Shown: piece after piece, positions 1-64,000 of the stretch | How the letters are laid out: each line of letters starts with the position of its first letter | Numbering within the stretch: the first letter of the stretch is position 1 | Source of the DNA: a virus | Strand: one strand, 5' to 3' | IMG/VR virus record: IMGVR_UViG_3300031972_002122 | Span: 64,571 to 128,570 of that record | Length of the DNA: 64,000 nucleotides | Position numbers and translations under genes: made by a program | The notes under the pieces: generated by a model | What the model saw: only the letters and a program-made list of their open reading frames with translations | Databases searched by the model: none | Told to the model about the DNA's origin: nothing

Positions 1-6
1 ACAGTA

Positions 7-219
7 TTGATGGAGAAGCAAGTAACTGATGAATTTTTGATCATGCTTGGTTATTCTAAAATGATAGGCGGTGAACCGTCTACGTGTTCATGTTTAGTCG
101 TTACACCTAACGCTGATAATACTCGGGCGAGAGTCAGGGGTATAAAATTTGTCAGTGAAGATGACTTAGTTATGGTGGATCGACCAGTGTGGGCAGATTA
201 TATTAATGTTTCTTGGTAA
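7..219 (+). CDS. hypothetical protein
   Basis: ORF track; same strand and packing as neighbours. Confidence 0.5.
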   Translation: MMEKQVTDEFLIMLGYSKMIGGEPSTCSCLVVTPNADNTRARVRGIKFVSEDDLVMVDRPVWADYINVSW

Positions 220-235
220 TTAAAATAGATTATTT

Positions 236-625
236 ATGAGTGTAATTAAAAAAACAGTGGTGCAGTTCACTGATGGTAAGTGCCATAGTTTAAATCTTGA
301 AGTTATGGTAGATGACTCGGATTTATCGTTAGTGAATATACTAACTGATTTGAAGGTAGCGTTACCAATGGGTGATGTAGCAACGCAGCGGATGATTCCT
401 GAATGTGTGGACGGTGATGGTTTAGTATTCCTAACTGAAGTTGCCGATGGTATTTACCGACCGAGTGTAGATGATATTGAGGCGTGTTACTATGATGATG
501 TCGGTCTCCCACCACACGTTAAGAATTATTATGAGGGCGTCGTGGTCTTCGATAAAGAAAATTTCACTGAAGCCCTGTCGGGTGGGTATGAAAGTATTAT
601 ATCAATATCAATTATTTCAAATTAA
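236..625 (+). CDS. hypothetical protein
   Basis: ORF track, 129 aa, tight packing. Confidence 0.6.
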   Translation: MSVIKKTVVQFTDGKCHSLNLEVMVDDSDLSLVNILTDLKVALPMGDVATQRMIPECVDGDGLVFLTEVADGIYRPSVDDIEACYYDDVGLPPHVKNYYEGVVVFDKENFTEALSGGYESIISISIISN

Positions 626-635
626 ATTTTAACAA

Positions 636-836
636 ATGAGTTATTACAACGTGAAAGTGAATGTCACTACTGAAAGTGACAAGGGTCAAATTAAGCAGAA
701 GTCAGAATTGTACTTGGTTGAGGCTGAGAGTGTAACGGAAGCTGAGGCTAAGATGTACAAAGATTTTGAGGGATATAATGACGATTGGGAAGTCGTTTCG
801 ACTGTTAAGACCAAAATTATTAAGGTAGTAGAATGA
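636..836 (+). CDS. DUF4494-like small protein (Bacteroidota-type)
   Basis: YNVKV...ELYLVEAESVTEAEAK resembles the DUF4494 signature YLVDAxSxTEAEA. Confidence 0.65.
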   Translation: MSYYNVKVNVTTESDKGQIKQKSELYLVEAESVTEAEAKMYKDFEGYNDDWEVVSTVKTKIIKVVE

Positions 837-1945
837 TTCATATCATTGATTATATAAACACTGACGCTCGTCATATGGATCATTGGAGGACTGTAGTTCC
901 CCAAGCATTGATAGATGCTGGGCACGAGGTGAATGTAATCAGTGGTACTGATGAGCATCTAGCTGCGTCGGAATGGAATCTCCTCGGGGAAATGTTTTAT
1001 AAAACAACTCAGTTTGCTACATTGCATGATGAAATTGTGACTGGGGGAATTTCTCGAGGAGATATCTTAATAATCGGTGATGCTTGGAATCCTACGATTA
1101 TATCGCTAAAATACATCCAATTGATAATGAATCTTGATGTCGTAGTGATTGGTATGTGGCGGGATGGGTTATTCGATCTTAATAGTAAAATCAGAACTGG
1201 ACTATTGAGAAAGCCTAAGCATTGGGCTAGATCGTTCGAACGAGCCTTATATAAAGCATATGATTATAACTGCTTTATTACCGACAGTCAACATAAACGA
1301 TTCATGAATCGGTATCGATATAACGAAACCAGTGAATCGTTAGTTACTGGTCTACCATATCAGAAGTTAATAGAGTTAAGATCACAATATAGCGTGGTTG
1401 ACAAGGAAAATATAATAGTTCTACCACATGACTCTGCAGATTCTGATCAACGGAAAATATTTGGGGCTTTAAAAAATTACTTAACGGACTTCACGTTTAT
1501 CGACTGTTATGAATTGCAATTGTCTAGTAGTGAGTACTATTCAATACTGAATCGGGCTAAAGCTGTAATGGCTATTAATTTATCAGAGACCGATCCGACT
1601 AATATATACGAAGCTATGTTGTTCGGTTGTGTCCCAATCATACCCGACGCGCTGATTTATTCGGATATATTCCCCGAACAATATTGGTATCCAACACACT
1701 ACACTCAACCACCGTTTATGAACTTTGTTAGGGGTCGAGAATATATGCATAGACATATTAAGGATGTGATGGAGAATTACGATCAACTAAAACCAGAAAA
1801 ATCCGTAGTTGACGCTATTGGGAATACATATTTTAACAATGACGGATTATTACAATTAGTTAATAAAATAAAGAAAGATTATGCTACAAAACCAAGGAAA
1901 CGGGTTAGACCTCAACGTAAATTTAAGCGAAGCCGAAACAATTAA
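833..1945 (+). CDS. GT-B fold glycosyltransferase-like protein, possibly DNA alpha-glucosyltransferase-like
   Basis: C-terminal EYYSILNRAKAV...ETDPTNIYEAMLFGCVPIIPDALIYSDIFP matches the GT-B donor-binding ExxxxxxxEA...G.P pattern. Confidence 0.6.
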   Translation: MIHIIDYINTDARHMDHWRTVVPQALIDAGHEVNVISGTDEHLAASEWNLLGEMFYKTTQFATLHDEIVTGGISRGDILIIGDAWNPTIISLKYIQLIMNLDVVVIGMWRDGLFDLNSKIRTGLLRKPKHWARSFERALYKAYDYNCFITDSQHKRFMNRYRYNETSESLVTGLPYQKLIELRSQYSVVDKENIIVLPHDSADSDQRKIFGALKNYLTDFTFIDCYELQLSSSEYYSILNRAKAVMAINLSETDPTNIYEAMLFGCVPIIPDALIYSDIFPEQYWYPTHYTQPPFMNFVRGREYMHRHIKDVMENYDQLKPEKSVVDAIGNTYFNNDGLLQLVNKIKKDYATKPRKRVRPQRKFKRSRNN

Positions 1946-2156
1946 ATGTGAAAATTGTGACGGTAGACTATTCAGCCAACACTTTATATTGAAAAAGCTA
2001 CCAAAGATAATGGTTGGTGCTCCAACGGACATCCCAGTACCAGTACCGATATGGACATGCGCTGGATGTGGTACTGTTAATTTAGACTTTATTCCTAGAG
2101 GGGTTGGTACCGCTGAAGAATTATTTGACCTTAAAAGCGATGACGACAATGAGTAA
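1881..2156 (+). CDS. small Zn-ribbon protein
   Basis: CENC and CAGC pairs. Confidence 0.6.
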   Translation: MLQNQGNGLDLNVNLSEAETIKCENCDGRLFSQHFILKKLPKIMVGAPTDIPVPVPIWTCAGCGTVNLDFIPRGVGTAEELFDLKSDDDNE

Positions 2157-2439
2157 TGAATTAAGTAATTTCAATTTGATACGTCAGAACGAGAAAAATC
2201 GAGCATTGCGTGCAGTGTCTGGAAAGTTTAATAATGTAGATAACTCAGAACCTGAGCACGGCGGTGATGAAGACGTGTATGATATACTGTCCGATCTAAC
2301 AACGCTAAATTTATCATCTAGAACGTTGCGTCAACTTGTCGGTAGTCGTACAGATATTGAATCTTCGGACGTAATTAAACATCTCCGTGATATACAAGAT
2401 CAATGCCGTGTAATTATCGGTAAGTTGGAGGGGATTTGA
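2149..2439 (+). CDS. hypothetical protein
   Basis: ORF; ATG at 2149 overlaps the upstream gene end. Confidence 0.55.
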   Translation: MSNELSNFNLIRQNEKNRALRAVSGKFNNVDNSEPEHGGDEDVYDILSDLTTLNLSSRTLRQLVGSRTDIESSDVIKHLRDIQDQCRVIIGKLEGI

Positions 2440-3350
2440 GAATATTGGGCGTTGACATACCAGAACGGAAGCGTGAAGACTTAGTAGTTTCTTACACGCA
2501 ATTTTCTGCTTATCAAAAGTGTCCTAAGAGTTGGGAACTTAAATACGCTAAACGTCTGGGTAAGTACGAGCCCAATATTTATCTATTATTTGGAACTGTT
2601 ATACACGATACCATTCAACTTTGGATTAAAAGTATGTTTGATGGTGACGAATCTTACGATTATGTTGATTGTTTTCGAAAAAACATGATGAGTGAATTCG
2701 ATAAGTTGGTAACTCGGTGGGGAACTACTTTCACTGACTTGGATACACTCATGGAATTTCATGACGATGGTATAGAAATATTACATTACCTGAAACATAC
2801 ACTTAGGCGGTATTTTAATCCACGTAAATATAATTTTTTAGGATTTGAGATACCCATCGTATATCAATGTGATGAGAGTAAGCCTAAACTTAAATTTCGT
2901 GGTCACTTGGATTTAGTATTTCAAGAGATCGGGAGTGGTAGATACATGATCATGGATATTAAGACTAGTACTAATGGGTGGGGTTTTTACCAACAGACAG
3001 ACATGAGTAAACAGTCCCAACTTGTTCTATATAAATACTTTTTTTCCAAGATGTTTAACGTTCCAATCGACAACATCGACACGTTATATTTTATAGTTAA
3101 GCGCAAGCTCAAGGACGACACCCCGTGGGGAAATAGTAGAGTTCAGGAATATTCACCAATCCAAAGTACACAGGCGTGTGAGAGTATAGCCAACGAGTTT
3201 GAAACATTTGTTCGGGAGTCGTTTGATCATGATGGAACTCCCAGAACTGATATAGAATACCCAGCGATTTCTGGTGACGATGGTAAGAACTGTAAATTTT
3301 GTGAATTTTCAGATTTCGAGGAGCACTGTCCTAAAAAAAATAGAAAATAG
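2436..3350 (+). CDS. PD-(D/E)XK nuclease (RecB/Cas4-like exonuclease)
   Basis: SYTQFSAYQKCP, FGTVIHDTIQ, GHLDLV..IMDIKTS, QLVLY, C-terminal CKFCEF..C. Confidence 0.85.
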   Translation: MRILGVDIPERKREDLVVSYTQFSAYQKCPKSWELKYAKRLGKYEPNIYLLFGTVIHDTIQLWIKSMFDGDESYDYVDCFRKNMMSEFDKLVTRWGTTFTDLDTLMEFHDDGIEILHYLKHTLRRYFNPRKYNFLGFEIPIVYQCDESKPKLKFRGHLDLVFQEIGSGRYMIMDIKTSTNGWGFYQQTDMSKQSQLVLYKYFFSKMFNVPIDNIDTLYFIVKRKLKDDTPWGNSRVQEYSPIQSTQACESIANEFETFVRESFDHDGTPRTDIEYPAISGDDGKNCKFCEFSDFEEHCPKKNRK

Positions 3351-3418
3351 TGCATATATACCTAGCGTGTATAAATTATTAAAAAGAATTTATATACTTA
3401 TTGTAAACTAGTTATTAT

Positions 3419-4909
3419 ATGCACAAAGTAAACTTACCTAAGTTAAAGCGAGTCGATCAAGACCGTCCTAAAAAGAAAAAAATCTTATTATTATCTGACG
3501 ATTTACGAATGCATTCAGGGATTGCTACAATGTCCCGAGAATTCGTTATCGGTACCTCTGACACATTTGATTGGGTACAATTAGGTGCCGCGTTGAAACA
3601 CCCCGATCATGGTAAAGCTTTCGACGTTTCTGATGATGTTAATTTTAATAAAGGAATAGATCATTCGTCGGTTAAGATATATGCACATACTGGATATGGG
3701 AGTCCTGATGTTTTGCGAGAACTTGTGGAAACTGAAAAACCAGACGCTATATTACATTTCACTGATCCTAGATTTTGGGGGTGGTTGTATGCGATGGAGC
3801 ATGAGATTCGTACAAAAATGCAAATACCGATCATGTACTACAATATATGGGATGCTCCACCAGCACCATTCTGGAATAAACCATTCTATCAGTCATGCGA
3901 TCTTATAATGAACATAAGTAAGCAAACAAACAATCTAGTTAAGTTAGTTTTAGGTGAGGATGGATATAAGGACATTAGTCAAGGCGATGGTGATGGTGAT
4001 ATTATGGTTTGCCATGTTCCACATGGTATAAACAAAACACAATATTTTAAAATCACGGAGGAGCATGCTGAGTGGGAAGAATATAAAGCCTTAGAGAAGA
4101 AATTTAAGGAGAGTCACGACGTAGATTTCATATTCTTTTGGAATAATAGAAACATTCGCCGTAAGATGATGGGGGACTTGATTCTAGCATATAAACAGTT
4201 CTGTGACTCATTACCACCAGAACAGGCTAAGCGTGTAGCATTATTCATGCATACTCAAATGCGCGATCCGAATGGTACAGATATACCAGAAGTGGTTAGA
4301 GTTGTCTGTCCAGATCATAAAGTTATATTTAACGAAGAGAAGCTTCCAGTCAAAGCATTGAACATGTTTTACAACTTATCTGATGTGACCATTAATATAG
4401 CGTCGAATGAAGGATTTGGATTGTCTTCTGCTGAATCAATTATGACTGAAACTCCTGTATTAAATAATACGACAGGTGGGCTCCAAGATCAGGTTAGATT
4501 CGAGGATGAAAATGGTGATTGGCTTACATTTAATAAGCAATTTACTAGTAACCACGCTGGTACATATACGAAACATGGTGCATGGGCTAAGGTAGTATTC
4601 CCGTCCAATCGATCATTGCAAGGATCGGTTGTAACTCCTTACATATTTGATGATCGATGTAATTTTTCTGACGTAGCTGAGCAGATGGCTGCTTGGTATG
4701 CTACTAGTAAATCTGAGCGAGATGAAGCTGGTAGAGCTGGGCGTGAATGGTTACTATCTGAGGAATCTGGAATGTCGGCGGATGAAATGTCGAACCGTAT
4801 GCGGGATGCGATATTAACGTGTCTGGATGGATGGGTTCGTAGAGAACGATTTGAATTGATTAAAGTAACTGATAAAGAAAAGATAACAGAGGCGGGTATC
4901 GTCTGGTAA
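3419..4909 (+). CDS. glycosyltransferase family 4-like (GT-B)
   Basis: ILLLSDDLRMHSG, NRNIRRK, SNEGFGLSSAES, TTGGLQDQV. Confidence 0.85.
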   Translation: MHKVNLPKLKRVDQDRPKKKKILLLSDDLRMHSGIATMSREFVIGTSDTFDWVQLGAALKHPDHGKAFDVSDDVNFNKGIDHSSVKIYAHTGYGSPDVLRELVETEKPDAILHFTDPRFWGWLYAMEHEIRTKMQIPIMYYNIWDAPPAPFWNKPFYQSCDLIMNISKQTNNLVKLVLGEDGYKDISQGDGDGDIMVCHVPHGINKTQYFKITEEHAEWEEYKALEKKFKESHDVDFIFFWNNRNIRRKMMGDLILAYKQFCDSLPPEQAKRVALFMHTQMRDPNGTDIPEVVRVVCPDHKVIFNEEKLPVKALNMFYNLSDVTINIASNEGFGLSSAESIMTETPVLNNTTGGLQDQVRFEDENGDWLTFNKQFTSNHAGTYTKHGAWAKVVFPSNRSLQGSVVTPYIFDDRCNFSDVAEQMAAWYATSKSERDEAGRAGREWLLSEESGMSADEMSNRMRDAILTCLDGWVRRERFELIKVTDKEKITEAGIVW

Positions 4910-4920
4910 AACGAGTATAA

Positions 4921-6300
4921 ATGAGTAAAAAAACAGTAGTAATAGCAGGAAGTGTAACGACTCGGTCGGGTTATGGTGCGCATGCACGTGATATCGCCAG
5001 AGCACTGATACTGTCCGATAAGTATGATGTTAGTATAATTCCCATTAAGTGGGGAAGCACTCCACAGGATGCGCTTGATCCTGATGATGCGGATGATAAA
5101 TTGATACTTGATAGGTTGGTAGCACCACAGCTACAAGCTCAACCTGATGTATTCATACATCTATCCATTCCGAATGAATTCCAAAGGGCTGGAAAATTTA
5201 ATATAGGCATCACGGCTGGTATAGAAACGACTGCGTGTCGAGCTGAATGGATTGAAGGGTGTAACCGGATGGATTTAGTATTAGCAACGTCTGAACATTC
5301 CAAAAAAGTATTTGAGATAACTAGATTTGAGAAGCGAGACACGGCGACTCAACAAATAGTTGATGTTATCCAATTGACTAGACCAGTTGAAGTGTTATTT
5401 GAGGGGATTAGACCAGAAATATACAATAAGAAGATAAACCCAAAATCTCCTATAGTAAAATCCTTGAATGAAATACCAGAAGATTTTTGTTTTCTATTTG
5501 TAGGTCACTGGCTGCAAGGTGATTTGGGTCAGGATCGGAAAGATGTCGGTGGACTTGTTAGGACATTTCTAGAATCATTCAAGCGAAAGAATAGTCGGAA
5601 TATGCCAGCACTGGTCATGAAAACTAGTCAAGCTGGATTTTCTGTAACTGAGCGTAAAGTTATTTTGGATAAGTTATCCGATTTAAGAGCCATGGTTCGG
5701 GGTGCTGGTTGGGAGCGCGAGCTTCCACCGATATATGTATTGCATGGTAACCTTACTGACTCTGAAATGAACGATCTGTATAATCATAAAAAGATTAAGG
5801 CGATGGTTTCATTCACAAAGGGGGAAGGTTTTGGTAGACCACTTCTAGAATTCACAACAACTGGTAAGCCAGTTATAGCGTCTGGGTGGTCAGGTCAACT
5901 AGACTTCTTACATCCAGATTATAGCGTTGTCCTACGTGGACAACTGACGCCTGTACACGAATCGGCTACTAACGAATGGATTGTTGAAGGTTCGCAATGG
6001 TTTACTGTTAATTATCAATTAGCTAGTCAGGTTATGCTAGACCTTCATAAGCGGTATGATGAATACTTGAAGAAATCTAGAAAGCATAGAAAGTACACCA
6101 TGGATAATTTTTCATTTGACAAGATGATTAATAAATTATGTGATTATATTGATCGTGTTGAGGACTATTCTAAACTTGAACGTAAGATACCGAAGGCACC
6201 ACAGCAGACTCAATTGAATCTTCCAAAGTTATCTAAGACTGGCAACATTCAGAAGCCTGTTACTAAGAAAATTAATTTACCGAAATTAAAAAAGGTATAA
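4921..6300 (+). CDS. glycosyltransferase family 4-like (GT-B)
   Basis: SGYGAHAR, FLFVGHW..DRKD, TKGEGFGRPLLE, SGWSGQLDF. Confidence 0.85.
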   Translation: MSKKTVVIAGSVTTRSGYGAHARDIARALILSDKYDVSIIPIKWGSTPQDALDPDDADDKLILDRLVAPQLQAQPDVFIHLSIPNEFQRAGKFNIGITAGIETTACRAEWIEGCNRMDLVLATSEHSKKVFEITRFEKRDTATQQIVDVIQLTRPVEVLFEGIRPEIYNKKINPKSPIVKSLNEIPEDFCFLFVGHWLQGDLGQDRKDVGGLVRTFLESFKRKNSRNMPALVMKTSQAGFSVTERKVILDKLSDLRAMVRGAGWERELPPIYVLHGNLTDSEMNDLYNHKKIKAMVSFTKGEGFGRPLLEFTTTGKPVIASGWSGQLDFLHPDYSVVLRGQLTPVHESATNEWIVEGSQWFTVNYQLASQVMLDLHKRYDEYLKKSRKHRKYTMDNFSFDKMINKLCDYIDRVEDYSKLERKIPKAPQQTQLNLPKLSKTGNIQKPVTKKINLPKLKKV

Positions 6301-6302
6301 AC

Positions 6303-6821
6303 ATGAGAATTACATATGATGAGGTTTCCCCGTTTACTGGGAATCGGCGAGTGATGATTGAACCAGACCCAGAGAAGCAAGATAACATGAAAGTGTGTAT
6401 GGATACTGGTTATCACACATACGCTGAGAGTTGGAAAAAGGAATCGGATGTGATCGATATCATCGAGAACACATTCCCATCTATATTATTAGACACTAAA
6501 CGTGTGATGGATGATGGCAACATCTGGTATAAATTAATGTTAGTTACGCCATTTGTTATGTTGATACCTGAAAGGTTTGGTGATAATGAAAGTGTGTGGG
6601 CTATATATGCGCTCAAAAATGGCAACCCAGAAACTGACGAGATCGTAATGGAAATTGCTGCAGTAGATGGGACACCACTTTATAGGTCGATTGATGTTGA
6701 TACTCGAAAAGAATTCCCAGACGAAAAATTTGAACTTGCCATGGACGCATTTCAAAGCGTCGGGGCTGCAGTGTATGGTAAAATATTTGAAATGGCAAAA
6801 TCTGAAACGGAAGCTGAATGA
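6303..6821 (+). CDS. hypothetical protein
   Basis: ORF track, packed in the operon. Confidence 0.65.
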   Translation: MRITYDEVSPFTGNRRVMIEPDPEKQDNMKVCMDTGYHTYAESWKKESDVIDIIENTFPSILLDTKRVMDDGNIWYKLMLVTPFVMLIPERFGDNESVWAIYALKNGNPETDEIVMEIAAVDGTPLYRSIDVDTRKEFPDEKFELAMDAFQSVGAAVYGKIFEMAKSETEAE

Positions 6822-7594
6822 ATCCAACAATAACTTACGCAATAACTGTGTGTAATGAGGACTGGGAACTGAAGGAGTTACTTAATACATTACATCCATA
6901 CCTGCAGCGAGGGGATCAAATTTTAATACAATCTGATTCGGATAGCGTCACTGATGGTGTTCTGGAGACTATAGATCGACGTATCTCACAATATCGAGGT
7001 TCGGACTTTAAGATAGAACACCAGAGCATTCGTCTGAATAAAGATTTTGGTAGCTTTAAGAATAAATTAAAGGATGGTGCTACTGGTGATTGGATATTTC
7101 AGATAGATGCTGATGAATATCCAACAGAATCATTGTTAACATCGTTATTATATATTCTCAAGGAGAACGATCACGCTGAAGTGATTCTAGTGCCCAGAAT
7201 AAACACCGTAGCTGGGATCACACAAGAACACATCAATAAGTGGGGTTGGAGACACCAGAAGATAGAACATCCACTGTTGAAGGGTGTTATGGATATTGAT
7301 GATAGTACTACGATGGCTGTAGAATTTCTTAAAAACGCAGACGCGGTGTATGAAGATAATGGTTCACGTGTTTATTATCATAAGCCCGTAATAAATTTCC
7401 CAGATTACCAATGGAGATTGTATAAGAACAAGAAATCGATACACTGGGTTAATAAGGTGCATGAACGATTGGTCGGGTATGATTATTATGCGACACTACC
7501 ACCCGATATCTCATGGTGCCTAATGCATAGCAAGGAAATTGTTAGACAAGAATCTCAAAACGAGTTTTACGACGAAATAATTGATAGAAAATGA
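6818..7594 (+). CDS. glycosyltransferase family 2
   Basis: ITYAITVCNE, ATGDWIFQIDADE (DxD), VHE motif. Confidence 0.85.
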   Translation: MNPTITYAITVCNEDWELKELLNTLHPYLQRGDQILIQSDSDSVTDGVLETIDRRISQYRGSDFKIEHQSIRLNKDFGSFKNKLKDGATGDWIFQIDADEYPTESLLTSLLYILKENDHAEVILVPRINTVAGITQEHINKWGWRHQKIEHPLLKGVMDIDDSTTMAVEFLKNADAVYEDNGSRVYYHKPVINFPDYQWRLYKNKKSIHWVNKVHERLVGYDYYATLPPDISWCLMHSKEIVRQESQNEFYDEIIDRK

Positions 7595-7787
7595 TGGTGT
7601 GAAGGTAGAAATTAATTTATTTTATGTAACTTTGATACTAATAATATCGAAGCTACTCGGACTGTTAAGTTGGTCTTGGTGGATTGTCTTCCTACCTGTA
7701 CTTATACCACTAATGATTTACCTTGGGTTGATTATAACAATCGTTGGGCTATTTTTAATTGAAAAGATATTTAGTGATACAGGTTAA
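7581..7787 (+). CDS. small two-helix membrane protein
   Basis: hydrophobic; KLLGLLSWSWWIVFLP motif common in phage membrane proteins. Confidence 0.65.
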   Translation: MIENDGVKVEINLFYVTLILIISKLLGLLSWSWWIVFLPVLIPLMIYLGLIITIVGLFLIEKIFSDTG

Positions 7788-8808
7788 AATATTTGAGTTA
7801 GATAAGCATAGGAATGAAACTACATTCCGACCGTACCTTGCAGCTAGGCATGTACTTGAAGATATTGGTATACAATTTACTGAAGGCGATTCTTACGATT
7901 TCGCATGGATCGGTCAGGCTAGTATAGCTGATAAAAAACTCCCACTTGAACAAAGCGTCGAGATGGGAATTCGTTTTTGTGAGGGTCTGGGTGATTTTAT
8001 GATATTCGATGGGCAGGATTCACATTCATTGATTGGAACCGTCGACGTGTTGAGGGAAACTGATTGTTTACTTTTACTTAAGAACACGTTGTTGCGGGAG
8101 TGGGATATGTACAATGTACCGACACCTAACGGTCGATGGTACTGGCGAGGTTTGGGGGAAGGTAATTACTCAGTACCAGATATACACGAGTTGAAGGATC
8201 GGATAACCCTTAGTGGTACGAATTGGATGAGTACAACTAACGTAAAATTTTTCGGTACAGAATATTTTGATAAAGTACATGACGTGTGTGGGTTATTTGG
8301 ATATCCAGCATCACCAAATAGTGAACATGGGCTGGAGCATTATAAATTGTATAACGCTCATAGGAAGCCCTGTGTAGACATCCTTAAAAAATTACCTAGA
8401 ACTAACACGTTACAAGATGGCGTCAAGATACCTATCCAACGATATTATAAGATAATGTCTGAAAGTAAAATTGTGGTATCACCCACTGGATATGGTGAGA
8501 TGACTCCACGTGATATTGAAGCTATTGGTATGGGTTGTATTGTCATTAAGCCGACGGTGGATCATTTAGTGAGTGAGCCGTGGATTTTCGATGAGGGTCG
8601 AGTGTACATTGGATGTCGACATGATTATGCTGATCTGGAGGAGAAGATAGATTTTGTATTGTCGGATTTCAAAAACTTACAGGCTGAGATGTACGAGTAT
8701 TCATTTAAAAAGTATATGTATATGTACGGTGATCCAACACGATTAGCTATACATTTACACAACATATTTGGAGAAAAATTAAACGGAGTTATAACACATG
8801 AAAATTAG
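7759..8808 (+). CDS. glycosyltransferase-like protein (GT-B C-terminal domain)
   Basis: YYKIMSESKIVVSPTGYGEMTPRDIEAIGMGCIVIKP. Confidence 0.7.
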   Translation: MKRYLVIQVKIFELDKHRNETTFRPYLAARHVLEDIGIQFTEGDSYDFAWIGQASIADKKLPLEQSVEMGIRFCEGLGDFMIFDGQDSHSLIGTVDVLRETDCLLLLKNTLLREWDMYNVPTPNGRWYWRGLGEGNYSVPDIHELKDRITLSGTNWMSTTNVKFFGTEYFDKVHDVCGLFGYPASPNSEHGLEHYKLYNAHRKPCVDILKKLPRTNTLQDGVKIPIQRYYKIMSESKIVVSPTGYGEMTPRDIEAIGMGCIVIKPTVDHLVSEPWIFDEGRVYIGCRHDYADLEEKIDFVLSDFKNLQAEMYEYSFKKYMYMYGDPTRLAIHLHNIFGEKLNGVITHEN

Positions 8809-9931
8809 AGATAAAATGTTGCCAGCCCTCCAACCGCAGGGTGGGGATGAAGAGATCGCAGCACTGTCGGAAGTCATTCGTTCTGGCTGGTGGGGCAAAG
8901 GTGCTAAGGTTAAAGAGTTTGAAGAAAAGTTTGCGAAGATGGTCGGTGCTAAATACGCTATTGCCGTGACTAGTAACTCACACGGAATTGATTTGGTATT
9001 AAAAGCTAACGGAATTGATAGTGGGGATATAATAAATCCAGCAATCTCGTTCGTAGCTACTGCAATGATTCCCGTTTGGAATGGCTGCAAAACAAATATA
9101 GTAGACGTTGATCCCGAGACATTGAATATTGACCCAGAGGATGTAGCGATTCGAATTACGGATGATACGAAAGCAATTATAGCTGTTAACATGGCAGGCG
9201 TACCAGCACCAATATCAGAACTGAGGAAGGTGTTTGATGGGCTGATCATAGAGGATTGCGCACATAGTTGTTATGTCGACGGGGCTGGGCAGGCAGGTGA
9301 TGTTGCGGTGTGGTCTTTCCAAGCAGTAAAAACTATGCCATGTGGTGACGGTGGTATGATTACTACCAATGATAAAGAGATGTATGAGAAGATGAGCTCT
9401 ATGACTTGGTTTGGAGTGTCGAGTACATTCTCTAGAGTTTCAAAACAGGAGGGGGATGGCGTGTCTGGTAAACCGGGCTACTCATGGGACTACGAGATCG
9501 ATACGATAGGTCAAAAATGTTACATGATTGACATCGCTGCTGCTATTTGTTTGGAGCAAATGAAGAAACTACCAGCTAACCTCGAGCGGCGACGATATAT
9601 ACGTGATAGGTATGACGCGGAATTGCATGACATGGTACGACGTCCAGCTAAAAGTGAGACGGTGCAGTATTATTGTATGCGAGTACCACCAGAAGATCGT
9701 GACTCGTTGATAGATTATTTAGCTGATAAGAAGATACATACATCTGTTCACTTTAAACCTCTTTATAAGTATAAGGCATTGCATGAACATTTGGTATTCC
9801 CAAAGAGACCATATAGTGTATCAGATCGGGAGTGGCTTGGATTGGTATCTATCCCATTACATACTGGGATGACTGACGAAGATATTGATTATGTAATTTA
9901 TTGGGTTAATAAATATTTTGATGAAAAGTAA
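8798..9931 (+). CDS. DegT/DnrJ/EryC1/StrS family PLP-dependent sugar aminotransferase
   Basis: EFEEKFA..GAKYAIAVTS, IIEDCAH, WSFQAVKTMPCGDGGMITTND. Confidence 0.92.
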   Translation: MKIRDKMLPALQPQGGDEEIAALSEVIRSGWWGKGAKVKEFEEKFAKMVGAKYAIAVTSNSHGIDLVLKANGIDSGDIINPAISFVATAMIPVWNGCKTNIVDVDPETLNIDPEDVAIRITDDTKAIIAVNMAGVPAPISELRKVFDGLIIEDCAHSCYVDGAGQAGDVAVWSFQAVKTMPCGDGGMITTNDKEMYEKMSSMTWFGVSSTFSRVSKQEGDGVSGKPGYSWDYEIDTIGQKCYMIDIAAAICLEQMKKLPANLERRRYIRDRYDAELHDMVRRPAKSETVQYYCMRVPPEDRDSLIDYLADKKIHTSVHFKPLYKYKALHEHLVFPKRPYSVSDREWLGLVSIPLHTGMTDEDIDYVIYWVNKYFDEK

Positions 9932-10652
9932 GATAGGAATACTGGGGGACGGGCTACTTGCTAAGGAGTTGAATAGGCAGACTGGCTGGGATATGATCAG
10001 TAGACGCATGCACGGTTTTGATATAACTGACCCATCGACATGGAATAGTACACCGTTGTGGAGGTCTGAGCACGGCGTCGCATTCTATACGCAATATACC
10101 ACACTCATAAATTGTATAGCGCATACCGATACGTATTCTGAAGATCGGGATACCCACTGGGATGTTAACTATGTGGGTGTTGCTAATTTAGTAGAGTTTT
10201 GTAATCATCATAACATAAAATTAGTACACATTTCGACGGATTATATCTACAGTAACTCGACATCTAACGCATCTGAAGAAAAAACAGTACCAGTTCACTG
10301 TGAGAACTGGTATGGCTATACTAAATTATTGGGTGATGGGCATGTGCAATTATCTAGTGACGATTATCTACTGATCCGTGCTACACATAAGGCTAAACCA
10401 TTTTCACATCAATCAGCGTGGATAAACCAGATCGGAAATTTTGATTATGTCGACGTGATTAGTGAGAAAATAATCAAACTAGTTGAGGCGGGTGCTGATG
10501 GTGTGTATAATGTTGGTACACAGTTGAAAAGTATGTATAATCTAGCCAAACAGACTAATATGGTAGTCACTCCTGAACATGGGTCGTATCGACCGAGTAC
10601 ACCAACCGACACAAGTATGAATATAACTAAAATGAAGAACAAATTAACATGA
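9918..10652 (+). CDS. RmlD-like dTDP-4-dehydrorhamnose reductase (SDR)
   Basis: GDGLLA, INCIAHTD, VHISTDYIY, YGYTKLLGD. Confidence 0.8.
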   Translation: MMKSKIGILGDGLLAKELNRQTGWDMISRRMHGFDITDPSTWNSTPLWRSEHGVAFYTQYTTLINCIAHTDTYSEDRDTHWDVNYVGVANLVEFCNHHNIKLVHISTDYIYSNSTSNASEEKTVPVHCENWYGYTKLLGDGHVQLSSDDYLLIRATHKAKPFSHQSAWINQIGNFDYVDVISEKIIKLVEAGADGVYNVGTQLKSMYNLAKQTNMVVTPEHGSYRPSTPTDTSMNITKMKNKLT

Positions 10653-11302
10653 TTACAGCCGTAATAACAACACATCAAAGTCATATTAGACCTACAGGTC
10701 ATGCAGAAGCTCTCAAATGTATTGAAACGTTATTAAACGTACTACCAGATGTTAATATAATTGTGGTTAATAATGGTTCCGACTCGTTGTTTTGGTATCC
10801 ACAAGGTATACAGATAGTCGAGCGGAAGGATCAAATCGATGGCTTGACTGGTGCGTGGAATGAGGGTGTTAACTTGGCTTACAAAAACGGAGCCGAACTA
10901 ATAATCCAGATGTCTGATGATATATCATTTAATGATACATTTAAACAATTTGGAGAAATAGTTATGAATCATCCAGATAAAGATATTGGTGTGTTTGGTA
11001 CATTGACGGATTCTATGACGTCATACCCACCGCAGCGTTCCCGAGTAGCTAAATCAGGAGTCAGAGAAATCACTGGGAGTAAATACGCCGTACATGGTTG
11101 GATGTTCGCATTTACGAAAAATTTTTACGAACAGTTTTTATTGCCTAATGGAAATTTATTTGATACGAAGTATCCATTTGGGTATAATGAAGAACATTTC
11201 CAGAGAAGAATCTGGAAGGATGGTGGGAAGAGTTTCATCGTCGATGATTGTTTAGTTCACCATGAGCATTTGAATGCTTGGAAAAAGGTAGACCAATTAT
11301 GA
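10649..11302 (+). CDS. glycosyltransferase family 2
   Basis: IIVVNNGS, GLTGAWNEG, MSDD, VHH. Confidence 0.75.
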   Translation: MITAVITTHQSHIRPTGHAEALKCIETLLNVLPDVNIIVVNNGSDSLFWYPQGIQIVERKDQIDGLTGAWNEGVNLAYKNGAELIIQMSDDISFNDTFKQFGEIVMNHPDKDIGVFGTLTDSMTSYPPQRSRVAKSGVREITGSKYAVHGWMFAFTKNFYEQFLLPNGNLFDTKYPFGYNEEHFQRRIWKDGGKSFIVDDCLVHHEHLNAWKKVDQL

Positions 11303-12264
11303 TCAATCTTCACTTAAGACCAGAGTTTACGTATGAATTAGTTCAGGCTATACCATATGCTAAGTGGCTCCATGACCGTGGAGAATTAGGGACGGTGTAT
11401 GTGTGTAATGGAATGGCACCGTATTATTTCTTCGCGGACAATGTTGTGGAGAAGTATGATCAACGAACGATTGATAATAAGACATCTGGAGTACTCCAGT
11501 TACCAAATACTTGGCTACATCACAACGCTGAGGCGGTCATGGGTAAGGATTATTCATTATTAACTGAAGAAGAAAAAGTAGAAGCTAATGGCGTGTTAGA
11601 TTACACCAAGTGGACACCACCCGATTATAGGGCGGAGTATCAGGAAGACGCCAAGAATCATATTGCGTTTGATAAGCCACTTATAATCATAAACAATCAG
11701 TATAATATCGAGAAGGGTATGATGCCCACCCGATATTTTAGTATCGAATGTTTATATGACATGTTTAGTACTTTAGAAGAAGCTGGTTATCAGGTTGTGT
11801 ATAATCGTCCAAGAAATACTGAGTTTACTATAGACGAAAACGAACATAACACTATTAGAAACGGGTTGAAACTGCAGGCTGACGTTGCTGGCGTGGGTAT
11901 AATGACTGATTATGATCTGTGTAAACACTTTGATAACGTAGTGACGTTTGAATCGTTACACGCCACATATGAACAGTACACATACAACGAATTTCAGTTG
12001 AGGTTGTTTTGTTTAGCTGAGGGGTTTGTAGGATTAGTTGGTGGGGCTGGGACACTATCTTGCTATTACCATAAACCAACAATTATGTACGGCACAGTCA
12101 GTCGAGCGATTGCTGATGGGTATTGGAAACCAACTAGTTACTATCAAAAGTTGAGTGATCGAAATGCATACCCAGTTATAGATAAACGAACAGAACAGAT
12201 CGCTAGAGGTGGTCATGACTATTCAGAATTGCATTATTTAATAAATGACTTATTTGTACAATGA
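11299..12264 (+). CDS. hypothetical protein, probable glycosyltransferase-like
   Basis: ORF within the glycan cluster; EFTYEL and FVGLVGG motifs. Confidence 0.55.
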   Translation: MINLHLRPEFTYELVQAIPYAKWLHDRGELGTVYVCNGMAPYYFFADNVVEKYDQRTIDNKTSGVLQLPNTWLHHNAEAVMGKDYSLLTEEEKVEANGVLDYTKWTPPDYRAEYQEDAKNHIAFDKPLIIINNQYNIEKGMMPTRYFSIECLYDMFSTLEEAGYQVVYNRPRNTEFTIDENEHNTIRNGLKLQADVAGVGIMTDYDLCKHFDNVVTFESLHATYEQYTYNEFQLRLFCLAEGFVGLVGGAGTLSCYYHKPTIMYGTVSRAIADGYWKPTSYYQKLSDRNAYPVIDKRTEQIARGGHDYSELHYLINDLFVQ

Positions 12265-12686
12265 GAATAACAAATGTAGATACACTATCGTCACTGATCG
12301 ATCGGTTGATTACCGAGAATATTAAACTATTCTTTTTTGCGAAGGGTGGGGAATTGGTGAAGGTAGCTCACCAGAAAGAAGTGATAGCTAAGATAAAGGA
12401 TCGGATGAGTAAATTGTTCCTAGAAGCTACAGAACGTGGGTATGAATATACTGGTGAGCGGAGAACTTTTAATAGCGAGTTTAGTGAGCATGTTCAAGAA
12501 CTTATACTCAACGACATACGTATTGGTGAGGCTGATAGAGCTAGACTGGAGGAGGTAACGTCGGAAGAACCAGACTTTTACCGGATGGCGTTTAACGAGA
12601 TTCGTTTAAGGATCGCTAACGAGGGAAGGGCTAAAAATAAAAATAACATTGATGAATCATTTAAGGGGATGACTAGTGAAGAATAA
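12261..12686 (+). CDS. hypothetical helical protein
   Basis: ORF; TLSSLIDRLITENIK motif. Confidence 0.6.
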   Translation: MRITNVDTLSSLIDRLITENIKLFFFAKGGELVKVAHQKEVIAKIKDRMSKLFLEATERGYEYTGERRTFNSEFSEHVQELILNDIRIGEADRARLEEVTSEEPDFYRMAFNEIRLRIANEGRAKNKNNIDESFKGMTSEE

Positions 12687-13281
12687 AATTGTAGTGTTAT
12701 CACAATGTAAGAATGGGACGACCACGATTTGTTCGTCAATTCAAATGGTTTCTAAGATGAAGCTCCATGGGTGGTTAGGTAATAAATTTTATAGAAAAAA
12801 GCATAAGGAGGTGTGGCTACCTGAATTGTTTAAAGAGATAGATAAGTATGATATTCTCCACGACGATCCCATGCCATTCATTTATCAGGAACTACACGAG
12901 CACTATCAAGCTATGGGTATTAGACCTAAATATATTCTGAGTTATCGGAATCCAGAAGACTGGTATAATTCGTTTCATTACGGGTTTTCTAGAGATTGGT
13001 CTGGTAAGTATAGGGGAAAGCGAAAATTATACCCATACGATTTGCGGGATATAACTAAAAAAGAACTATTTATCAATGCCTATATACGGCTAAATGAAAA
13101 AATTATCAAGTATTTTAATGATACATGTCCAGAAGATTTTTTACATTTTGATATCGGTGACTGGAGTGGTCGTAGTGATTATGAAAACTGGAAATTTTTA
13201 CTAGATTTTTGTCAGGTGGAATATGATGATGCGTATATTCGTGAAAAACCTTTTCCTAAATTAAGGGCTAGAAAAAAATAA
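12676..13281 (+). CDS. sulfotransferase-family P-loop protein
   Basis: SQCKNGTTT (PAPS 5'-phosphosulfate loop), KYILSYRNPEDWYNS. Confidence 0.75.
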   Translation: MKNKIVVLSQCKNGTTTICSSIQMVSKMKLHGWLGNKFYRKKHKEVWLPELFKEIDKYDILHDDPMPFIYQELHEHYQAMGIRPKYILSYRNPEDWYNSFHYGFSRDWSGKYRGKRKLYPYDLRDITKKELFINAYIRLNEKIIKYFNDTCPEDFLHFDIGDWSGRSDYENWKFLLDFCQVEYDDAYIREKPFPKLRARKK

Positions 13282-14294
13282 TGAAGAAAATATTAGTTAC
13301 AGGTGCTGCAGGCTTAGTTGGGTCTAATTTCGTAGAATTTTTATCTAAAAAGGATATAAAGGTATGTGCCGTCGACAATCTAACTGGTGGCAATCACGTA
13401 GTACGTAGTCCACATGTGGAATTCCATAAATGTGATGTTGAATCTGACAGATTCGAGCAGATATTCAGTGAATTCAAACCAGACGTAGTATATCATATGG
13501 CAGCGTACGCCGCGGAAGGTCTTAGCCCATTCATACGAAAGTTTAATTACACAAACAATTTAATATCGACCGCTAACGTAGTCAATTGTTGTATACAATA
13601 TGGTGTTAAGAGATTAGTGTTTCTATCGTCGATGGCAGTGTACGGTAATCAGTATGAGCCACCATTTCATGAGGACTTGATACCTAATCCGATTGATCCA
13701 TATGGGATTGCTAAATACGCGTGTGAAATGGATATCCGAGTTGCTGGTGAGCAGCATGGGTTAGACTGGTGTATTATAAGACCCCATAATGTTTATGGTG
13801 AGAAGCAAAATATATGGGACAGGTACAGAAATGTACTTGGAATTTGGATGTGGAAGCATATACAGGGGGAACCCATAACAATTTTCGGAGATGGTCAGCA
13901 AGAGCGAGCATTCTCATATATAGCTGATTGTATGCGACCTTTGTTTTTAGCAGGTATATCTCCATCCGCGAGTAAAGAGATCATAAATCTGGGCGGGAAA
14001 ACATCCATCAGTATTGAGGGAGCTGCAGATACACTTATCGATGTGATGGGCGGTGGTGAAAAAGTATTCCTTGAGGGGCGTCACGAAACTAAATATGCAT
14101 ATTCTACTTGGGATAAGTCGGTGGATATTCTAGAGTACTCAACGAGAACTCCTGAGACTTCATTTAAAGATGGGTTGACGAATATGTGGGCGTGGGCTAA
14201 AGAAGCTAGTCAGGGCGTCGCCAGACAGTGGCATGAGTATGAAATCGATAAAGGATTATATAATTTTTGGAAAAACGAAAACGATGCTGATTAA
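13281..14294 (+). CDS. NAD-dependent epimerase/dehydratase (UDP-glucose 4-epimerase-like)
   Basis: ILVTGAAGLVGS, SSMAVYG, YGIAK, RPHNVYG. Confidence 0.92.
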   Translation: MKKILVTGAAGLVGSNFVEFLSKKDIKVCAVDNLTGGNHVVRSPHVEFHKCDVESDRFEQIFSEFKPDVVYHMAAYAAEGLSPFIRKFNYTNNLISTANVVNCCIQYGVKRLVFLSSMAVYGNQYEPPFHEDLIPNPIDPYGIAKYACEMDIRVAGEQHGLDWCIIRPHNVYGEKQNIWDRYRNVLGIWMWKHIQGEPITIFGDGQQERAFSYIADCMRPLFLAGISPSASKEIINLGGKTSISIEGAADTLIDVMGGGEKVFLEGRHETKYAYSTWDKSVDILEYSTRTPETSFKDGLTNMWAWAKEASQGVARQWHEYEIDKGLYNFWKNENDAD

Positions 14295-14535
14295 AGAAGC
14301 GATGCTTGAAATGTATTCAGATATGGAATGGGTGACTGCCGACGGGTTTGACGACGCGATTATTGGGGTATGTGAAAATCGGGTAGTGTACTCAGTCCAC
14401 AAGTGCATTAAAATTCTTATGAATGATATGTCATTTGATGATGCGGTTGAGTATTTTAATTTTAATGTCAGCGGTTCATACATCGGGGAGCAAACTCCGA
14501 TATGGGTCGATGATTTATTTTATCAAGAAGTTTAA
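14284..14535 (+). CDS. conserved phage hypothetical protein
   Basis: ADGFDDAIIG...AVEYFNFNVSGSYIGEQTP. Confidence 0.7.
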   Translation: MLIKEAMLEMYSDMEWVTADGFDDAIIGVCENRVVYSVHKCIKILMNDMSFDDAVEYFNFNVSGSYIGEQTPIWVDDLFYQEV

Positions 14536-14536
14536 T

Positions 14537-15433
14537 ATGAGTAAACGAATAGTTATAATGCCAACATTTGCGGAGGCACCGATGATACGATGTCAGATTC
14601 CTAACATTGTAGAAACACTTAAACCAGATATCGTCATCTATAACGAGGGGGTTTTTCCACTCGGGCCAGAAAATGGTAGTATAATAAATGATGATTTCAT
14701 TTCTAATTATTGTTCTGATGATGGGTACACTGGATTTGATTTTGATGAAACTAAAGCAATATTAGCAGAAGCTCAGGAAACATACCCAGATATCGAATGG
14801 CACTTGGGTGCGATCAAATACCCAGCGGGTATGCGGGCTGAAGATGCATATACATTTGCCGTTTCTAATTTTGAAGATTACGGTATCGAACTTGAGGTTG
14901 GTGATATTATATTTCCATCTGAAGCTGATGTATTTCATCTTGAAAGTGCGGCGGATGAGATTGATGAACTTGTAAATAGCTTGAAACCCGATGAAGGAAT
15001 TTCAAGTAACTGGTGGGATTTTGGGGCGACCCAAAATTATATCGAACAACGACTTCATCCAGACGTGAACACAGTAACTCGAAGTAGGCGATTCGCCGTA
15101 TGTTACGGTACGATGGGATATTACCAATCCGTAGCTCAGAATTTTGTATCACAAAAATATACGAATACCAGACTCGTCGAGTTGAGAACATATCATTACC
15201 CATGGTTCAGAATCGGTAAATATTTAGACCTACGATGTATTATGTTGCGAAGGCAACGGAACTATTGGAACGATTATATGATAGGACATTGGGAGCAGAT
15301 CGAGGAGACTCGGAATGGAACATTTAAAGAATCTGTAATGATCAGACCAACATTGACTGGAAATTATAGATATGTAAAATATATCGACACCGAACATCCA
15401 AAGTCGATACAAAAACATACTTGTTATATATGA
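14537..15433 (+). CDS. GT-A fold glycosyltransferase-like protein
   Basis: VIMPTFAE, DIIFPSEADVF. Confidence 0.55.
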   Translation: MSKRIVIMPTFAEAPMIRCQIPNIVETLKPDIVIYNEGVFPLGPENGSIINDDFISNYCSDDGYTGFDFDETKAILAEAQETYPDIEWHLGAIKYPAGMRAEDAYTFAVSNFEDYGIELEVGDIIFPSEADVFHLESAADEIDELVNSLKPDEGISSNWWDFGATQNYIEQRLHPDVNTVTRSRRFAVCYGTMGYYQSVAQNFVSQKYTNTRLVELRTYHYPWFRIGKYLDLRCIMLRRQRNYWNDYMIGHWEQIEETRNGTFKESVMIRPTLTGNYRYVKYIDTEHPKSIQKHTCYI

Positions 15434-16284
15434 GATATGTAGCTAGGTGGGATGACGATTTTAATCACATAAATGACGATGAAATGAGCACGAAAAATGT
15501 AGTATTTTGGATCGGTGTAACACCAGACGATCCGAGAGTTGCAGATAAATTTAGATATGGTGATTTTTCATGGATGGAATACTCCAAGAAGACGTGGGAA
15601 TTCTGGTGTGCTAAAAATGGTGTAGAATTTATACACTATGATGCACCAACTAGGGATGATCTGATAAAATATAAAGTAAACTGGCAGCGATGGGTTGATG
15701 TATTTGACTTCGTACCTGAGGATTATGATTCCATTCTGACTGTTGACGCGTCGATCATGGTGAAATGGGATGCACCTAACTTTTTCGATATAGGTGTTGG
15801 GAAAATGTGTGCGATGCGTGCGAATGAGAACTGGAAGTGGACATATGCGAGTGCTAATGGGTATGCTGACCTATTTCCAGATGTAGACTTTGTGCATAAG
15901 GATTATTTTTGTTCTGGTATGGTTATGCTTAGAAAGGAACACGAAGAATTTATCAAGGAATTCGGTCGATTTTATTTAGATAACGTCGACGTGATTGTTG
16001 AGCGGGAAGATGTACTGATCAAGCGTGGTAGAGATCAACCTGTACTTAACTACTTTGTACAACGTGATGAGATACCATTTCATCATTGGGATATCAATGT
16101 CGCGGTCAATCACTTATATAGACGACAGATTTTGAATGGTAACTGGCAACTTAAAGAGGACACCACACCATTCTTCATTAAATATTTTAATGCTTGGCAA
16201 TTCTCAGGATTTCCAGACCGCGGAGATACTAGGACTAAATTGATGAGCCAGACATGGGATTTAATAAAACACAATTATGAGTAA
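15430..16284 (+). CDS. GT8/GT34-like glycosyltransferase
   Basis: YDSILTVDA, YFCSGMVML, DQPVLNYF. Confidence 0.75.
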   Translation: MRYVARWDDDFNHINDDEMSTKNVVFWIGVTPDDPRVADKFRYGDFSWMEYSKKTWEFWCAKNGVEFIHYDAPTRDDLIKYKVNWQRWVDVFDFVPEDYDSILTVDASIMVKWDAPNFFDIGVGKMCAMRANENWKWTYASANGYADLFPDVDFVHKDYFCSGMVMLRKEHEEFIKEFGRFYLDNVDVIVEREDVLIKRGRDQPVLNYFVQRDEIPFHHWDINVAVNHLYRRQILNGNWQLKEDTTPFFIKYFNAWQFSGFPDRGDTRTKLMSQTWDLIKHNYE

Positions 16285-17056
16285 GCACGTAGTATTTATG
16301 GTGAATATGTCCGAGGTAAAGAAGCCGGGACGAAACATGCCCTACGAATATTCAGTTCGTAGTTGGAAGCATTACTGTAAGCGACATGGATTTGAATTCT
16401 TCGTCCTAGATCAGCGAATATATGATGAGGGTTATGCGAATGCGAATTGGCATAAGTTATTTGTATTCGAATTATTAGAATCGAATGGTATCGATTATGA
16501 TAAAGTGTTGATTGTTGACGCTGACACGATCGTCCACCCAGATGCGCCTAGTATCTTCGATGAGTGTGGTGATGGTTTTTGTGCGGCGCATAACGATGGG
16601 AGTTACGACTGGTTACTGCGGAGTATTGAGAACTATTCTAAGTACTTATTCGATGGGTTTACATTCCCATTTTGGCAGTATTTTAACTCGGGGGTTATGG
16701 TAGTGAACAAAAACCACGCACAACTCTTCAGGGATATATTAGAATTTTACAACGAGAATCATGAAGCTGTAAAGCAATTGCAAAATACGTTTCATGTAGG
16801 CACCGATCAGCCAGTGATTAATTTCTTTGTACATAAGACTCGGGATGACTTGGAGTTGTTACCATACGAGTGGAATATGCAAGACCTAACTAGACGAGAA
16901 ATTCTTGATACTGAATTGACGTTTGTTAACTATGGATGGGTATACCATTTCAATGCGATACCATCTAACTATAAATTATCACCTAACCAATTAACAACTC
17001 CAGTTTATCAGTGGATGAAATATACTTACGAAAAATTATACGAGGAATTAATATGA
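16277..17056 (+). CDS. GT8/GT34-like glycosyltransferase
   Basis: VLIVDADT, YFNSGVMV, DQPVINFF, LPYEWN, YHFN. Confidence 0.85.
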   Translation: MSKHVVFMVNMSEVKKPGRNMPYEYSVRSWKHYCKRHGFEFFVLDQRIYDEGYANANWHKLFVFELLESNGIDYDKVLIVDADTIVHPDAPSIFDECGDGFCAAHNDGSYDWLLRSIENYSKYLFDGFTFPFWQYFNSGVMVVNKNHAQLFRDILEFYNENHEAVKQLQNTFHVGTDQPVINFFVHKTRDDLELLPYEWNMQDLTRREILDTELTFVNYGWVYHFNAIPSNYKLSPNQLTTPVYQWMKYTYEKLYEELI

Positions 17057-18081
17057 AAAATATTTTAGTTACAGGAGGATTTGGATTTATAGGAACTACG
17101 TTGGTGGAACTTTTACTCCAACAAGATAGTGAATGTAGAGTTCATATAGTAGATGATTTGTCAACGTCACCAGTTTCCGTACATGATTACCTAGATCAGT
17201 TGAAACATTCAACTCGGTGTACATTTGACATAATGACTGTGGATGAATACTTTAATGGATTGGCAACTGAGAGAGTGTTCGATGAGATATATCACTTGGC
17301 TAGTCCAGTTGGACCAGCCTCTGTAATAAAACAGGGCGGTAAGATGGTTGGGGATGTGGTTAAAGACATATACCTTATTATCGATTATTGTTTAGAACAC
17401 GGTACTAAACTTCTAGACGTATCAACGAGTGAGGTATATGGTGGTGGTGATCGAGACGGTTACTGTTCGGAACTGACCCCTAAAATATTCCCACACAACA
17501 CGAACATGCGGATGGAATATGCCATTGCAAAGTTAGCTGCAGAAACTGCGATAGTGAATACATGTAAAGTGGCTAATTTATTTGCAGTTATAATTAGACC
17601 ATTCAATGTTGCTGGTAAGCGTCAATCCATTGCTGGGGGGTTTGTAGTCCCGAGGTTTGTGCAGCAAGCGATTAACAGTTTACCATATACAGTTTTCAAT
17701 GATGGTGAAGACATTCGAGCATTTACACATGTAGAGGATATTGCAACTGGTATGATTTTAGCCATGAATAAGGGAACTTCTGGCACGGTTTATAATTTAG
17801 GAAACCCTGATAATAAAATTAAAATTAAGGAACTACCAGATAGAATCAATTTCACATTGGATGTGTCGAACCCAACGGCGTTCGTCAATCCGAAAATTTT
17901 ATACGGTGCTTATTATGAGAATGCGAACGACAAATATCCAGACTCGACACGAGCTTTTGATGAGTTGGGATGGAAACCATCGTTGTCGATCGGGACGATC
18001 GTATATGATTACTACACCGAGTACCAGCGTCAAGTTAGCGCAGGTACATTAGTTCATAACATATTAGAAGACTATAAATAA
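17053..18081 (+). CDS. NAD-dependent epimerase/dehydratase (UDP-glucuronate decarboxylase-like)
   Basis: ILVTGGFGFIG, IYHLASP, STSEVYG, YAIAK, RPFNVAG. Confidence 0.9.
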   Translation: MKNILVTGGFGFIGTTLVELLLQQDSECRVHIVDDLSTSPVSVHDYLDQLKHSTRCTFDIMTVDEYFNGLATERVFDEIYHLASPVGPASVIKQGGKMVGDVVKDIYLIIDYCLEHGTKLLDVSTSEVYGGGDRDGYCSELTPKIFPHNTNMRMEYAIAKLAAETAIVNTCKVANLFAVIIRPFNVAGKRQSIAGGFVVPRFVQQAINSLPYTVFNDGEDIRAFTHVEDIATGMILAMNKGTSGTVYNLGNPDNKIKIKELPDRINFTLDVSNPTAFVNPKILYGAYYENANDKYPDSTRAFDELGWKPSLSIGTIVYDYYTEYQRQVSAGTLVHNILEDYK

Positions 18082-19094
18082 TGAAGTTACATAAAAAATA
18101 CGTAATTGGAGCATTAATAATGTTCTACGAGATTGAAATGCTTGGTGAGTACTTCCAATCTATAATTAATATGGTTGACGGGGTTGAAAATCCCGAAAAT
18201 GTCACTGTACATCTATGCTGGAATACTCAGGAGTACTTGGAATCTGTCGATTTGGAAAAAACTTCAAAAGTAGCACTACTCAAAAAATTTGATCGGCTAG
18301 TAAAAAATCTCATAGAGGCCGGGTTATCGGTAATTATCGATTATAAGGACAATGACGACACTTTCTACAACATTGCACAGTACCGACGGGATTTAAACTA
18401 TAATTACTGTGAGAAGGCTGATTTCATCTTCTGGGGGGAAACTGACAGTATGTTCCCAGCGCAAGGATTAGAGATCGTGGAGAACGTATCACAATATGCA
18501 CAGTCGCAGGATATTCATCGATATACCCTTACATTTGGGTACCGTAAGAACTGGGATTCTTCGTGGGACGTATTGACGCATAGTATGTACGAAAGTACTG
18601 AATATGTGGATAACCCAGAGTGGACGATGAATAATGAGGCTAGTTCCAAGTCATACATGACCATGGAACGAATGAACGAGATCAACAATCTTGCTACGGA
18701 GCCAGACGTTCGTATCATAAAGCAGCCTAAATTTGACGGATCGTGTTTGGTCATATCTACTGATTTGATTAAGTCTGGGGTTTTGATTCCACACGCTTTG
18801 ACCCATTGTGCCGAGGATACGAGTTTTGGTGAGATGGCTAAGATCGTATTAGGTGACGAATACGTACAGTTTGTTGTAAAAAACATACTCAGAGTTCATA
18901 ATAGGAGGCATCCACGGAAGCGAAATTATATTCTGGGTGAGAATAATCCGATGGGCTTGGCTGGAGCGTCTAAAGGCGCGTGGTGGGACATATTAGAAAA
19001 AACATCCAAATATAATTTGGCAATTCTTAGAAATAGTCAGAAAAAATTCATTTCTTTGGGTGAAGTGATAAACAAAATAAAGGAAGTTAGATGA
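18081..19094 (+). CDS. GT-A fold glycosyltransferase-like protein
   Basis: DFIFWGETDS, AEDT motifs; cluster context. Confidence 0.55.
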   Translation: MKLHKKYVIGALIMFYEIEMLGEYFQSIINMVDGVENPENVTVHLCWNTQEYLESVDLEKTSKVALLKKFDRLVKNLIEAGLSVIIDYKDNDDTFYNIAQYRRDLNYNYCEKADFIFWGETDSMFPAQGLEIVENVSQYAQSQDIHRYTLTFGYRKNWDSSWDVLTHSMYESTEYVDNPEWTMNNEASSKSYMTMERMNEINNLATEPDVRIIKQPKFDGSCLVISTDLIKSGVLIPHALTHCAEDTSFGEMAKIVLGDEYVQFVVKNILRVHNRRHPRKRNYILGENNPMGLAGASKGAWWDILEKTSKYNLAILRNSQKKFISLGEVINKIKEVR

Positions 19095-19660
19095 GGTTGT
19101 TAGATAAATTACCGTTACCATTACCTAGAAAATTATATTTCTCAGAGCAAGTAGACCAAAAATCTATTGTTAATTTGACTCGGGAAATTATTAAGATTAA
19201 TGATAACGACGAATATTTGAAGGGGTTATATGCCTTACATAATTTAGATTACAATGTACTGCCTATCGAGATATACATAGATTCGTATGGTGGGCAAGTG
19301 TACCAGATATTAGGTCTTATAAGTGTTATCGAGAATTCAGTAACACCAGTTAATACTATTGTGACTGGATGTGCTATGAGTTGTGGGTTCATGTTACTGA
19401 TAAGTGGTCATGAACGATTTGCTCATAAACATTCAACTCCATTATACCATCAAGTGTCTAGTGGTTCGTCTGGAAAGATTAAAGATATCCAAGAGCGATA
19501 TAGAGAGACTAGAAGACTCCAGAAGAAGTTGGAAAAGTTGACGATGGAGAAGACTAATATTCCAAAATCTAAATTGAAGAAAATTTATAGAAGAAAGCAA
19601 GATTGGTATATGACCCCAAAGGAAGCTGTGAAGTATGGGGTTGTAGATCATATTTTATAA
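19091..19660 (+). CDS. clpP: ClpP-like protease
   Basis: PIEIYIDSYGG, GCAMSCG (catalytic Ser), LYHQ, DWYMTPKEAVKYGVVDHI. Confidence 0.85.
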   Translation: MRLLDKLPLPLPRKLYFSEQVDQKSIVNLTREIIKINDNDEYLKGLYALHNLDYNVLPIEIYIDSYGGQVYQILGLISVIENSVTPVNTIVTGCAMSCGFMLLISGHERFAHKHSTPLYHQVSSGSSGKIKDIQERYRETRRLQKKLEKLTMEKTNIPKSKLKKIYRRKQDWYMTPKEAVKYGVVDHIL

Positions 19661-19676
19661 CATAAAATAGTATAAT

Positions 19677-20156
19677 ATGTTTGGTGGACATTCAATAACA
19701 AAGGAATCGTTTGACCTTATCTGCGAATTAATGCCAGAAGGCGGGACTTTATTAGAACTCGGTAGCGGTCGTGTTACTGAATTATTTGCTGAAAAGTATA
19801 CATTGTATTCGGTTGAGAACGATCCCATGTGGGTTGATAACTATGATTGTGAATACATTTATGCTCCACTGGTTGACGATTTGTGGTATGATGTAGAAAT
19901 ACTTAAGGCAAATCTTCCAGTGGACTATGACATGCTGTTAGTGGATGGCCCGAGAACTCAAGAGCGGCGAGCTCATATACTCAATAATTTAGAATTATTT
20001 AGAGACGATCGGGTGTGGTTGTTTGACGATGTGAATCAGCCCGGCAACCTCGAAACATTCAAAAAAGTAGCTGAAGTTACTGGTCGGGATAGTAAGATAG
20101 TTGTAGTAGGAACAAAACATAACGGGATTTTATATCCAAAAAATGAGGAAAAATAA
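19677..20156 (+). CDS. class I SAM-dependent methyltransferase-like protein
   Basis: LLELGSG, YDMLLVDGP, FDD. Confidence 0.75.
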   Translation: MFGGHSITKESFDLICELMPEGGTLLELGSGRVTELFAEKYTLYSVENDPMWVDNYDCEYIYAPLVDDLWYDVEILKANLPVDYDMLLVDGPRTQERRAHILNNLELFRDDRVWLFDDVNQPGNLETFKKVAEVTGRDSKIVVVGTKHNGILYPKNEEK

Positions 20157-20728
20157 TGTCATGTAGAAAACCATTTGTACCAGAGATACATAAACACTTC
20201 GACGGTGAGTATGGGACTGTCGGGATGGAAATCGGATGCGATCGTGGTGGGATGTCGAATGCCATCGTGGAAATAATGAAACCATCAATATTTTATATGG
20301 TCGATCCTTGGGATGAAGTTGACAACCGTCGAAATGGATTGCGAAATTCCAAGGCGATGCGGGAACGGTATGAAGAAGCTATGGAGCAACCAAACATTAA
20401 AGACAACCCAGTCGTGAAAGTTCTAAAAATGAAAAGCGTGGAAGCGTTTGAACACATCCCCGATGAATCGTTGGACTGGGTGTTTATTGATGGTGATCAT
20501 ACTTACTTTGGAACTCGGGATGATTTGGAAGGGGTACTTCCGAAAATGAAACCTGATGGTATTATATTTGGGGATGACTACGTCTGGATGAACACGTACG
20601 GTGATGAGGAAGAAGGAAATACTGGGAAGGTTAAACGTGCTGCTGACGAGTTTTTAGTAAAGTATAGAGATATTATAAAAAAGGATGATTATAAATCTAA
20701 TTGTTTTATATTTGAATTGAATAAATGA
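20156..20728 (+). CDS. class I SAM-dependent methyltransferase (Methyltransf_24-like)
   Basis: GMEIG, VDPW, LDWVFIDGDHTY, KPDGIIFGDDY. Confidence 0.88.
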   Translation: MSCRKPFVPEIHKHFDGEYGTVGMEIGCDRGGMSNAIVEIMKPSIFYMVDPWDEVDNRRNGLRNSKAMRERYEEAMEQPNIKDNPVVKVLKMKSVEAFEHIPDESLDWVFIDGDHTYFGTRDDLEGVLPKMKPDGIIFGDDYVWMNTYGDEEEGNTGKVKRAADEFLVKYRDIIKKDDYKSNCFIFELNK

Positions 20729-21657
20729 ATGTAGCATTTTTTACTGAAGGTGGATGGTCAGGCAAGGTGCCTAGAAATCACCCAAATATGAGAACTGATT
20801 TGGCGTGGGAATGTGCACTAGAAGCAGACCACCATAATATACCAACATTCTACGTGGCGGAGTGGAAGGGTAAGTATGATTTGGGAATAATAATAGTTCC
20901 GAAGAAAAATCCAGAGAATGCATTTGAATGTGTGCAGTTTCTGAGGCATTATTGTAAGAAAATAGCAGTCATGCAGGAGGGGCCAAACTGGTACTGGCAA
21001 GACTGGGATTTACCGACACAGATAGGTTATTATAATTTACTTATCAGTGTAGATCGTATTTATGCCCACAATGAATTAGATAGAAAATACTACGCTGGCT
21101 TACTTGACCATCCTGATGTTAGGGTATTACCAACACTGATGATTGAAGACGCCATTGGTGATGTTGTACAGTCTCACGATCGGGATGGTGTAATGATTGG
21201 TGGTAACTTCGTTTCGTGGTATGGTGGATTTGATAGCTATGCAATCGCTGTGGAATTTAATACACCAATATTTGCACCGTCGATGGGTAGAAAGCAAGAT
21301 GGGGAAGATCAATTAGACGACATATCATATTTGCCATACCTAACGTGGAGGGATTGGATAACTGAACTGTCTAAGCGAAAGTATGCAGTTCATTTAATGC
21401 GAACACACGCCGCGGGAACATTCGCATTAAATTGTGCGTATTTAGGTATACCGTGTATTGGATGGAAGGGGTTGGATACTCAAGAGATTTGCTTCCCCAA
21501 ACTATCATTTGATGTGGGTGACATGGATAGTGCGAGGTCGATGGCGAGGCACTTAGCTACCGATGATGAGTTTTATAAGCATGTAGCCGCAGTCGCTAAG
21601 GATGCTTATGACAAACATTTTAAGGAAGATATATTTTTAATGAAATTTCATGATTGA
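20725..21657 (+). CDS. glycosyltransferase-like protein (GT-B)
   Basis: AAGTFALNCAYLGIPCIG C-terminal motif; cluster context. Confidence 0.6.
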   Translation: MNVAFFTEGGWSGKVPRNHPNMRTDLAWECALEADHHNIPTFYVAEWKGKYDLGIIIVPKKNPENAFECVQFLRHYCKKIAVMQEGPNWYWQDWDLPTQIGYYNLLISVDRIYAHNELDRKYYAGLLDHPDVRVLPTLMIEDAIGDVVQSHDRDGVMIGGNFVSWYGGFDSYAIAVEFNTPIFAPSMGRKQDGEDQLDDISYLPYLTWRDWITELSKRKYAVHLMRTHAAGTFALNCAYLGIPCIGWKGLDTQEICFPKLSFDVGDMDSARSMARHLATDDEFYKHVAAVAKDAYDKHFKEDIFLMKFHD

Positions 21658-22564
21658 TAGGTACGGTAAGTATAGGGATCAGAATGATGTTTGCTGGCAA
21701 TATAAGGTGAAAGAATCTCAGCGGTCGTATGACGCAGATACTTTTGGGTTAGATCGCGGCGAAATTTCAAATATTCGAACGGATGATCTAGAATTTCGAT
21801 ACATAGATCGTGATGATAAAGATGGGTGCCACGCTATAAGAGATTTTATAGAGAGGTACGAGTGGTTAGGTAAGATGCCAGTGTGGGTGACACAACGTTT
21901 TGGTGCTTATTATAATGATATTTTGGTTGGATGTGTGGTGATGGCTACACCATATACTATGAGTAAATATCTGGGTGATGATAAGTATAAAAAGCTAGAG
22001 AAGCTAATAGCTAGGGGAGCTAGTAGTTCCATAGCACCTAAGAATATGGCATCGTGGCTCATTATGAAATCGATTGGGTGGATGGTTGATAACACTGAGT
22101 ATCGACTGTTCAGCGCGTATGCAGACCCTGAAGCACTTGAACTTGGTACTGTGTATCAGGCGTGTAATTTTTACTACATGGGTCAAACATTTGGTGGTGG
22201 GTATGTGTATATCGATCCCGAGAACGAAGAGAATGGCTGGTTTGGAGATTCATATTTCAATCAGCGGTCAGTGATCAAGCGAGTAGCTATAGCATCTGGC
22301 GTAAAGTGGGAGGACGAGTATATCAAATTGAATAAGACTGGTAGGAAGCGTGTAATCGACTGGGATGCTATCGGTGTTGATTTGAAGGCTGAAATCAAAG
22401 CACATGTCCGATCCTACAGGGATAAATTTATAAAATACAAAACTGCTAGGAAGCATAAATACCTATACATTCAGGGGAAGGATAGACGAGAGACTAGAAC
22501 ACTTCGAAAGCTGTTTGAGGCAAATACTAAATTTTATCCATATCCCGTAGAGCGGGGCGAATAA
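21650..22564 (+). CDS. Mom-like DNA adenine-modification protein (GNAT fold)
   Basis: FIERYEWLG, PKNMASWLI, SAYADP...GTVYQACNFYYMG, KHKY match the Mu Mom-like family pattern. Confidence 0.75.
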   Translation: MIDRYGKYRDQNDVCWQYKVKESQRSYDADTFGLDRGEISNIRTDDLEFRYIDRDDKDGCHAIRDFIERYEWLGKMPVWVTQRFGAYYNDILVGCVVMATPYTMSKYLGDDKYKKLEKLIARGASSSIAPKNMASWLIMKSIGWMVDNTEYRLFSAYADPEALELGTVYQACNFYYMGQTFGGGYVYIDPENEENGWFGDSYFNQRSVIKRVAIASGVKWEDEYIKLNKTGRKRVIDWDAIGVDLKAEIKAHVRSYRDKFIKYKTARKHKYLYIQGKDRRETRTLRKLFEANTKFYPYPVERGE

Positions 22565-22607
22565 CCAATTTAAAAAATGATATTTATAAACACAAAGGGA
22601 ACAAGTT

Positions 22608-23876
22608 ATGAAAATATCGATTATACAACCATCTAGGAACAATTTAAAATATCTAAAATGGAGTTATGCAGCGATTAGAAAGAATCAGGGAGATCATGAA
22701 GTCCAAATTTGTATCGCTGACGACGCTTCCACGGACGGAACGCGTGAGTGGTTGGAAGAGATTAGTGTGGATGATCCTAATCTATCTTTTATTGTCAATG
22801 ATAGCGGGAATCGTGTCGGTCATACAATTTTGTATGACAGGTTAGTCAACGAAGTAGCTGAACATGACGTGTGTATGATATTCCATGCTGATATGTATCT
22901 GGCGGAGGGGGCATTGGATTCCATTGAGTATGCGTTATATGACTTGGAAACTACGAAAGAAGATACGCATAAACATCTAAAGGTAGTTGAGCGATATAAA
23001 ACTATCGTGTCGTTGACTAGGATTGAGCCGCCGTTACATCCACCCGGACCCGAAAAGATTGTAAAGAATTTTGGTACTGAACCTGAACAGTTTCTGCCGA
23101 CTGAATTCGATTCATGGGTTCAATGGTATTTACAAAATAACGATAAGTCTAAAACTACAGAGGGAATCTTTGCACCTTGGGCTTTTTTCAAACGAGATTT
23201 TCAGGAGATTGGTGGACATGATCCACTATACGCACCACAGAGTAAAGAGGACAGTGATATATTTAATAGGTTTCATTTAAACGGATGTAAATTCATTCAG
23301 GTGTGGGACGGGTTCGTGTATCATATGACATGTCGTGGGAGTAGATTTAATCCAACATTGACATCTATCGGTAAAAATAGTGATGAGTGGAACGCTCAGA
23401 ACATGAGAAGTTCTAGAAATTTCATTAGGAAGTGGGGACACTTCGTGAAGCATGATCGATTCATGAAGCCAATTGTTCCACCAAAGTATGACGTGGGGTT
23501 GGTTGTACATAATTGTAATTCGAAATTATTGGCAGCGTTGGAGCCGTGGTGTTCAGATATATACGTTGATATGGATGATGATATGGTGTATGTGTATACT
23601 AACAGGGAGCAAAAAAACACCACAATTGATCTAGAATCTAAAATTCATTATATGAAAGACCCAATCACAAACGATGTAGTTGTTGTGATCGATGGTAACC
23701 TCATTAGTGAAGCCGATGCCAACTATATACAAATGTTATCTGAAATACTTGCCGATAGTGGAGAAGCTGGGCAACAAATGGGTATTGGTAATCTTAGAAT
23801 TACTATAAATAAATTAGATACATACGAAAACGATTTGATCGTGTGTGAGGAAAATAAAATAAAGGAATTAGTATGA
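22608..23876 (+). CDS. glycosyltransferase family 2
   Basis: KISIIQPSRN, IADDASTDGT, HADM, IGGHD...EDSD. Confidence 0.88.
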   Translation: MKISIIQPSRNNLKYLKWSYAAIRKNQGDHEVQICIADDASTDGTREWLEEISVDDPNLSFIVNDSGNRVGHTILYDRLVNEVAEHDVCMIFHADMYLAEGALDSIEYALYDLETTKEDTHKHLKVVERYKTIVSLTRIEPPLHPPGPEKIVKNFGTEPEQFLPTEFDSWVQWYLQNNDKSKTTEGIFAPWAFFKRDFQEIGGHDPLYAPQSKEDSDIFNRFHLNGCKFIQVWDGFVYHMTCRGSRFNPTLTSIGKNSDEWNAQNMRSSRNFIRKWGHFVKHDRFMKPIVPPKYDVGLVVHNCNSKLLAALEPWCSDIYVDMDDDMVYVYTNREQKNTTIDLESKIHYMKDPITNDVVVVIDGNLISEADANYIQMLSEILADSGEAGQQMGIGNLRITINKLDTYENDLIVCEENKIKELV

Positions 23877-24727
23877 AAGTAGGAGTAATTGGTAATGGGT
23901 TTGTTGGGAATTCAATATACCACACATTCGCACAGTCGGTCGATGTTTATGTCAACGACATCAATCCAGAAAAATCTACGAACACGTTGTCTGATGTATT
24001 AGAAAACTGCGATGTAGTATTTGTATGCTTACCTACACCCATGCGTTCGGATGGTCGGCAAGATATAAGTTATATCAACTCGGCGTTCCAGAAAATTAAC
24101 GAGACGCTAGCGACGATCAAGCGTGCAGGTGATGATATTGTGTTTGTGGTTAAATCTACGGTTGTACCCGGTACAACTGACCGTTTAATCGAAGAGCACG
24201 GACTTAATATTTCATTCTCACCAGAATTCTTGACAGAGCGGACTGCTGTGTCGGATTCGATATGCAGTAATCATGTTATCATTGGTGGTAGTCAACAATC
24301 AACTGAAATACTGACTAAATTATTCCGAACACGTTTCGGAAGGGCTTATAATATTTTCGTTACTACGAATAAGACTGCAGAGTTTATCAAATACATGCGA
24401 AATACATACTTCGCTACTAAGGTAACGTACATGAATGAAATGTTTAGAGTTGCGGCGAACTGTGAGGTGGATTGGGAAGACGCTGTGAGCGGATTCGCTA
24501 TGGATGGAAGGATTGGTCACTCACATATGAGTGTACCCGGACACGATGGTATGTATGGCTACGGTGGTACATGCTTCCCTAAAGATGTTGGGGCAATAAT
24601 TACACATTCTGAAGACCTAGGATTTACACCACCAGTATTACGAGCAGTGCGTGATGCTAATTTAAAGTACCGTGGTGTGGAGGATTGGAAATCAAGTGTT
24701 GGGCGTGCAGTATCTGAGGACGAGTAG
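23873..24727 (+). CDS. UDP-glucose/GDP-mannose dehydrogenase family protein (short form)
   Basis: GNGFVG, FVCLPTP, KSTVVPGT, PEFL, GYGGTCFPKD. Confidence 0.9.
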   Translation: MKVGVIGNGFVGNSIYHTFAQSVDVYVNDINPEKSTNTLSDVLENCDVVFVCLPTPMRSDGRQDISYINSAFQKINETLATIKRAGDDIVFVVKSTVVPGTTDRLIEEHGLNISFSPEFLTERTAVSDSICSNHVIIGGSQQSTEILTKLFRTRFGRAYNIFVTTNKTAEFIKYMRNTYFATKVTYMNEMFRVAANCEVDWEDAVSGFAMDGRIGHSHMSVPGHDGMYGYGGTCFPKDVGAIITHSEDLGFTPPVLRAVRDANLKYRGVEDWKSSVGRAVSEDE

Positions 24728-24784
24728 ATGAACATTACTCTAAACCAAAAAAATACATATTTATAATAAAGTTGGGACATAATT

Positions 24785-25459
24785 ATGTATTATTTTGACA
24801 ATGATTTTTTAAGTCAATATTTCGATCAGGGGATTGCTGTTAAGGTATTCGTAGATGGTGAGTACTATGATATAGCAGGTAAATCTGATATAGAAGATAC
24901 CGAATTTGGGATCGGTTACACCCTTCAGGGTAGACCGCATACATTTGATTATAGATCAATTGAGCAAATAAAGGCTGGAAACAACATTATAACTAAAGAT
25001 CACTTACAGTCTAAGATTGATGGAGTAGAAGAGCCCGAGGGTGGTGAGGAAGACATGGATGGTGAAGATGGTGGTATGGACGATCTCGGCGGTGCTGACG
25101 GTGGGGGTGAACCTGCACCAGAGGGTGGGGGTGAAGAAGCACCTCCTGAAGAGGATGAAGAACCACCGATGGAAGGTTATACGCCTAGGGAATTGATGGG
25201 TATGATGTTGTCAGAAGCTAAAGCTAAAAAAAATACAGCAAAGACTGGGTTCGTGAAAGGTAACATGGTAGAAAACATAGATATGCTATGTGAGTTTCAT
25301 GGATCGCGTGGATCAGTTACAAATGTCGATATGCCAGACAGTGATGATGGTTTGGTTATGGTCGAATATAGAATTTTTAACTATGGGTATAATTTTAAAC
25401 CGGGTCAAAAAGTTATAAAGTCATCAAAACAGTTACAGAAGATCGATAGCGATGAGTGA
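24785..25459 (+). CDS. hypothetical protein with acidic Gly/Pro linker
   Basis: ORF; preceded by TATTTATA motif. Confidence 0.65.
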   Translation: MYYFDNDFLSQYFDQGIAVKVFVDGEYYDIAGKSDIEDTEFGIGYTLQGRPHTFDYRSIEQIKAGNNIITKDHLQSKIDGVEEPEGGEEDMDGEDGGMDDLGGADGGGEPAPEGGGEEAPPEEDEEPPMEGYTPRELMGMMLSEAKAKKNTAKTGFVKGNMVENIDMLCEFHGSRGSVTNVDMPDSDDGLVMVEYRIFNYGYNFKPGQKVIKSSKQLQKIDSDE

Positions 25460-25763
25460 ATTTATGAAAAATCTTCCAACTGTATTGAAGGGTAACAGTG
25501 ATGGAACTAAATTATCTTCAAAGCGAGTAATTACGTTCATGTTGGCGTTTACTTTAGTTAGTGTAGTTATAGCTAATACGTTTTTTAACTTTGAGGTAGA
25601 TGAGGCAATTTATACTGGTTTAGTTGACGTTCTTATATGGTCGTTGGGATTTATTGGTTCGGAACAATTTGCTGGGGCGTTAAAAAAGCGGTATGGTGGT
25701 AAACCAAATACGGAGGCGCAATTACCTCCGAGACCGGGAGGAGAAGAACATGAGCGATTCTGA
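25452..25763 (+). CDS. two-TM membrane protein, holin-like
   Basis: LSSKRVIT followed by two hydrophobic helices. Confidence 0.55.
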   Translation: MSEFMKNLPTVLKGNSDGTKLSSKRVITFMLAFTLVSVVIANTFFNFEVDEAIYTGLVDVLIWSLGFIGSEQFAGALKKRYGGKPNTEAQLPPRPGGEEHERF

Positions 25764-26010
25764 TATGATGAGTAATGAAGACGGGGATGCGGTTGATTAC
25801 ACTGGATTAGTGGTCAAGGATATGTATGAAATATTAACAACTCAGAGGAACCCGTGGCCGGGTCAATACACAAAACTCAAAAAGCTTGAGTTTCTAGATA
25901 AAATGCTTGTGTATTTAAGAGATAAACAGATGTATGAAATGTGTGATGGAATACATAAGATGAAGGAAGAAATTAAAAATGAACGTATTATTAAAGGTGA
26001 TAACACTTAA
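25750..26010 (+). CDS. hypothetical protein
   Basis: ORF; internal start MSDSD chosen. Confidence 0.5.
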   Translation: MSDSDMMSNEDGDAVDYTGLVVKDMYEILTTQRNPWPGQYTKLKKLEFLDKMLVYLRDKQMYEMCDGIHKMKEEIKNERIIKGDNT

Positions 26011-26158
26011 AGTTGGGGTTGTAGCTTATATCGGACTCGATCATGGTGATCGATTTCAGATAATTGATGCACACGTCGGTGATACATACGAACTGATTAG
26101 ATCAGTAGTTGACGCGTCACTGAAACGATTGGCTAATAATTTACACGAGTTTTAAGTT

Positions 26159-26431
26159 ATGACGGGATGTTGTAAGGGTACTCCGTATATGGATCGCGTG
26201 TCGGTGTATTTACCGAACGTCGGAGAATCTAACCGTGGAAATATATCTAACGCGTTGGTTAATGTGTTGGGATACACCCAGAGACAGGCATCCACGGCAA
26301 TTAATTTTGCAAACAGTCGTGGTGAGTGTTTAGTTTTTGAGGGGAGTCAAACGGAAGCGGTTGATAATATGAAAAAGTTGAGCATGATGGGTGTTCATTG
26401 TAGTGCAAGGTCAAGGAAAAATATCAAATGA
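26159..26431 (+). CDS. ClpS-like adaptor protein (divergent)
   Basis: VYLPN...ALVNVLGYTQRQA...GECLVFEG..EA...L..MG follows the ClpS fold pattern. Confidence 0.6.
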   Translation: MTGCCKGTPYMDRVSVYLPNVGESNRGNISNALVNVLGYTQRQASTAINFANSRGECLVFEGSQTEAVDNMKKLSMMGVHCSARSRKNIK

Positions 26432-26886
26432 TTAGCGTATTTGTAGTTAAGTTTTTTGTGTGGATTTTAGCAGTCTATGGTATGACCCAAATCATAGTCG
26501 ATAGTTATTTATTTGAACGCTGGCGGCTTAAAATATCAAGAGCTAGTCGGTGGGGTGGTGAGCTAGTTAATTGCATGTTATGTACATCCGTTTGGATTTC
26601 TCTATTATTTTCCGTATTATTGTGGTCACCTACACTTGAGATGTTTGTGTATAACTTAGTTGATGCACGACGGCTAGCACATATGCAGGGCGAGATTTCT
26701 CAAGGGGTTGATAATATTTCTGCATTAATGATCTACATAATGTATAAAGCTTATATTTTATGGGCATACGTTAGATTTATTTTTGTGGATATGATGTTGG
26801 GTAGTTGTGTTGTATGGTTTTTGTATGTGCTGGAAAATCGATTAACTAGCTCTAATAAGAATGATACTATTTATAAACAAGAATGA
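26428..26886 (+). CDS. membrane protein (DUF1360-like)
   Basis: LFERWR...ELVNCMLCTSVW plus TM helices. Confidence 0.6.
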   Translation: MISVFVVKFFVWILAVYGMTQIIVDSYLFERWRLKISRASRWGGELVNCMLCTSVWISLLFSVLLWSPTLEMFVYNLVDARRLAHMQGEISQGVDNISALMIYIMYKAYILWAYVRFIFVDMMLGSCVVWFLYVLENRLTSSNKNDTIYKQE

Positions 26887-26896
26887 GTATTGATAT

Positions 26897-27436
26897 ATGC
26901 CGTTATGGAAAAATAGAGCTTATAATTTAACGATGGACGATATCAGGTATGCGATGCGTAATAGTAAATCGAATCGTGGTGCTGCTAGATTTTTAAATAT
27001 ATCACATTTAACGTATAAAAAATACGCAGAATTATACATTGACGACGAGACAGGTAAATCTCTTTATGAGATTCACAAAAATAAATCTGGTGTTGGAATA
27101 CCTAGACGTGGATACACTAAATTCCACGGTAAGAAGGGGTTACGTGCTATTCTAGAGGGCAAACACCCTGAATATCGAGGTTCACTTCTTAAGAAACGGT
27201 TGATAAAGGAGGGGTTTAAGGAAGAATGCTGTGAGGAGTGTGGATTTGAAGAGCGTAGAATAACTGATTATACAGTTCCCCTGATACTAGTTTGGAAAGA
27301 TGGTGACAAGACAAATCATTTAGCAGAGAATTTGTCACTTATTTGCTATAACTGTTTTTACCTAACCCAGAGTGATTTATTCAATCGGCGAGCGGACAGG
27401 ACAGATTTTAAAGGATATAGGGATGACAATAAGTGA
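26897..27436 (+). CDS. HTH plus HNH-like Zn-binding protein
   Basis: SNRGAARFL HTH-like; CEECG..KDGDKTNHLAENLSLICYNC. Confidence 0.7.
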   Translation: MPLWKNRAYNLTMDDIRYAMRNSKSNRGAARFLNISHLTYKKYAELYIDDETGKSLYEIHKNKSGVGIPRRGYTKFHGKKGLRAILEGKHPEYRGSLLKKRLIKEGFKEECCEECGFEERRITDYTVPLILVWKDGDKTNHLAENLSLICYNCFYLTQSDLFNRRADRTDFKGYRDDNK

Positions 27437-27722
27437 AATTTACAACTGGCTGTTAAAAACCGACCCAACTGAAGAAAGTGTTGATGTCCGACATGTGTGG
27501 GCAGATATGGCATCGTACTGTTATTTTGTAAACACAATGGATTTCGATCGGATATATCAGTCAAGACTTAAACAAGTTTTAAAACGGGGTATGGAATTTG
27601 GTATAAACTTACCGACGGATGACCATTCAAAAGTTTTAGAAATAGCCAAGGAAATGGATCAGACAAATTTGAAAACCTATATAAATACGTGTACGTATGA
27701 CGAGCCACAAACAGCAAACTGA
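27423..27722 (+). CDS. hypothetical protein
   Basis: ORF; start MTISE. Confidence 0.5.
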   Translation: MTISEIYNWLLKTDPTEESVDVRHVWADMASYCYFVNTMDFDRIYQSRLKQVLKRGMEFGINLPTDDHSKVLEIAKEMDQTNLKTYINTCTYDEPQTAN

Positions 27723-27897
27723 CTTCGAACGGTTTGGAGAGTTAATAACATATCTAGGTCAACTAGAATATAATATCATAAACAGTAGAGAAGCGTTAAA
27801 TAGTATGGAACGCGAAAAGCATACTACTCTAGAGGAGCTAAGAAACTTAGAGACAAAGATCGGTGCGACCGAAACAGAACCTGATACTGAAAAATAA
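27697..27897 (+). CDS. small coiled-coil hypothetical protein
   Basis: ORF track. Confidence 0.5.
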   Translation: MTSHKQQTDFERFGELITYLGQLEYNIINSREALNSMEREKHTTLEELRNLETKIGATETEPDTEK

Positions 27898-27910
27898 ATA
27901 ATCATTTCCT

Positions 27911-28468
27911 ATGTATTACACACGATTGGTGATAGTTATACTATCCATCATCGTCCACTTTGATATAATGTTCATCGTGGATGACAATAGGGTATATGCT
28001 GGTGGTGAACTGGCAGAGATAAGTGTATGTGCAACGCTGATACTACCAGACTCACTCAAACCAGCTCAGAAGCTCATGGCGAAGCTTATTTACGCTGAGG
28101 CAGGTAACGAGTCACTACTGGGTAAACGTGCTGTAGCGGACGTTATAATGAATCGTGCGCATCATCACGACCTGACCGTAGCACAAATAGTCTATCAGGA
28201 TGGTGAATTCGATGGTATACATTCCGATGGGTTTAATATAAATCCTTACAAACAATATGATGATCCATCAATTAATAAGTCAATTGCCGATTGTATGCTC
28301 TCAGCTAAGTATGCATTAATGGGTAAGCATGTAATACCGCGTGGTGTATTGTTTTATCACAACCCACGGACATCAACGGATCGGGGTTGGATATCTTATA
28401 TAGAACAGTTTATGTATAGAGACATCGATAATCATCGATTTTGCTACCATCCTAAATTTTTTTCTTAG
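27911..28468 (+). CDS. cell wall hydrolase, SleB/Hydrolase_2 family
   Basis: LMAKLIYAEAGNE..GKRAVADVIMNR, LFYHNP, IDNHRF; N-terminal hydrophobic anchor. Confidence 0.9.
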   Translation: MYYTRLVIVILSIIVHFDIMFIVDDNRVYAGGELAEISVCATLILPDSLKPAQKLMAKLIYAEAGNESLLGKRAVADVIMNRAHHHDLTVAQIVYQDGEFDGIHSDGFNINPYKQYDDPSINKSIADCMLSAKYALMGKHVIPRGVLFYHNPRTSTDRGWISYIEQFMYRDIDNHRFCYHPKFFS

Positions 28469-28544
28469 AAATATATAAAAAAGTTTTGTAGTCTATCATA
28501 TAGATGTTATCTTGCAGTATATTTAATAACACAAATACTATAAG

Positions 28545-28772
28545 ATGATCCAGACAACAACATTTAATGAAGAATTGGTTGCAGCATTTTGGAACCAAAC
28601 GAGCGTAGTTTCTAACGGTCAAACAATGACATTACCATCTCGCCAGACTGGTGGGAAGTGGAGCCAGAATAATGCATATGATGTACTTGTTGCTCGTAGT
28701 ATAAGAACTGGCAACTATACCACTACACACCGACCAGACGGGACGTTGGGAGTTATTGTAACTAAATTTTAA
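28545..28772 (+). CDS. hypothetical protein
   Basis: ORF with its own upstream promoter-like motif and downstream terminator. Confidence 0.6.
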   Translation: MIQTTTFNEELVAAFWNQTSVVSNGQTMTLPSRQTGGKWSQNNAYDVLVARSIRTGNYTTTHRPDGTLGVIVTKF

Positions 28773-28809
28773 TCACTACCAGAGTAATATAAAATATTCT
28801 CATTTTTTG

Positions 28810-28841
28810 GGGGATGTCATGAAAATGGCATCCCCTTATTG
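28810..28841 (+). terminator. intrinsic terminator (possibly bidirectional)
   Basis: GGGGATGTCAT-GAAA-ATGGCATCCCC followed by TTATT. Confidence 0.75.
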
Positions 28842-28891
28842 TTTATCATATTTTTTACATATTTATATATGATATCAATTAGGAGAGTTTA

Positions 28892-29488
28892 GTGTACACA
28901 CTTATAGTCGACAAGCCTGACATATTCGAGGCTAAAATTAACATTGAGGGAGCGGAAGCCGATGATGCACAGTGCAGGTTAGTTATAGAATCTGGTGCGA
29001 TGTCATTACTATTTGAGGGTAGTTTAAAGGATGAGAAATGTAGCATCCCTATTAAAAAATTGAAAAAATATATCAAGGCTGGTGACACTGGCACGATGAA
29101 GTTAGAAGTTATTGCAGATGATACGTTTTTTTCACCTTGGGAGTCTGATTTTAAAGCTAAAGCTTCTAGGAAGGTAACTGCTGAGGTAGTCGAACCTGTA
29201 GCAGAAAAAGTACATAAGCCAACTGTTGTGGTGAGTGAAATAACACAAAATGTTGATGGTGTTGATGGTGGAATCCAAAATAAAGATATACTTATTAAGG
29301 AAATGGCTACAGAGTTTTTAATGTTTGGATTGAAACTTGAGGATGTTGGTAAACGAAAGAAAACAATAAATCACGTAGTTAGTAAAATGATTAAGCGGGG
29401 AATTATCACTACTGATATGAAAGATAGTCCCGAATTGATTGACGTTGTGTTAGAATCAATAATATTAAGCGAAAAGTCGAGGAAATAA
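28892..29488 (+). CDS. hypothetical protein
   Basis: ORF with GTG start after a TATTTATA motif. Confidence 0.65.
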   Translation: MYTLIVDKPDIFEAKINIEGAEADDAQCRLVIESGAMSLLFEGSLKDEKCSIPIKKLKKYIKAGDTGTMKLEVIADDTFFSPWESDFKAKASRKVTAEVVEPVAEKVHKPTVVVSEITQNVDGVDGGIQNKDILIKEMATEFLMFGLKLEDVGKRKKTINHVVSKMIKRGIITTDMKDSPELIDVVLESIILSEKSRK

Positions 29489-29491
29489 TAA

Positions 29492-30922
29492 ATGGCAAAA
29501 ATTACTGATCCAGATAATCTGAATCAAAGTGTAGAAGTAGAATTTATCACGGGTAGTAAATTGATAAAATTGAATCCTGCGGGTAATCTAGAACCATATG
29601 ATGGTGTAACGATGCAGGCGTTATATTCATTTACTAAAGAAGAATGGTTAAATGACGATAACTTGATTAAGTTTCCATTCCCATTTATTTCAATTACCGC
29701 CGAACAGTTTGAGTTGTTCAATGGGTGGGACTTGTCTGGATCATTTGAATCTTTACTTGATCCTAGTTCATCTAAGAATATGATTCGGGATGCTGGGTGG
29801 GCTGTTAAGGATGCTGCTGGTAACTCCCGAGAAGAGTATATGAACATTACATCGTTGGGTGCATTCAACGATTCAACCGCGGATCAGGCATATTACCTAC
29901 AATCTGGGTCTCTTGGATATCCACCAACATCTTCAGTATACACAGGTGAGGTGAATATACCAGTTAGAATTTACGCATCAGGTGCTGCTTACGGTGCAGC
30001 CGATGTAATTGATTTCCGAAACTTCTTTAACATTTATCTTCGTGAGCAGGGTAAAGTGTTTGGGTCGTATGATTTGATTACCGAGCAGAATATTACAACA
30101 CTTACGTATAAGAAGTTCGCACTACCACTGGTAAACAGTGAAGACCTTAAAGTGACATCTTCGGATACTGGTTTTACTGGATTACCTTATTCTGGTATGA
30201 GTATTAATTATTACACATCATCACAGAATCAAGATATTGGTGGGACTAATTATCCATATAAAATATTGATCGATGGTAATAGTGGTACTGCGGAGCAGAT
30301 TTACGAGTGGACACAATTCCAGTTGAGACAGACTAGTAGTATCGATTCGAATGATAACTATACAATTATTAGAGGTGATACTGCGGGTGATCTTCTAGCA
30401 TTTATTGGAGACACTTTAAGAACTCAATTAGTAACTATTGGCGGTGCTCCTCACGGGGTATATATCCAAAACTTCTTAGCGGCAGATACCAACCGTCTAG
30501 AATTTACTGATGACTCTGGATCAGTTAGAACGTTCCCGTTCGTTGCTGCAGGTACTATCTTATTTAATGAGAACTTACAGAACGATCCTTCAGCTAGATA
30601 TTTCATGTTCTTTACGAACGATGATTCTGGTGATAACACTGGGAGGGACTTTGGGACTAAGGACGCGATTATTATCAATGATAATGCCGGCCCATTACCG
30701 ATCACGGGTTCCGTGGCAACATCAGCCTCAGTCGCATTTGACTACGATTATGATGGTAACATCCAACGTGGTTCTGATTCATCAGGTTCAGATGCACCAT
30801 TTACTGCAGTTGCTCTTGGACTTTCAACGGCACAGTACGTGGTAACAACTGGTACGATTACGAGATCAACCGTGAACTCGGTAAACTTCGTTGCGGCACT
30901 AGAAAGAAATTACGCGACTTAA
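29492..30922 (+). CDS. putative virion structural protein
   Basis: Ser/Thr/Gly/Asn-rich, beta-rich composition; C-terminal ERNY motif shared with the next gene. Confidence 0.6.
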   Translation: MAKITDPDNLNQSVEVEFITGSKLIKLNPAGNLEPYDGVTMQALYSFTKEEWLNDDNLIKFPFPFISITAEQFELFNGWDLSGSFESLLDPSSSKNMIRDAGWAVKDAAGNSREEYMNITSLGAFNDSTADQAYYLQSGSLGYPPTSSVYTGEVNIPVRIYASGAAYGAADVIDFRNFFNIYLREQGKVFGSYDLITEQNITTLTYKKFALPLVNSEDLKVTSSDTGFTGLPYSGMSINYYTSSQNQDIGGTNYPYKILIDGNSGTAEQIYEWTQFQLRQTSSIDSNDNYTIIRGDTAGDLLAFIGDTLRTQLVTIGGAPHGVYIQNFLAADTNRLEFTDDSGSVRTFPFVAAGTILFNENLQNDPSARYFMFFTNDDSGDNTGRDFGTKDAIIINDNAGPLPITGSVATSASVAFDYDYDGNIQRGSDSSGSDAPFTAVALGLSTAQYVVTTGTITRSTVNSVNFVAALERNYAT

Positions 30923-30941
30923 TAGTTGACTAATAAAATTC

Positions 30942-30975
30942 AAAGGGGATCATCTTTTAGGTGATCCCCTTTTTT
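30942..30975 (+). terminator. intrinsic terminator
   Basis: AAAGGGGATCATC/GGTGATCCCCTTT plus U-run. Confidence 0.85.
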
Positions 30976-31022
30976 ATTGTTATTTTTTTTGATATTTATA
31001 AATAAATAACGGGTAAATATTA

Positions 31023-32624
31023 ATGGCGGCACCGAATTATAACACTGATTTAACGACGATCGATACTGCGGAGACTACTACTGGCTATAATCAGATAAAT
31101 CATGCTGGTGGTGGTGGTGGTTCGTTGGGTGTTGGGGCTGACTTTTCAATGCAAGGAACATTTTGCGTAGATAGGCAGGTGACTAGTAATAACAGGGGTA
31201 TTGCGTTTGATAATGGTACCCCGTTCATTGCTGACGCGACAGTTGGTGACGACCATATATTTGTTTGGATGTATGTGGCGACTTCTGGTCTTGCCGATAC
31301 TCTTCAAAATGAGGGTGGTGCCATTATGGTTGGAAATGCCACGAATCAGCTAGTTAGATATCACGTGGAGGGTAGTGATACGTATGGTGCGGGTGGGCGT
31401 GTGGCTAGGTGTTATCCAGTTAGACACAATCCAACAACTAATGCTTCCCCACCGTATAGAACATTGACTGGTACACCATCCAATGCTGCGCAGGTTGTGG
31501 GATGTTCAATTAATATGACAGGTACTGTAAAGGGTGCGAATCTTGGACTAGATGCTCAGCGATATGGTACGGGTTTATTTGTATCTGGTGGTGAGGCTGG
31601 CAACGCTGGAACATTTTCAGGATCAGCCGCTGTGAATGACAGTATTTCAAATCGTTGGGGTATACTTACACGAATTGGTGGTACATTTGAGCTGCAGGGA
31701 CACTACGGTATCGGTGTAGACATCAACGGAAATCCATCCCCAGCATATTTCGATGACTCGAATGTACTCGTGCAAATCGTTGACACGCCACATACCGACC
31801 CTGACTTTACCAGAATATTGATAGATCATGAGAGTACTACATGTAATTTGACTAACGTTAGTTTTCTATCACTGGGAGTCAACAATCGAGGTTATTTGGA
31901 TGTTCGGAACGCGTCTACAACTGCATCGTTTGTTGGTTGTGTATTTACTGATTTTGGTAATACTTTCCTGAATGCGAATGTTACGGCTAGTGCCTGTACG
32001 TGGAGAAATTCCGAGGTTATATACGGGAGTGGATCACACGTTGAGTCGTGTACTATCTCACACAACCTATCTGCTGGGTCGTCATCATTGGTTATATCAT
32101 CTTTAGATAAGATCATTGGGTGTGAATTCAGTACAGGATCAGGTGTAGTTAACGGTGGACACGCTATAGAAATAACTCAGGGTGGCGTGACTGCATCATT
32201 TTCTGGGAATACCTTCACAAACTTTGATGCGAACGATACGTCAGGGTCAGCGATTTTCAACAATAGTGGTGCTAATATTGTGATTAATATTAGTAATCAG
32301 GGAGATACACCAACCGTCCGTAATGGTGCTGGTTCGACAACACAGATTAACAATCCAACAGCATTCACGATAACTGGTATCATTTCTGGGTCGGAAGTTA
32401 GGATACATGCCGATGATGGTGAGCCTAGAACTGAATTGGCTGGGCAAGAATCCGTCGAAGGGACTTTTATTTATAGTTATAACTACGGTGGTAGTGATGT
32501 AGATGCGTTCCTCACCGTGGGTAATGTTGGTTATGAATGGTTCGAACTTCCAATCACATTAGGTAATGCAGATCAGACTCAAGCAGTACAACAGCGGATA
32601 GATAGAAATTATAGTAATCCATAA
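31023..32624 (+). CDS. putative tail fibre or receptor-binding protein with beta-helix-like region
   Basis: Gly/Thr/Asn-rich, repeated GCxF/GNTF turns, C-terminal DRNY. Confidence 0.55.
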   Translation: MAAPNYNTDLTTIDTAETTTGYNQINHAGGGGGSLGVGADFSMQGTFCVDRQVTSNNRGIAFDNGTPFIADATVGDDHIFVWMYVATSGLADTLQNEGGAIMVGNATNQLVRYHVEGSDTYGAGGRVARCYPVRHNPTTNASPPYRTLTGTPSNAAQVVGCSINMTGTVKGANLGLDAQRYGTGLFVSGGEAGNAGTFSGSAAVNDSISNRWGILTRIGGTFELQGHYGIGVDINGNPSPAYFDDSNVLVQIVDTPHTDPDFTRILIDHESTTCNLTNVSFLSLGVNNRGYLDVRNASTTASFVGCVFTDFGNTFLNANVTASACTWRNSEVIYGSGSHVESCTISHNLSAGSSSLVISSLDKIIGCEFSTGSGVVNGGHAIEITQGGVTASFSGNTFTNFDANDTSGSAIFNNSGANIVINISNQGDTPTVRNGAGSTTQINNPTAFTITGIISGSEVRIHADDGEPRTELAGQESVEGTFIYSYNYGGSDVDAFLTVGNVGYEWFELPITLGNADQTQAVQQRIDRNYSNP

Positions 32625-32793
32625 AAATAAGTTGATATGAAAATAGACGAAGCGATGATCAAACTGCGCACACTACAAGCAGCTATATTTGATCCAGAGA
32701 AAAATAAAAATGATTTGTTTGCAATGACAAATCAGATTATGAATGATCTTGAGCAAGTCTCAAGGGATATTAAAAATAAAGAAGGTGTAGACG

Positions 32794-33006
32794 ATGGGAA
32801 ATAATATTGATATAGTAAGTCTTAAACTTAAGCAACTAAAGCAAGCACTTCGTGATCCTACTAAGTCAGTTAAGGATTTGGAAAAAATGATAGATGACAT
32901 GGGGGAGAATGTTAAACTCGCGTCAAATGAAATCCAGATAAACTACGAACAGATATCTAAACGTCTAACGGACGAGATGAATGGTAAATCTTCAAAGAGA
33001 GAATAA
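32794..33006 (+). CDS. small coiled-coil protein
   Basis: ORF; similar to an unlisted ORF at ~32637 (MKIDEAMIKLRTLQAAIFDP). Confidence 0.5.
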   Translation: MGNNIDIVSLKLKQLKQALRDPTKSVKDLEKMIDDMGENVKLASNEIQINYEQISKRLTDEMNGKSSKRE

Positions 33007-33009
33007 TAT

Positions 33010-34263
33010 ATGGCACAAGTGTTTTTATTTGATGGAGAATCTAGCAGGATTAAGTGTCAAAATACATCGTCATTTACTATGACCGAGGTATACAGTCGTT
33101 GGAAGGACTGGGTACTCACATCGGATAATGCGAAGTTTTTGCGTGCGTTTAGATTTGTGGGGGGTGACCCTACGGTTTCTGGGAGATCGCTAGGGATAAC
33201 ATACTTTTTAATGAACAATTGGAGAATTGTGCCATTTACAGGATCATTAGATTATGATCTAGATGTTGAGGGTAATTTGTTCTTAGATGAGGCAACTAAT
33301 TCAGTGAGTGCGTCGAACCCTTACGAGTTCCCGGGCGTACTGGTACGACAATCCGTATCCAACCTTACCGACGCGCAAGTACTTGAATCAGATATTAATA
33401 AGCGACTAGATTATACAAATGACACGGTGTTCTTAGACCCAATCGGTGGGGTTAGTGGATCGCTACACCCTGTTGGTACGTCGGCATCCCCAGTTAATAA
33501 TGAAGCACAAGCACTTCAATTAATGGGTACGTATGGGCTACAGCACGTGGTGGTTCAAGGTCACTATACACTATCTAAAAATTGGGATGGTAAGGAGATA
33601 ATCGGTGAAACTCAGATGGTTAATTTGACAATCGACTCGGCATCACTTAATAATACTAAGATTTCTAATATCTCACTGACTGGGTATATCGATTCTACTA
33701 GATTTATGGTAGAGAGATCACTCGTGTATGATTTGACATATCAGAATGGGTGGTTTGATACGTGTGGGTTGTCGGGATCGTTATGTATGATCAATACACA
33801 ACCTAATGCTACATTCTTTTCGTGCTTCTCGATGGTGCCCGGTACAGGATCACCATTACTAGATTTCGCGGGATCGTCTAATTCACTCGTCAATATTCGA
33901 ATGTATTCTGGGGGTATACGATTCAAAAATTATGCATCGTCGACAAATATTAGTACCGTTGAATTTACTGCTGGTCGGATGAATATCGATCCAACATGTT
34001 CAGATGGTTTACTATCAGTACGTGGTACTGCATACTTGAACGGTACTGGTAGTGGTGTTAATTTGGAGACTGGATCATTATTTAACCCAGTATTCTTCAG
34101 TCGAAAGATTGATGACATGGCTACTAAAACTAAGGACATACACCTAGTTCACGGACTCGATCCAACAGCACCTATGTATGTGACTAAGACGCAGCGAACG
34201 GCTGGTGATGTGTCGCAAACATTCGTGACAGGTAGTGGTGATGTGACAGTAACGAGGTTGTAG
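33010..34263 (+). CDS. putative virion structural protein
   Basis: EVYSRWKDW...GGDP N-terminal motif; beta-rich. Confidence 0.55.
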   Translation: MAQVFLFDGESSRIKCQNTSSFTMTEVYSRWKDWVLTSDNAKFLRAFRFVGGDPTVSGRSLGITYFLMNNWRIVPFTGSLDYDLDVEGNLFLDEATNSVSASNPYEFPGVLVRQSVSNLTDAQVLESDINKRLDYTNDTVFLDPIGGVSGSLHPVGTSASPVNNEAQALQLMGTYGLQHVVVQGHYTLSKNWDGKEIIGETQMVNLTIDSASLNNTKISNISLTGYIDSTRFMVERSLVYDLTYQNGWFDTCGLSGSLCMINTQPNATFFSCFSMVPGTGSPLLDFAGSSNSLVNIRMYSGGIRFKNYASSTNISTVEFTAGRMNIDPTCSDGLLSVRGTAYLNGTGSGVNLETGSLFNPVFFSRKIDDMATKTKDIHLVHGLDPTAPMYVTKTQRTAGDVSQTFVTGSGDVTVTRL

Positions 34264-34625
34264 TGGAAGCGAACGGTCTTGATCCATTAACTATAGCCAA
34301 CCAAGGGCTACTTTCTAACGATCCATGTCAGGTCGCAGCTCAGGGATTGTTACATGTACGTATAGACATTGTCGATCCCGAGGATGAAATTATCATACCA
34401 GATACTGGTGGTGGGATCGTTGATAATGACATATGGAAGCGTAAGACTAAGGAAGAGAAGAAGAAATTACGTGCTAAAATCACAGTTTCGGCAACTGTTG
34501 ATGGAATTACATACGAAGAAATTAAGTATTCAAATGATTGCAGTATAACTGTACAAGACGTTGACATTCAAGTAGTTGAGTCTACTACTAAGCCTAAAAT
34601 TACCATTGAAGTTAAAAAAAAATAG
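34263..34625 (+). CDS. hypothetical protein
   Basis: ORF overlapping the upstream stop. Confidence 0.55.
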   Translation: MEANGLDPLTIANQGLLSNDPCQVAAQGLLHVRIDIVDPEDEIIIPDTGGGIVDNDIWKRKTKEEKKKLRAKITVSATVDGITYEEIKYSNDCSITVQDVDIQVVESTTKPKITIEVKKK

Positions 34626-34643
34626 TAGAAACTTTGTAAAAAA

Positions 34644-34678
34644 TTTGGTTATGTCTTGATGTTTTATATATATTTGCA
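34644..34678 (+). promoter_or_regulatory. Bacteroidota-type sigma70 promoter for tRNA block A
   Basis: TTTG...TATATTTG, matching -33 TTTG / -7 TAnnTTTG. Confidence 0.7.
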
Positions 34679-34706
34679 CATACTTATGAACGAAGAGATA
34701 CGAAAA

Positions 34707-34814
34707 ATGAAAACATTATTATATACATATAGTCTTTTATCGATGACACTGACAAGTGGCTGGTCGTTTTGCGACGGGACGGATTGTCTTTGTAATCTCC
34801 GCTGTGTGGAATAA
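34707..34814 (+). CDS. putative attenuator leader peptide of tRNA block A (MKTLLYTYSLLSMTLTSGWSFCDGTDCLCNLRCVE)
   Basis: Manual translation (in-frame upstream ATG at 34686); lies between promoter and terminator; composition matches downstream tRNAs. Confidence 0.75.
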   Translation: MKTLLYTYSLLSMTLTSGWSFCDGTDCLCNLRCVE

Positions 34815-34855
34815 AGTATTCATGTAATATGTAAGGGATACATTTTAAACATATA

Positions 34856-34891
34856 GAAGCTCGGAGACATAAAAAATCTTCGGGCTTTTTT
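34856..34891 (+). terminator. attenuator terminator upstream of tRNA block A
   Basis: GAAGCTCGGAGA/TCTTCGGGCTTT plus U-run. Confidence 0.8.
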
Positions 34892-34904
34892 AATTTATAG
34901 TAAT

Positions 34905-34973
34905 ATGGAAAATAGAGAAGACATAGAATATTATTATAGCATTACCAATGGGTGTGCTATCGTTGTGGTGTAA
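34905..34973 (+). CDS. Tyr-run uORF (MENREDIEYYYSITNGCAIVVV) reading into tRNA-Tyr
   Basis: TAT TAT TAT at 34929-34937, 12 nt before the tRNA. Confidence 0.7.
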   Translation: MENREDIEYYYSITNGCAIVVV

Positions 34974-35034
34974 ACAAGGCGGTCTGTAAAACCGTCGCCG
35001 TTGGCTAAGATGGGTTCGAATCCCTCCACACCCA
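34950..35034 (+). tRNA. tRNA-Tyr(GTA)
   Basis: GGGTGTG/CACACCC; GCGGT-CTGTAAA-ACCGT; variable arm; TTCGAAT. Confidence 0.85.
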
Positions 35035-35049
35035 CAAAATTTTTAAACT

Positions 35050-35211
35050 ATGAAATGTCCAAAGTGTACGGGAGAACTAAAAAAAGAATTGTTAAAGGAC
35101 AATTCACAACAGGCTCAAGGATCGTGGACTTGTAAGGATTGTAGAACCATTTGGTTCATAATTGAATGTGGGAACCGCGAACGGGGCAAGTATGGAAAGA
35201 AGGTGACGTAG
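35050..35211 (+). CDS. small Zn-ribbon protein (53 aa)
   Basis: Manual translation MKCPKC...WTCKDC. Confidence 0.6.
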   Translation: MKCPKCTGELKKELLKDNSQQAQGSWTCKDCRTIWFIIECGNRERGKYGKKVT

Positions 35212-35278
35212 CTGAGTTTTGGTTTAGCGCAGGTTTGAAGCATCTGAGACGTAGGTTCGATCCCTACCGTCACCACCA
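35202..35278 (+). tRNA. tRNA-Phe(GAA)
   Basis: GGTGACG/CGTCACC-A-CCA; CAGGT-TTGAAGC-ATCTG. Confidence 0.92.
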
Positions 35279-35298
35279 AAATTTCCATACTTATTAGT

Positions 35299-35877
35299 AT
35301 GGAAAGATTAAAACTTAAAAAGTTATTAGACTCTGGTAAAAGTACTAGAGAGATTGCAGAGTTAATTGGAAGGGGGCAGACGACTGTTAGATATTGGATT
35401 AAGAAGCATGGGTTGCGATGTAAGTATCATGAGATTAATCGTCAACAGCGGATAAGTGATATTTGTGAAGCTGTTGCCAAGTCCACCTCATACTCAGAGG
35501 TATGTAGGAAGTTGAAAATTCCTCGTTCTGGAAATTCATATCAGAATATGAGATCGGTGATTGAGAGATTGAGTTTAGATGTCTCCCATTTTACAGGGCA
35601 GCGAAAATATCTAGAGTCTATAAAATTAACTCCATATGATGTATTAATATATGATCGGTTGGATGGTAGGCGGGAACGTACTATAGTGTTGCGTAACGCG
35701 TTAACTGAACTTGGTGTTGATGTGTGTAGATGTAGCCTGTGTGGGTTAGATTCTTGGTTGGGAAAACCACTTGGAATGCATATTGATCATATAGATGGTG
35801 ATAGATTAAATAATATTCGTGATAATTTGAGAATTTTATGTCCAAATTGTCACAATCAAATAACGTATAACAAATGA
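35299..35877 (+). CDS. HNH homing endonuclease with N-terminal HTH
   Basis: CSLCG, HIDHIDGDRLNN..DNLRILCPNCH. Confidence 0.9.
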   Translation: MERLKLKKLLDSGKSTREIAELIGRGQTTVRYWIKKHGLRCKYHEINRQQRISDICEAVAKSTSYSEVCRKLKIPRSGNSYQNMRSVIERLSLDVSHFTGQRKYLESIKLTPYDVLIYDRLDGRRERTIVLRNALTELGVDVCRCSLCGLDSWLGKPLGMHIDHIDGDRLNNIRDNLRILCPNCHNQITYNK

Positions 35878-35939
35878 AATACAAAATAAAAAACAGCAAA
35901 GTCATGTAAGTATTTTAACTTACAAAATAGGACTTTGAT

Positions 35940-36221
35940 ATGAGTAGATCAAGAAAGAAACACGGTGTTGTTAAAGACCGTGGACTCACCCGTAGAGAAT
36001 GGAACAGAAAATTCAGAAGGGTGAACAGACAACGAGTACGTATGGGTAAAGACCCATACCAAATGAAGGAACTGATAAATCCTTACGATGTGTATGATTG
36101 GATATACATATGGGATGAATCGGATATGCAGCGACGGTGGGCTGAAGATGGACGCCATGATTATTATAAAAGGGTATATAAAACCCTTGATAATATGCGT
36201 CGCTGGTACTTTAGAAAGTGA
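35940..36221 (+). CDS. basic conserved phage protein (MSRSRKK family)
   Basis: ORF track. Confidence 0.65.
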   Translation: MSRSRKKHGVVKDRGLTRREWNRKFRRVNRQRVRMGKDPYQMKELINPYDVYDWIYIWDESDMQRRWAEDGRHDYYKRVYKTLDNMRRWYFRK

Positions 36222-36224
36222 CAT

Positions 36225-36295
36225 GGGGATAAGCGTAGGTTGTGTCAGGTGGTCTCCAAAACCGCTCTGTTAGAGTTCGAATCTCTATATCCTTG
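36225..36295 (+). tRNA. tRNA-Trp(CCA), weak D arm
   Basis: GGGGATA/TATCCTT-G; GTGGT-CTCCAAA-ACCGC; TAGAG-TTCGAAT-CTCTA. Confidence 0.8.
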
Positions 36296-36336
36296 CTATT
36301 CGAGTACGTATAAGCACCGCGTTAAGGGCTTGCTAT

Positions 36337-36425
36337 AGTGCTAAAGCGAATGGAAAGCGATCGCCCTGTCACGGCGACATCAGTCGAAAGATTGTATGCG
36401 GGTTCGAGTCCCGTTAGCACTGCCA
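36337..36425 (+). tRNA. tRNA-Asp(GTC) with long variable arm
   Basis: AGTGCTA/TAGCACT-G-CCA; TCGCC-CTGTCAC-GGCGA. Confidence 0.88.
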
Positions 36426-36576
36426 ATAAGAAGCCGTGTGTAAATCCCTGATGATCCAGAATACTCGAGGTCTGGGGAGGGGGTGGAGCATGTAAAGAAA
36501 GCAGTTAACCTAACGTACATGGGGATGACTCGGTTTAAATCCGACGTGAGTAGCGGGACGATATACGCTACAACTC

Positions 36577-36651
36577 GCGGCACACGCATAAGAGGTGGTG
36601 CACCTGCCTTCCAAGCAGGAATTAGATTCGGTTCGATCCCGAAGTGCCGCA
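36577..36651 (+). tRNA. tRNA-Gly(TCC)
   Basis: GCGGCAC/GTGCCGC; CCTGC-CTTCCAA-GCAGG. Confidence 0.9.
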
Positions 36652-36724
36652 CAAATTGATCATCGCTAGGAGATGCATCGGTTGAGAATCAGTTAGGCTG
36701 CTCGATTTGACTGGCGATGAACTT

Positions 36725-36798
36725 GCGACCAACGCATAAGAGGTGGTGCACCACGTTGCCAACGTGGAATAGAGCGAGTTCGATCCTCGCTGGTCGCC
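36725..36798 (+). tRNA. tRNA-Gly(GCC)
   Basis: GCGACCA/TGGTCGC; CCACG-TTGCCAA-CGTGG. Confidence 0.9.
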
Positions 36799-36875
36799 AA
36801 AATCTAGGTCGCAACTAGATGATGTGAGTTATGAGTTCAGGAATCTCACGAAGAATGACAAAATGTCCTGTCTAT

Positions 36876-36947
36876 GTCTCTAAAGCATTTATGGATGATG
36901 TCCACCTTTGTACCGTGGGGAACGGGATTCGATTTCTCGTAGAGACT
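36876..36947 (+). tRNA. tRNA, probably Thr(TGT)
   Basis: GTCTCTA/TAGAGAC; CCACC-TTTGTAC-CGTGG with one mismatch; anticodon register somewhat ambiguous. Confidence 0.65.
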
Positions 36948-36997
36948 CAACAATTCGATTCCAGTGTTTGATTCGTTTTTTGTATACTTATATATGT

Positions 36998-37654
36998 ATG
37001 AAATGGACAGAAACTGAATTGAACGAAGTGATTAATCTTATCAAAAGTGGTAAGACTTATGGTGAAATATCTAACATTGTGGGTAGAAGTAAATCTTCTA
37101 TCAAAAATAAACTAGGGCGTAGCAACGAAAATTATAAAAAGTATGTTAAGTGCGACGTGCTTTTATGTATTCAGTGTGATAATGTTATTAAAAATTTTGG
37201 TATTAAATTTTGCTCTAGATCATGTGCTACTACTTATAACAATTTACTACGAGGAAAAAATCCACGTAAGTGTAAGTGTTGTGGTGGTGAATATTTCGGA
37301 AGAGCTAAAAAATACTGCAGTATTTATTGCTTTCATAAAAGTCAGTGGATGGCAATCGTGAATTTAATTGAATCTGGTGATACTAGCCTTTCTAATCGAC
37401 GTTATAAAAAATATTTAATTTATAAATATGGTGAACAATGTATGGAATGCGGTTGGGATAAAATCAATCCATATAGTGGAAATATACCAATTGAATTAGA
37501 ACATATCGATGGTAATTCTAATAATAACTCTTTGGATAACTTAAAATTATTATGTCCTAATTGTCATTCACTCACACCAACATACAAAGCATTAAATATT
37601 GGTAATGGTCGACATAACCGCATGGTGAGATATAAATCTGGTAAGAGTTTTTAA
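36998..37654 (+). CDS. HNH endonuclease with HTH and Cys-rich repeats
   Basis: FCSRSC, YCSIYC, ELEHIDGNSNNN..NLKLLCPNCHSLT; start moved to MKWTE because the longer ORF overlaps a tRNA. Confidence 0.9.
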   Translation: MKWTETELNEVINLIKSGKTYGEISNIVGRSKSSIKNKLGRSNENYKKYVKCDVLLCIQCDNVIKNFGIKFCSRSCATTYNNLLRGKNPRKCKCCGGEYFGRAKKYCSIYCFHKSQWMAIVNLIESGDTSLSNRRYKKYLIYKYGEQCMECGWDKINPYSGNIPIELEHIDGNSNNNSLDNLKLLCPNCHSLTPTYKALNIGNGRHNRMVRYKSGKSF

Positions 37655-37750
37655 AAAGAGCCGTTTAGACTGTGAGGCGTACCATAGGGATGGTGAATAT
37701 CCTTACATTTATGTGTTGCGTATATGAAAAAGTTTTTTTATATTTGATGT

Positions 37751-38014
37751 ATGAGAAAATTAGAAGGCACAACAGCATGTAAAATGAGAGATGAACTTTG
37801 GTCTAAGCGGAGTAAAACGTTTACACCTACTGTGATTACCAACAGGTTGACTAAGATTGGAATACCAGCGTGGTTACGGTCACAGATCATTCAAATGGTA
37901 CGGTACAACGAAATGGATCGATGTACAGATGCAATTGAGCAGGCGATGTACCAGTCTGTATGTAATTTGATCGTCAAGGAATTGATGGATGCTGAGAAAA
38001 AGGTATTTGATTAA
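37751..38014 (+). CDS. hypothetical protein
   Basis: ORF after a sigma70-like promoter. Confidence 0.6.
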   Translation: MRKLEGTTACKMRDELWSKRSKTFTPTVITNRLTKIGIPAWLRSQIIQMVRYNEMDRCTDAIEQAMYQSVCNLIVKELMDAEKKVFD

Positions 38015-38022
38015 AACAATAT

Positions 38023-38092
38023 AGCACAAGTGCGCGGGACACAGGACGGACTCATATTCTGTCTTCGCTCGGATCGTTACCGAGTTGTGCTA
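38023..38092 (+). tRNA. tRNA(CAT), Met or Ile2, with non-canonical D and T loops
   Basis: AGCACAA/TTGTGCT; ACGGA-CTCATAT-TCTGT; CTCGG-ATCGTTA-CCGAG. Confidence 0.7.
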
Positions 38093-38107
38093 CTGATTAG
38101 AATAAAA

Positions 38108-38206
38108 ATGAAAGAAAGAACTGAAATATCGAGTAGTAGTTCCAGATACTGGAAGGTGAACCTAGCAGGGTCTAGGACTGGATTGCTAATCCATGGGGTC
38201 GGGTAA
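38108..38206 (+). CDS. Ser-run uORF (MKERTEISSSSSRYW...) reading into tRNA-Ser
   Basis: TCG AGT AGT AGT TCC at 38129-38143, 7 nt before the tRNA. Confidence 0.72.
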   Translation: MKERTEISSSSSRYWKVNLAGSRTGLLIHGVG

Positions 38207-38238
38207 AACTGACTGGGCTTCGATTGCTCCTCCTTCCG
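38151..38238 (+). tRNA. tRNA-Ser(GCT)
   Basis: GGAAGG/CCTTCC-G; TGGA-TTGCTAA-TCCA; long variable arm. Confidence 0.82.
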
Positions 38239-38245
38239 CTTAATT

Positions 38246-38335
38246 GGTAAGTTAAGCAGTCCCATGGAGGGGCGACTAGTCTTGAAAACTAGGTAGCAGG
38301 TCATGCTGCTCGGGGGTCGGTTCCTCAACTTACCG
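38246..38335 (+). tRNA. tRNA-Ser(TGA)
   Basis: GGTAAGT/ACTTACC-G; CTAGT-CTTGAAA-ACTAG; long variable arm. Confidence 0.85.
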
Positions 38336-38343
38336 CAATTTAT

Positions 38344-38417
38344 GGTCAAGTGGCTGAGTGGATGTAGGCATCTGATTGCAAGTCAGGTTTACGGGGGTTC
38401 GAATCCCTCCTTGACCT
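38344..38417 (+). tRNA. tRNA-Cys(GCA)
   Basis: GGTCAAG/CTTGACC-T; TCTGA-TTGCAAG-TCAGG. Confidence 0.92.
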
Positions 38418-38430
38418 CAACGAAAAAATT

Positions 38431-38484
38431 ATGAAAGTAATAAATACATACAATCGATTACGACTGCTACTCTTACCTGAGTAG
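38431..38484 (+). CDS. Leu-run leader peptide (MKVINTYNRLRLLLLPE)
   Basis: TTA CGA CTG CTA CTC TTA; followed by a hairpin and four tRNA-Leu genes. Confidence 0.78.
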   Translation: MKVINTYNRLRLLLLPE

Positions 38485-38521
38485 CCTCACCACTTCAAAA
38501 TTCAGTGGGGGGCAAATCTAT

Positions 38522-38595
38522 GCCCCCATGGTGGAACTGGAATACACGTTTGATTAAGGATCAAAAGCTTGCGAGTTCGAATCTCGCTGGGGGTA
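38522..38595 (+). tRNA. tRNA-Leu(AAG), short variable loop
   Basis: GCCCCCA/TGGGGGT-A; TTTGA-TTAAGGA-TCAAA. Confidence 0.85.
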
Positions 38596-38605
38596 CAAAA
38601 AGAAA

Positions 38606-38666
38606 CCGATCGGGTACACGGTATACCCGATTGGGTACACGGTATACCCGATTGGGTATATCCGAT
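38606..38666. repeat. 21-bp tandem repeat (~2.9 copies), each copy a hairpin
   Basis: CCGATYGGGTACACGGTATAC x2 plus a partial third copy. Confidence 0.85.
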
Positions 38667-38749
38667 GACTCTGTGATGAAATGGAAGACATGCCCGGCTC
38701 AAAATCGGGTGCCTAGCTAGGCGTGTGGGTTCGAATCCCACTAGGGTCA
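38667..38749 (+). tRNA. tRNA-Leu(CAA)
   Basis: GACTCTG/TAGGGTC; CCCGG-CTCAAAA-TCGGG; variable arm. Confidence 0.9.
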
Positions 38750-38754
38750 CAAAT

Positions 38755-38832
38755 ACCTCCGTGGGCAAATGGTAAAGTCCGCAGTCTTAGACACTGTAAT
38801 CGTAGTTGCTGGTTCGACTCCAGTCGGAGGTA
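38755..38832 (+). tRNA. tRNA-Leu(TAG)
   Basis: ACCTCCG/CGGAGGT; GCAGT-CTTAGAC-ACTGT. Confidence 0.9.
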
Positions 38833-38840
38833 CAATTAAT

Positions 38841-38914
38841 AGTCCCGTAGCCCAACCGGAAGAGGCATCAGGTTTAAACTCTGTTCAGTGTGGGTTCGAC
38901 TCCCATCGGGACTA
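38841..38914 (+). tRNA. tRNA-Leu(TAA), short variable loop
   Basis: AGTCCCG/CGGGACT; CAGG-TTTAAAC-TCTG. Confidence 0.85.
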
Positions 38915-38937
38915 CTATTTTTTATATACTTATTAGT

Positions 38938-39669
38938 ATGTGTACATGTATTGATATAAACGAGCTCCAATTGATTGAGGATGGATCACAACCAGACTTC
39001 AATCTGGATAATGAATTTGCCGAAGCTAATAGAAAATACTTCAAGGGCATGCTTAAGAAGATTCCTATGGAATATAAACACCTGACTGGTAAACTAGGGT
39101 TAGTTAAAGCTAAAGTGCGTAGAGATAGCTCTAAACGGATCGTGAAAGCATTCCCAGTAGTACTGCAGATGACTGATCAATTCAATTACACCAGAGAACA
39201 ATTCTTGAGTACATTCTTACATGAACTTTGCCACTTATTCATGCTGCAGGATGCTGGTAAGTATTCGTGGAGTGGTGGGTATCATGGTAGAGAATGGCAG
39301 AAACTAGCTGATACCGTATCTAAGAAATCTGGTGTACCTATAACTAAGGACGAACATACTGGTAAATATGACACTAAAGACCTACCATCACCAGTAGTAG
39401 CGTTTGCCAAATTTAGTGGTGGGCATATTAGTATCGCATATACAACCAAAAGTATATGGAGTCGGCGAGATGATGAGTATATAGATTGGTTAACCGCCAC
39501 CGCTAAAGGGAAGCAGTGGGTGGTCTTCACAACCAGAGATGGTCGAATAACAAACTTCGCTGCAAAATCTATAAAGAGACCCACGTTCTATAAAATCGAT
39601 CAGGACATTGTTACTGACATGATGAAGAACAAATCCGAAGAAGTTATATTAACCAATAATCATGTATAG
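38938..39669 (+). CDS. SprT-like zinc metalloprotease
   Basis: FAEANRKYF, TFLHELCH (HExxH), YHGREW. Confidence 0.8.
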   Translation: MCTCIDINELQLIEDGSQPDFNLDNEFAEANRKYFKGMLKKIPMEYKHLTGKLGLVKAKVRRDSSKRIVKAFPVVLQMTDQFNYTREQFLSTFLHELCHLFMLQDAGKYSWSGGYHGREWQKLADTVSKKSGVPITKDEHTGKYDTKDLPSPVVAFAKFSGGHISIAYTTKSIWSRRDDEYIDWLTATAKGKQWVVFTTRDGRITNFAAKSIKRPTFYKIDQDIVTDMMKNKSEEVILTNNHV

Positions 39670-39745
39670 GACAAAAATGCATCGATTGGGTTTTGTTATA
39701 TGAAAAACTTTTAGTATCTTAGTGTTGCAAACAAATACAGATACT

Positions 39746-40087
39746 ATGAAATCTAAGAAAATCACCAAAGCAGCTCGTAAGGAATTCGTAAGGGCTATGC
39801 TTAAAAACAACAAGACATGGGCACTACGTGCGCTCGTAGTAATCTACGCCCATCAGACAGTTGACGAGCAGTCGACTGGAATCACAAGTCACGAAAATGG
39901 TGTTGGATTCTCAGGATCAGATTCTGAGATATTATCATCATTCGCAGTACAATATCAACGACGTGGATGGCTGACATATAAACAGATGACAATCGTATTC
40001 AGGTTGATACCTAAGTACTGGAGACAGGTTATCGATAACGCTGACCTAGATAAAATCGATTCACTAATCATTAAACACGCTGCATAA
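39746..40087 (+). CDS. conserved phage hypothetical protein
   Basis: RALVVIYAHQTVDEQ...NGVGFSGSD..LSSFA. Confidence 0.7.
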   Translation: MKSKKITKAARKEFVRAMLKNNKTWALRALVVIYAHQTVDEQSTGITSHENGVGFSGSDSEILSSFAVQYQRRGWLTYKQMTIVFRLIPKYWRQVIDNADLDKIDSLIIKHAA

Positions 40088-40926
40088 TGACAAAGGTTAA
40101 AGATTTAATAACTAAGGAGCAGGTTAGTGAAGGTGGATGGGCGGGTGCCATGTACGAATACAAAATGTACGATGGTACTGAAACGGATTTTTATGACCAT
40201 CTTGCACTTAAAGAATTTCTAGAGAAACATCCGAGATTTAAGGACGCCGTGATTATGGAGAGGGGGGCAGTATTCGGTCGATACCCATTCCGTCACCGTT
40301 ATCGTTCGGTCAATAACAATGAAATGTGGAAGGTAAGGATCGGTGATAAATTCACGTATGCGTTAGGTATCAGCCGACCGTGGAGGGGATACGATACAAT
40401 GCCCAAGATCATTCAGCGTAGATTTTATGAGGATGGTGAGAAGCCAATCAAGAGAAAGGTACGTAAGGTAGATGTCGAATATGTAGATCACGGGAAGGGT
40501 CAATCGACGTATGGACGTGATTGTCAATTGAGGACGTTGGCAACCGTGATGGGTCAGGATTATTTTGACGTCCACCGAGAAATGTCAGATCGAGGTTGGA
40601 AACCTAATCATGTTGGAAACGTACACTACACCACAGGGCATAAAAAGAATAGATGGGATGAAGTGATGGAAGTGTTTGGTTATGAGAAGGAGCGAGTCTG
40701 GACTAAGAAGAATTTACTCACATATGGCTGTGAGGTCAAGTCTAAGCTACTCAAACACAAAACTGGTATGACTGTGGCAACTGCCGCGTGTGAGCTTCCT
40801 AGGGGGACTTATATAGTTAGTATGCGATCACACGTATGTGCGGTCATTGACAACAAAATTTTTGACTCGTGGAACTGTCAGAATAAACATGTTCACAGAA
40901 TTTGGAAAGTTAATTCAATTAAGTAG
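40087..40926 (+). CDS. hypothetical protein, C-terminal Cys/His/Asp (papain-like?) domain
   Basis: DCQLRTLA...SHVCAVID..IFDSW. Confidence 0.55.
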   Translation: MTKVKDLITKEQVSEGGWAGAMYEYKMYDGTETDFYDHLALKEFLEKHPRFKDAVIMERGAVFGRYPFRHRYRSVNNNEMWKVRIGDKFTYALGISRPWRGYDTMPKIIQRRFYEDGEKPIKRKVRKVDVEYVDHGKGQSTYGRDCQLRTLATVMGQDYFDVHREMSDRGWKPNHVGNVHYTTGHKKNRWDEVMEVFGYEKERVWTKKNLLTYGCEVKSKLLKHKTGMTVATAACELPRGTYIVSMRSHVCAVIDNKIFDSWNCQNKHVHRIWKVNSIK

Positions 40927-40982
40927 TTGTGTATATGAAAAACTTTCTGTATCTTTATATTGTAATCAAAAGAAAGACAGTT

Positions 40983-41147
40983 ATGACAGCGAATGAAATT
41001 AAAAATACACTTGACGGGTGCGAAGTTAACTCACTAACATACGAGGGAGTTGTTTACGTCAGTAATGGAAAAGCTTATATGGATGGTGATGTAATCCGTG
41101 TGAGTTGGAAGACACTTTGGAATGAATATATTGGTAACGAATTTTAA
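40983..41147 (+). CDS. hypothetical protein
   Basis: ORF after a sigma70-like promoter. Confidence 0.5.
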   Translation: MTANEIKNTLDGCEVNSLTYEGVVYVSNGKAYMDGDVIRVSWKTLWNEYIGNEF

Positions 41148-41156
41148 TTTATACCC

Positions 41157-41399
41157 ATGGCAAACAAGAAGCAAACAATATCAGAAATAGCTGCAGTGAT
41201 CAGGGAGGACTGGAAGAAAGTCAACTACGGTGCAGAACCTTACTTACGTGCAATGTCCTCAATGGAAACTATCGATGACAGCTACGGAATGGAAAGTGGT
41301 CGATTTATCGTGGCATACTTCTTAAGTAACGCAAGTGCGTGGAGAGGTGATGTTGCTAGGGAGACTAAAAAAGAATTGAACAAACGTATAAAATACTAG
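41157..41399 (+). CDS. conserved phage hypothetical protein
   Basis: EIAAVIREDWKKVNYGAEPYL..YFLSNASAWRG. Confidence 0.75.
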   Translation: MANKKQTISEIAAVIREDWKKVNYGAEPYLRAMSSMETIDDSYGMESGRFIVAYFLSNASAWRGDVARETKKELNKRIKY

Positions 41400-41401
41400 A
41401 G

Positions 41402-41962
41402 ATGGAATCAAGAGATGTACTAGAATGTGCAGCATGTGGGTGTGATATCGAGTATGGTAACTCATACATAGATGAGGATGGTGCTGATGTTTGTGAATCG
41501 TGTGAAGCAAACGCGTGGAACTACGCTAATACGGTGGTCGTAATTTCGGATGGTGAGGTTACGAAATTCTTACACTCGTCTATGGGATGGCGCGAGGCTG
41601 AATATTTCGAACAGGAATCACCAGATGCGGTTGAAAAGTTCGAGTACAAGAGTACTGATGGGTGGCGAGGGTATCACCAACCTGTATTGGCGGATGGTTA
41701 CGTTACCTTAGCGGATGGTTGGTCTACTGGCAACTATTCAGACGTTCCGTGGAAGCATAAATTCAACAACTTTGTTAGTGAACTAGCAAGTGGTGAGAAG
41801 GTATGTCCAGTGGACGTTACATTGGCGTATGGGTTGACTTCAAATGTATTTTCAGTATCAACTGATATTATAGTTGCGTCTGGGGATGTTGATGAGTTTA
41901 CGGCGTGGGTGGCTAACGAGATGGGGTATAGTGTTGACGACTTACAGGCAGCTCTGGTGTAA
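41402..41962 (+). CDS. hypothetical protein with N-terminal Zn ribbon
   Basis: CAAC..CESC; STDGWRGY. Confidence 0.7.
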   Translation: MESRDVLECAACGCDIEYGNSYIDEDGADVCESCEANAWNYANTVVVISDGEVTKFLHSSMGWREAEYFEQESPDAVEKFEYKSTDGWRGYHQPVLADGYVTLADGWSTGNYSDVPWKHKFNNFVSELASGEKVCPVDVTLAYGLTSNVFSVSTDIIVASGDVDEFTAWVANEMGYSVDDLQAALV

Positions 41963-42010
41963 ATGAATACTTAAGCAAAATTTCCTATACTTATATATAA
42001 AGGAAATGTT

Positions 42011-42244
42011 ATGGCAAAGGAATTCAAATGTATAAAGGGATGGGCTCGTAATCGTGTTGGTGATGTAGTAGAAAATTATATGTTTTCTAGGTACCCAAAA
42101 GAAATTCAACAAAATCATTTTGTGGAAATTAAGCCGAAGAAAGTTACACCGAAATCTTCTCCGAAATCTTCTCCGAAAGTAGTATCGACCTCGTCGAGTA
42201 AATCATCGACTAAGGGATCATCAACTACAACTAACAAATCGTAG
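42011..42244 (+). CDS. small basic Ser/Lys-rich protein
   Basis: ORF after a TACTTATA motif; PKSS repeats. Confidence 0.6.
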   Translation: MAKEFKCIKGWARNRVGDVVENYMFSRYPKEIQQNHFVEIKPKKVTPKSSPKSSPKVVSTSSSKSSTKGSSTTTNKS

Positions 42245-42255
42245 GGGGATTTGAT

Positions 42256-42516
42256 ATGAAATCATTATTGATTATACTGGGATTGTTATTCGTTATGCCT
42301 ATAGCAACTCAACAAACACAAGAACCGTCGGCAAACGTCGCCGCGGTAGTTTATATAGTGGACGTCACAGATTTTTCATCTGATGGATACCAGTTCACTC
42401 ATACACTGGACGTTAGGCTAGATGATTCGAAGATTTCACCAGAACAAATTGTGGCAATCCTAGACAATTACACAGCATGGTATAAGACAAAATATCTGGG
42501 ATACAAAAAAATATAA
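42256..42516 (+). CDS. small secreted protein
   Basis: N-terminal signal-peptide-like segment. Confidence 0.55.
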   Translation: MKSLLIILGLLFVMPIATQQTQEPSANVAAVVYIVDVTDFSSDGYQFTHTLDVRLDDSKISPEQIVAILDNYTAWYKTKYLGYKKI

Positions 42517-42534
42517 ATATTTTTTAGCAAAATA

Positions 42535-42568
42535 GTTGTTTTTATCCAAAATATTTATATATATTTGT
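42535..42568 (+). promoter_or_regulatory. Bacteroidota-type promoter for tRNA block B
   Basis: TTTATATATATTTG, same motif as at ~34665 and ~48367. Confidence 0.65.
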
Positions 42569-42617
42569 GTCGATGGAAATGTTGAAGCATTTCTTAAAAT
42601 AAAAAAATAGAGTAACG

Positions 42618-42752
42618 ATGAAAGATTTGATGAACATAGAACGTGTGGACGAACCAGCCGAGGAGACATGGCGCGGTCGTCTAAATGGACTAGGACACCA
42701 GACTTTCAATCTGGACGATGCGGGTTCGATCCCCGTCCGCGCTACCAAGTAG
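42618..42752 (+). CDS. Glu-rich uORF (MKDLMNIERVDEPAEET...) reading through tRNA-Glu
   Basis: GAA, GAA, GAG GAG within the last 10 codons before the tRNA. Confidence 0.68.
   Translation: MKDLMNIERVDEPAEETWRGRLNGLGHQTFNLDDAGSIPVRATK
42670..42747 (+). tRNA. tRNA-Glu(TTC)
   Basis: GGCGCGG/CCGCGCT-A-CCA; CCAGA-CTTTCAA-TCTGG. Confidence 0.93.
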
Positions 42753-42784
42753 TCGTTTTATGTACTTTTTACATACTAATTAAA

Positions 42785-42925
42785 ATGACAACTAAAGAAT
42801 TATTAAAGCCAGTATACGATTCGGCACGTATTGTTACACTTAAAAAACTATATGTTCCGAAATCATTGAGAAAATATCTTAAGACTAAAAAAGTAAATGG
42901 CTTGACGGTTATGGATACCAATTAA
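42785..42925 (+). CDS. small hypothetical protein
   Basis: MTTKELLK start downstream of the tRNA. Confidence 0.5.
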   Translation: MTTKELLKPVYDSARIVTLKKLYVPKSLRKYLKTKKVNGLTVMDTN

Positions 42926-42944
42926 CAAAAAACAAAATAACGTA

Positions 42945-43016
42945 ATGAACACATACACAATCATACAACATCAACCGCAGCCCGTAGGGGCTATTCATCA
43001 ACATAGATTGGTGTAG
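42945..43016 (+). CDS. Gln/His/Pro leader peptide (MNTYTIIQHQPQPVGAIHQHRLV)
   Basis: 4 Gln, 3 His, 2 Pro; followed by a hairpin and tRNA-Pro, -His, -Gln. Confidence 0.8.
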   Translation: MNTYTIIQHQPQPVGAIHQHRLV

Positions 43017-43052
43017 GGAATTGATATGTCGTTCCCTTACATCGTAAGATAA

Positions 43053-43127
43053 CGGGGAGCGATCCATTGGTGTGGTTGCGCGGTTTGGAGCCGTGGTTAT
43101 TTGAAGGTTCGAATCCTTTCTCCCCGA
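43053..43127 (+). tRNA. tRNA-Pro(TGG)
   Basis: CGGGGAG/CTCCCCG-A; CGCGG-TTTGGAG-CCGTG. Confidence 0.88.
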
Positions 43128-43141
43128 CTAGTAATACACAT

Positions 43142-43235
43142 GGTGTGCGAGTCGGATATGGTTTTTTGCCGAGGCAGGTTGTGACCCTGTTGTAGAAATT
43201 TCTACATGCGAGTTCGAATCTCGTCGTACACCCCA
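43142..43235 (+). tRNA. tRNA-His(GTG) with long variable arm
   Basis: G-1:C73, CCA; GCAGG-TTGTGAC-CCTGT; TGTAGAAATTTCTACA extra hairpin. Confidence 0.88.
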
Positions 43236-43253
43236 TTAGTAGTTTTTTTATAA

Positions 43254-43326
43254 AGACCTATGGTATAACGGCTCATTACATCGGCTTTTGGCGTCGAGGA
43301 TTCCAGTTCGATTCTGGATAGGTCTT
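43254..43326 (+). tRNA. tRNA-Gln(TTG)
   Basis: AGACCTA/TAGGTCT; TCGGC-TTTTGGC-GTCGA. Confidence 0.87.
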
Positions 43327-43351
43327 CAAGAATAAAATAATAATAGCATAT

Positions 43352-43469
43352 GGGGGAGATTTATCTCACTCTTTTAGGTGATCTCCTTATGGTAGTAGTA
43401 AATAGAGTTACTTCGGTTAACATTTGTACTTGAAATTCAAATTACTTGGTTCGATTCCAAGCTCCCCCA
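43352..43469 (+). ncRNA. 118-nt tRNA-like RNA (TGA loop) with enlarged D region
   Basis: GGGGGAG/CTCCCCC-A, CTTGG-TTCGATT-CCAAG, TTGTA-CTTGAAA-TTCAA. Confidence 0.65.
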
Positions 43470-43496
43470 CATTTTTTAATCTTAAAAAGGATAGTT

Positions 43497-43577
43497 ATGT
43501 TTAAAAGTATTTTTACACGAATGTTTGTTCGTACATACACAGTTCACGCACCTGCAGTGCCATACCACAAAAGATAA
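43497..43577 (+). CDS. 26-aa uORF ending 3 nt before the initiator-like tRNA
   Basis: Manual translation MFKSIFTRMFVRTYTVHAPAVPYHKR. Confidence 0.45.
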   Translation: MFKSIFTRMFVRTYTVHAPAVPYHKR

Positions 43578-43580
43578 TAT

Positions 43581-43667
43581 CGCGGGGATGAAGGCTGTTG
43601 GTATGCCTCCTAAGTCTCATAAGCTCTGAACGTTTAACGTGTGTAGGTTCGATTCCTACCCCCGCTA
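43581..43667 (+). tRNA. tRNA-Met(CAT), initiator-like (C1 unpaired), atypical
   Basis: CGCGGGG/CCCCGCT; CTCATAA loop; long variable region. Confidence 0.75.
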
Positions 43668-43672
43668 CTATC

Positions 43673-43702
43673 AAGGAGATGAAGAAATTCATCTCCTTTT
43701 TT
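43673..43702 (+). terminator. intrinsic terminator closing tRNA block B
   Basis: AAGGAGATGAA-GAAA-TTCATCTCCTT plus U-run. Confidence 0.88.
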
Positions 43703-43762
43703 GTTTATACCAAAAGTTTTTTATATTATTGCATTATTAATTAACTTAAAATACTTAGCAAT

Positions 43763-44119
43763 ATGGAGAAAGATTTAATGACAGGTAAGTTTGGAACGTT
43801 ATTGAAGCGGTCTAATAAACAACTCCGCGAGGATCGGGGTAGGAAGATCGTCAGTACTACTGAAAAACTTTATCGTAGGAAGGTTGAAGACCTTCAGGAC
43901 GAGTTAGAAACTCTACAGATCGATCGGGATAATTTATTGGATATTAACCCAAGTAACACACAATCAATCATCAACCCATCAGATTTCCAATCTCAACAAT
44001 TCGTTGAAAGGGATATGAAACTCGGTTTAGCTATCCGTGAGACTTCGATCAAGTTAGAAGTAGCACGGGAAGCATACACCGCGCTGTTCAGTGTTGATGT
44101 TACTAAAACTGACGCATAA
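43763..44119 (+). CDS. coiled-coil hypothetical protein
   Basis: ORF track. Confidence 0.7.
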   Translation: MEKDLMTGKFGTLLKRSNKQLREDRGRKIVSTTEKLYRRKVEDLQDELETLQIDRDNLLDINPSNTQSIINPSDFQSQQFVERDMKLGLAIRETSIKLEVAREAYTALFSVDVTKTDA

Positions 44120-45030
44120 TGGGAGGTGGAACGTATAATTTTAATGCTAGAGCTACGTCTTCGGTTACTAAAGGTTTTAACAAGGCAACTGTTGATTCGT
44201 TGGATACTGTATTTAAGCAGCAACGACAACGCCGAGTGCATGATAGTCTCGACCCACGCGGTGTGGTTATTCGGGAATCTAGGGATGGTGAGGATCACCC
44301 AGAATCATTAGCTATTTTAGTTGGTATAGATGTCACAACATCAATGGGTAACGTCCCAGTATTGTTAATACGTGACGGACTACCCAATATGATACAGCGT
44401 ATATTCGAGGAGGGTATCGCTGATCCACAGGTGGCGTTCATTGCCATCGGTGATCATGAGTGTGATAACTATCCATTACAGATCGGGCAGTTCGAATCTT
44501 CGGATCAGCTACTAGATGAGTCGTTGACCAACACCTATATTGAAGGTGGTGGTGGTGGCAATGGTGGTGAGAGTTATTTGTTAGCTTGGTACCACGCCGC
44601 GATGCACACGTCAATTGATTGTTTTGAAAAGCGCGGACAGAAAGGGGTTCTTATAACAATTGGTGATGAGCCATGTCTTAATAAGGTTTCTGGATCAGTA
44701 TTAGCTAGGTTGTATAATTTACAATCTGAACTAGATTATTCAGCAGCAGAATTGTTAAAACTTGCTTCGGAGAAGTATGATGTGTATCATATCAATGTCG
44801 GATCGACGTATTCTGGGTATAGATCGAGTACTAAGAATTATTGGAAAGAGTTGCTTAGTGATCATTTCATCGACGCTAAAAGTCATGAAGATATTCCTAG
44901 AATTGTTGCGGAGCTGACGTCTAAGAGTTATAGTGGTACTCGGCAGAAAGTTGAGACTGACTATGCTGAGGCTTATAATGGATCACCTACAGACGTGGAT
45001 GATATTAAAGAACCTAAAATCACATTATAA
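44119..45030 (+). CDS. vWA (MIDAS) domain protein
   Basis: DVTTSMG (DxTxS), AIGDHECD, EGGGGGNGGESY, ITIGDE. Confidence 0.85.
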   Translation: MGGGTYNFNARATSSVTKGFNKATVDSLDTVFKQQRQRRVHDSLDPRGVVIRESRDGEDHPESLAILVGIDVTTSMGNVPVLLIRDGLPNMIQRIFEEGIADPQVAFIAIGDHECDNYPLQIGQFESSDQLLDESLTNTYIEGGGGGNGGESYLLAWYHAAMHTSIDCFEKRGQKGVLITIGDEPCLNKVSGSVLARLYNLQSELDYSAAELLKLASEKYDVYHINVGSTYSGYRSSTKNYWKELLSDHFIDAKSHEDIPRIVAELTSKSYSGTRQKVETDYAEAYNGSPTDVDDIKEPKITL

Positions 45031-46178
45031 TGAATGTAAGTATTGTCACTGGAGTTGGATATGGCGACGAAGGTAAAGGCGTAACCACTAAGTGGCTATG
45101 CGAGCAATTGTTATCTGGGAATGATGATGTACATGTGATGGTAGTCCGATTTGGTGGTGGAAATCAAGTCGGACATACCACCATGGTTGATGATTTCATT
45201 CACACACATCATCACACTGGTGCTGGAACCTTAGTAAATGTACCAACGTTCTATTCTAGATTCTGTACTGTAGACCCAATTAACACGGTATCTGAGATTG
45301 AGTTCTTAACCCAGAAGGGATTTACACCACGTAATATGTATGACCCACGGTGTATGATTGTAACTCCACTCGATGTGATTTACAATCGAATGCGTCATGC
45401 TAAAACACAACACGGAAGTGTTGGGGTGGGGTTTGGTGCAACTATTGCTAGAAATGAATCACACTACCGACTATATGTTGCCGACATTGCAACTCGGGAG
45501 ATATTCATCCAGAAGTGTAAGGGTATCCAGCAATATTATAACAGCCTAGGTGTGGATTTTGATCTAGATTGTGAGGCGTTTTACATCGACTGTATTAACT
45601 TTTTAGATATTGTGGAGGTAAGCAATCTAAATCTGGAGATAACACGTTACATTGGCTCAAAATCGTCCCATATAGTATTTGAGGGGCATCAAGGGGTATT
45701 GCTAGATCAGGAATATGGTGTATTTCCCCATGTTACTAGATCAAAGACTACATGTAAGAATGCATTCACGATACTTGAAGAAGAGAACCTTAACGGGATA
45801 TGTGAGCATATAAATCAATTCATGGTAACGCGAGCATATCATACACGTCATGGTAATGGGTATTTTGAAGAGGAGGATATTTTACTGACAAATACTGAGT
45901 TTGAAACTAATAAATTCAGTGAGCATCAGGGAGCATTTAAAACAGCTCCACTTAACAAAGCATTATTGACTAGGGGAGTACTTTGTAATCTTATGGATGA
46001 GTCTGACTTAGGAAATATTAAAAGACATCTAGTAGTTACGTGTTGTGATCAAGTAGAGTCTTATGAGGACGTCATTGAATATATTTCTGAAACCACCCAA
46101 CTACTGGACACTCTGTGTATTAATGACCATCCATCAGGAAACATTAGACTATATGCCAAGGAAGAAAAAGATAACTAA
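45030..46178 (+). CDS. purA: adenylosuccinate synthetase-like protein (divergent PurA family)
   Basis: GYGDEGKG, RFGGGNQVGHT, HGSVGVG, FEGHQGVLLDQEYGVFPHVTRS, TRHGNG. Confidence 0.85.
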   Translation: MNVSIVTGVGYGDEGKGVTTKWLCEQLLSGNDDVHVMVVRFGGGNQVGHTTMVDDFIHTHHHTGAGTLVNVPTFYSRFCTVDPINTVSEIEFLTQKGFTPRNMYDPRCMIVTPLDVIYNRMRHAKTQHGSVGVGFGATIARNESHYRLYVADIATREIFIQKCKGIQQYYNSLGVDFDLDCEAFYIDCINFLDIVEVSNLNLEITRYIGSKSSHIVFEGHQGVLLDQEYGVFPHVTRSKTTCKNAFTILEEENLNGICEHINQFMVTRAYHTRHGNGYFEEEDILLTNTEFETNKFSEHQGAFKTAPLNKALLTRGVLCNLMDESDLGNIKRHLVVTCCDQVESYEDVIEYISETTQLLDTLCINDHPSGNIRLYAKEEKDN

Positions 46179-46368
46179 ATCCCGATGGAGTCAGCAGCCA
46201 GAATTGAAAACTGTTGATTTTAAAAATAGGGATGGTACTGTTGATGAGTGGGTTTATGATACTTCATATAAGCCGATCCGACCCATCCAAGTTACAACAA
46301 ATATCCGTCGAAGGGCTAAAAAAAATAAATGATTAGTTTTATCTACATAAATTACATATTTATAGTTG

Positions 46369-47034
46369 ATGAAGATGACTAATATAGTAAACGAAATTGT
46401 CTCCGAGAAGATGACAGTTAACAAGGTCAGTGCCAAGGACTACGCTAAACTCGTGGCAGCGGCTTACGATGCTGCACCTGAGCACGACCCAAATGCACTC
46501 CCACATTGGAAGGCACTCAATGAATCAAATTACAAACTCTGGAGGAGACTACTATCTAAGGTGAATGTCGTATTCACTTCAGAAAATCCTCCACGGAAAG
46601 ATACTATTCGTATAGCTGGTAAGGATCATCCACTCATTCATAATGGTGATCCGTATGAAAATCAACCAGAAATGCGTCAGGATGTTAAGGAGAATAATCG
46701 AATTATGATTATGATTGATCATTCCGAACATCCAGTGTTTACTGTCGAGGATAATATTGTATTTAGAACTGTACACGATTACATTGTACATATATTAGGG
46801 AATAAACCATTCGGTTTATTTGGAGAACTTCAATCATATAACTTGCATGCGAAGATGGTGCCAGTTGCGGCACGACCAGCCATATTTACCGAAGTTGTCG
46901 GGCAAGTATGCTATCATTCTATCCATGGCAAGTTTCCAGTGCAAAAAGTAGCTACACTGGATGGGTTTGATTATTTAAGAGTTGGGGATGTAAGCCCCGA
47001 GGCAATAAAGAGGTACGGGAATGAAGTTAATTGA
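46369..47034 (+). CDS. hypothetical protein
   Basis: HPVF...NIVFRTVHDYIVH motif; TATTTATA upstream. Confidence 0.7.
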   Translation: MKMTNIVNEIVSEKMTVNKVSAKDYAKLVAAAYDAAPEHDPNALPHWKALNESNYKLWRRLLSKVNVVFTSENPPRKDTIRIAGKDHPLIHNGDPYENQPEMRQDVKENNRIMIMIDHSEHPVFTVEDNIVFRTVHDYIVHILGNKPFGLFGELQSYNLHAKMVPVAARPAIFTEVVGQVCYHSIHGKFPVQKVATLDGFDYLRVGDVSPEAIKRYGNEVN

Positions 47035-47668
47035 TATATTGAGTGAATCGTTAGACTTTGGCTTAATCAATGAGGCTGGACTAGCCAGAGTTTTATCTAG
47101 GGTCGGTGGTAAGGATTTTATTATAGCATCGGCGTATCGGTACGGGAATTCTAATAAGGAAAATCGAAGACGTAATGGTGAACTTTTAAATTATCTAAAC
47201 ACTAAGAGGATGGGCGGTTACGTTTTAATTGGACACTGGCAAGAAGCACCCGACGGGATAGAGTGGAAGGACGCTGATCAGGATCAGTTGACGGATTCTA
47301 TAGAAGAAGCTATTCTATTTATCAAGCCTGATGATATGAGTCGTGATGAATTTACACAAATTGGGGTAGACATAACCAATCAATATAATCAAGATGCGGT
47401 ATTATTAGGTTTAAACAGTTCTGAACTAGACGCTGAACCTGAAGCTGGAGCTCCGTCGTTAGATAATATGGATGTGTATCTACTCTTTAAGGATGGCGGT
47501 CGTGAGAAAATAGGCACCAGACTGACATTGAATAAAATATCTCAGGCTTATTCTCAATTAAAATCTAAACCAAACATTCCGTTTGTATTTGAAGGTGTGC
47601 TACATCCTACGAATAATCTGGGTAAGCAGCTCTTTAAGATAAAAAATATATTGTATGAAATTAATTGA
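47021..47668 (+). CDS. hypothetical protein (MKLIDIL.E N-terminus)
   Basis: IASAYR..NKENRRRN..L; YNQDAVL. Confidence 0.7.
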   Translation: MKLIDILSESLDFGLINEAGLARVLSRVGGKDFIIASAYRYGNSNKENRRRNGELLNYLNTKRMGGYVLIGHWQEAPDGIEWKDADQDQLTDSIEEAILFIKPDDMSRDEFTQIGVDITNQYNQDAVLLGLNSSELDAEPEAGAPSLDNMDVYLLFKDGGREKIGTRLTLNKISQAYSQLKSKPNIPFVFEGVLHPTNNLGKQLFKIKNILYEIN

Positions 47669-48341
47669 TATGTTAATAGAAACGTTGGTGACTGAAGGCG
47701 TGTATGATCCAGCGATATTTAAAGCAATTTTCATAGTAGGCGGTGCAGGCTCTGGGAAGACATTCGTTAGGAATAAATCGACTAGAGGATTGGGTTATAA
47801 AGTGGTGACGTCGGATGATATGCTTGTTTCGCTAATGAACAAGAATAATCTATCACTAAAAATGCCCCCAGAGGAGGATGATGAGCGTGATGCACTAAGA
47901 ACTATCGCTAAGGATAAAACAGACGATCGATTAGACATGTATCTAGAAAATCGCCTAGGTGTTATTATTGAAGGTACAGGGCATAATTATGAAAATATCA
48001 AAAATACTCAGCGGAGATTAGCTGAACTTGGGTACGACACGTTTATGATCTTTGTGAACGTTCCAATGGATGTAGCATTAGATAGAAATGCTAAACGAGA
48101 TAGATCAGTTCCACCAGATATTGTTAAAGAGAAATGGCTCAACGCTCAGCAAAACTTGGGTAGGTATCAGTCACTATTTGGTCGGAATAATGTTTCTATC
48201 ATAGATAATGATGACCCATCCGAGAATGTATTTGAACGAATGTGGAAAAACGTTATGATTTTTACCAAGATGAAGGTCAAAAATCACCGAGCAGTGGAGT
48301 GGATAAAGCAGCAATTGAAAAAAAAAGACAGAAATAATTAA
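47655..48341 (+). CDS. P-loop kinase, zeta-toxin/AAA_33-like
   Basis: GGAGSGKT, IIEGTG, VALDRNAKRDRSVP. Confidence 0.85.
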   Translation: MKLIDMLIETLVTEGVYDPAIFKAIFIVGGAGSGKTFVRNKSTRGLGYKVVTSDDMLVSLMNKNNLSLKMPPEEDDERDALRTIAKDKTDDRLDMYLENRLGVIIEGTGHNYENIKNTQRRLAELGYDTFMIFVNVPMDVALDRNAKRDRSVPPDIVKEKWLNAQQNLGRYQSLFGRNNVSIIDNDDPSENVFERMWKNVMIFTKMKVKNHRAVEWIKQQLKKKDRNN

Positions 48342-48346
48342 AATAA

Positions 48347-48380
48347 TTTGGTTTATTCGAAATGTTTTATATATATTTAC
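48347..48380 (+). promoter_or_regulatory. Bacteroidota-type promoter for tRNA block C
   Basis: TTTGG...TTTTATATATATTTA, near-copy of the block A promoter. Confidence 0.68.
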
Positions 48381-48397
48381 ACTAATTATAAAAAATC

Positions 48398-48478
48398 ATG
48401 TTAAGAAATATCAACATATCAGCCATTAAAGTGAATCGCATTAAAGCGAAAGGGTCGAAGTATGTCGTGTTGATATAA
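48398..48478 (+). CDS. putative attenuator leader peptide of tRNA block C (MLRNINISAIKVNRIKAKGSKYVVLI)
   Basis: Manual translation; I/K/N/R/A/V-rich; its 3' end is complementary to the terminator 5' arm. Confidence 0.8.
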   Translation: MLRNINISAIKVNRIKAKGSKYVVLI

Positions 48479-48504
48479 ACTAAATTAGAAGTAATTAAGG
48501 ATAT

Positions 48505-48539
48505 AAAGCCAGTACGACAAGATCGCACTGGCTTTTTTT
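48505..48539 (+). terminator. attenuator terminator directly before tRNA block C
   Basis: AAAGCCAGTACGA/TCGCACTGGCTTT plus U-run. Confidence 0.85.
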
Positions 48540-48542
48540 ATT

Positions 48543-48621
48543 GGCGAGTACCAGCCCATCCTGATAAGATGGAGAACTGTAATTGGTTGTTGAAAATGTG
48601 GGTTCAAATCCCATCTCGCCA
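48543..48621 (+). tRNA. atypical tRNA-Ile(GAT) lacking a normal D arm
   Basis: GGCGAG/CTCGCC-A; CCATC-CTGATAA-GATGG; GTGGG-TTCAAAT-CCCAT. Confidence 0.7.
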
Positions 48622-48637
48622 ACTTAACTGTTAAAAT

Positions 48638-48712
48638 ACGCATGTAGGCAAGTAGGTGAAGCCGTGAAGCTTATATCTTCATGACACGTTGGTTCGAACC
48701 CAACCATGCGTA
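48638..48712 (+). tRNA. tRNA-Ile(TAT)
   Basis: ACGCATG/CATGCGT-A; TGAAG-CTTATAT-CTTCA. Confidence 0.88.
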
Positions 48713-48830
48713 CAATAATTACAAATAAAAATATTTGTATTTTTTTTTCAAAAAAGTTTGGAAATACGTGAAAGTTGTTTATCTTAGTGTTGTAATCGGA
48801 GGGGATTATTATTAACCTAAACCTTATATC

Positions 48831-49352
48831 ATGACAACCACCGCAGTATTAAGTCGACCAATTGGCGAGCACAGAATTGAAGAATTGAAAAAAACAATTG
48901 AACACACTCGAGAATTGATGCGAGATCGATCTAGACGAATCGGGGAAGGTCTGACGGATATGGATGATTGCTTCATTTCAGAACGATCCAACCAGCAGAC
49001 TATAACTGGGTGTGAAATGAAGATTAATATTCTTGAAAACAAAGGACTTAGTCAATTTGAAGTACTCGTTGATATTGATACTGATGAGATAGTATCAGAT
49101 GGTGATCGGAGATATGGTGAGTATGGTGGATACTGGGTCATGAACGATGAGTATTATAAGCGAACTGGAAAACGTTACGTCGGAGATGCCAAACGAGAAT
49201 CGACTTTCACCAAGAAGGGTGTACGAAAGGAATATCGAGAATTTCCAGCATGGGTGTATTTTTCGGCAGGAGGTGGTAGTGGTTTGATGGGTGCGTATAC
49301 TGGATCATATCGTGTATTCCGTTCAGATAAAAATTACTACACCGAAAAATAA
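48831..49352 (+). CDS. hypothetical protein
   Basis: ORF after a sigma70-like promoter. Confidence 0.7.
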   Translation: MTTTAVLSRPIGEHRIEELKKTIEHTRELMRDRSRRIGEGLTDMDDCFISERSNQQTITGCEMKINILENKGLSQFEVLVDIDTDEIVSDGDRRYGEYGGYWVMNDEYYKRTGKRYVGDAKRESTFTKKGVRKEYREFPAWVYFSAGGGSGLMGAYTGSYRVFRSDKNYYTEK

Positions 49353-49427
49353 TTGTGTGGATATTTGATTTATATGAAAAAGTTTTTTATATTAGCGTAA
49401 CAATACTTAACCAAAAATACTAATACA

Positions 49428-49739
49428 ATGGATATCAATTTTGAAGAAATTATACTTAGACAGCAACTTTCGAGTCGTGGTGGGGGGATTGAGGTAGATT
49501 TAACAAGTCTTGGATTTCCAGAAGCTAAAATGACAGTGTACCAAAACTATTTGGGTGGTGGAATGCTTGGGAGAGTTTGCAACGATTGTACGATTAGTGA
49601 CTGGCGAGACGACGCGAAACTATCTAAGATTGCTGCAGAGCTTCGACAGTTCATGCATAAAGTTACAAATCCATCAGATGATGCGTGGGAATCTGTGAGT
49701 TATGAGCAGAATCAAAAAATGCCAGTAAGTGCATACTAG
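49428..49739 (+). CDS. hypothetical protein
   Basis: ORF after a sigma70-like promoter. Confidence 0.7.
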   Translation: MDINFEEIILRQQLSSRGGGIEVDLTSLGFPEAKMTVYQNYLGGGMLGRVCNDCTISDWRDDAKLSKIAAELRQFMHKVTNPSDDAWESVSYEQNQKMPVSAY

Positions 49740-49744
49740 TAATC

Positions 49745-50315
49745 CAAAGGGATTACATTAAATTTGACAGAAGAGCATAAACCGCCTCGGGGTGACTAGT
49801 TTGGATTGGCGTCTTAATTAGGTGAACTTAGAGGAAACGATATGTCAAAGCGTGTGGATACTATGAGCTGTAACCTTATCAGGTTAGACGTAAGAACTTT
49901 GGGTAAGACGTACTATGAGGGTGAAGTTATCAGGTTAGATGAAGCGCGTGAGTTGGTTGCCTGTTTGGAAGGGCAGCGAAGTATTGAGCGAGTTCGACAT
50001 ATCTGGGGATTCTGTATGTGGTAGGTCATTGCGATCCGCCAAGATCATATGACTGAGTTATTACTGAGTCCTCATTACCGCTCACGTATAATGATAAAAA
50101 CCTCGTGCGGTGAAATTCCCTCACTTGAATGAATCATATAGGCGTGATACCTATTTTGGAAAAACGTGAGGCGAGGTTTTAAAATAATAGTGCTTTACGT
50201 GGAGACCATTGCACTCGAAATATGTGGGTCTATCCTATCCCTTAAGCTGAGGGCATAGCAGAGAAGCTAGATGTTTAAAAACTCTGTGCTGAGCAAGCAC
50301 GCTAAAAGGCTCATA
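49745..50315 (+). ncRNA. candidate large structured ncRNA
   Basis: ~570 nt without a credible ORF, GC-richer than flanks, many long-range helices. Confidence 0.55.
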
Positions 50316-50337
50316 TTTTTAAAACTAAATATTTAGT

Positions 50338-50565
50338 ATGGATATGATAAATATGATGAATGCGTTTTTGAAGTTGGGTGAAATATCATCTCCAGACGCT
50401 TCATTAGAAGATAAGGTGAAGTATAAGGAGCGCATTGTTTTCGCTACTATGCGAGCATCTATACCTGATTGGAAAGTTCCAGCACATTACAATGAATTAG
50501 ACACTCAGGGGAAATACGATTTGTTGGTTAAACTTGAAAAAATAACAACTGAGGATACTCAGTGA
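50338..50565 (+). CDS. hypothetical protein
   Basis: ORF track. Confidence 0.6.
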   Translation: MDMINMMNAFLKLGEISSPDASLEDKVKYKERIVFATMRASIPDWKVPAHYNELDTQGKYDLLVKLEKITTEDTQ

Positions 50566-50578
50566 AAATAGTTGAATA

Positions 50579-51046
50579 ATGGCAAACCATGCACGGATTG
50601 TAAAAAATAAATTACCGATAACTGTAGCTGGTGTTGATATGATTGTTGATCGAATTATATCTGACCGATTTGGAGATGTTTTATCGGTGACTAAGAATTC
50701 TGAAACTGAGTGGTTGATTAGTGTGTATGGGGATAACACATATGAAGGTATTTTATTTTGGATCAATGAGGTAGGTGAATTAGAATTTAGACACGGTCAC
50801 GGATTTATACATTTTTGGTATTTAGAGGGAGTATTTAGAGAGAATTTGGCAGTGTTTTTTGGAGGAGATGTGAATGACGACGGGGTAGGAGAAGATGAAA
50901 TTCCCAGACCAGAAAAATATGAAAATTTTGATGCTTACTTTAGTAAATTACCAAAAAAATATTTGAAATCTATATACAAAGATTATTTACAACTTTACTC
51001 TAAGGAAATTTATGAAAAGTTAGAAGTTCCAGAATGGTTAAGGTGA
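50579..51046 (+). CDS. hypothetical protein
   Basis: ORF track. Confidence 0.65.
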   Translation: MANHARIVKNKLPITVAGVDMIVDRIISDRFGDVLSVTKNSETEWLISVYGDNTYEGILFWINEVGELEFRHGHGFIHFWYLEGVFRENLAVFFGGDVNDDGVGEDEIPRPEKYENFDAYFSKLPKKYLKSIYKDYLQLYSKEIYEKLEVPEWLR

Positions 51047-51202
51047 CGTAGCTCAGATATCGTTTGAAACGGAAGCTGCCAATTACTAACGAGTAATGTA
51101 GTCCTGAGTAGCACACGCGGAGTGTACATTAAACGTGTGAGATTTGGTTAGAGCATTATTCTGATAGAATAAGGGTCGGTGGTTCGAATCCACCCGTCGC
51201 AA
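51042..51202 (+). tRNA. tRNA-Ile(GAT) with ~85-nt structured insertion in the D loop
   Basis: GGTGACG-TA-GCTC-AG[insert]TTGGTTA-GAGC-A-TTATT-CTGATAG-AATAA...GGTGG-TTCGAAT-CCACC-CGTCGC. Confidence 0.75.
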
Positions 51203-51208
51203 CGAATT

Positions 51209-51281
51209 GGGGGTGTAGCTCAACTGGATGAGCACTTGCTTTGCAAGTAGGGAGATGTGGGTTCGAGTCCCATCACTTCCA
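51209..51281 (+). tRNA. tRNA-Ala(TGC)
   Basis: GGGGGTG/CACTTCC-A (G3:U70); CTTGC-TTTGCAA-GTAGG. Confidence 0.92.
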
Positions 51282-51398
51282 CTAATAATTGAAATATCGT
51301 TCGGTGAACGTCCGAAACACCGAGTAGTAACTGTTCAGAGCGGTCAAACACTTGGGAATGACGTCCCTGACGATAATTCTTTTTAAAATGTAAATAAA

Positions 51399-52577
51399 AT
51401 GAAACAAGTAATAAGTAGTCAGAAGAAGCCAATTAAGATGTGGCTAGATAATCTGGAGCATGGAGCGATCCAGCAAGCTAAGAACTTGGCGAACTTGCCA
51501 TTCTTATTTAAGCATGTTGCGATTATGCCAGACTCACATCAGGGTTATGGTATGCCGATCGGTGGTGTACTAGCTACTGAAGGTGTGGTTATACCGAATG
51601 CTGTCGGTGTTGACATTGGATGTGGGATGTGTAGTGTTAAGACTAGCATCAAAACGGAAGAGATTGATAAAATTGACTTCTCAAAGTTAATGAACTTGAT
51701 CCGTAAGAAGGTTCCAGTGGGATTTAACCATCACCAGCGAAATCAGAATTCCAAGTGGATGCCTGATGGGATGGATGATGTACCAAAGACTGGTAACATT
51801 CGGAAGGAGTTGAGTAGTGCGCTGAAGCAAGTAGGCACACTCGGTGGTGGTAATCACTTTATAGAGATACAAGCTGGTGATGATGGCTATGTGTGGATAA
51901 TGATTCACTCAGGGTCACGTAACTTAGGTTATAAGACAGCTAGACACCATAACACGTTGGCTAAAGAGATCAATAAGAAATATTGGTCTGAGGTTCCACC
52001 ATCGTGGGATTTAGCATTCTTACTGATCGACTCGCAGGAGGGACAGGATTATATAAGTGAGCTTAATTATGCGACGAAGTTTGCGCTAGCAAACCGTGCA
52101 CATATGATGGAAGCTGTTAAAGAATGTTTAATTGATGTAGCGGGATGGGGTGTTACGTTTGATCCGATGATCAACAAGCCACATAACTTTGCGGAGATGG
52201 AACATCACTTTGGTAAGAATGTTATGGTACACCGTAAGGGTGCTTGTCGGGCTAGGAATGGTGAAGTGGGTATGATACCCGGCTCTCAAGGAACGCACTC
52301 GTATATCGTGAAGGGTAAGGGTGAGGAAAACTCATTCCAGTCTTGCTCACACGGTGCTGGTAGAGTGATGGGACGTAAAGCCGCTCAGAGAAGTTTAGAT
52401 TTTGACACTGAGGTTAAGCGGTTGAATGACATGGGAGTGTACCACACATTAGAAACGGTAAAGCAATTAGATGAAGCTGCAGGGGCATATAAAGATATTG
52501 ACCTCGTGATGGAAAACCAATCTGATCTAGTAGAAATATTAGTGAAGCTGAAGCCATTAGCAGTAGTAAAAGCATAA
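51399..52577 (+). CDS. rtcB: RNA ligase RtcB
   Basis: MPDSHQGYGMPIGG, VGVDIGCGM, GTLGGGNHFIE, HSGSR, HN, HRKGA, SCSHGAGR, DEAAGAYKDI. Confidence 0.96.
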   Translation: MKQVISSQKKPIKMWLDNLEHGAIQQAKNLANLPFLFKHVAIMPDSHQGYGMPIGGVLATEGVVIPNAVGVDIGCGMCSVKTSIKTEEIDKIDFSKLMNLIRKKVPVGFNHHQRNQNSKWMPDGMDDVPKTGNIRKELSSALKQVGTLGGGNHFIEIQAGDDGYVWIMIHSGSRNLGYKTARHHNTLAKEINKKYWSEVPPSWDLAFLLIDSQEGQDYISELNYATKFALANRAHMMEAVKECLIDVAGWGVTFDPMINKPHNFAEMEHHFGKNVMVHRKGACRARNGEVGMIPGSQGTHSYIVKGKGEENSFQSCSHGAGRVMGRKAAQRSLDFDTEVKRLNDMGVYHTLETVKQLDEAAGAYKDIDLVMENQSDLVEILVKLKPLAVVKA

Positions 52578-52579
52578 AG

Positions 52580-52674
52580 ATATCCTGACGTCAGGTTCGA
52601 TTCCTGAATTCCACCACGGTACCATTGGGTGGATGTTCTTTGCGCAAAGAATTCCTTGGTGGCAGTTGGGACAT
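52580..52674 (+). ncRNA. permuted tRNA-like RNA (YrlA-like arrangement)
   Basis: outer stem ATATCCTGAC/GTTGGGACAT enclosing a T arm TCAGG-TTCGATT-CCTGA, then a TCCACC/GGTGGA hairpin. Confidence 0.5.
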
Positions 52675-52693
52675 TTTATAACATATTCAATAT

Positions 52694-52948
52694 ATGAAAT
52701 TTATTGTAACCTCAGTAATATATTTGGATGATGTACTCGTCGATAGTCGAGTGTCATTCTGTGAGAATGAATCATTGATGAAAGCAGTTGACGCTGAATG
52801 TCGTAGACGTATGGATTTCTCCGAGGAGAATAATGTACTGACGCCATCACTATCATTTCATATTAGAGAGAATTGTATCATAGTACAAGATACAAGAGCT
52901 CAAGCGGTGCACGTTGTGGCACCATTTATAAATTGCCTCGGGAGCTGA
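52694..52948 (+). CDS. hypothetical protein
   Basis: ORF track. Confidence 0.55.
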   Translation: MKFIVTSVIYLDDVLVDSRVSFCENESLMKAVDAECRRRMDFSEENNVLTPSLSFHIRENCIIVQDTRAQAVHVVAPFINCLGS

Positions 52949-53007
52949 CAAGGCGTAGCGACTGGCTGTTAACCAGAGGGCGGTGGGTTCGATTCCCACC
53001 CGAGGCG
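52935..53007 (+). tRNA. tRNA-Asn(GTT)
   Basis: GCCTCGG/CCGAGGC-G; CTGG-CTGTTAA-CCAG. Confidence 0.9.
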
Positions 53008-53111
53008 CAAAACATACAGGTAGATTGTGAGGTATAAGCAATCTTTTAATCTTGATACTTGCTTTAAATAGCACAGAACGCTTAGTCTAGTATCATCCTA
53101 TGTGTTAATTT

Positions 53112-53185
53112 AGCCTCATGGCGCAATTGGATAGCGCACTTGACTACGAATCAAGAGGTTGAAGGTTCGAATCCTTCTGGGGCTA
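53112..53185 (+). tRNA. tRNA-Arg(ACG)
   Basis: AGCCTCA/TGGGGCT; CTTGA-CTACGAA-TCAAG. Confidence 0.93.
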
Positions 53186-53200
53186 CAAAATATAAATACA

Positions 53201-53716
53201 ATGGATCGTGTTTTTAAAACAATGGATGGTGAAGTAGTTGACGTGATACCATACACGTTCGATTTCATCCGAGACAACAAAGGGACTAAAATCTTTGTTG
53301 GAGCAGACTCACAAGTTCGTAGGTATACTATCAAGTACGCCGTATGTATTGTGTATCGATATGGTACGCTCTTCTCATACACCGAGGGTGGTGTGAAGCG
53401 TGAGATCGGGAAGGGATGTCACGTACTTAAATCGGTCTGGGAGGTACCCAAGCGTGGTGCTGGTACTGGTGAAGCGTTGTTGATTAAGAGGTTGATGGAT
53501 GAAATAACGACATCTATAGTAACTGCAGAGACATTGCGAGAAAACGCGATACACGTTGAACAAATTGATTTTGACTTGAATGATGATGATCAGTGCGCGT
53601 CACATAAAATGGTGAGTACTGCGAGAGGTTGGGCAACTGGTCTTGGATATAAAGTGAGTATAAAACCAGATATGCAGTTCGCTACTAAGGCAGCTAACCA
53701 TATTGTAAACCATTAA
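53201..53716 (+). CDS. RNase H-like YkuK (DUF458) family protein
   Basis: KIFVGADSQ, RLMDEITTS, IDFDLN, IKPD..ATKAAN. Confidence 0.8.
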   Translation: MDRVFKTMDGEVVDVIPYTFDFIRDNKGTKIFVGADSQVRRYTIKYAVCIVYRYGTLFSYTEGGVKREIGKGCHVLKSVWEVPKRGAGTGEALLIKRLMDEITTSIVTAETLRENAIHVEQIDFDLNDDDQCASHKMVSTARGWATGLGYKVSIKPDMQFATKAANHIVNH

Positions 53717-53720
53717 TAAT

Positions 53721-53750
53721 ATGAAGTATAAACGAAAATATAAACAGTAA
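53721..53750 (+). CDS. Lys-rich leader peptide (MKYKRKYKQ)
   Basis: AAG plus 3x AAA in 9 codons; followed by a hairpin and three tRNA-Lys genes. Confidence 0.72.
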   Translation: MKYKRKYKQ

Positions 53751-53783
53751 TTAACTTCACCAGCGAGTCTGGGGGAGTTAAAT

Positions 53784-53856
53784 ACCCCCAATGCTCGTAT
53801 GGTAGAGCACCTGACTTTTAATCAGGGTATAGTGAGTTCGAATCTCACTGGGGGTA
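53784..53856 (+). tRNA. tRNA-Lys(TTT)
   Basis: ACCCCCA/TGGGGGT; CCTGA-CTTTTAA-TCAGG. Confidence 0.92.
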
Positions 53857-53866
53857 CATATGATAT

Positions 53867-53938
53867 CCGCTCGAAGCATTGCTGGCGATGTTCTTGGCTC
53901 TTAACCTTGAGAATTGGGTTCGATTCCCGACGGGCGGA
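53867..53938 (+). tRNA. tRNA-Lys(CTT)
   Basis: CCGCTCG/CGGGCGG; CTCTTAA loop; weak anticodon stem. Confidence 0.78.
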
Positions 53939-53947
53939 CAATTTTAA

Positions 53948-54038
53948 ACCCCCATAGCTGAATTGGAAGCAGTACTGTAAGGGAACAAGCAACGCACTTT
54001 TAATGCGTGGGATGTGAGTTCGAGTCTCACTGGGGGTA
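53948..54038 (+). tRNA. tRNA-Lys(TTT) with enlarged D loop
   Basis: ACCCCCA/TGGGGGT; ACGCA-CTTTTAA-TGCGT; ~17 extra nt in the D loop. Confidence 0.8.
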
Positions 54039-54093
54039 CTAAAATATATTACGTAATTTGTATAATGTTGAGAATTTTTTATATTTGCTTTAT

Positions 54094-54345
54094 ATGAATA
54101 AGAAAGATAAAGAAACGTATAAAAAGATTGTGGAAGGTGAATGGAAAGACATGCCTGAATTCCACCAAGACGATTTAACGTCTAAGCGAAAGATTGTTGT
54201 TCATTTTAGGAACGATGATGATGTAAAAAAGTTTGAGGAGTTGATGGATCAAAAGATAACGCCAAAGCAAAAATCGCTATGGTATCCATACATGCCTCCT
54301 AGACGGTATGCTCATAAACGATATATAGACGAAGATGAATCCTAG
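54094..54345 (+). CDS. small protein of the type found next to GREB1/TAGT-like glycosyltransferases
   Basis: WKDMPEF..IVVHFRN..F..LMDQKITPKQKSLWYP. Confidence 0.65.
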   Translation: MNKKDKETYKKIVEGEWKDMPEFHQDDLTSKRKIVVHFRNDDDVKKFEELMDQKITPKQKSLWYPYMPPRRYAHKRYIDEDES

Positions 54346-55201
54346 ATATCCTATATACATACCATCTAAGGGTCGATACGAGACGCGTAAGACCGTTAAA
54401 GCACTCGATGCTATATCGGTGCCATATCGGATCGTTGTAGAGCCACAGGAGTACGATAAATACGCTGCAGTCATTGACGAGCATAATATATTAGTACTCC
54501 CAGAGGATAACGTGAAGTTAATCGGTGCTCGGAATTGGATAAAGCAACATTCAATATCGGAGGGGTATGAGCGACATTGGCAACTTGATGATAATATAGA
54601 ACAGTTCAATAGGCTTAATAGAAATTACCAAGTCAAGGTATCGTCTGGGACTATATTTAGGTGTGCTGAAGATTTCACGGATAGGTATGACAACATAGCT
54701 TATTCAGGATTTCAATACGATCACTTCGCAAAGGCGAAGACTAAGATGTTACCATTTATATTGAATACACGGGTGTATTCGTGTACGTTAGTCAATAACC
54801 TTGCACCATACGCTTGGCGATCGATTTATAATGATGATACTGATGTGTGTCTTCAAGCTTTGAAAGATGGGTGGTGTACTGTGTTGTTCAACGCATTCCT
54901 CCAGTGTAAAGCTACGACAATGACAGTTAAGGGTGGAAACACTGAAGAGTTATATTTGATCGAGGATGGTCGTAAGAAGATGGCACAGGCGTTAGTAGAC
55001 TTACATCCAGACGTTGCTAAGGTAGCGTGGAGATTTAATCGATGGCAACATGTAGTGGACTATAGCTCATTCAAGTTGAATAATCGATTGCAGAAGAAAG
55101 ATGGTATAACGATCCCAGAAGGGATCAATAATTATGGTATGAAATTAGTCACCGTAGATTCTGATGAATACACACGGTGGGAAGCAAATAAGCTCCTTTA
55201 G
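54335..55201 (+). CDS. GREB1-like / TET-associated glycosyltransferase (putative DNA base modification)
   Basis: YPIYIPSKGR, GARNWI, WQLDDNI, YNDDTD.CLQAL..GWCT, KGGNT. Confidence 0.82.
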   Translation: MNPRYPIYIPSKGRYETRKTVKALDAISVPYRIVVEPQEYDKYAAVIDEHNILVLPEDNVKLIGARNWIKQHSISEGYERHWQLDDNIEQFNRLNRNYQVKVSSGTIFRCAEDFTDRYDNIAYSGFQYDHFAKAKTKMLPFILNTRVYSCTLVNNLAPYAWRSIYNDDTDVCLQALKDGWCTVLFNAFLQCKATTMTVKGGNTEELYLIEDGRKKMAQALVDLHPDVAKVAWRFNRWQHVVDYSSFKLNNRLQKKDGITIPEGINNYGMKLVTVDSDEYTRWEANKLL

Positions 55202-55266
55202 CTCAGTTGGTTTAGAGCACTTGTTTTACATGCATGGGGTCGTAGGTTCGAATCCTACAGGGAGCA
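55192..55266 (+). tRNA. tRNA-Val(TAC)
   Basis: GCTCCTT/AGGGAGC-A; TTTACAT loop. Confidence 0.88.
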
Positions 55267-55278
55267 CAAATTAAATAT

Positions 55279-55728
55279 ATGACAAATTCAGAGATAATAA
55301 GTTTAGGTATTAACATTGGCGTTTTTGACGAAACAGTAACAGATTTTGAATTACAATATATACTATTCACTCATTATATGGAGAGGATGGCTGTTATGGG
55401 CTTATTATCTAGTTCTGGTGGGGAATATGAAATATCAGATACTGGTAAGGCGGTGATTGAATTTCTAGTTAGTAATGAGTATACACTAAATGCTGATGAT
55501 TTGAAAATGTTTATGATGAACGACGTTGAACAATATGTACAATTAATACCTGTTATTGACGCGTTCGTGGAGTCTATTATACTCCTACACACTGACGGTG
55601 AAGATGTCTTAATTAATCGTCTTATAGACTTAGGTGCTAGGCGTGATCCTGATGAGATAGATGCATTGATTGAGATGCATAGCGAGATGGTGGAGCAGGT
55701 AAAGACCAAGTATAATATTACTGAATAA
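55279..55728 (+). CDS. hypothetical protein
   Basis: ORF track. Confidence 0.6.
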   Translation: MTNSEIISLGINIGVFDETVTDFELQYILFTHYMERMAVMGLLSSSGGEYEISDTGKAVIEFLVSNEYTLNADDLKMFMMNDVEQYVQLIPVIDAFVESIILLHTDGEDVLINRLIDLGARRDPDEIDALIEMHSEMVEQVKTKYNITE

Positions 55729-55731
55729 CAT

Positions 55732-55804
55732 GCTCCCTTGGCTCAACGGATAGAGTATCCGACTTCGAATCGGAGGATTATAGGTTCGAATCCTATAGGG
55801 AGTA
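55732..55804 (+). tRNA. tRNA-Arg(TCG)
   Basis: GCTCCCT/AGGGAGT; TCCGA-CTTCGAA-TCGGA. Confidence 0.93.
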
Positions 55805-55941
55805 CAAATAGGTTCTACCACATCCAGACGTGGACGGTAGATTATAAAAATAATTCCATAAAAGTTTGTTAATACCAATATTTTTTATATATTAGTGTTC
55901 TAAAAATTTATTGCATTTTTTATTTCATTTAAAACAACAAT

Positions 55942-56421
55942 ATGAAAGGTTCAATTTTTACGATTATGTTCATGCTATTGATTAGCACATTCATCACCGC
56001 ACAGACTGAAGCTCCAGTGGATGATGATCGTGGGTGGTATCAGGGTGATATACTGGCAGGTGCCAATACGACACTGGACAACACATCACTTTTAAATGTT
56101 CAGTTCTCACCAGTAGTTGGTTACGCCGTAACGGATTATGATATGGTAACGACATCGATCATTTACGCTGACAGTGATGGCTCGGCAAGTTACAGTGTTC
56201 AAGTTGGTTATCAACGAGCTGTATGGCTTGACGGCTTATATGTAGGTGCTGGATTGGGATTAGTTAATTTTACAGGGGAATCCAATACAATTATTAATGC
56301 TAATGTCGGATATTTTGCAAAATTAGGAAACTACTGGTATGTATCGCCAAGGCTTGGATTTGAGACCTCGGATGGGGATTCTAATTTGATGACTCAGCTA
56401 ACCTTTGGATTTGTTTTGTAA
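55942..56421 (+). CDS. outer-membrane beta-barrel protein (8-strand type) with signal peptide
   Basis: signal peptide, alternating beta strands (FSPVVGY, LYVGAGLG, YWYVSPRLGF), C-terminal LTFGFVL. Confidence 0.75.
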   Translation: MKGSIFTIMFMLLISTFITAQTEAPVDDDRGWYQGDILAGANTTLDNTSLLNVQFSPVVGYAVTDYDMVTTSIIYADSDGSASYSVQVGYQRAVWLDGLYVGAGLGLVNFTGESNTIINANVGYFAKLGNYWYVSPRLGFETSDGDSNLMTQLTFGFVL

Positions 56422-56446
56422 TAGTAAATAATAGTTAAACATATAC

Positions 56447-56479
56447 GAGGGAAGTTGATACATGTCAACTTCCCTTTTT
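56447..56479 (+). terminator. intrinsic terminator
   Basis: GAGGGAAGTTGATA/TGTCAACTTCCCTT plus U-run. Confidence 0.85.
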
Positions 56480-56486
56480 AATATAA

Positions 56487-56558
56487 GCTCCTATGGTGTA
56501 ATGGATAGCACAAGAGTTTTCTAAACTTTTAGTTGGGGTTCGAATCCCTGTAGGAGTA
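56487..56558 (+). tRNA. tRNA-Arg(TCT)
   Basis: GCTCCTA/TAGGAGT; AGAGT-TTTCTAA-ACTTT. Confidence 0.9.
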
Positions 56559-56694
56559 CAATCGTTAAGAAATGCCCGCTGATGATCTCGGTGGGTATTC
56601 TTATTAGTGTGGTTGTAATTTTATATCCATTTAATTTTATTTATTGATAAATTACATTTATATTAGCGTAAAATTACGATCACCAACCAAATAC

Positions 56695-56949
56695 ATGTAT
56701 ATGACGCCAATTGTTTTTAAAGATTTACATATTTTCGACTTGACTAGTGATAAGACTTGGGTAATATCTGGGGAGTTTTCATTCGATGATGACGAAGCGT
56801 ATCGAGATTTTATCACACAGATCGAGGACTCGTTCTCGCACACATTCGGATACACGGTAGTTGCACGGGCATTACCATCCAAAGAAGTCGAGGATGCAGA
56901 AAAAGCTATTGACGACGTAATAAATGGTACATTTTATGATCAAAAATGA
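56695..56949 (+). CDS. hypothetical protein
   Basis: ORF track, internal start. Confidence 0.5.
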   Translation: MYMTPIVFKDLHIFDLTSDKTWVISGEFSFDDDEAYRDFITQIEDSFSHTFGYTVVARALPSKEVEDAEKAIDDVINGTFYDQK

Positions 56950-57204
56950 TAGAAATACGCCGACTGCTAGGTTGTCTACTATCGAGTTGGGTGGTAATAC
57001 TTATCAAATTAGTGTGCAAGATGACGGCTCACTACACATCCCAGAAATTTGTGTAGTAATAACTAAACGTAATTTACGAGACCTTGTGGACTTGATTTCT
57101 GACGGTGGATATAATTATGACATATTGTCTGAATTATAGCGGATAATATTATGAAATGATAGAATTTTTTTATATATTGCGGCATAATCAAAAATACAAA
57201 TAGT

Positions 57205-57633
57205 ATGAAAACTGAAGATTTTACAGACAAGTCGTTAGAATTGATCGGTGAGGCACTTGGACTTGCCAAGAATTTCAATAACAAAGACATAACTGAGTTC
57301 CATTTCATCAGTAAAATATGGTCTAAGCTAGAAAATGAGATTAGATCGTCTCAAATTGTGACTCATCGTGAATTCGATGCATTGACTAATTACTGGTTTG
57401 ACAATTTACGTATCAATTCTGACGAGGTGGATAAGTCTATTTTAAGTGGGACGAGTCATCGCATATTATCAGAAGCTAAAAGTATTTCTAAATTTTTAGA
57501 AGCTATTAAGACTAACCCACTCCATATATTACTAGCCATCTTGAAAGTGGACACTAAGGTTAGTGTGATGCTTCGAGATTATGGCTTCACGCCGAGTAAC
57601 ATTCTCCAGATTGACTATGAGGAGGATGTGTAA
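57205..57633 (+). CDS. stand-alone Clp N-terminal (Clp_N repeat) domain protein
   Basis: FTDKSLELIGEALGLA...ITEFHF and LSEAKSIS...PLHILLAIL double repeat. Confidence 0.75.
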   Translation: MKTEDFTDKSLELIGEALGLAKNFNNKDITEFHFISKIWSKLENEIRSSQIVTHREFDALTNYWFDNLRINSDEVDKSILSGTSHRILSEAKSISKFLEAIKTNPLHILLAILKVDTKVSVMLRDYGFTPSNILQIDYEEDV

Positions 57634-57657
57634 TTATGTCACATTAAATTTTACAGG

Positions 57658-57930
57658 ATGAAAACTCATAAAACTAACGACAATTCCATTTGTCTACAAT
57701 GTCTAAAAGTTCTAGACGCCGCCACAGGTGTCGATCACGACGACGTTCCAAAGGTTGGCGATATAACCATCTGTGCATACTGCGCCACTGTTGGTAAATT
57801 TGACGAAAATATGTCACTGCGTGAAATATCGGTCGAAGAACTTGAGGAGATTAACCAGACCAATCCATTAGTTTACGACGAGATTGCTAGGGTTGTTGTT
57901 TTAATTAAACAAACAAATGGATTATTATGA
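57658..57930 (+). CDS. Zn-binding hypothetical protein
   Basis: CLQC..PKVGDITICAYC. Confidence 0.65.
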   Translation: MKTHKTNDNSICLQCLKVLDAATGVDHDDVPKVGDITICAYCATVGKFDENMSLREISVEELEEINQTNPLVYDEIARVVVLIKQTNGLL

Positions 57931-58012
57931 AAAAGTTTACATGTTTTCTATTCCACCGATTTTACTGGAATCGTAATGCTGGATTGAATGGAACTGATAA
58001 GGTTTGTAAAAA

Positions 58013-59510
58013 ATGTGGAATACGATGGAAGTAACCAACTATAAAACTAGAACACTAATCAATATACTATTTGGATTTCTCGGAACATTATTCATTATAT
58101 GTTTACTTGCTATGGACTGTAGTGGATCACATTCAGATGTTGATGAGACCGTGGAGACCAGTGTGCTGTCTATACATGTGCTGGAAAACTTTACAGTTCG
58201 TGGGTACGATAGTAAGTTTAGAACTCAAGTTTCTAGGATAACGTCTCAGGGACATGAATATTTAATCACGTCGAGTGGTGGTATCGTTCACATGGAGCAT
58301 TGCTTACATCGAGACATAAACTTTGGGACTGATGGGGATTGATGATGTACGCTCAACGTTAACGATCCAGTTTCGTAGTAGGAGAAAATGTTTAAAATTT
58401 CTACGCCAAATTGACAGTGGGGTTCTAAAAGAATATATAGCAGACAGTTTTGATAATGTTATTTGGTTGAAATTTCCAGATCAATATACCCGAGACGTCA
58501 TGCTAGATACCATGAAGCGGACAGTACCTAAGTATAAGATTAAAATAAATAACGGACAAGAACAAATATTGATATGAGTAGTAATAATGGTAATGACTTG
58601 GTTAAGGAAGTTAAGGTGATGTTAATTAGATTGCGAGCATTTTATAAGAAAACCATCGAGGTGGAAACTTTGGCGAGGACGTTAGGACATGAAGACTTTG
58701 ACATAGAAAGTTTCGTTAAGGAAAATCCAGAGCTTAGTGCTATATATGATGAAATAGACGTTTTAACCAATACGTTAGCTGATATCGAACATAGCTAGTG
58801 ACAAACTGTTGAATATGGTACATAACTTACTAGAAATTAATAACCTCATCAACATTCACCATGTCGTCGAAATTGATGTGAAACGTCAGGAAGAGCATAG
58901 GGATATTAAGTGGGTTGAACATGTAGGTAATCTATTTACACCTGTTAAGCGTGGTTGGTATTATTCTATACTTGGGGAAGGTAGTTGGATTGATGAAGAG
59001 GAAGTTTCCAATATATCAAAACACGTTTATCTAGATCATGATCTTAGGAAGGCTTTTTACTACCCACATATCGAGTTTGGTATGGTTGATCGCTCGCGAT
59101 GTTATCGATGGTTCGAAACTGTAGATGAGCTAAACGCGTACCTGAAGGATATGGAATTAAGTATGTTCGTTTAGTAAAATATAATTATGTCGGAAGAAAT
59201 AAATAAAGAATATTGGGAAGCTCGTGACAAGTATATGAACGATCTAGTAGAGTTAGCAGAGTATGCAAATCATACTGGGGATGAGTTGGGGGAGTATAGT
59301 GCTAAATTGGTAAACCTAGCTCGGTCTAGTGCCATAGGGAAAACGTTTGAGGATGCTCTAAAGCTTGAAGTGTATGCTGTGCTTAAGATGTTCAGAAGCG
59401 AATTTATATGGGGAGAGCAAGTCATGACTGTGACTACCGAAATTGATGGTGAGGTGACTGTCAAAAAAAGCACTAATAAAGTATTAAAACATCAATCAGA
59501 ATGCAAATAA
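58013..59510 (+). other. run of five small hypothetical ORFs (58013, 58323, 58574, 58809, 59187)
   Basis: ORF track; contiguous on the same strand. Confidence 0.55.
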
Positions 59511-59818
59511 CTGAAATTCCAGACTGGTGGGTAATTGTACAGATACCATATGGGTATAAAGTATTTGCATCGTGGAATGCGAGTGGGTTGAGTGGTGATC
59601 GATGGCGACTGAACAGTGGCATTAAACACGTAACGAGTGATCCAGAGTTTTATTATTTTCATGGATATTCAGGATCAGTTTATCAATGTAACCGACTTGG
59701 GTATGGCGTATCATCTGTCTGGACGGGATCAGTTCTAGATGGAATGGTTGATGCTAGTGGTGGTATGATGGAAGTTCTCGGTGACGATCGTGATTGGACT
59801 GAATTAAACGTAAGATAA
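59501..59818 (+). CDS. conserved phage hypothetical protein
   Basis: PDWWV..YKVFASW...GDRWRLNSGI...FHGYSGSVYQC. Confidence 0.75.
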   Translation: MQITEIPDWWVIVQIPYGYKVFASWNASGLSGDRWRLNSGIKHVTSDPEFYYFHGYSGSVYQCNRLGYGVSSVWTGSVLDGMVDASGGMMEVLGDDRDWTELNVR

Positions 59819-59843
59819 TTTTTTAACATATAAACATAATATT

Positions 59844-60368
59844 ATGGAAGATACCAATAACTCAACTTTCAAAAAATACCTCCAAATGGCAGATGCGATG
59901 TACGTGACTAAGAAAGTAGATACATTGCCTAAGATTCGTAAAGATTTTCGTGTTGATATGGCATTTGTTAATGTCTTAAGAGATTTTAACTACCTAATAG
60001 CTACGGAAGATGATCCAAAAATGTATCGATGGAATCCTGAGTTAGTACCCAACGAACTTTTAATTACATTAGCTAGGGATGAAGTTAGAAAAATTCGTAA
60101 AGCAAGTGTAGATCGAGTTGCCGCGCGTAAAGCCAAGAAGCAAGAGTTAGTCGAACTTGAACGTAAATCTGACGCGAATAAGTCTAGTGCCACTGAAGTT
60201 AATTCTGCTAGTGTTACGTTGGGTGGTGACGTTGCTGATGATGTTGATGATACTAGTGATCAAGTAACTTCTCCCGAAATTACTGTAGATCAGGCACTCG
60301 CTACCTTGAAAGCTAATGGCGGGTATGTTGTATACAAAACTGTTACAACACAAACTCAAGTTGTCTAA
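59844..60368 (+). CDS. hypothetical protein
   Basis: ORF track. Confidence 0.65.
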   Translation: MEDTNNSTFKKYLQMADAMYVTKKVDTLPKIRKDFRVDMAFVNVLRDFNYLIATEDDPKMYRWNPELVPNELLITLARDEVRKIRKASVDRVAARKAKKQELVELERKSDANKSSATEVNSASVTLGGDVADDVDDTSDQVTSPEITVDQALATLKANGGYVVYKTVTTQTQVV

Positions 60369-60370
60369 GA

Positions 60371-60676
60371 ATGGCGATTGATTACACGACATATCAGAGG
60401 GTACATAAACCAAAACTCGGTATTAAATACCACGTGTCATGGGCACCGATGGGAGTCGTCGGTGTCTGTGTCAAAATTCTGGATGGTAAGGTATGGTTGA
60501 TGAGACCAAAGCAAAAAACGCTATTTAAAAATCCTATACCATTTGGTGATCTCGTACATTTAAGGAACACGTCTATAAAGATTTTAAAGCTTGGCTACGA
60601 AGTCGTCGAGCGTAGTTCGATACCCGATAAAAAGTGGCTCAAGTATGTACTGAGATATAACGATGTTAAAATCTAA
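60371..60676 (+). CDS. hypothetical protein
   Basis: ORF track. Confidence 0.55.
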   Translation: MAIDYTTYQRVHKPKLGIKYHVSWAPMGVVGVCVKILDGKVWLMRPKQKTLFKNPIPFGDLVHLRNTSIKILKLGYEVVERSSIPDKKWLKYVLRYNDVKI

Positions 60677-60712
60677 TAATCGACTCCTGAAGGGGTATAA
60701 AAATATAATACG

Positions 60713-61120
60713 ATGCATGTAAGACACGATGATCGAAACGACGACGTAACTCAGTTGGATATAGCACTTCGCATGGTTGGTTTGAATGTGGACTATACGA
60801 CGTCTGATTTAATATACATGATGCTCAAGGCGTTAGCTGAACGTGGGGATGATTTCTCACTACAGGATGCTGCAGCGATACAAACAGAACACGCCAATAA
60901 ATGGGAACGGTATGCGGATGTGTTAGCAACTGAAGAGAATAGTTCGGCGGAATCAGAAATAAATCCAGACGAAGCTCCAGACCTTAACCTATCGGACATT
61001 GAAGAGATCGCAATTAAATCTGCACTAGCTAAATATAATGGTCACCGTGGCAAGGCTGCTAAATCGTTGGGAATGTCTGAGCGGACGTTACATCGTCGAT
61101 TGAACAAACTGAATATGTAG
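60713..61120 (+). CDS. protein with C-terminal Fis-type HTH
   Basis: LSDIEEIAIKSALAKYNGHRGKAAKSLGMSERTLHRRL. Confidence 0.85.
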   Translation: MHVRHDDRNDDVTQLDIALRMVGLNVDYTTSDLIYMMLKALAERGDDFSLQDAAAIQTEHANKWERYADVLATEENSSAESEINPDEAPDLNLSDIEEIAIKSALAKYNGHRGKAAKSLGMSERTLHRRLNKLNM

Positions 61121-61412
61121 TCAACTTGGTAACATAATTTTTCAAAAACTAAATATAGATACGATGGATGGTGGTACTGATGTACTTGAAGAGAGTCTGA
61201 ATGACGTACTAGTAGATACGGTGAATCTTCAGGCGGAACTGATAACTATGCATGCTACGAAGTTAACGACGGATGGGTTACATACGTACTGTGAGATGCT
61301 TAGTAAATTCATAGAAGAAAATTGCGAATAATGATCAGTTGTAATATTGATATAATAACATTTGCCCTTGTTGTCTGGATGACTTACAGGGGCATTACTT
61401 ATAAAATAGACA

Positions 61413-64000
61413 ATGGTAGTAAATAGTCGAGGTAGTGGAGATGGGTATGGATATGGTAGTGGAATTGGAGCTGGGAATGGGAGTGGTGATGGGTATGGTA
61501 GTGGAATTGGAGCTGGAAATGGGTGTGGGCGTGGCGATGTTCGTAGTATATGGTGTGACGAGGTAGATGGTTGTGGTAGTGGTCATTGGTATGAGGTTGG
61601 ACGTGGAAGTGGAGATGGTTGGGGTTATGGAGGTGGCTTTGGTGGTGGGTGTGGATACGGGCGTGGAAATGGCTCTGGGTATAAATATGGAAAGGGAAAG
61701 GGCTAAAATCAGTAAATTATGAGAGTATATAGTTACGGAGATGGTGATGGGCATGGACTTATAACTGCACGTGGCGATGGGGGTGGATGTGGAAGTGGAG
61801 TTGGAACTGTATATGGGTATGGATATGGATATGGATGTGGGGATGGACGTGGAAATGAATATGGTCGTGGAAATGGATATGAACTTGGAAATGGTCGTGG
61901 AAAAGGTCGTAGTCATGGAGATGGCGATGGGTATGGATATGGTTGTGGGGGTGGAGAGGGCTAAAATCAAAAAATATGAGAGTATATAGTTACGGTAGCA
62001 GTGATGGGCATGGATTTGAAAGTGGAGAGGGCTGGGGAGCTGGGGATGGAGACGGACGTGGAAATACATACGGTGGTGGGGGTTCGCTTGGTGGGCGTGG
62101 AGATGGGTGTGGGCGTGGAAATGAATATGGGAGTGGTGATGGGAGTGGTGATGGGCGTGGAAATCGCGGCGGAACTGGAAATGGAAGTGGCGGATGGTGA
62201 TGGTCGTGGATATGAAAATGGTTAAATCAGAAAATTATGAGAGTAGATAGTTACGGGATTGGAACTGGTCGTGGAAATAGTCGTGGTCATGGGGATGGTC
62301 GTGGATATGGAACTGGACGTGGGAATGGTTATGGACACGGACGTGGGTGTGGTCGTAGTCATGGTCGTGGATATGGAAGTGGACATGGAACTGGAAATGG
62401 CTCGGGTATTGGAACTGGAAATGGTCGTGGAACTGGGAATGGCTCGGGTACTGGAACTGGAACTGGAAAGGGTTAAATCAGAAAATTATGAGAGTAGATA
62501 GTCAAGGTGGTAGTGTTCGTGGGGATGGTCATGGATATGGAACTGGAAGTGGGAATGGTTATGGACGTGGATGTGGGGAAGGTTATGGTTTTTCGTATGG
62601 AGATGGAAGTGGTCGTGGGGATGGTTATGGTTTTAATGGAAAAGGGAGTGGACGTGGTCATGGCGATGGATGTGGAGATGGAAATGGAAATGGTTAAATC
62701 AAAAAATTATGAGAATAGATAGTCAAGGTGGTGGTGATGGTCGTTGGTATGGTCATGGGCATGATCGAGGACGTGGGCAAGGACGTGGGAGTGGGTGTGG
62801 GGCTAGATTTGGAACTGGAGGTGGGCGTGGAATAGATCATGGACATGGGATTGGGTATGTTTATGGGGATGGTCGTGGATATGGAACTGGACGTGGGAAT
62901 GGTTATGGACACGGACGTGGGTGTGGGTATGGTCGTGGGGATGGGAGTGGTCGTGGAGATCGTGATGGAACTGGAAAGGGCTAAAATTAAAAATTATGAG
63001 AGTAAATAGTTACGGAGCTGGAGATGGGTATGTGTATAGAGACGGGAGTGGCGATGGCAGTGGAACGTCGAGTGGTTGTAAATATGGAATTGGAAGTGGA
63101 TATGGTGATGGAGATGGACGTGGAGATGGGTATGGAAGGGGGTTTGGGCGTGGAGCTGGAACTGTTCATGGGTATGGACATGGCGATGGCAGTGGGTGTG
63201 GAATTGGGTATGGACGTGGAAGTTGGTATGGAACTGGACTTGGTTAAATCAAAAAATTATGAGAGTATATAGCAGTGGATATGAAGATGGGTATGGACGT
63301 GGAGATGGTTGGGGAAGTGGAAGTGGAAGTGGAGCTGTCTGGGGAAGTGGAAATGGAAGTGGGCATGGAACTGGAAATCGCGATAGATATGAACTTAAAC
63401 GTGGGTATGGACGTGGATATGGACGTGGAGATGGAGATGGGTGTGGAAGTGGAGCTGGATATGGACATGGCGATGGCGATGGAGCTGGAACTGGAAAGGG
63501 CTAAAATCAGAAAATTATGAGAGTATATAGTTACGGGGTTGGACATGGAAGTGGACGTGGAGATGGAAGTGGATATGGATATGGACGTGGAAATGGAAGT
63601 GGATATGGACATGGCGATGGCGATGGAGCTGGACGTGGAGATGGATATGGAACTGGACGTGGGAATGGTTATGGACACGGACGTGGGTGTGGGTATGGTC
63701 GTGGGGATGGGAGTGGTCGTGGAGATCGTGATGGAACTGGAAAGGGCTAAATCAGCAATTATGAGAGTGTATAGTTATGGAGATGGGAATGGATATGGAA
63801 GTGGAAATGGATATGGAAGTGGACGTGGATATGGATATGGAAGTGGACGTGGATATGGAATTGGATATGGACGCGGAGATGGATATGGAAGTAGACATGG
63901 AAATGGACGTGGACATGGAAGTGGATCGGGAAGTGGACGTGGATAATCAAAATCAGCAATTATGAGAGTGTATAGTTATGGATCGGGAAGTGGATATGGA
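61413..64000 (+). repeat. tandem array of at least 11 Gly-X repeat mini-ORFs (starts 61413, 61719, 61976, 62237, 62488, 62709, 62996, 63259, 63517, 63761, 63962), truncated by the window end
   Basis: conserved junction GG(C/T)TAAA(A)TCA(G/A)AAAATTATGAGAGTA(T/G)ATAGT; peptides MRV(Y/D/N)S..(GX)n, often ending GKG. Confidence 0.9.

Follow-up and report, generated by a model that had tools for sequence, protein, structure and literature searches.

In a marine phage, a short leader rich in glutamine, histidine and proline codons stands before the genes of tRNA-Pro, tRNA-His and tRNA-Gln, and the match between these codons and the tRNAs that follow is non-random in this genome. Past the leader the RNA can form either of two mutually exclusive helices, one of them with the 5' strand of tRNA-Pro itself, and leaders of the same design recur before other tRNAs of the phage. 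It is proposed that the leader is sensed by ribosomes and that its OFF helix is made with the tRNA's own acceptor strand, a reading to which an even chance is given; the Pro, His and Gln tRNAs would probably be released only when ribosomes decode Q/H/P codons slowly.

The leader and its probable transcription unit

The window, which is the whole stretch of 64,000 nt that was analysed, makes up the latter half of an IMG/VR record of 128,570 nt (IMGVR_UViG_3300031972_002122), whose estimated completeness is 73 %. The G+C content of the window is about 39 % and nearly all of its genes are carried on the + strand. Between 34.9 and 56.6 kb of the window ARAGORN finds 26 tRNA genes, several further tRNA-like genes are detected in the window by Rfam or by relaxed ARAGORN settings, and among the tRNA genes there are genes for an RtcB ligase, a P-loop kinase-like protein, an HNH endonuclease and other products. 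Wherever sequencing contigs of four runs (two studies) overlap the window, they agree with it in every letter, so they supply no sequence variants.

The initial annotation had described a Gln/His/Pro leader followed by tRNA-Pro, -His and -Gln, and both the arrangement (Table 1) and a codon enrichment beyond chance were found. Nine of the 23 residues of the leader peptide are Q, H or P, a share that no other of the 636 short + strand ORFs of the genome (15-40 aa) reaches. A window of six Q/H/P codons out of six occurs at a single locus on the + strand of the 128.6-kb record when three frames are read, and this locus lies 87 nt upstream of tRNA-Pro, where the chance expectation is 0.001. The stop codon is located about 37-39 nt upstream of tRNA-Pro on the same strand. 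One of the proline codons of the first run is CCC, a poor partner for the anticodon UGG unless the latter is modified. The leader ATG has a context score of 3.51, the mean of real starts being 3.48, and it ranks at the 98th percentile when compared with other ATGs. Its context is typical of the genes of this phage, which mostly do not have Shine-Dalgarno motifs: the start contexts are A/T-rich and the Shine-Dalgarno core is present in 35 % of 97 long genes. No family, including T-box or any cis-regulatory family, was matched by Rfam in the region 42750-43060 at E<=10.

Of the three tRNAs, tRNA-His is non-canonical: its gene is 93 nt long with a long extra arm, it is reported by ARAGORN and has no Rfam tRNA match even at E<=10. 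Direct reading of the gene gives G-1 (43142), C73 and an encoded CCA.

The leader belongs to a unit which probably runs from a promoter-like repeat to an intrinsic terminator and which comprises, in this order, the Glu leader, tRNA-Glu, a 46-codon ORF, the Q/H/P leader, the Pro-His-Gln genes, a tRNA-like element, a 26-codon ORF and tRNA-Met. The Q/H/P leader therefore does not stand first in the unit, as tRNA-Glu and the 46-codon ORF, for which no PHROG family match was obtained, lie upstream of it. The repeat at the head of the unit is one of three copies of a direct-repeat family, D7 (34612, 42503 and 48315), each of which stands upstream of a tRNA block, and it may serve as the promoter. 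Another promoter candidate, TTGATA-18-TAAGAT in the leader spacer, has a score of 9/12; sites of this type number 13 against 12.3 +/- 3.9 expected, so that it was taken as a chance occurrence and rejected. The anti-acceptor helix of the Glu leader has a predicted energy of -17.8 kcal/mol (z -3.05).

Table 1. Features of the putative transcription unit and of the leader switch (window coordinates)
Feature	Position	Strand	Remarks
Promoter-like repeat	42503..42570	+	direct-repeat family D7; probable head of the tRNA/mini-ORF unit
Glu-rich ATG ORF (Glu leader)	42618..42752	+	first member of the unit; reads through tRNA-Glu (42670-42747); 4 of the 17 codons ahead of the tRNA are Glu
Glu anti-acceptor helix	42646-42659 x 42670-42683		
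46-codon ORF	42785..42925	+	ends 19 nt before the leader ATG; start-context score 7.28
Leader ORF MNTYTIIQHQPQPVGAIHQHRLV	42945..43016	+	ATG 42945, TAG 43014-43016; 23 codons
Putative sensor run 1	42966..42983	+	codons 8-13, Q H Q P Q P (CAA CAT CAA CCG CAG CCC)
Putative sensor run 2	42996..43004	+	codons 18-20, H Q H (CAT CAA CAT)
Arm A	43010..43020	+	5' arm of the spacer hairpin; holds the stop codon
Arm B	43028..43043	+	43032-43043 pairs with arm A, 43028-43037 with the tRNA-Pro 5' strand
Spacer hairpin (A:B)	43010-43020 x 43032-43043		11 pairs, one bulge
Anti-acceptor helix	43028-43037 x 43054-43063		target is tRNA-Pro nucleotides 2-11
tRNA-Pro(UGG)	43053..43128	+	ARAGORN; Rfam 33.1 bits
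tRNA-His(GUG)	43142..43235	+	non-canonical; ARAGORN only (43143-43235)
tRNA-Gln(UUG)	43254..43327	+	ARAGORN; Rfam 52.9 bits
Intrinsic terminator	43673..43698 or 43708	+	11-pair stem, then a T run; downstream of tRNA-Met; closes the unit

Two rival helices before tRNA-Pro

The hairpin over the stop codon that had been noticed earlier is real as a predicted structure: its energy is -14.1 kcal/mol with z about -3 (-2.96 to -3.05), and one of 200 shuffles gave an equal or better value. The alternative pairing with the 5' strand of tRNA-Pro, also claimed in the initial annotation, proved stronger than expected from shuffled sequences (-16.4 kcal/mol, z -4.49, none of 300 shuffles equal or better), and tested against the entire 108-nt leader it has P = 0.008. 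Both helices need the nucleotides 43032-43037 and are mutually exclusive. The target of the second one is the tRNA itself and not a start site. Neither helix has a U-tract, since the longest T run within 43017-43066 is two, and a terminator scan revealed no intrinsic terminator between the leader and tRNA-Pro, which bears out the view that intrinsic termination is not involved at this place. As the 3' strand of the OFF helix is the acceptor strand and a U-tract is missing, the output is likely to be the folding or processing of the tRNA rather than termination.

The proposed mechanism employs three segments: arm A, which holds the stop codon, arm B, and the 5' strand of tRNA-Pro (C). The 23-codon leader would be translated and would gauge the speed at which Gln, His and Pro codons are decoded. 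A ribosome stalling in QHQPQP would leave arm A free, A would pair with B, and tRNA-Pro could then fold and be excised (the presumed ON state). When decoding is fast, the ribosome would arrive at the stop codon and its putative footprint would cover arm A; arm B would then pair with the emerging 5' strand of the tRNA, and the acceptor and D stems of the clamped precursor would be blocked (the presumed OFF state).

In silico the RNA behaves partly in this manner. With arm A available, the predicted fold of tRNA-Pro is the hairpin followed by the cloverleaf, and when arm A is removed, which mimics a terminating ribosome, the prediction changes to the anti-acceptor helix. The unconstrained and the anti-acceptor states are only about 3 kcal/mol apart. 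In the 205-nt context both the minimum free energy structure and the centroid given by RNAfold, a program that ignores tertiary structure and modifications of tRNA, are already in the anti-acceptor state. A significant complement to the leader is found for tRNA-Pro only (His z -0.24, Gln z -2.0), and because the leader contains His and Gln codons as well, a switch acting on tRNA-Pro alone leaves the sensing of H and Q unexplained. The switch reading of the earlier annotation has thus stood, in silico, in its codon sensing and in its two-state geometry, but it is weakened by a clamp confined to tRNA-Pro and by a 205-nt fold which is clamped from the beginning. A further difficulty comes from the HQH cluster, which is situated 6-14 nt upstream of arm A. 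A ribosome with the usual footprint that stalled at HQH would partly cover arm A, and a stall there could therefore mask it and give the opposite output.

Leaders of like design in this phage and in others

When all upstream regions were viewed in three frames, ATG-started mini-ORFs with cognate codons were also found before tRNA-Tyr, tRNA-Ser, tRNA-Leu, tRNA-Glu and tRNA-Lys. The sequence YYY, present at six loci of the genome, occurs at one of them within 110 nt of tRNA-Tyr; SSSSS (TCG AGT AGT AGT TCC), unique in the genome, lies within the same distance of tRNA-Ser(gct) and tRNA-Ser(tga); and LRLLLL, at one of five genome loci with at least five Leu in six codons, is again no more than 110 nt away from a group of four tRNA-Leu genes. 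An E-rich ORF precedes tRNA-Glu, and a K-rich ORF with MKYKRKYKQ precedes two tRNA-Lys genes. All six leaders, the Q/H/P leader included, start with ATG, and five of them have their first cognate codon at position 8-10. Less convincing candidates upstream of Arg and Gly tRNAs were discarded, since their codons and the anticodons of the tRNAs that follow do not correspond.

The coincidence of codons and tRNAs was evaluated with a frame-agnostic test in which start codons were ignored and each of 20 tRNA runs was represented by the best 6-codon window of its upstream 100 nt. The scores added up to 11.65, compared with 4.7 +/- 1.6; P was 0.0002 when labels were permuted and 0.0003 with random segments. 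The run's own amino-acid set ranked first of 20 for the Tyr, Ser/Cys, Glu and Pro/His/Gln runs, and for the Leu run it was second, tied with the other Leu run. Among 46 tRNA runs from 10 loci of distantly related phages the same test gave none at p<0.05, which indicates that it does not fire by itself and that the feature is absent from those relatives.

The second element of the design, a segment complementary to the 5' strand of the tRNA, was sought by comparing the 45 nt upstream with the first 12 nt of each of 30 tRNAs, against shuffles. It is present in five of the six leader-preceded tRNAs and in none of the other 24 (Fisher P = 4e-5), with z -3.15 for Tyr, -4.06 for Leu-aag, -4.49 for Pro and -3.63 for Lys-ttt; the value for Glu is marginal (z -1.93). 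The Pro, Leu and Lys leaders end before the tRNA, at stop-to-tRNA distances of 39, 40 and 36 nt respectively, and in each of the three a spacer hairpin begins at the stop codon or just after it (z -2.96, -3.29 and -4.10) and has as its 3' arm the segment that pairs with the tRNA. When folding starts immediately upstream of the stop codon, the hairpin and the cloverleaf are obtained in all three cases; a start about 13 nt past the stop codon gives the anti-acceptor helix with the acceptor stem absent, again in all three. Such length-dependent flips of the fold are also seen in about three of 24 control tRNAs. The Tyr, Ser and Glu leader ORFs read into the tRNA itself. These observations suggest, at somewhat less than even chances, that ribosome-gated anti-acceptor switches operate post-transcriptionally across the genome (Tyr, Ser, Leu, Glu, Pro/His/Gln and Lys), in which a decoy strand of the leader would lock each tRNA until a stall at cognate codons frees it for RNase P.

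No close relative of the phage was found in the collections that were searched. With blastn of 42600-43700 against phage records, tRNA-Glu alone was matched (16 records, 80-85 %), and tblastn of the neighbouring 303-aa gene gave a best match of 37 %. The relatives from IMG/VR (19 loci, identity up to 49 %) included none with the tRNA trio; a protein search reached 65 % at best, and from a metagenome scan 80 loci with no more than 66 % identity were kept. ARAGORN detected tRNAs in 14 of the 100 relative loci (L001-L100); in two of the loci, L058 and L094, a tRNA-Pro lies close to the neighbour gene but no Q/H/P leader is present. The scan with RtcB for relatives found none, and the search with the hairpin pattern returned 0 records.

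Leaders of a related kind were obtained from IMG/VR with the back-translated motifs PQPQQHPQ and QPQPQHH, tRNAs being sought up to 700 nt downstream on the same strand. Matches to PQPQQHPQ were followed by tRNAs in 27 of 42 cases and those to QPQPQHH in 3 of 111, while IQHQPQP, the motif of the window leader itself, gave no tRNA after any of its 41 IMG/VR matches. The first tRNA was Pro(tgg) in all 30 tRNA-linked matches, with His and/or Gln next in 22. The 27 PQPQQHPQ loci reduce to 19 different sequences that form a single family (typically MKNLVNIQPQPQQHPQDGEWG.YA), with synonymous changes within the P/Q/H run. In all 19 the ATG stands exactly 8 codons before the run and the stop at codon +16, positions that were not criteria of the search. 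E-W-G codons are conserved in 18 of the 19, and a terminator hairpin with at least five T is present in each of the 21 distinct leader-spacer combinations. By direct reading the 5' arm of this terminator is complementary to the E-W-G codons, and the E-W-G arm and the terminator are a classical antiterminator/terminator pair. The complement to the 5' strand of tRNA-Pro is weak in this family (best -10.7 kcal/mol; z <= -1.9 in 3 of 21).

The window leader shares with these attenuators the ATG, about seven codons, the Q/H/P run and then the order Pro(UGG)-His(GUG)-Gln(UUG). It differs from them in the absence of E-W-G and of the terminator, in its anti-acceptor helix of -16.4 kcal/mol and in a peptide tail unrelated to theirs; the tRNA's own strand takes the place which the 3' arm of the terminator has in the IMG/VR leaders. 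The link to the terminator-type family points to a way in which one output could give rise to the other by evolution.

Alternative readings and comparison with known systems

The folding of tRNA-Pro as the output has one serious, if rather unlikely, rival, in which transcription or the entire precursor is affected: the same translated sensor would act by pausing, by non-canonical or Rho-dependent termination or through precursor stability, and the three tRNAs would be regulated together. This would account for a leader whose codons cover three tRNAs and a clamp that touches tRNA-Pro alone. It would also agree with the terminators of the related leaders in other phages, which act on the whole run (21/21), and with the C-rich, G-poor RNA of the leader, which resembles a Rho loading site, such sites being C-rich and G-poor. 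On the other hand, neither helix is followed by a U-tract, and the terminator scan gave nothing in the interval from the leader to tRNA-Pro. The leaders of like design that precede the Lys, Tyr and Ser tRNAs are not C-rich, and the OFF helix uses the acceptor strand in five of the six leaders. An improbable variant is that the logic is inverse or different, so that the clamped state is useful in the protection or storage of the precursor, or that a stall at HQH lowers the output of tRNA-Pro. The position of HQH (42996-43004) beside arm A (43010) and the preference for the clamp in the long-context fold speak for it, but less tRNA under slow decoding would give no homeostasis. Moreover, in the terminator-type relatives the ribosome at the stop codon is placed over the antiterminator arm (the E-W-G codons), which by reading implies an ON state when the ribosome is stalled.

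Three further readings were weighed. That the window leader is a vestigial attenuator, namely a terminator-type P/Q/H leader which has lost its terminator and whose ORF and helices no longer regulate, is given a small probability: the layout is common to the window and the IMG/VR family and the terminator is indeed absent, yet four to five other leaders of the same genome are also terminator-less, with significant anti-acceptors and stop-to-tRNA distances of 36-40 nt, and a layout repeated in this way would not be expected from decay. A very improbable account is chance, by which a CA-rich spacer would by accident give Q/H/P codons in one of its frames, next to an incidental hairpin. CA-rich stretches generally yield CAN and CCN codons in one frame, and relatives in which conservation could be seen were not found (hairpin pattern 0 records, own motif 0/41). 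Against chance stand the unique window before matching tRNAs (0.001 expected), the multi-run P of about 3e-4 and the leader-tRNA link found independently in IMG/VR (27/42, with 0/41 for the own-motif control). Hardly any weight is given to the idea that the anti-acceptor is what remains of the 3' half of a duplicated tRNA gene after decay; it draws on the Lys and Leu segments, which resemble a tRNA 3' acceptor strand over 7 nt (CTGGGGG), and it was rejected because the six spacers have no significant same-strand similarity to the 30 tRNAs (P >= 0.47), the region 42750-43060 has no Rfam match and the pairing segment of the Pro leader does not resemble a 3' acceptor strand.

If the preferred reading, a ribosome-sensed leader with the acceptor strand in its OFF helix, is true, phages would tune their own tRNA supply by measuring the decoding speed directly, and in this phage, which uses no terminator here, the folding of a tRNA would be decided by the ribosome. 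A genome-wide set of such switches would add a third class of output to leader attenuation, beside termination and the masking of ribosome-binding sites. It could serve as a response to the depletion of host tRNA, for example by anticodon nucleases, and the RtcB ligase and the P-loop kinase-like gene in the cluster fit such an answer. The preferred reading offers a testable answer to two questions, what regulates the tRNA genes of phages and by what means phages might sense an attack on the host tRNA pool, and it would provide a small programmable element that releases a chosen tRNA under the control of a codon run. Full-text literature searches yielded no paper on leader-peptide control of tRNA genes, and one passage of PMC3082878 does not bear on this subject.

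The sensor as such is known and the novelty lies in the regulated genes, which are tRNAs, and in the probable output, which is tRNA folding. Leader-peptide attenuation is the textbook mechanism for amino-acid operons, with hisL, trpL, leuL and pheL as enterobacterial examples and the thr and ilv leaders as multivalent ones. The window leader is similar to attenuators of the trpL/hisL type in its short ORF, its run of regulatory codons and its exclusive helices chosen (here in silico) by ribosome position, and like the thr and ilv leaders it would sense several amino acids at once. Unlike the trpL/hisL type, it belongs to a phage and precedes tRNAs instead of biosynthetic enzymes, and its OFF helix has no U-tract and takes the tRNA acceptor strand, not a terminator arm, as its 3' strand. 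In ermC and cat a drug-induced stall in the leader frees a ribosome-binding site. The proposed switch resembles this translational attenuation, since a stall in the leader would remodel a downstream helix and free an RNA site with no terminator involved; it differs in its site, the acceptor strand of a tRNA, and in its signal, presumably how much cognate tRNA is supplied. T-box riboswitches, which control genes of aminoacyl-tRNA synthetases or of amino-acid metabolism, bind tRNA directly and do not need a ribosome. The window leader has in common with them an RNA leader that would monitor specific tRNAs by codon-anticodon matching, and it is distinguished from them by codons that lie in an ATG-started frame and by a sequence that matches no Rfam family.

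Cognate-codon ORFs before other tRNA genes

Apart from the Q/H/P-codon leader, five ATG mini-ORFs with a run of cognate codons stand directly before the tRNA genes that they match (see table), and in four of them (among the Tyr, Ser, Leu, Glu and Lys set) a complement to the tRNA 5' strand is found at a significant or marginal level. A basic ORF of 93 aa (35940-36221) ends 4 nt upstream of tRNA-Trp and tRNA-Asp; Trp occurs 5 times in it and Asp 9 times (empirical p 0.07).

The locus 48398-48545 is the sole candidate for a terminator-type attenuator seen in this phage. Its 26-codon ORF is followed by a clear terminator (hairpin and T7) directly upstream of two tRNA-Ile genes. Ile enrichment by itself is weak in this ORF (p 0.09). 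It has 5 Ile codons, and its start lies 16 nt downstream of a promoter-like repeat.

Composition of the tRNA cluster

Two A/T-rich repeat families resemble phage promoters, and each of the three tRNA blocks has a copy of family 1 at its head. Between tRNA-Leu(aag) and tRNA-Leu(caa), the spacer (38597-38666) is built from a partly palindromic 21-nt unit (GGGTACACGGTATACCCGATT) that is repeated in tandem about 2.5 times.

Several tRNAs are non-canonical, and the tRNA-His with a long extra arm has no match in Rfam. In a distantly related phage (L001) two Rfam tRNA matches of about 121 nt (56-57 bits; 6881-7002 and 7253-7373) received no ARAGORN call and may be tRNAs carrying insertions or introns. 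Among the protein genes, the RtcB ligase and the P-loop kinase-like gene possibly provide tRNA-repair functions, and the glycosyltransferase hints at DNA hypermodification.

Features of the tRNA cluster (window coordinates) and an IMG/VR leader example
Feature	Position	Detail
Mini-ORF	34905-34973	before tRNA-Tyr
Mini-ORF	38108-38206	before two tRNA-Ser
Mini-ORF	38431-38484	before four tRNA-Leu
Mini-ORF	42618-42752	before tRNA-Glu
Mini-ORF	53721-53750	before two tRNA-Lys
Repeat family 1	34612-34679, 42503-42570, 48315-48382	A/T-rich
Repeat family 2	37721, 39697, 40932, 43712, 49363, 54083, 55863, 56634	A/T-rich
tRNA-Asp	36337-36425	unusual length, 89 nt
tRNA-His	43142-43235	93 nt, long extra arm
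tRNA-like element	43351-43468	112 nt, GGGGGAG/CTCCCCC acceptor and T arm
tRNA-Met	43581-43668	unusual length, 88 nt
tRNA-Ile(GAU)-like gene	48542-48622	no D arm
HNH endonuclease	35299-35877	among tRNA genes
Adenylosuccinate-synthetase-like gene	45030-46178	among tRNA genes
P-loop AAA_33/zeta-toxin-like kinase	47655-48341	within tRNA cluster
RtcB RNA ligase	51399-52577	within tRNA cluster; Pfam E 7e-111
TET-associated glycosyltransferase	54335-55201	among tRNA genes
MKNLVNIQPQPQQHPQDGEWG.YA leader, L223	around 552	- strand; IMG/VR

P/Q/H leaders in other viruses

Among the IMG/VR loci matching a back-translated P/Q/H motif (L212-L253) there is a family of conserved leaders, MKNLVNIQPQPQQHPQDGEWG.YA, with a terminator downstream of the leader and tRNA-Pro/His/Gln after that. 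It is represented on 27 viral contigs, some of 200-365 kb, by 19 distinct sequences. In this family the 5' arm of the terminator is complementary to the conserved Glu-Trp-Gly (E-W-G) codons, which are read as the antiterminator arm.

Follow-up and report, generated by a model that had tools for sequence, protein, structure and literature searches.

Accounts of phage tRNA genes usually turn on codon usage or on evasion of host defenses that cleave tRNAs, and little is known about how these genes are controlled. This question is raised by the locus analyzed here, which lies in a window of 64,000 nucleotides (positions 64,571 to 128,570 of IMG/VR virus record IMGVR_UViG_3300031972_002122). Over positions 48330-48541, at the head of one of its three tRNA blocks, block C, the order of elements is a promoter-like motif, a 26-codon ORF, and a hairpin with a T-run, followed by a tRNA-Ile gene. 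What does a short ORF with a terminator do ahead of tRNA genes? We consider it likely, at a probability of about 0.8, that the block C head is a ribosome-mediated (leader-peptide) transcription attenuator gating phage tRNA genes, and that the phage would probably make the block C tRNAs just when ribosomes decode the leader codons slowly. This reading is supported, chiefly through relatives of the element in other phages.

Organization of the Element Ahead of tRNA Block C

The element is composed of the following features.

48348..48379, plus strand: promoter-like element (TTGGTT at 48348-48353, motif TTTATATATATTT at 48366-48378, TATATTTA box at 48372-48379)
48398..48478, plus strand: 26-codon leader ORF with its stop codon, MLRNINISAIKVNRIKAKGSKYVVLI, recognized by its cognate composition and the family alignment
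48408..48417, plus strand: segment 1 (ATATCAACAT), partner of segment 2 in a helix of the MFE fold
48463..48476, plus strand: segment 2, with 48467-48476 facing segment 1 and 48463-48472 facing segment 3 (the antiterminator)
48505..48539, plus strand: intrinsic terminator from folds (-15 kcal/mol), including segment 3 (48510-48519)

On the plus strand the promoter-like motif is found at just three places, 34663, 42554, and 48366, which are the three tRNA-block heads. The leader ORF starts 20 nt past the motif and its stop codon is 48476-48478. A motif akin to that of block C, TT[AT]ATATATA, lies 26–73 nt upstream of 9 of the 19 huge-phage leaders described below; the promoter pattern itself had no matches in IMG/VR. 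We infer a promoter role for 48348-48379 from sequence.

tRNA Genes of Block C and Extent of the Putative Unit

The genes that the element would control, and the end of the candidate unit, are as follows.

48542..48622, plus strand: unusual tRNA-Ile(GAU), candidate first regulated gene (Rfam RF00005, 34 bits)
48638..48713, plus strand: tRNA-Ile(UAU) (ARAGORN; Rfam 60.8 bits)
51138..56421, plus strand: downstream portion of the candidate read-through unit, with tRNAs, the RtcB ligase gene, and small ORFs
51138-51202, plus strand: weak Ile(GAU)-like gene (28.6 bits, just below the Rfam cut-off of 29)
51209, plus strand: tRNA-Ala
51399-52577, plus strand: RtcB RNA ligase gene (Pfam PF01139, 6.9e-111)
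52935, plus strand: tRNA-Asn
53112, plus strand: tRNA-Arg(ACG)
53784, plus strand: tRNA-Lys(UUU)
53867, plus strand: tRNA-Lys(CUU)
53948-54039, plus strand: Lys(UUU)-like gene, the third Lys
55192, plus strand: tRNA-Val
55732, plus strand: tRNA-Arg(UCG)
56447..56476, plus strand: strong terminator with a 13-bp stem (-18.9 kcal/mol)
56487-56559, plus strand: tRNA-Arg(UCU), directly past the strong terminator

The tRNA-Ile(GAU) gene at the head of this list has a reduced D arm and a long variable region and was missed by ARAGORN at default settings; homologs occur in LR756502 and three metagenome contigs, and a search of IMG/VR with its exact 3' half gave no matches. ARAGORN called a Leu(UAA) gene at 53948-54039, which we dropped in favor of the Lys(UUU)-like assignment given an anticodon loop of CUUUUAA. 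The tally of three Ile, Ala, Asn, three Arg, three Lys, and Val that had been read from the DNA before any search stands, with two members that are weak or odd. After tRNA-Ile(UAU), at about 48722-48750, an AT-only hairpin with a T-run is seen by eye.

No strong hairpin with a T-run was found on the plus strand between 48541 and 56447, and the terminator at 56447-56476 is probably the end of the block C unit. The lack of a strong terminator in this interval and the K, N, R, and V codons of the leader are the basis on which the element would have a "master" reach to 56558. Co-transcription, and with it attenuator control of the distal tRNAs (3–8 kb off) and of RtcB, is predicted on this basis; the K, N, R, and V tRNAs are located 4.4–7.3 kb downstream of the leader with protein genes interspersed, and the distal tRNAs may be fed also by internal promoters.

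Leader Codon Composition

The sequence-only reading had described a 26-codon ORF in which 19 of the 25 residues after the start belong to the set {I, K, N, R, A, V} of the downstream tRNAs, and a recount bears this out. The residue content includes 5 I, 4 K, 3 N, 3 V, 2 R, and 1 G, and 14 of codons 2–17 specify Ile, Lys, Asn, Arg, Ala, or Val. With standard wobble, the leader codons sample nine of the ten distinct block C anticodons, UCG being the sole one missed (an earlier count of 10 of 11 had included UAA from the rejected Leu call). When scored on the genome's two other tRNA sets, the same leader reaches 6 and 0.

One alternative is that the AT-rich leader contains this frame by chance, with the region acting as a short non-coding RNA, as a constitutive terminator, or as a structure that processes or stabilizes the tRNA precursor. 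I, K, and N codons are frequent in AT-rich DNA, and no Shine-Dalgarno sequence is visible upstream of the leader ATG. However, the enrichment survives an AT-matched null, which had been named beforehand as a possible refutation: shuffling the ORF body 20,000 times with dinucleotides preserved gives a mean of 11.4 (sd 2.3) against the 19 observed (p = 0.001), and the stop-free shuffles alone (n = 1,923) give p = 0.005. The enrichment is also specific to the frame, with 8/25 and 9/25 cognate residues in the remaining two frames of the leader region. Among 619 ATG-initiated ORFs of 20–45 amino acids, collected from every one of the six frames of the genome (128,570 bases), the leader ranks at the top and is the sole one at 0.76.

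Terminator, Antiterminator, and Start-to-End Helix

The terminator hairpin (48505-48535) is composed of an outer stem, 48505-48513/48527-48535, and an inner stem, 48515-48517/48523-48525, and its T-run (T7, 48533-48539) ends 2–3 nt upstream of tRNA-Ile. The claim that a terminator immediately precedes the first tRNA thus holds; our hairpin scan missed this terminator because its loop exceeds 8 nt. A constitutive terminator at this distance would silence a tRNA-Ile gene that lacks its own promoter, which argues against the constitutive version of the chance-frame alternative.

The proposed antiterminator pairing, 48463-48472 with 48510-48519, indeed comprises 8 Watson–Crick and 2 G-U pairs (RNAduplex, -11.4 kcal/mol), and its upstream strand sits at -14 to -3 relative to the stop codon. 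The pairing and the terminator hairpin exclude each other. The block C pairing tested alone is not beyond chance (p = 0.076, 500 shuffles); its own terminator is its best partner among 18 (rank 1/18), at -11.4 versus a mean of -7.5 with swapped terminators. A further helix, unnoticed in the sequence-only reading, joins the start of the ORF to its end (48408-48417/48467-48476). This helix is present in the MFE fold (alone p = 0.057) and would complete the classical attenuator layout, with the two pairings of segment 2, to segment 1 and to segment 3, overlapping by 6 nt. That neither helix is individually significant favors the chance-frame alternative; the absence of any Rfam match to the leader region counts against it.

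The energetics place constraints on how a switch could operate. When the full-length sequence is folded, the terminator state (-32.6) comes out 7 kcal/mol below the state in which the antiterminator is forced (-25.6), so any switching must be kinetic. When the transcript is cut at 48526, such that the 3' arm of the terminator is absent, the MFE fold holds the antiterminator with no ribosome needed, which blurs the "default off" step. Based on the size of the ribosome footprint, a ribosome at the stop codon would be expected to mask segment 2 and thereby the antiterminator.

A Family of Leaders in Huge Phages

A covariance model (R1) built from 18 huge-phage sequences, with the block C element left out, matches 48398-48539 over model positions 1–137 of 137 with 44.9 bits (E = 2.3e-6; E-values are roughly calibrated). 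Its second-best match is the leader of block A, 34707-34891 (17.8 bits, E = 0.25). The members of this family, which is defined in this analysis (alignment A3), are found in LR756502, LR745206, and IMG/VR and JGI contigs (L026–L130). Block C and the family observably share the ATG...AACATA start (AACATA forming codons 6–7), the ORF length, the AT-rich spacer, the CCAGT...ACTGG terminator core with its T-run, a tRNA-Ile directly behind it, and a similar promoter motif. The family was found via one terminator pattern, so conservation of the terminator is by construction; approximately 106 of 132 placements of the pattern have no tRNA within 700 nt and were treated as ordinary terminators. All 19 distinct family leaders keep frame, length, and start (ORF length 21–31 codons), which is not expected of a chance frame. 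Conservation of the N-terminal codons (M-x-x-x-x-N-I-S) does not depend on the tRNA set; therefore, not every leader codon is a sensor.

The block C element differs from the huge-phage module in several respects. The module is found in phages of 0.4–0.6 Mb, whereas block C belongs to a marine phage of roughly 130–175 kb, and the huge-phage tRNAs are packed, whereas those of block C extend over 8 kb among protein genes. The block C terminator has an extra inner stem, with the antiterminator altered to match. Lys, Asn, Arg, and Val codons replace Gly codons, fitting the different tRNA set: the family consensus GGC GCG GGG AGC corresponds to AAA GCG AAA GGG TCG in block C, with GCG retained, and relatives ahead of tRNA-Gly have 3–5 G in the leader versus the 1 G of block C.

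Within the family, the composition of the leader follows the tRNA genes behind it. MKMITQQQQQNNIREVDR (QQQQQ) stands ahead of three tRNA-Gln genes; MNTTTNILSYYYEEKN... and MTTITNIAYYYEGER... are located ahead of Glu/Tyr arrays, for which YYYEE is an example of a leader stretch; MTTITTYTGKQYPQGKQTPTG... is followed by Pro, Pro, Gln, Tyr, and Thr, and MKNRMNICDYRNINNINECEDY... by Asp, Asp, Tyr, Cys, Met, Ile, Ile, Asn, and Arg; and I/A/G-rich leaders are found ahead of Ile, Gly, and Ala. Over 16 clusters we count 158 cognate residues versus 94.7 ± 11.4 with permuted tRNA sets (0/100,000), although the clusters are related by descent such that the number of independent events is less than 16. With I, G, and A left out, 72 cognate residues are observed versus 33.7 ± 6.4 (0/100,000). 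One sequence with no ORF by the rule used (L110) is outside these counts, and the permutations that include block C used its tRNA set with the rejected Leu; on that set the block C leader scores 21 (19 without Leu) versus at most 11 on 16 other sets. Two further array heads in LR756502, each with a different terminator, carry MRTINKHKHFSKLNKWFSNHRFEAKAFC before Phe, His, Phe, Trp, and three Lys, and MKTTIKNTSSRSRSSKSGEVRLYS before Arg, three Ser, and Arg.

Both helices co-vary across the family. For 17 of the 20 sequences, the strand that pairs best with the terminator 5' arm falls within -33 to +6 relative to the stop codon, and the antiterminator has a shuffle p of 0.05 or less in 14 of 20. 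The energies of the antiterminators with their own terminators sum to -218.6 versus -172.2 ± 7.5 with terminators swapped (0/100,000), and for the start-to-end helix the own pairs sum to -225.7 versus -167.9 ± 11.8 swapped (0/100,000); these tests omit one sequence with an early stop codon (L130) and one with two candidate ORFs (L057). The permutation tests of leader–tRNA matching and of both helices reject a chance association, and we consider the chance-frame alternative very unlikely. The earlier proposal of a leader-peptide attenuator in which the 3' end of the ORF is the antiterminator is accordingly supported by family membership, by leader–tRNA and terminator co-variation, and by the composition null.

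The same data bear on the possibility that the ORF is a gene for a small functional protein, complete with a promoter and a terminator for itself, that is merely located beside tRNA genes; in the huge phages the product could be a small membrane peptide whose I/A/G stretch resembles a glycine zipper. An ORF length of 21–31 codons and an N-terminal M-K-x-x-x-N-I-S conserved across distant phages would fit such a protein, and the I/A/G versions of the leader resemble a hydrophobic helix. However, the peptide varies in character (hydrophobic for I/A/G, polar for QQQQQ, acidic/aromatic for YYYEE, and basic for K/R/N in block C), and it shifts in step with the downstream tRNAs; two huge-phage copies with 75% DNA identity are alike at about 15 of 27 residues (by eye), which we judge little above neutral; and the ORF 3' end co-varies with the terminator, which is not required of a protein gene. 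We regard a small functional protein as highly improbable.

Alternatively, an attenuator could sense overall translation capacity instead of specific cognate tRNAs, or gate just the two adjacent tRNA-Ile genes. General sensing is favored by the part of the leader that is conserved whatever the tRNA set, and gating of the Ile genes alone by the kilobases that separate the distal tRNAs from the leader and by the hairpin with a T-run after tRNA-Ile(UAU). At odds with this alternative are the residues other than the 5 I of the block C leader (4 K, 3 V, 3 N, and 2 R), the replacement of the consensus Gly codons, the single G as opposed to 3–5 ahead of tRNA-Gly, and the specific leader–tRNA matching across the family. 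This alternative, in either version, is improbable in our judgment.

Other tRNA Blocks and Relatives

The leader of block A scores 29/34 on its own tRNA set (p = 5e-5) and 4 on the set of block C, and its antiterminator tested alone gives p = 0.34. At the head of block B the promoter motif is present, a hairpin-plus-T terminator was not found, and the first ORF (MEMLKHFLK) has 3/8 cognate residues, which is not significant. In a distant relative with 14 tRNAs (G002), the two array heads that were read have TTGACA-type promoters and no codon-matched leader plus terminator.

The genes flanking the block C element have distant relatives. The ATPase (47655-48341) is found at 20 IMG/VR loci at 48% identity or less and the 173-amino acid protein (48831-49352) at one; a tRNA array is beside none of these 21 loci and a single tRNA beside one. 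The closest ATPase relatives in a large protein collection are at most 54% identical. The PurZ/PurA-like gene has no relative in IMG/VR and at most 35% identity to genes of GenBank phages. A blastn search of GenBank phages with 48200-48850 matched the unusual tRNA (LR756502) and a short stretch of the ATPase (LR756500), with the leader uncovered. The phage is uncultured; a search for RNA runs containing this DNA found none, and among contigs from four DNA runs, just those of the probable source run extend across the leader.

Proposed Mechanism

The steps that we propose for the attenuator, namely leader translation, stalling, the switch, and its reach to the distal tRNAs and RtcB, are predicted from the sequences. 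Transcription would begin near the promoter-like motif at 48366-48379, and ribosomes would translate the 26-codon leader. With fast decoding, the ribosome would reach the stop codon 48476-48478 and cover segment 2 (48463-48476); the hairpin 48505-48535 would then form, and RNA polymerase would halt at the T-run before tRNA-Ile. With slow decoding, the ribosome would stall early for want of charged tRNA for Ile, Lys, Asn, Arg, Ala, or Val codons; segment 2 would be left free to pair with 48510-48519, blocking the terminator and allowing read-through into the tRNA genes. If the leader is not translated, 48408-48417 would pair with segment 2, resulting in termination by default. The predicted outcome is negative feedback in which a tRNA set is made upon slow reading of its codons.

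An extension of this mechanism, which we offer as a doubtful possibility, is that block C is an on-demand tRNA replacement-and-repair operon whose leader senses the decoding of Lys, Arg, Asn, and Ile codons. Anticodon nucleases count Lys, Arg, and Asn tRNAs among their targets. If such nucleases, or a shut-off of the host induced by the phage, depleted the matching host tRNAs, the attenuator would be opened by ribosomes that stall, and fresh copies of these tRNAs would be co-expressed with RtcB (51399-52577), which could reseal cut tRNAs. A sensor and a countermeasure would then be part of one transcript, in a design retuned codon by codon among phages of ~130 kb to 640 kb.

If the attenuator reading is true, slow decoding turns on the tRNAs that cure the slowness in a direct feedback loop, and classical attenuation, which responds to the supply of amino acids, is extended to that of tRNAs. 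The grouping of large-phage tRNA genes into particular sets would then also be accounted for, with the leader as a readable "label" for each tRNA operon. Given that the family spans a marine phage and phages of 0.4–0.6 Mb, the mechanism would be widespread.

Comparison with Known Systems

Leader-peptide attenuators are familiar from the enterobacterial trpL, hisL, leuL, and pheL and the multivalent thrL and ilvL. Like the trpL/hisL type, the block C element has a promoter-proximal short ORF rich in regulatory codons, a terminator before the candidate regulated genes, and an antiterminator that overlaps the ORF end, and it may share a helix between an upstream segment and segment 2 that would lead to termination without translation; as in ilvL and thrL, several amino acids would be sensed together. 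Unlike the enterobacterial leaders, which contain runs of one or two amino acids, that of block C lists six amino acids and nine anticodons, and it is phage-borne with no sequence relation to them.

T-box riboswitches, like the proposed attenuator, set terminator read-through by tRNA status. However, in a T-box the uncharged tRNA is itself the ligand, no ORF is involved, and the genes under control are aminoacyl-tRNA synthetase and amino-acid genes; neither the T-box nor any other cis-regulatory family of Rfam was found at E ≤ 1 in 33000-58000 or 48480-48760. The novelty of the proposed system is attenuation applied to tRNA genes instead of amino-acid biosynthesis genes, of which we found no account in the literature searched, a body largely outside the subscription journals. 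In contrast to the biosynthetic enzymes controlled by enterobacterial attenuators, the genes regulated here would be tRNA genes, and possibly an RNA ligase gene, such that the class of molecule that is sensed would itself be the product.

Setting of the tRNA blocks

The window is the final 64 kb of a 128,570-base IMG/VR virus record with an estimated completeness of 73%, and a seawater metagenome is the sole run containing the stretch in full. Its G+C content is ~39%, and it carries ~31 + strand tRNA genes between 34950 and 56559, with ORFs interspersed. The features of interest are as follows.

34663, 42554 and 48366, + strand: motif TTTATATATATTT, its sole three + strand occurrences, each heading a tRNA block
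34686–34891: block A head, with leader MNEEIRKMKTLLYTYSLLSMTLTSGWSFCDGTDCLCNLRCVE and hairpin-plus-T terminator
48398–48478, + strand: block C leader ORF, encoding MLRNINISAIKVNRIKAKGSKYVVLI
48505–48535, + strand: terminator hairpin, 9-bp outer stem and 3-bp inner stem, −15 kcal/mol
48533–48539, + strand: terminator T-run, stopping 2–3 nt short of the tRNA
48542–48622, + strand: first tRNA, an unusual tRNA-Ile(GAU) (Rfam only, 34 bits)
from 48638, + strand: tRNA-Ile(UAU)
51138–51202: weak Ile(GAU)-like gene with a reduced D arm (28.6 bits vs a cut-off of 29)
51399–52577: RtcB RNA ligase gene among the block C tRNA genes (Pfam, 6.9e-111)
54335–55201: TET-associated glycosyltransferase gene among the block C tRNA genes (1.3e-43)
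56447–56476 and 56571–56599, + strand: next strong hairpin-plus-T terminators

A TTGGTT- or TTGTTT-like element lies 5' of the TTTATATATATTT motif at all three sites. These sites share a promoter-like motif, TTTWATATATA..., with the DNA upstream of the leaders in several relatives' loci (L030, L043, L046, L048, L055, L082, L090, L093, and L108); several other family members have TATATTTGTAAAA in its place. The motif often contains a TAnnTTTG-like box, which resembles the Bacteroidota −7 element and would suggest that the host belongs to the Bacteroidota. A PurZ/PurA-like adenylosuccinate synthetase gene at 45030–46178 (phrog_1211, 1.6e-43), whose top GenBank phage matches (Vibrio, Rhizobium, and Mycobacterium phages) are at most 35% identical, may hint at a modified-adenine genome.

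The block C leader is matched to its tRNAs

We consider it likely, with a probability of roughly 0.8, that the element heading block C attenuates transcription of tRNA genes by means of a codon-matched leader. The order of ORF, hairpin, T-run and tRNA across 48398–48622 is as the sequence-only reading described it; the hairpin is absent from the built-in terminator scan because its loop exceeds 8 nt. Cognate residues, those whose tRNAs lie in the downstream block (I, K, N, R, A, or V), make up 19 of the 25 post-start residues, vs 11.4 ± 2.3 in dinucleotide-preserving shuffles of the ORF body (p = 0.001, n = 20,000; p = 0.005 for the 1,923 stop-free shuffles), so the claimed enrichment goes beyond AT-richness. 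The alternative two frames hold 8 and 9 such residues, and the leader ranks first among 619 ATG-ORFs of 20–45 codons in six frames of the whole genome. Its codons sample nine of the ten distinct block C anticodons under standard wobble rules, UCG being the one missing. Codons 2–17 include 14 cognate residues, and the six leader residues outside the cognate set (L, S, G, S, Y, L) fall mostly toward the 3' end.

The downstream tally of three Ile, Ala, Asn, three Arg, three Lys and Val tRNAs stands if it includes the weak Ile gene at 51138–51202 and the gene at 53948–54039; we rejected the ARAGORN call of Leu(UAA) for the latter and read it as Lys(UUU)-like with an insertion, given its anticodon loop CUUUUAA. 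The first tRNA-Ile has normal acceptor, anticodon and T arms, but its D arm is cut to ~4 nt and its variable region spans ~22–24 nt. Its homologues in LR756502 and three metagenome contigs (relatives include locus L024, 1501–1585, and locus L027, 10594–10675) have anticodon UAU vs GAU in the window copy, with compensating anticodon-stem changes.

Block A is laid out likewise: its ORF precedes a hairpin-plus-T terminator (T-run from 34885), and tRNAs come next. Counted from an internal Met, 29 of 34 residues of its leader are cognate to its own, different set (Y, F, W, D, G, T, M, S, C, L; p = 5e-5 by dinucleotide shuffling); against the block C set the count is just 4. Its antiterminator, tested alone, is not significant. 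The block B head has neither a hairpin-plus-T terminator nor a convincing leader.

A family of leaders in phage genomes

Flanking proteins as queries returned only distant relatives, all without tRNA arrays. The odd tRNA-Ile, however, shares 86% identity with part of LR756502, a 642-kb uncultured phage, and a pattern derived from it matched three metagenome contigs with a small ORF and a CCCAGTC...GACTGGG terminator with T-run a few nt before a tRNA-Ile. Searching IMG/VR with this terminator pattern gave 110 loci, which with those found earlier make 132 placements, both strands counted. A + strand tRNA lies within 700 nt in 26 of these, 25 of which have a 15–45-codon ORF ending 10–70 nt upstream; the 19 distinct leaders form 16 clusters at 60% identity. 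One IMG/VR contig, L072, shows a single leader-terminator sequence twice, once per strand with matching coordinates, and may be an inverted-duplicate assembly artefact.

Leaders and the tRNAs that follow them

MKMITQQQQQNNIREVDR: three tRNA-Gln
MNTTTNILSYYYEEKN..., MTTITNIAYYYEGER..., MTNNNNISLLTSSYEGYEYE..., MNTLIYIGYIAEGGYEAGS...: Glu/Tyr arrays
MRTIINIEAIGYAYEAGS...: Glu, Tyr, Glu, Ile, Gly, Ala
MTTITTYTGKQYPQGKQTPTG...: Pro, Pro, Gln, Tyr, Thr
MKNRMNICDYRNINNINECEDY...: Asp, Asp, Tyr, Cys, Met, Ile, Ile, Asn, Arg
I/A/G-rich leaders: Ile, Gly, Ala
MRTINKHKHFSKLNKWFSNHRFEAKAFC (LR756502 array head, different terminator): Phe, His, Phe, Trp, Lys x3
MKTTIKNTSSRSRSSKSGEVRLYS (LR756502 array head, different terminator): Arg, Ser x3, Arg

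Leaders carry 158 cognate residues vs 94.7 ± 11.4 when tRNA sets are permuted among the 16 clusters (0/100,000), and 72 vs 33.7 ± 6.4 with I, G and A excluded (0/100,000; 16 clusters). Because the clusters share descent, independent retunings number fewer than 16; we count about eight distinct leader flavours, the window's included. The two further LR756502 heads are free of terminator-pattern ascertainment, since their terminators differ. Five clusters in the LR756502 region 370000–410000 together contain 44 tRNA genes, and at least three of these clusters are headed by codon-matched leaders with terminators differing in sequence.

We conclude that the window's element is genuine and belongs to this widespread phage family. 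A covariance model of 18 huge-phage sequences, with the window left out, matches 48398–48539 over its whole length (44.9 bits; roughly calibrated E = 2.3e-6); its second match is the block A leader at 34707–34891, a weak one (17.8 bits, E = 0.25). Window and family share the ATG, a near-invariant AACATA at codons 6–7, ORF length, an AT-rich spacer, and a CCAGT/ACTGG core with T-run followed by tRNA-Ile. In place of the family's consensus GGC GCG GGG AGC, the window has AAA GCG AAA GGG TCG, keeping GCG; its Gly tRNAs belong to block A, and Lys tRNAs occur in block C. On its own tRNA set the window leader scores 21 with Leu counted and 19 without, and no more than 11 on any of the 16 others.

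Competing RNA pairings

The terminator 5' arm and loop find their best pairing partner within −33 to +6 of the stop codon (−14 to −3 in the window) in 17 of 20 sequences, the exceptions being loci L072 and L108 (−44 to −33) and L130 (early stop). The partner follows each terminator's variable inner part, as TGAATG-CATTCA, CAGAC-GTCTG, and GAGAC or GTGGC with GTCTC or GTCAC in relatives and GTCGT-ACGAC in the window. Against dinucleotide shuffles this antiterminator reaches p <= 0.05 in 14 of 20 sequences. The proposed pairing with 48510–48519 in the window gives p = 0.076 alone, but it is the best of 18 terminators, and the summed energy of own pairs across the 18 sequences (loci L130 and L057 left out) is −218.6 kcal/mol vs −172.2 ± 7.5 with terminators swapped (0/100,000), which supports it. 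A second helix joins ORF start to ORF end (48408–48417 with 48467–48476 in the window; ATAACAT with ATGTTAT in many relatives) and likewise favours its own partner (−225.7 vs −167.9 ± 11.8; 0/100,000). In the window, the two pairings of segment 2 (48463–48476) overlap by 6 nt, and 48510–48519 is used by both antiterminator and terminator.

Reach of the putative regulated unit

The absence of a strong + strand hairpin with T-run between 48541 and 56447 in the terminator scan fits one long unit, predicted to be co-transcribed, of Ile, Ala, Asn, Arg, Lys and Val tRNAs, RtcB and other ORFs. Because the leader has K, N, R and V codons, we argue that distal tRNAs matter to it, and its reach to them is plausible. 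An AT-only hairpin with T-run directly after tRNA-Ile(UAU) counts against the long unit. The "master" reach to 56558 claimed earlier is plausible as far as 56447; its last gene, tRNA-Arg(UCU), at 56487–56559 between two strong terminators, lies 3' of the first of them, which counts against its inclusion.

Proposed switch and comparison with known attenuators

We propose the following steps for the switch, taking the trp attenuator as the model and reasoning from the size of the ribosome footprint. A ribosome at the leader stop codon would mask segment 2, and the terminator would form; one stalled at codons 2–17 would leave segment 2 free while holding off segment 1 (48408–48417), allowing the antiterminator. 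If the leader is not translated, the helix of segments 1 and 2 would favour termination, a "default off" step that is uncertain because a transcript cut at 48526 adopts the antiterminator fold without a ribosome. Given this fold, and a terminator state 7 kcal/mol more stable than a forced antiterminator state at full length, the switch would have to be kinetic.

The element has no match to a T-box or other cis-regulator in an Rfam search, and our full-text search of openly accessible articles found no account of attenuation of tRNA genes. We posit that the element operates on the principle of the multivalent leader-peptide attenuators that control amino-acid operons; unlike in those systems, the regulated genes here would be tRNAs.

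Follow-up and report, generated by a model that had tools for sequence, protein, structure and literature searches.

Genomic setting of the tRNA-Lys locus

The locus lies in a 64,000-nt stretch of phage DNA (hereafter the window), which is the second half of a 128,570-bp IMG/VR phage record with a completeness of 73% (CheckV). Long ORFs number 97 on the + strand versus 3 on the - strand. Sequencing runs containing this DNA are labelled seawater metagenome, and one run is identical to the window over 53598-53964; three others, an RNA run among them, do not extend over the leader. Between 34.9 and 56.6 kb, 26 tRNAs were called by ARAGORN, and Rfam gave four further tRNA-like matches beyond this set. 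The same region holds HNH endonucleases, a PurZ-like gene, a kinase-like ATPase, RtcB, an RNaseH-like gene and a TAGT glycosyltransferase. A tRNA-Ser(GCU) had been proposed at about 38151-38238 from the sequence alone, where ARAGORN makes no call and Rfam none at E <= 10. The minimum-energy fold of that stretch is nonetheless cloverleaf-like.

At the tRNA-Lys locus the RNaseH-like gene is followed by a short Lys-rich frame, a hairpin and a block of tRNA genes (Table 1). The RtcB ligase gene lies 1.2 kb upstream of the tRNA-Lys leader. A second unit of the same layout stands before a tRNA-Leu block.

Table 1. Features of the Lys and Leu leader units and their neighbours, in window coordinates.
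Feature	Position	Strand	Remarks
RNaseH-like gene (Pfam PF04308)	53201-53716	+	double stop TAATAA 4 nt before leader ATG; anchor for the search for relatives
Lys leader frame MKYKRKYKQ-stop	53721-53750	+	ATG AAG TAT AAA CGA AAA TAT AAA CAG TAA
Strand 1, hairpin 5' arm TTAACTTCACCAG	53751-53763	+	starts at first base after stop codon
Hairpin loop CGAGT	53764-53768	+	from the fold
Strand 2, hairpin 3' arm CTGGGGGAGTTAA	53769-53781	+	TGGGGG at 53770-53775 can pair with strand 1 or with tRNA 5' strand
AU, positions -2/-1	53782-53783	+	sole unpaired leader bases beside the RNase P site
tRNA-Lys(UUU)	53784-53857	+	ARAGORN; Rfam tRNA 45.5 bits
Strand 3, tRNA 5' acceptor strand ACCCCCA	53784-53790	+	part of tRNA-Lys(UUU)
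Strand 4, tRNA 3' acceptor strand TGGGGGT	53849-53855	+	part of tRNA-Lys(UUU)
tRNA-Lys(CUU)	53867-53939	+	9 nt past first tRNA; reads the leader's AAG codon
Aberrant 92-nt tRNA-like gene	53948-54039	+	Lys(UUU) paralogue with 18-nt insert between D and anticodon arms
Leu leader frame MKVINTYNRLRLLLLPE-stop (includes RLRLLLLPE)	38431-38484	+	Leu codons TTA, CTG, CTA, CTC, TTA
Leu hairpin GCCUC-A-CCACU / AGUGGGGGGC	38484-38513	+	begins at stop codon
Type-I tRNA, anticodon AAG	38522-38596	+	acceptor GCCCCCA/TGGGGGT; heads four-gene tRNA-Leu block

A lysine-rich frame and a hairpin ahead of tRNA-Lys

The sequence-only reading had described a 9-codon uORF with AAG and three AAA codons, and the frame is indeed of nine sense codons including the ATG, with a TAA ending at 53750. 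The cognate-codon enrichment of classical attenuators is present, with 4 Lys in 9 codons, and these codons match the downstream isoacceptors (AAA with UUU, AAG with CUU). That reading had also cautioned that Lys codons alone could arise from AT bias, and rightly so: at least 4 Lys in 7 codons are found in 2-3% of random windows (100-150-nt windows from the phage's own AT-rich genome). Taken alone, the Lys-rich frame is weak evidence. It is carried beyond AT bias by an orthologue in another phage, by the Leu paralogue and by array-wide permutation tests, all given below.

The letters upstream of the frame contain no Shine-Dalgarno (SD) sequence. This counts little, because an SD-like motif, even loosely defined, precedes just 35 of the phage's 97 long ORFs. 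In cellular genomes the RNaseH-like gene has its nearest homologues in Flavobacteriales MAGs, and Flavobacteriales make weak use of SD sequences. Re-initiation at the leader ATG, so close behind the double stop of the upstream gene, is possible from the layout.

The hairpin proposed straight after the stop codon (53751-53781) stands up well, with a free energy of -13.8 kcal/mol (z = -4.64) and 0 of 200 shuffles as stable. Its stem has 12 pairs plus a single A.G mismatch, and 2 nt separate it from tRNA-Lys(UUU); in a 146-nt fold, the hairpin and the tRNA cloverleaf form together. A closer inspection of its 3' arm agrees with the earlier description. The CTGGGGG at 53769-53775, taken as a copy of the 3' acceptor strand of the tRNA, recurs at 53848-53854, and the TGGGGG within it, held to be able to pair with CCCCCA, is the exact complement of 53785-53790. 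Of the three tRNA-Lys genes that had been listed, two are canonical (Lys(UUU) at 53784, Lys(CUU) at 53867) and the third is aberrant. This third gene is labelled Leu(taa) by ARAGORN and scores 26.1 bits in Rfam against a cut-off of 29; its anticodon arm folds as ACGCA/CUUUUAA/UGCGU, and it aligns to Lys(UUU) when the insert is allowed for.

No U-tract follows the Lys hairpin (AUACCCCCAAUG follows instead), and a terminator scan leaves the hairpin unflagged. Because the U-tract is absent, the Lys leader is, to judge from its letters, not a classical terminator attenuator. Nor did cmscan match the T-box covariance model in 52500-57000 at E <= 1, the matches at that threshold being tRNA and Plastid-ycf2 only.

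Conservation of the leader in a divergent phage

The RNaseH-like protein has five homologues (44-53% identity), and their alignment, searched against JGI metagenome contigs, gave four loci. Contig L092 was reached via this linked gene and not via the leader; the C-terminus of its RNaseH-like protein is 68% identical over matched residues 127-164. At L092:529-558, ahead of a tRNA-Lys(UUU), is the frame ATG AGA TAT AAA CAA AAA TAT AAA CAA TAA, encoding MRYKQKYKQ-stop. A hairpin of 10 pairs with a bulged A starts 1 nt past the stop codon and is followed by CAU and then by the tRNA, again with no U-tract. Identity between window and L092 is 26/30 in the frame, versus 29/59 upstream of it, 16/33 in hairpin plus spacer and 41/77 in the tRNA. 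A degenerate pattern of the frame has a single match in all of IMG/VR (L118, a chance match with no tRNA nearby) and 0 matches in 596 Gb of prokaryote genomes. Because the pattern is so rare, the match in L092 is homology and not chance. An absence of conservation had been named beforehand as grounds for abandoning the uORF, and in this divergent phage the frame is kept.

Beyond the frame, the hairpin differs in step with the tRNA. The 5' end of the L092 tRNA is GCCCUC, the 3' arm of its hairpin contains the exact complement GAGGGC, and the 5' arm has changed to match. The sets of 5' arm, 3' arm and tRNA 5' strand are CUUCACCAG / CUGGGGGAG / ACCCCCA in the window, UAGCUCUACUC / GAGAGGGCUA / GCCCUC in L092 and GCCUCACCACU / AGUGGGGGGC / GCCCCC in the Leu unit. 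This comparison supports co-variation of the hairpin arms with the 5' strand of their own tRNA across all three. Among 32 tRNA 5' ends, the best partner of each leader is of its own type; for the L092 leader, pairing with its own tRNA gives -13.0, the next best -10.0 and the median -5.0. The hairpin and acceptor-mimic geometry, held by the sequence-only reading to be stronger evidence than the Lys codons, is supported by co-variation in L092 and by recurrence before tRNA-Leu. From one orthologue (L092) and one paralogue (the Leu unit), we conclude that this is a real, conserved leader unit.

Between window and L092 the Tyr and Gln codons are conserved as much as the Lys codons, which fits a constraint at the nucleotide level as well as one at the codon level. 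With this in mind, we considered that the frame might be untranslated, its 30 nt being a DNA or RNA signal (promoter, operator or protein site) of two TATAAAC repeats. The hairpin would then be a processing or stability element that parts the upstream mRNA from the tRNA precursor, and the Lys codons a by-product of an A-rich signal. The direct repeat TATAAAC N5 TATAAAC is found in both phages, conservation extends to the non-Lys codons, the SD sequence is missing, and A-rich 20-mers stand before genes in unrelated phages in 4 of 24 IMG/VR matches (L099, L108, L115, L116). However, the ATG, the frame, its length and its stop are all kept, and the 3 changed codons include 1 synonymous change and 1 Lys to Arg. 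Moreover, the spacing from a -35-like hexamer is unequal in the two phages, at 18 versus 21 nt, and the motif finds no reuse elsewhere in the 128.6-kb genome. TATAAAC has 25 sites genome-wide versus 17.6 expected, and the leader holds the sole tandem pair; the pair is not a recurrent motif of the genome, and its reading as a promoter is unsupported. Together with the array-wide results below, this makes an untranslated signal unlikely.

Conservation of the peptide itself, Tyr and Gln included, would also suit a trans-acting basic micropeptide, M(K/R)YK(R/Q)KYKQ. This is highly improbable: the peptide is of nine residues and belongs to no known family, other pre-tRNA leaders have only cognate residues and no peptide motif in common, and the hairpin geometry would go unexplained.

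Further searches were made for relatives. The frame core was found in 24 IMG/VR stretches, none of them with a tRNA downstream, and the 81-nt leader gave nothing beyond short AT-rich chance matches in the 'phages' DNA collection. The window DNA had no match in that collection in near or distant mode. IMG/VR scans with single proteins (RNaseH-like, RtcB, PurZ-like) and with the RNaseH-like alignment yielded no relatives. The TAGT glycosyltransferase led to 80 loci, which have in common only a cassette of an 83-aa ORF and TAGT; ARAGORN found 0 tRNAs in 80/80, and among five whole records searched, one had tRNAs, which were unrelated. A pattern for the tRNA 3' end found 5 loci, also with unrelated tRNAs. 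L090 and L093 have no clear cognate frames; in L093 a WW stretch without an ATG stands before tRNA-Trp. A Lys-rich ORF after the RNaseH-like gene of L091 was rejected as a leader, since it looks like a real small gene interrupted at an A8 run.

A paralogous unit ahead of tRNA-Leu

In the same genome, a Leu-rich frame whose ATG sits after tRNA-Cys precedes a tRNA-Leu block. Its codons TTA, CTG, CTA, CTC and TTA are those read by the four downstream tRNA-Leu genes. The hairpin that follows has a 3' arm complementary to the 5' end of the tRNA behind it, a type-I tRNA which has its T arm, 3' end and acceptor in common with tRNA-Lys. The loop-closing pair shows a compensating difference between the Leu and Lys hairpins (C-G versus G-C). 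Between the Leu hairpin and its tRNA 8 leader bases are free, and no U-tract follows the hairpin.

The likeness of these hairpins to tRNA ends could be that of evolutionary debris, in which the G-run is the remnant 3' end of a decayed tandem tRNA and the frame a chance product of AT-rich spacer. The loop and 3' arm of the Leu leader match the T loop, T stem and acceptor 3' strand of its own tRNA at 13/19 positions, CGAGTCT and GGGGG are common to the Lys leader and the 3' end of the third tRNA, and tRNA arrays with HNH endonucleases turn over rapidly. Neutral decay, however, would not keep a hairpin of 10-12 bp with compensating changes in three units, nor a 30-nt frame that is 87% identical where the tRNA is only 53% identical. 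We regard debris as very unlikely. An origin of the leader from a tRNA remnant is compatible with a present function.

Cognate residues and pairing across the tRNA array

Block heads were taken as the 21 tRNAs with a gap of at least 35 nt. For each, short windows upstream that are free of stops were examined for their highest number of cognate residues, which was scored against the genome background and compared with 20,000 label shuffles. Cognate residues were enriched in each of the five settings tried, all given here and with window sizes picked after the data had been seen (p = 0/20000, 0.00145, 0.0001, 0.0003 and 0.00745). When all 20 residues were ranked in the first setting, the cognate one came first in 4 of the 21 heads and second in 5. 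Frames that start with ATG and hold at least 3 cognate residues in 7 codons precede 5/21 heads, namely Tyr (YYY), Ser (SSSSS), Leu, Lys and Glu, and are lacking at 16/21. A GGGG stretch without an ATG precedes tRNA-Gly. Across the 21 heads, those other than Tyr, Ser, Leu, Lys, Glu and Gly have nothing cognate upstream.

For the pairing test, leader positions -40 to -4 were matched with the opening 9 nt of a tRNA and the duplex energy was taken. Own-tRNA pairings beat shuffled pairings at p = 0.0009-0.007 in four settings, again with window sizes chosen after inspection of the data and every setting reported. Duplex energies with the own tRNA include those of Leu (-15.6), Lys (-12.8) and Pro (-12.7). 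An untranslated TATAAAC signal would leave unexplained the cognate frames ahead of the tRNAs for Leu, Ser, Tyr and Glu, the permutation result, and the stop codon that adjoins the hairpin in 3/3 units.

Predicted fold switch and a model for its action

Folds were computed with all bases free to pair and with a mask that keeps the stop codon and 12 nt beyond it unpaired, roughly the footprint of a ribosome whose A site holds the stop codon. When no base is masked, the hairpin and the acceptor stem are both present in the minimum-energy fold in 3/3 loci (window, L092 and Leu). With the 15-nt mask from the stop codon, strand 2 pairs with strand 3 and the acceptor stem is lost, again in 3/3, the mask in L092 having begun one base late. 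A 12-nt mask gives the flip in 2/3 loci (the Leu unit and L092). The mask-dependent flip in 3/3 units corresponds in silico to the mutually exclusive helices of classical attenuators. In partial transcripts, the helix of strands 2 and 3 is predicted even unmasked, and for this reason the folding path is uncertain. Since the hairpin and the cloverleaf are compatible at equilibrium, any repression would have to act kinetically, with ribosome and polymerase tightly coupled.

The unit may combine a translated leader of cognate codons with a four-strand RNA switch, the last two strands of which are the acceptor stem of tRNA-Lys itself; we see the probabilities for and against this as evenly balanced. 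With strands 1 and 2 paired, strands 3 and 4 would be free to pair, so that the cloverleaf could form and be matured by RNase P. An unhindered ribosome that reaches the stop codon would cover strand 1 and release strand 2 onto strand 3. This pairing would block the acceptor stem, and maturation of the three downstream tRNAs would be delayed or lost. Where charged tRNA-Lys is scarce, the ribosome would instead stall at AAA or AAG codons 9-21 nt upstream, leaving the hairpin intact and the tRNA able to fold. The outcome would be negative feedback from the capacity to decode Lys codons onto the phage's own production of tRNA-Lys. We infer translation of the frame, coverage by the ribosome, the consequence for RNase P and the direction of control. 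Because no U-tract follows any of the three hairpins (3/3), the output cannot be intrinsic termination and would, most simply, be tRNA folding and RNase P processing.

On direction, we favour a scheme where a ribosome stalled at Lys codons leaves the hairpin closed and the tRNA able to mature, so that shortage would turn production on. It is favoured because the stop codon adjoins strand 1 as in classical attenuators, and because the terminator-type leaders of Leptolyngbya phage Lbo-JY46 (see below) imply induction on shortage. The logic could invert, because the 2-3 free leader bases in both Lys units might hinder RNase P. In that case the hairpin would act as a sequestor and keep RNase P out until a terminating ribosome melts it, so that translation licenses maturation. 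The tRNA would already be folded when the ribosome exposes the single-stranded leader, and stalling or a lack of translation would be the off state. The geometry of an RNase P sequestor is present, in that the hairpins lack a U stretch and reach position -3 (window) and position -4 (L092); passages of PMC7897497 describe a leader hairpin of this kind that blocks RNase P, and hold that -1 to -4 should be single-stranded. The hairpin is also transcribed ahead of the tRNA, so it is probably the first to form. Against this, the 8 free leader bases of the Leu unit mean that sequestration would not be common to all units, and no role would be left for the match between strand 2 and the tRNA 5' strand, whose complementarity is conserved and co-varies. 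Positive feedback, moreover, would be a poor answer to tRNA loss. We hold this opposite logic to be distinctly unlikely.

To return to the favoured scheme, the most likely role of the leader unit is to switch tRNA-Lys maturation by sensing the ribosome, and the design is most likely a variant of leader-peptide attenuation in which the acceptor stem of the tRNA takes the place of the terminator. More tentatively, and a little short of an even balance, it may be a natural riboregulator in which the position of the ribosome on a cognate mini-frame decides whether the acceptor stem forms, acting on folding and RNase P processing.

Relation to known systems

Leader-peptide attenuators such as trpL, leuL, hisL and pheL are the nearest classical counterpart. 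The principle, as set out for amino-acid operons in passages of PMC1183508, is shared in its short cognate-codon frame, its masking of the first strand by a terminating ribosome and its four-strand logic. The classical systems differ in that a terminator controls a biosynthetic operon, whereas here there is no terminator and the product is a tRNA. The off helix of the Lys leader would sequester the 5' acceptor strand of the tRNA, and its output would be folding and processing instead of termination. T-box riboswitches are likewise cis-acting RNAs that report the state of a specific tRNA through acceptor-end pairing. They, however, bind the tRNA in trans (by specifier codon and T-box bulge), work without translation and control aaRS or amino-acid genes.

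Two further systems have the output side in common. In E. coli, according to passages of PMC7897497, a leader hairpin beside the RNase P site controls tRNA 5' processing, and control of RNase P in vivo was shown for an engineered hairpin without its U stretch. In this synthetic riboswitch, as in the model of the Lys unit, a U-stretch-free hairpin includes the tRNA 5' leader as its 3' part, and its state governs whether RNase P gains access and the tRNA matures; the device differs in being engineered around a theophylline aptamer, whereas the Lys unit is natural, presumably switched by a ribosome, and can pair with the tRNA body. In erm/cat translational attenuation (ermB, as treated in parts of PMC8274638), a ribosome on a short leader remodels a hairpin without termination. 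There a drug induces the stall and a ribosome-binding site is exposed, whereas in the Lys unit tRNA shortage would induce the stall and tRNA folding would respond.

We found no published account in the literature of leader peptides before tRNA genes, and neither 'leader' nor 'attenuat' occurs in the text of PMC8421152. If the model is true, this would be the first natural case found of ribosome-mediated attenuation logic on tRNA genes, and a natural counterpart of the engineered RNase P riboswitch that works by capture of the tRNA's own acceptor strand. On the more tentative reading above, the phage tRNA blocks would each gauge how well the cell can decode their codons and tune their maturation accordingly. 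For tRNA-Lys, the unit would be a self-contained sensor that restores the tRNA after depletion by host defences or shut-off. The sequence-only reading had named tRNA-Lys(UUU) as the PrrC target and inferred an inducible backup for tRNA-Lys; PrrC may be such a threat here, the nearby RtcB gene being the only context for it at the locus. PrrC is described as a tRNA-Lys anticodon nuclease in passages of PMC1484252. Phage tRNAs are now regarded as counter-measures to tRNA-cleaving defences, and parts of PMC11464382 and PMC11555353 point in that direction.

A further comparison is offered by Leptolyngbya phage Lbo-JY46 (PP438436.1), of which no mention was found in the literature and whose homologous RNaseH-like gene also lies within a tRNA array. 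Frames matched to their tRNAs stand ahead of 3/5 blocks examined: the Cys-rich MINSIDIRNIDIVCAEGVNKCSCGLSFMCDGGCGCN precedes Cys, Cys and Arg; MKITRQHTQFWFPTGTGLGML, rich in T, Q, H, F and P, precedes Pro, Thr, Phe, Gln and His; and the Leu/Ser-rich MKNFNTYYSLSLSLSQPTQELYLCAY precedes Leu and Leu. All three frames are followed by a hairpin and a T-run, one of which the terminator scan flags on the + strand; in contrast to the Lys hairpin, L139:5368-5400 is flagged as a terminator for this type. As in the Lys unit, a cognate frame lies directly upstream of matching phage tRNAs with an RNaseH-like gene beside it. In Lbo-JY46, however, ordinary intrinsic terminators stand before the tRNA, whereas the Lys unit has the frame and no terminator, and the acceptor stem would form part of its switch. 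The Lys design is compact and testable, at about 65 nt; for experiments on the related terminator type there is Lbo-JY46, which is in culture and has a named host.

A separate observation concerns L119, where an ORF ending DVRRRSIV (Arg codons AGA CGT AGG) stops 3 nt before a tRNA-Arg(UCU).

tRNA-matched frames in a cultured cyanophage and in the window

Short frames matched to the tRNAs that follow them are also found in a cultured cyanophage, Leptolyngbya phage Lbo-JY46 (PP438436.1), which carries three tRNA blocks, each with such a frame upstream. In one block a Cys-rich frame stands before Cys, Cys and Arg tRNAs; in another, Pro, Thr, Phe, Gln and His tRNAs come after a frame with many T, Q, H, F and P residues; in the third, a Leu/Ser-rich frame lies ahead of two Leu tRNAs. 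Downstream of each frame comes a T-run hairpin, and the motif TTTGGTAG...TTTGTATT is common to all three, lying upstream of each. The window also shows a second arrangement, at tRNA-Tyr, a tRNA-Ser-like region and tRNA-Glu (see table), with the frame running into the tRNA body and overlapping it.

Features of the tRNA regions and their coordinates
Feature	Location	Coordinates
YYY frame, tRNA-Tyr	Window	34905-34973
SSSSS frame (TCG AGT AGT AGT TCC), tRNA-Ser-like region	Window	38108-38206
Type-II cloverleaf fold	Window	38149-38240
tRNA(AAG)	Window	38522-38596
Tandem palindromic units	Window	38600-38666
E..E..EE frame, tRNA-Glu	Window	42618-42752
PurZ-like adenylosuccinate synthetase	Window, inside tRNA region	45030-46178
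Polynucleotide-kinase-like ATPase	Window, inside tRNA region	47655-48341
RtcB RNA ligase	Window, inside tRNA region	51399-52577
Two-gene cassette	Window	54094-55201
Hairpin before tRNA-Arg(UCU)	Window	56447-56476
Frame/tRNA-block regions	Lbo-JY46	915-1245, 4470-4682, 5205-5407
37-codon ORF	L119	585-701
26-nt direct repeat	L092	440-528

Ten nucleotides upstream of the window tRNA-Arg(UCU) lies a 13-pair hairpin with a T-run, which looks like a terminator; no cognate frame was seen upstream of it. Contig L119, assigned by binning to a Flavobacteriales MAG, carries a 37-codon ORF with the C-terminus DVRRRSIV (AGA CGT AGG) that stops 3 nt upstream of a tRNA-Arg(UCU), and an RNaseH-like gene (47% identity) lies upstream of this ORF.

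Unusual tRNA and tRNA-like sequences, and protein genes

Near the Leu block, a type-II cloverleaf fold with a GCU anticodon loop was called as a tRNA neither by ARAGORN nor by Rfam (E <= 10). One frame at its 3′ end reads LRLLLLP, the heptapeptide of the Leu leader (the frame ahead of the tRNA-Leu block) 250 nt downstream, but the codons differ between the two. The tRNA(AAG), a Leu anticodon, is without a long variable arm. Because its acceptor stem and T arm are those of tRNA-Lys, it resembles a Lys-type tRNA body in which the anticodon has changed. Between it and tRNA-Leu(CAA) a palindromic unit of ~21 nt (GGGTACACGGTATACCCGATT) occurs in two tandem copies (-28.8 kcal/mol, 60-nt fold).

The PurZ-like, RtcB and kinase-like genes inside the tRNA region are a hint of roles in base modification and in tRNA repair. 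A cassette of an 83-aa ORF and a TET-associated glycosyltransferase is inserted between tRNA blocks; it is found at 68-80 other IMG/VR loci, none with tRNAs nearby.

On L092, a divergent metagenome contig, two copies of a 26-nt direct repeat (ATTACCAGACATTGCCAGATAAATAA) lie immediately 5′ of the Lys leader and could be a promoter or operator.
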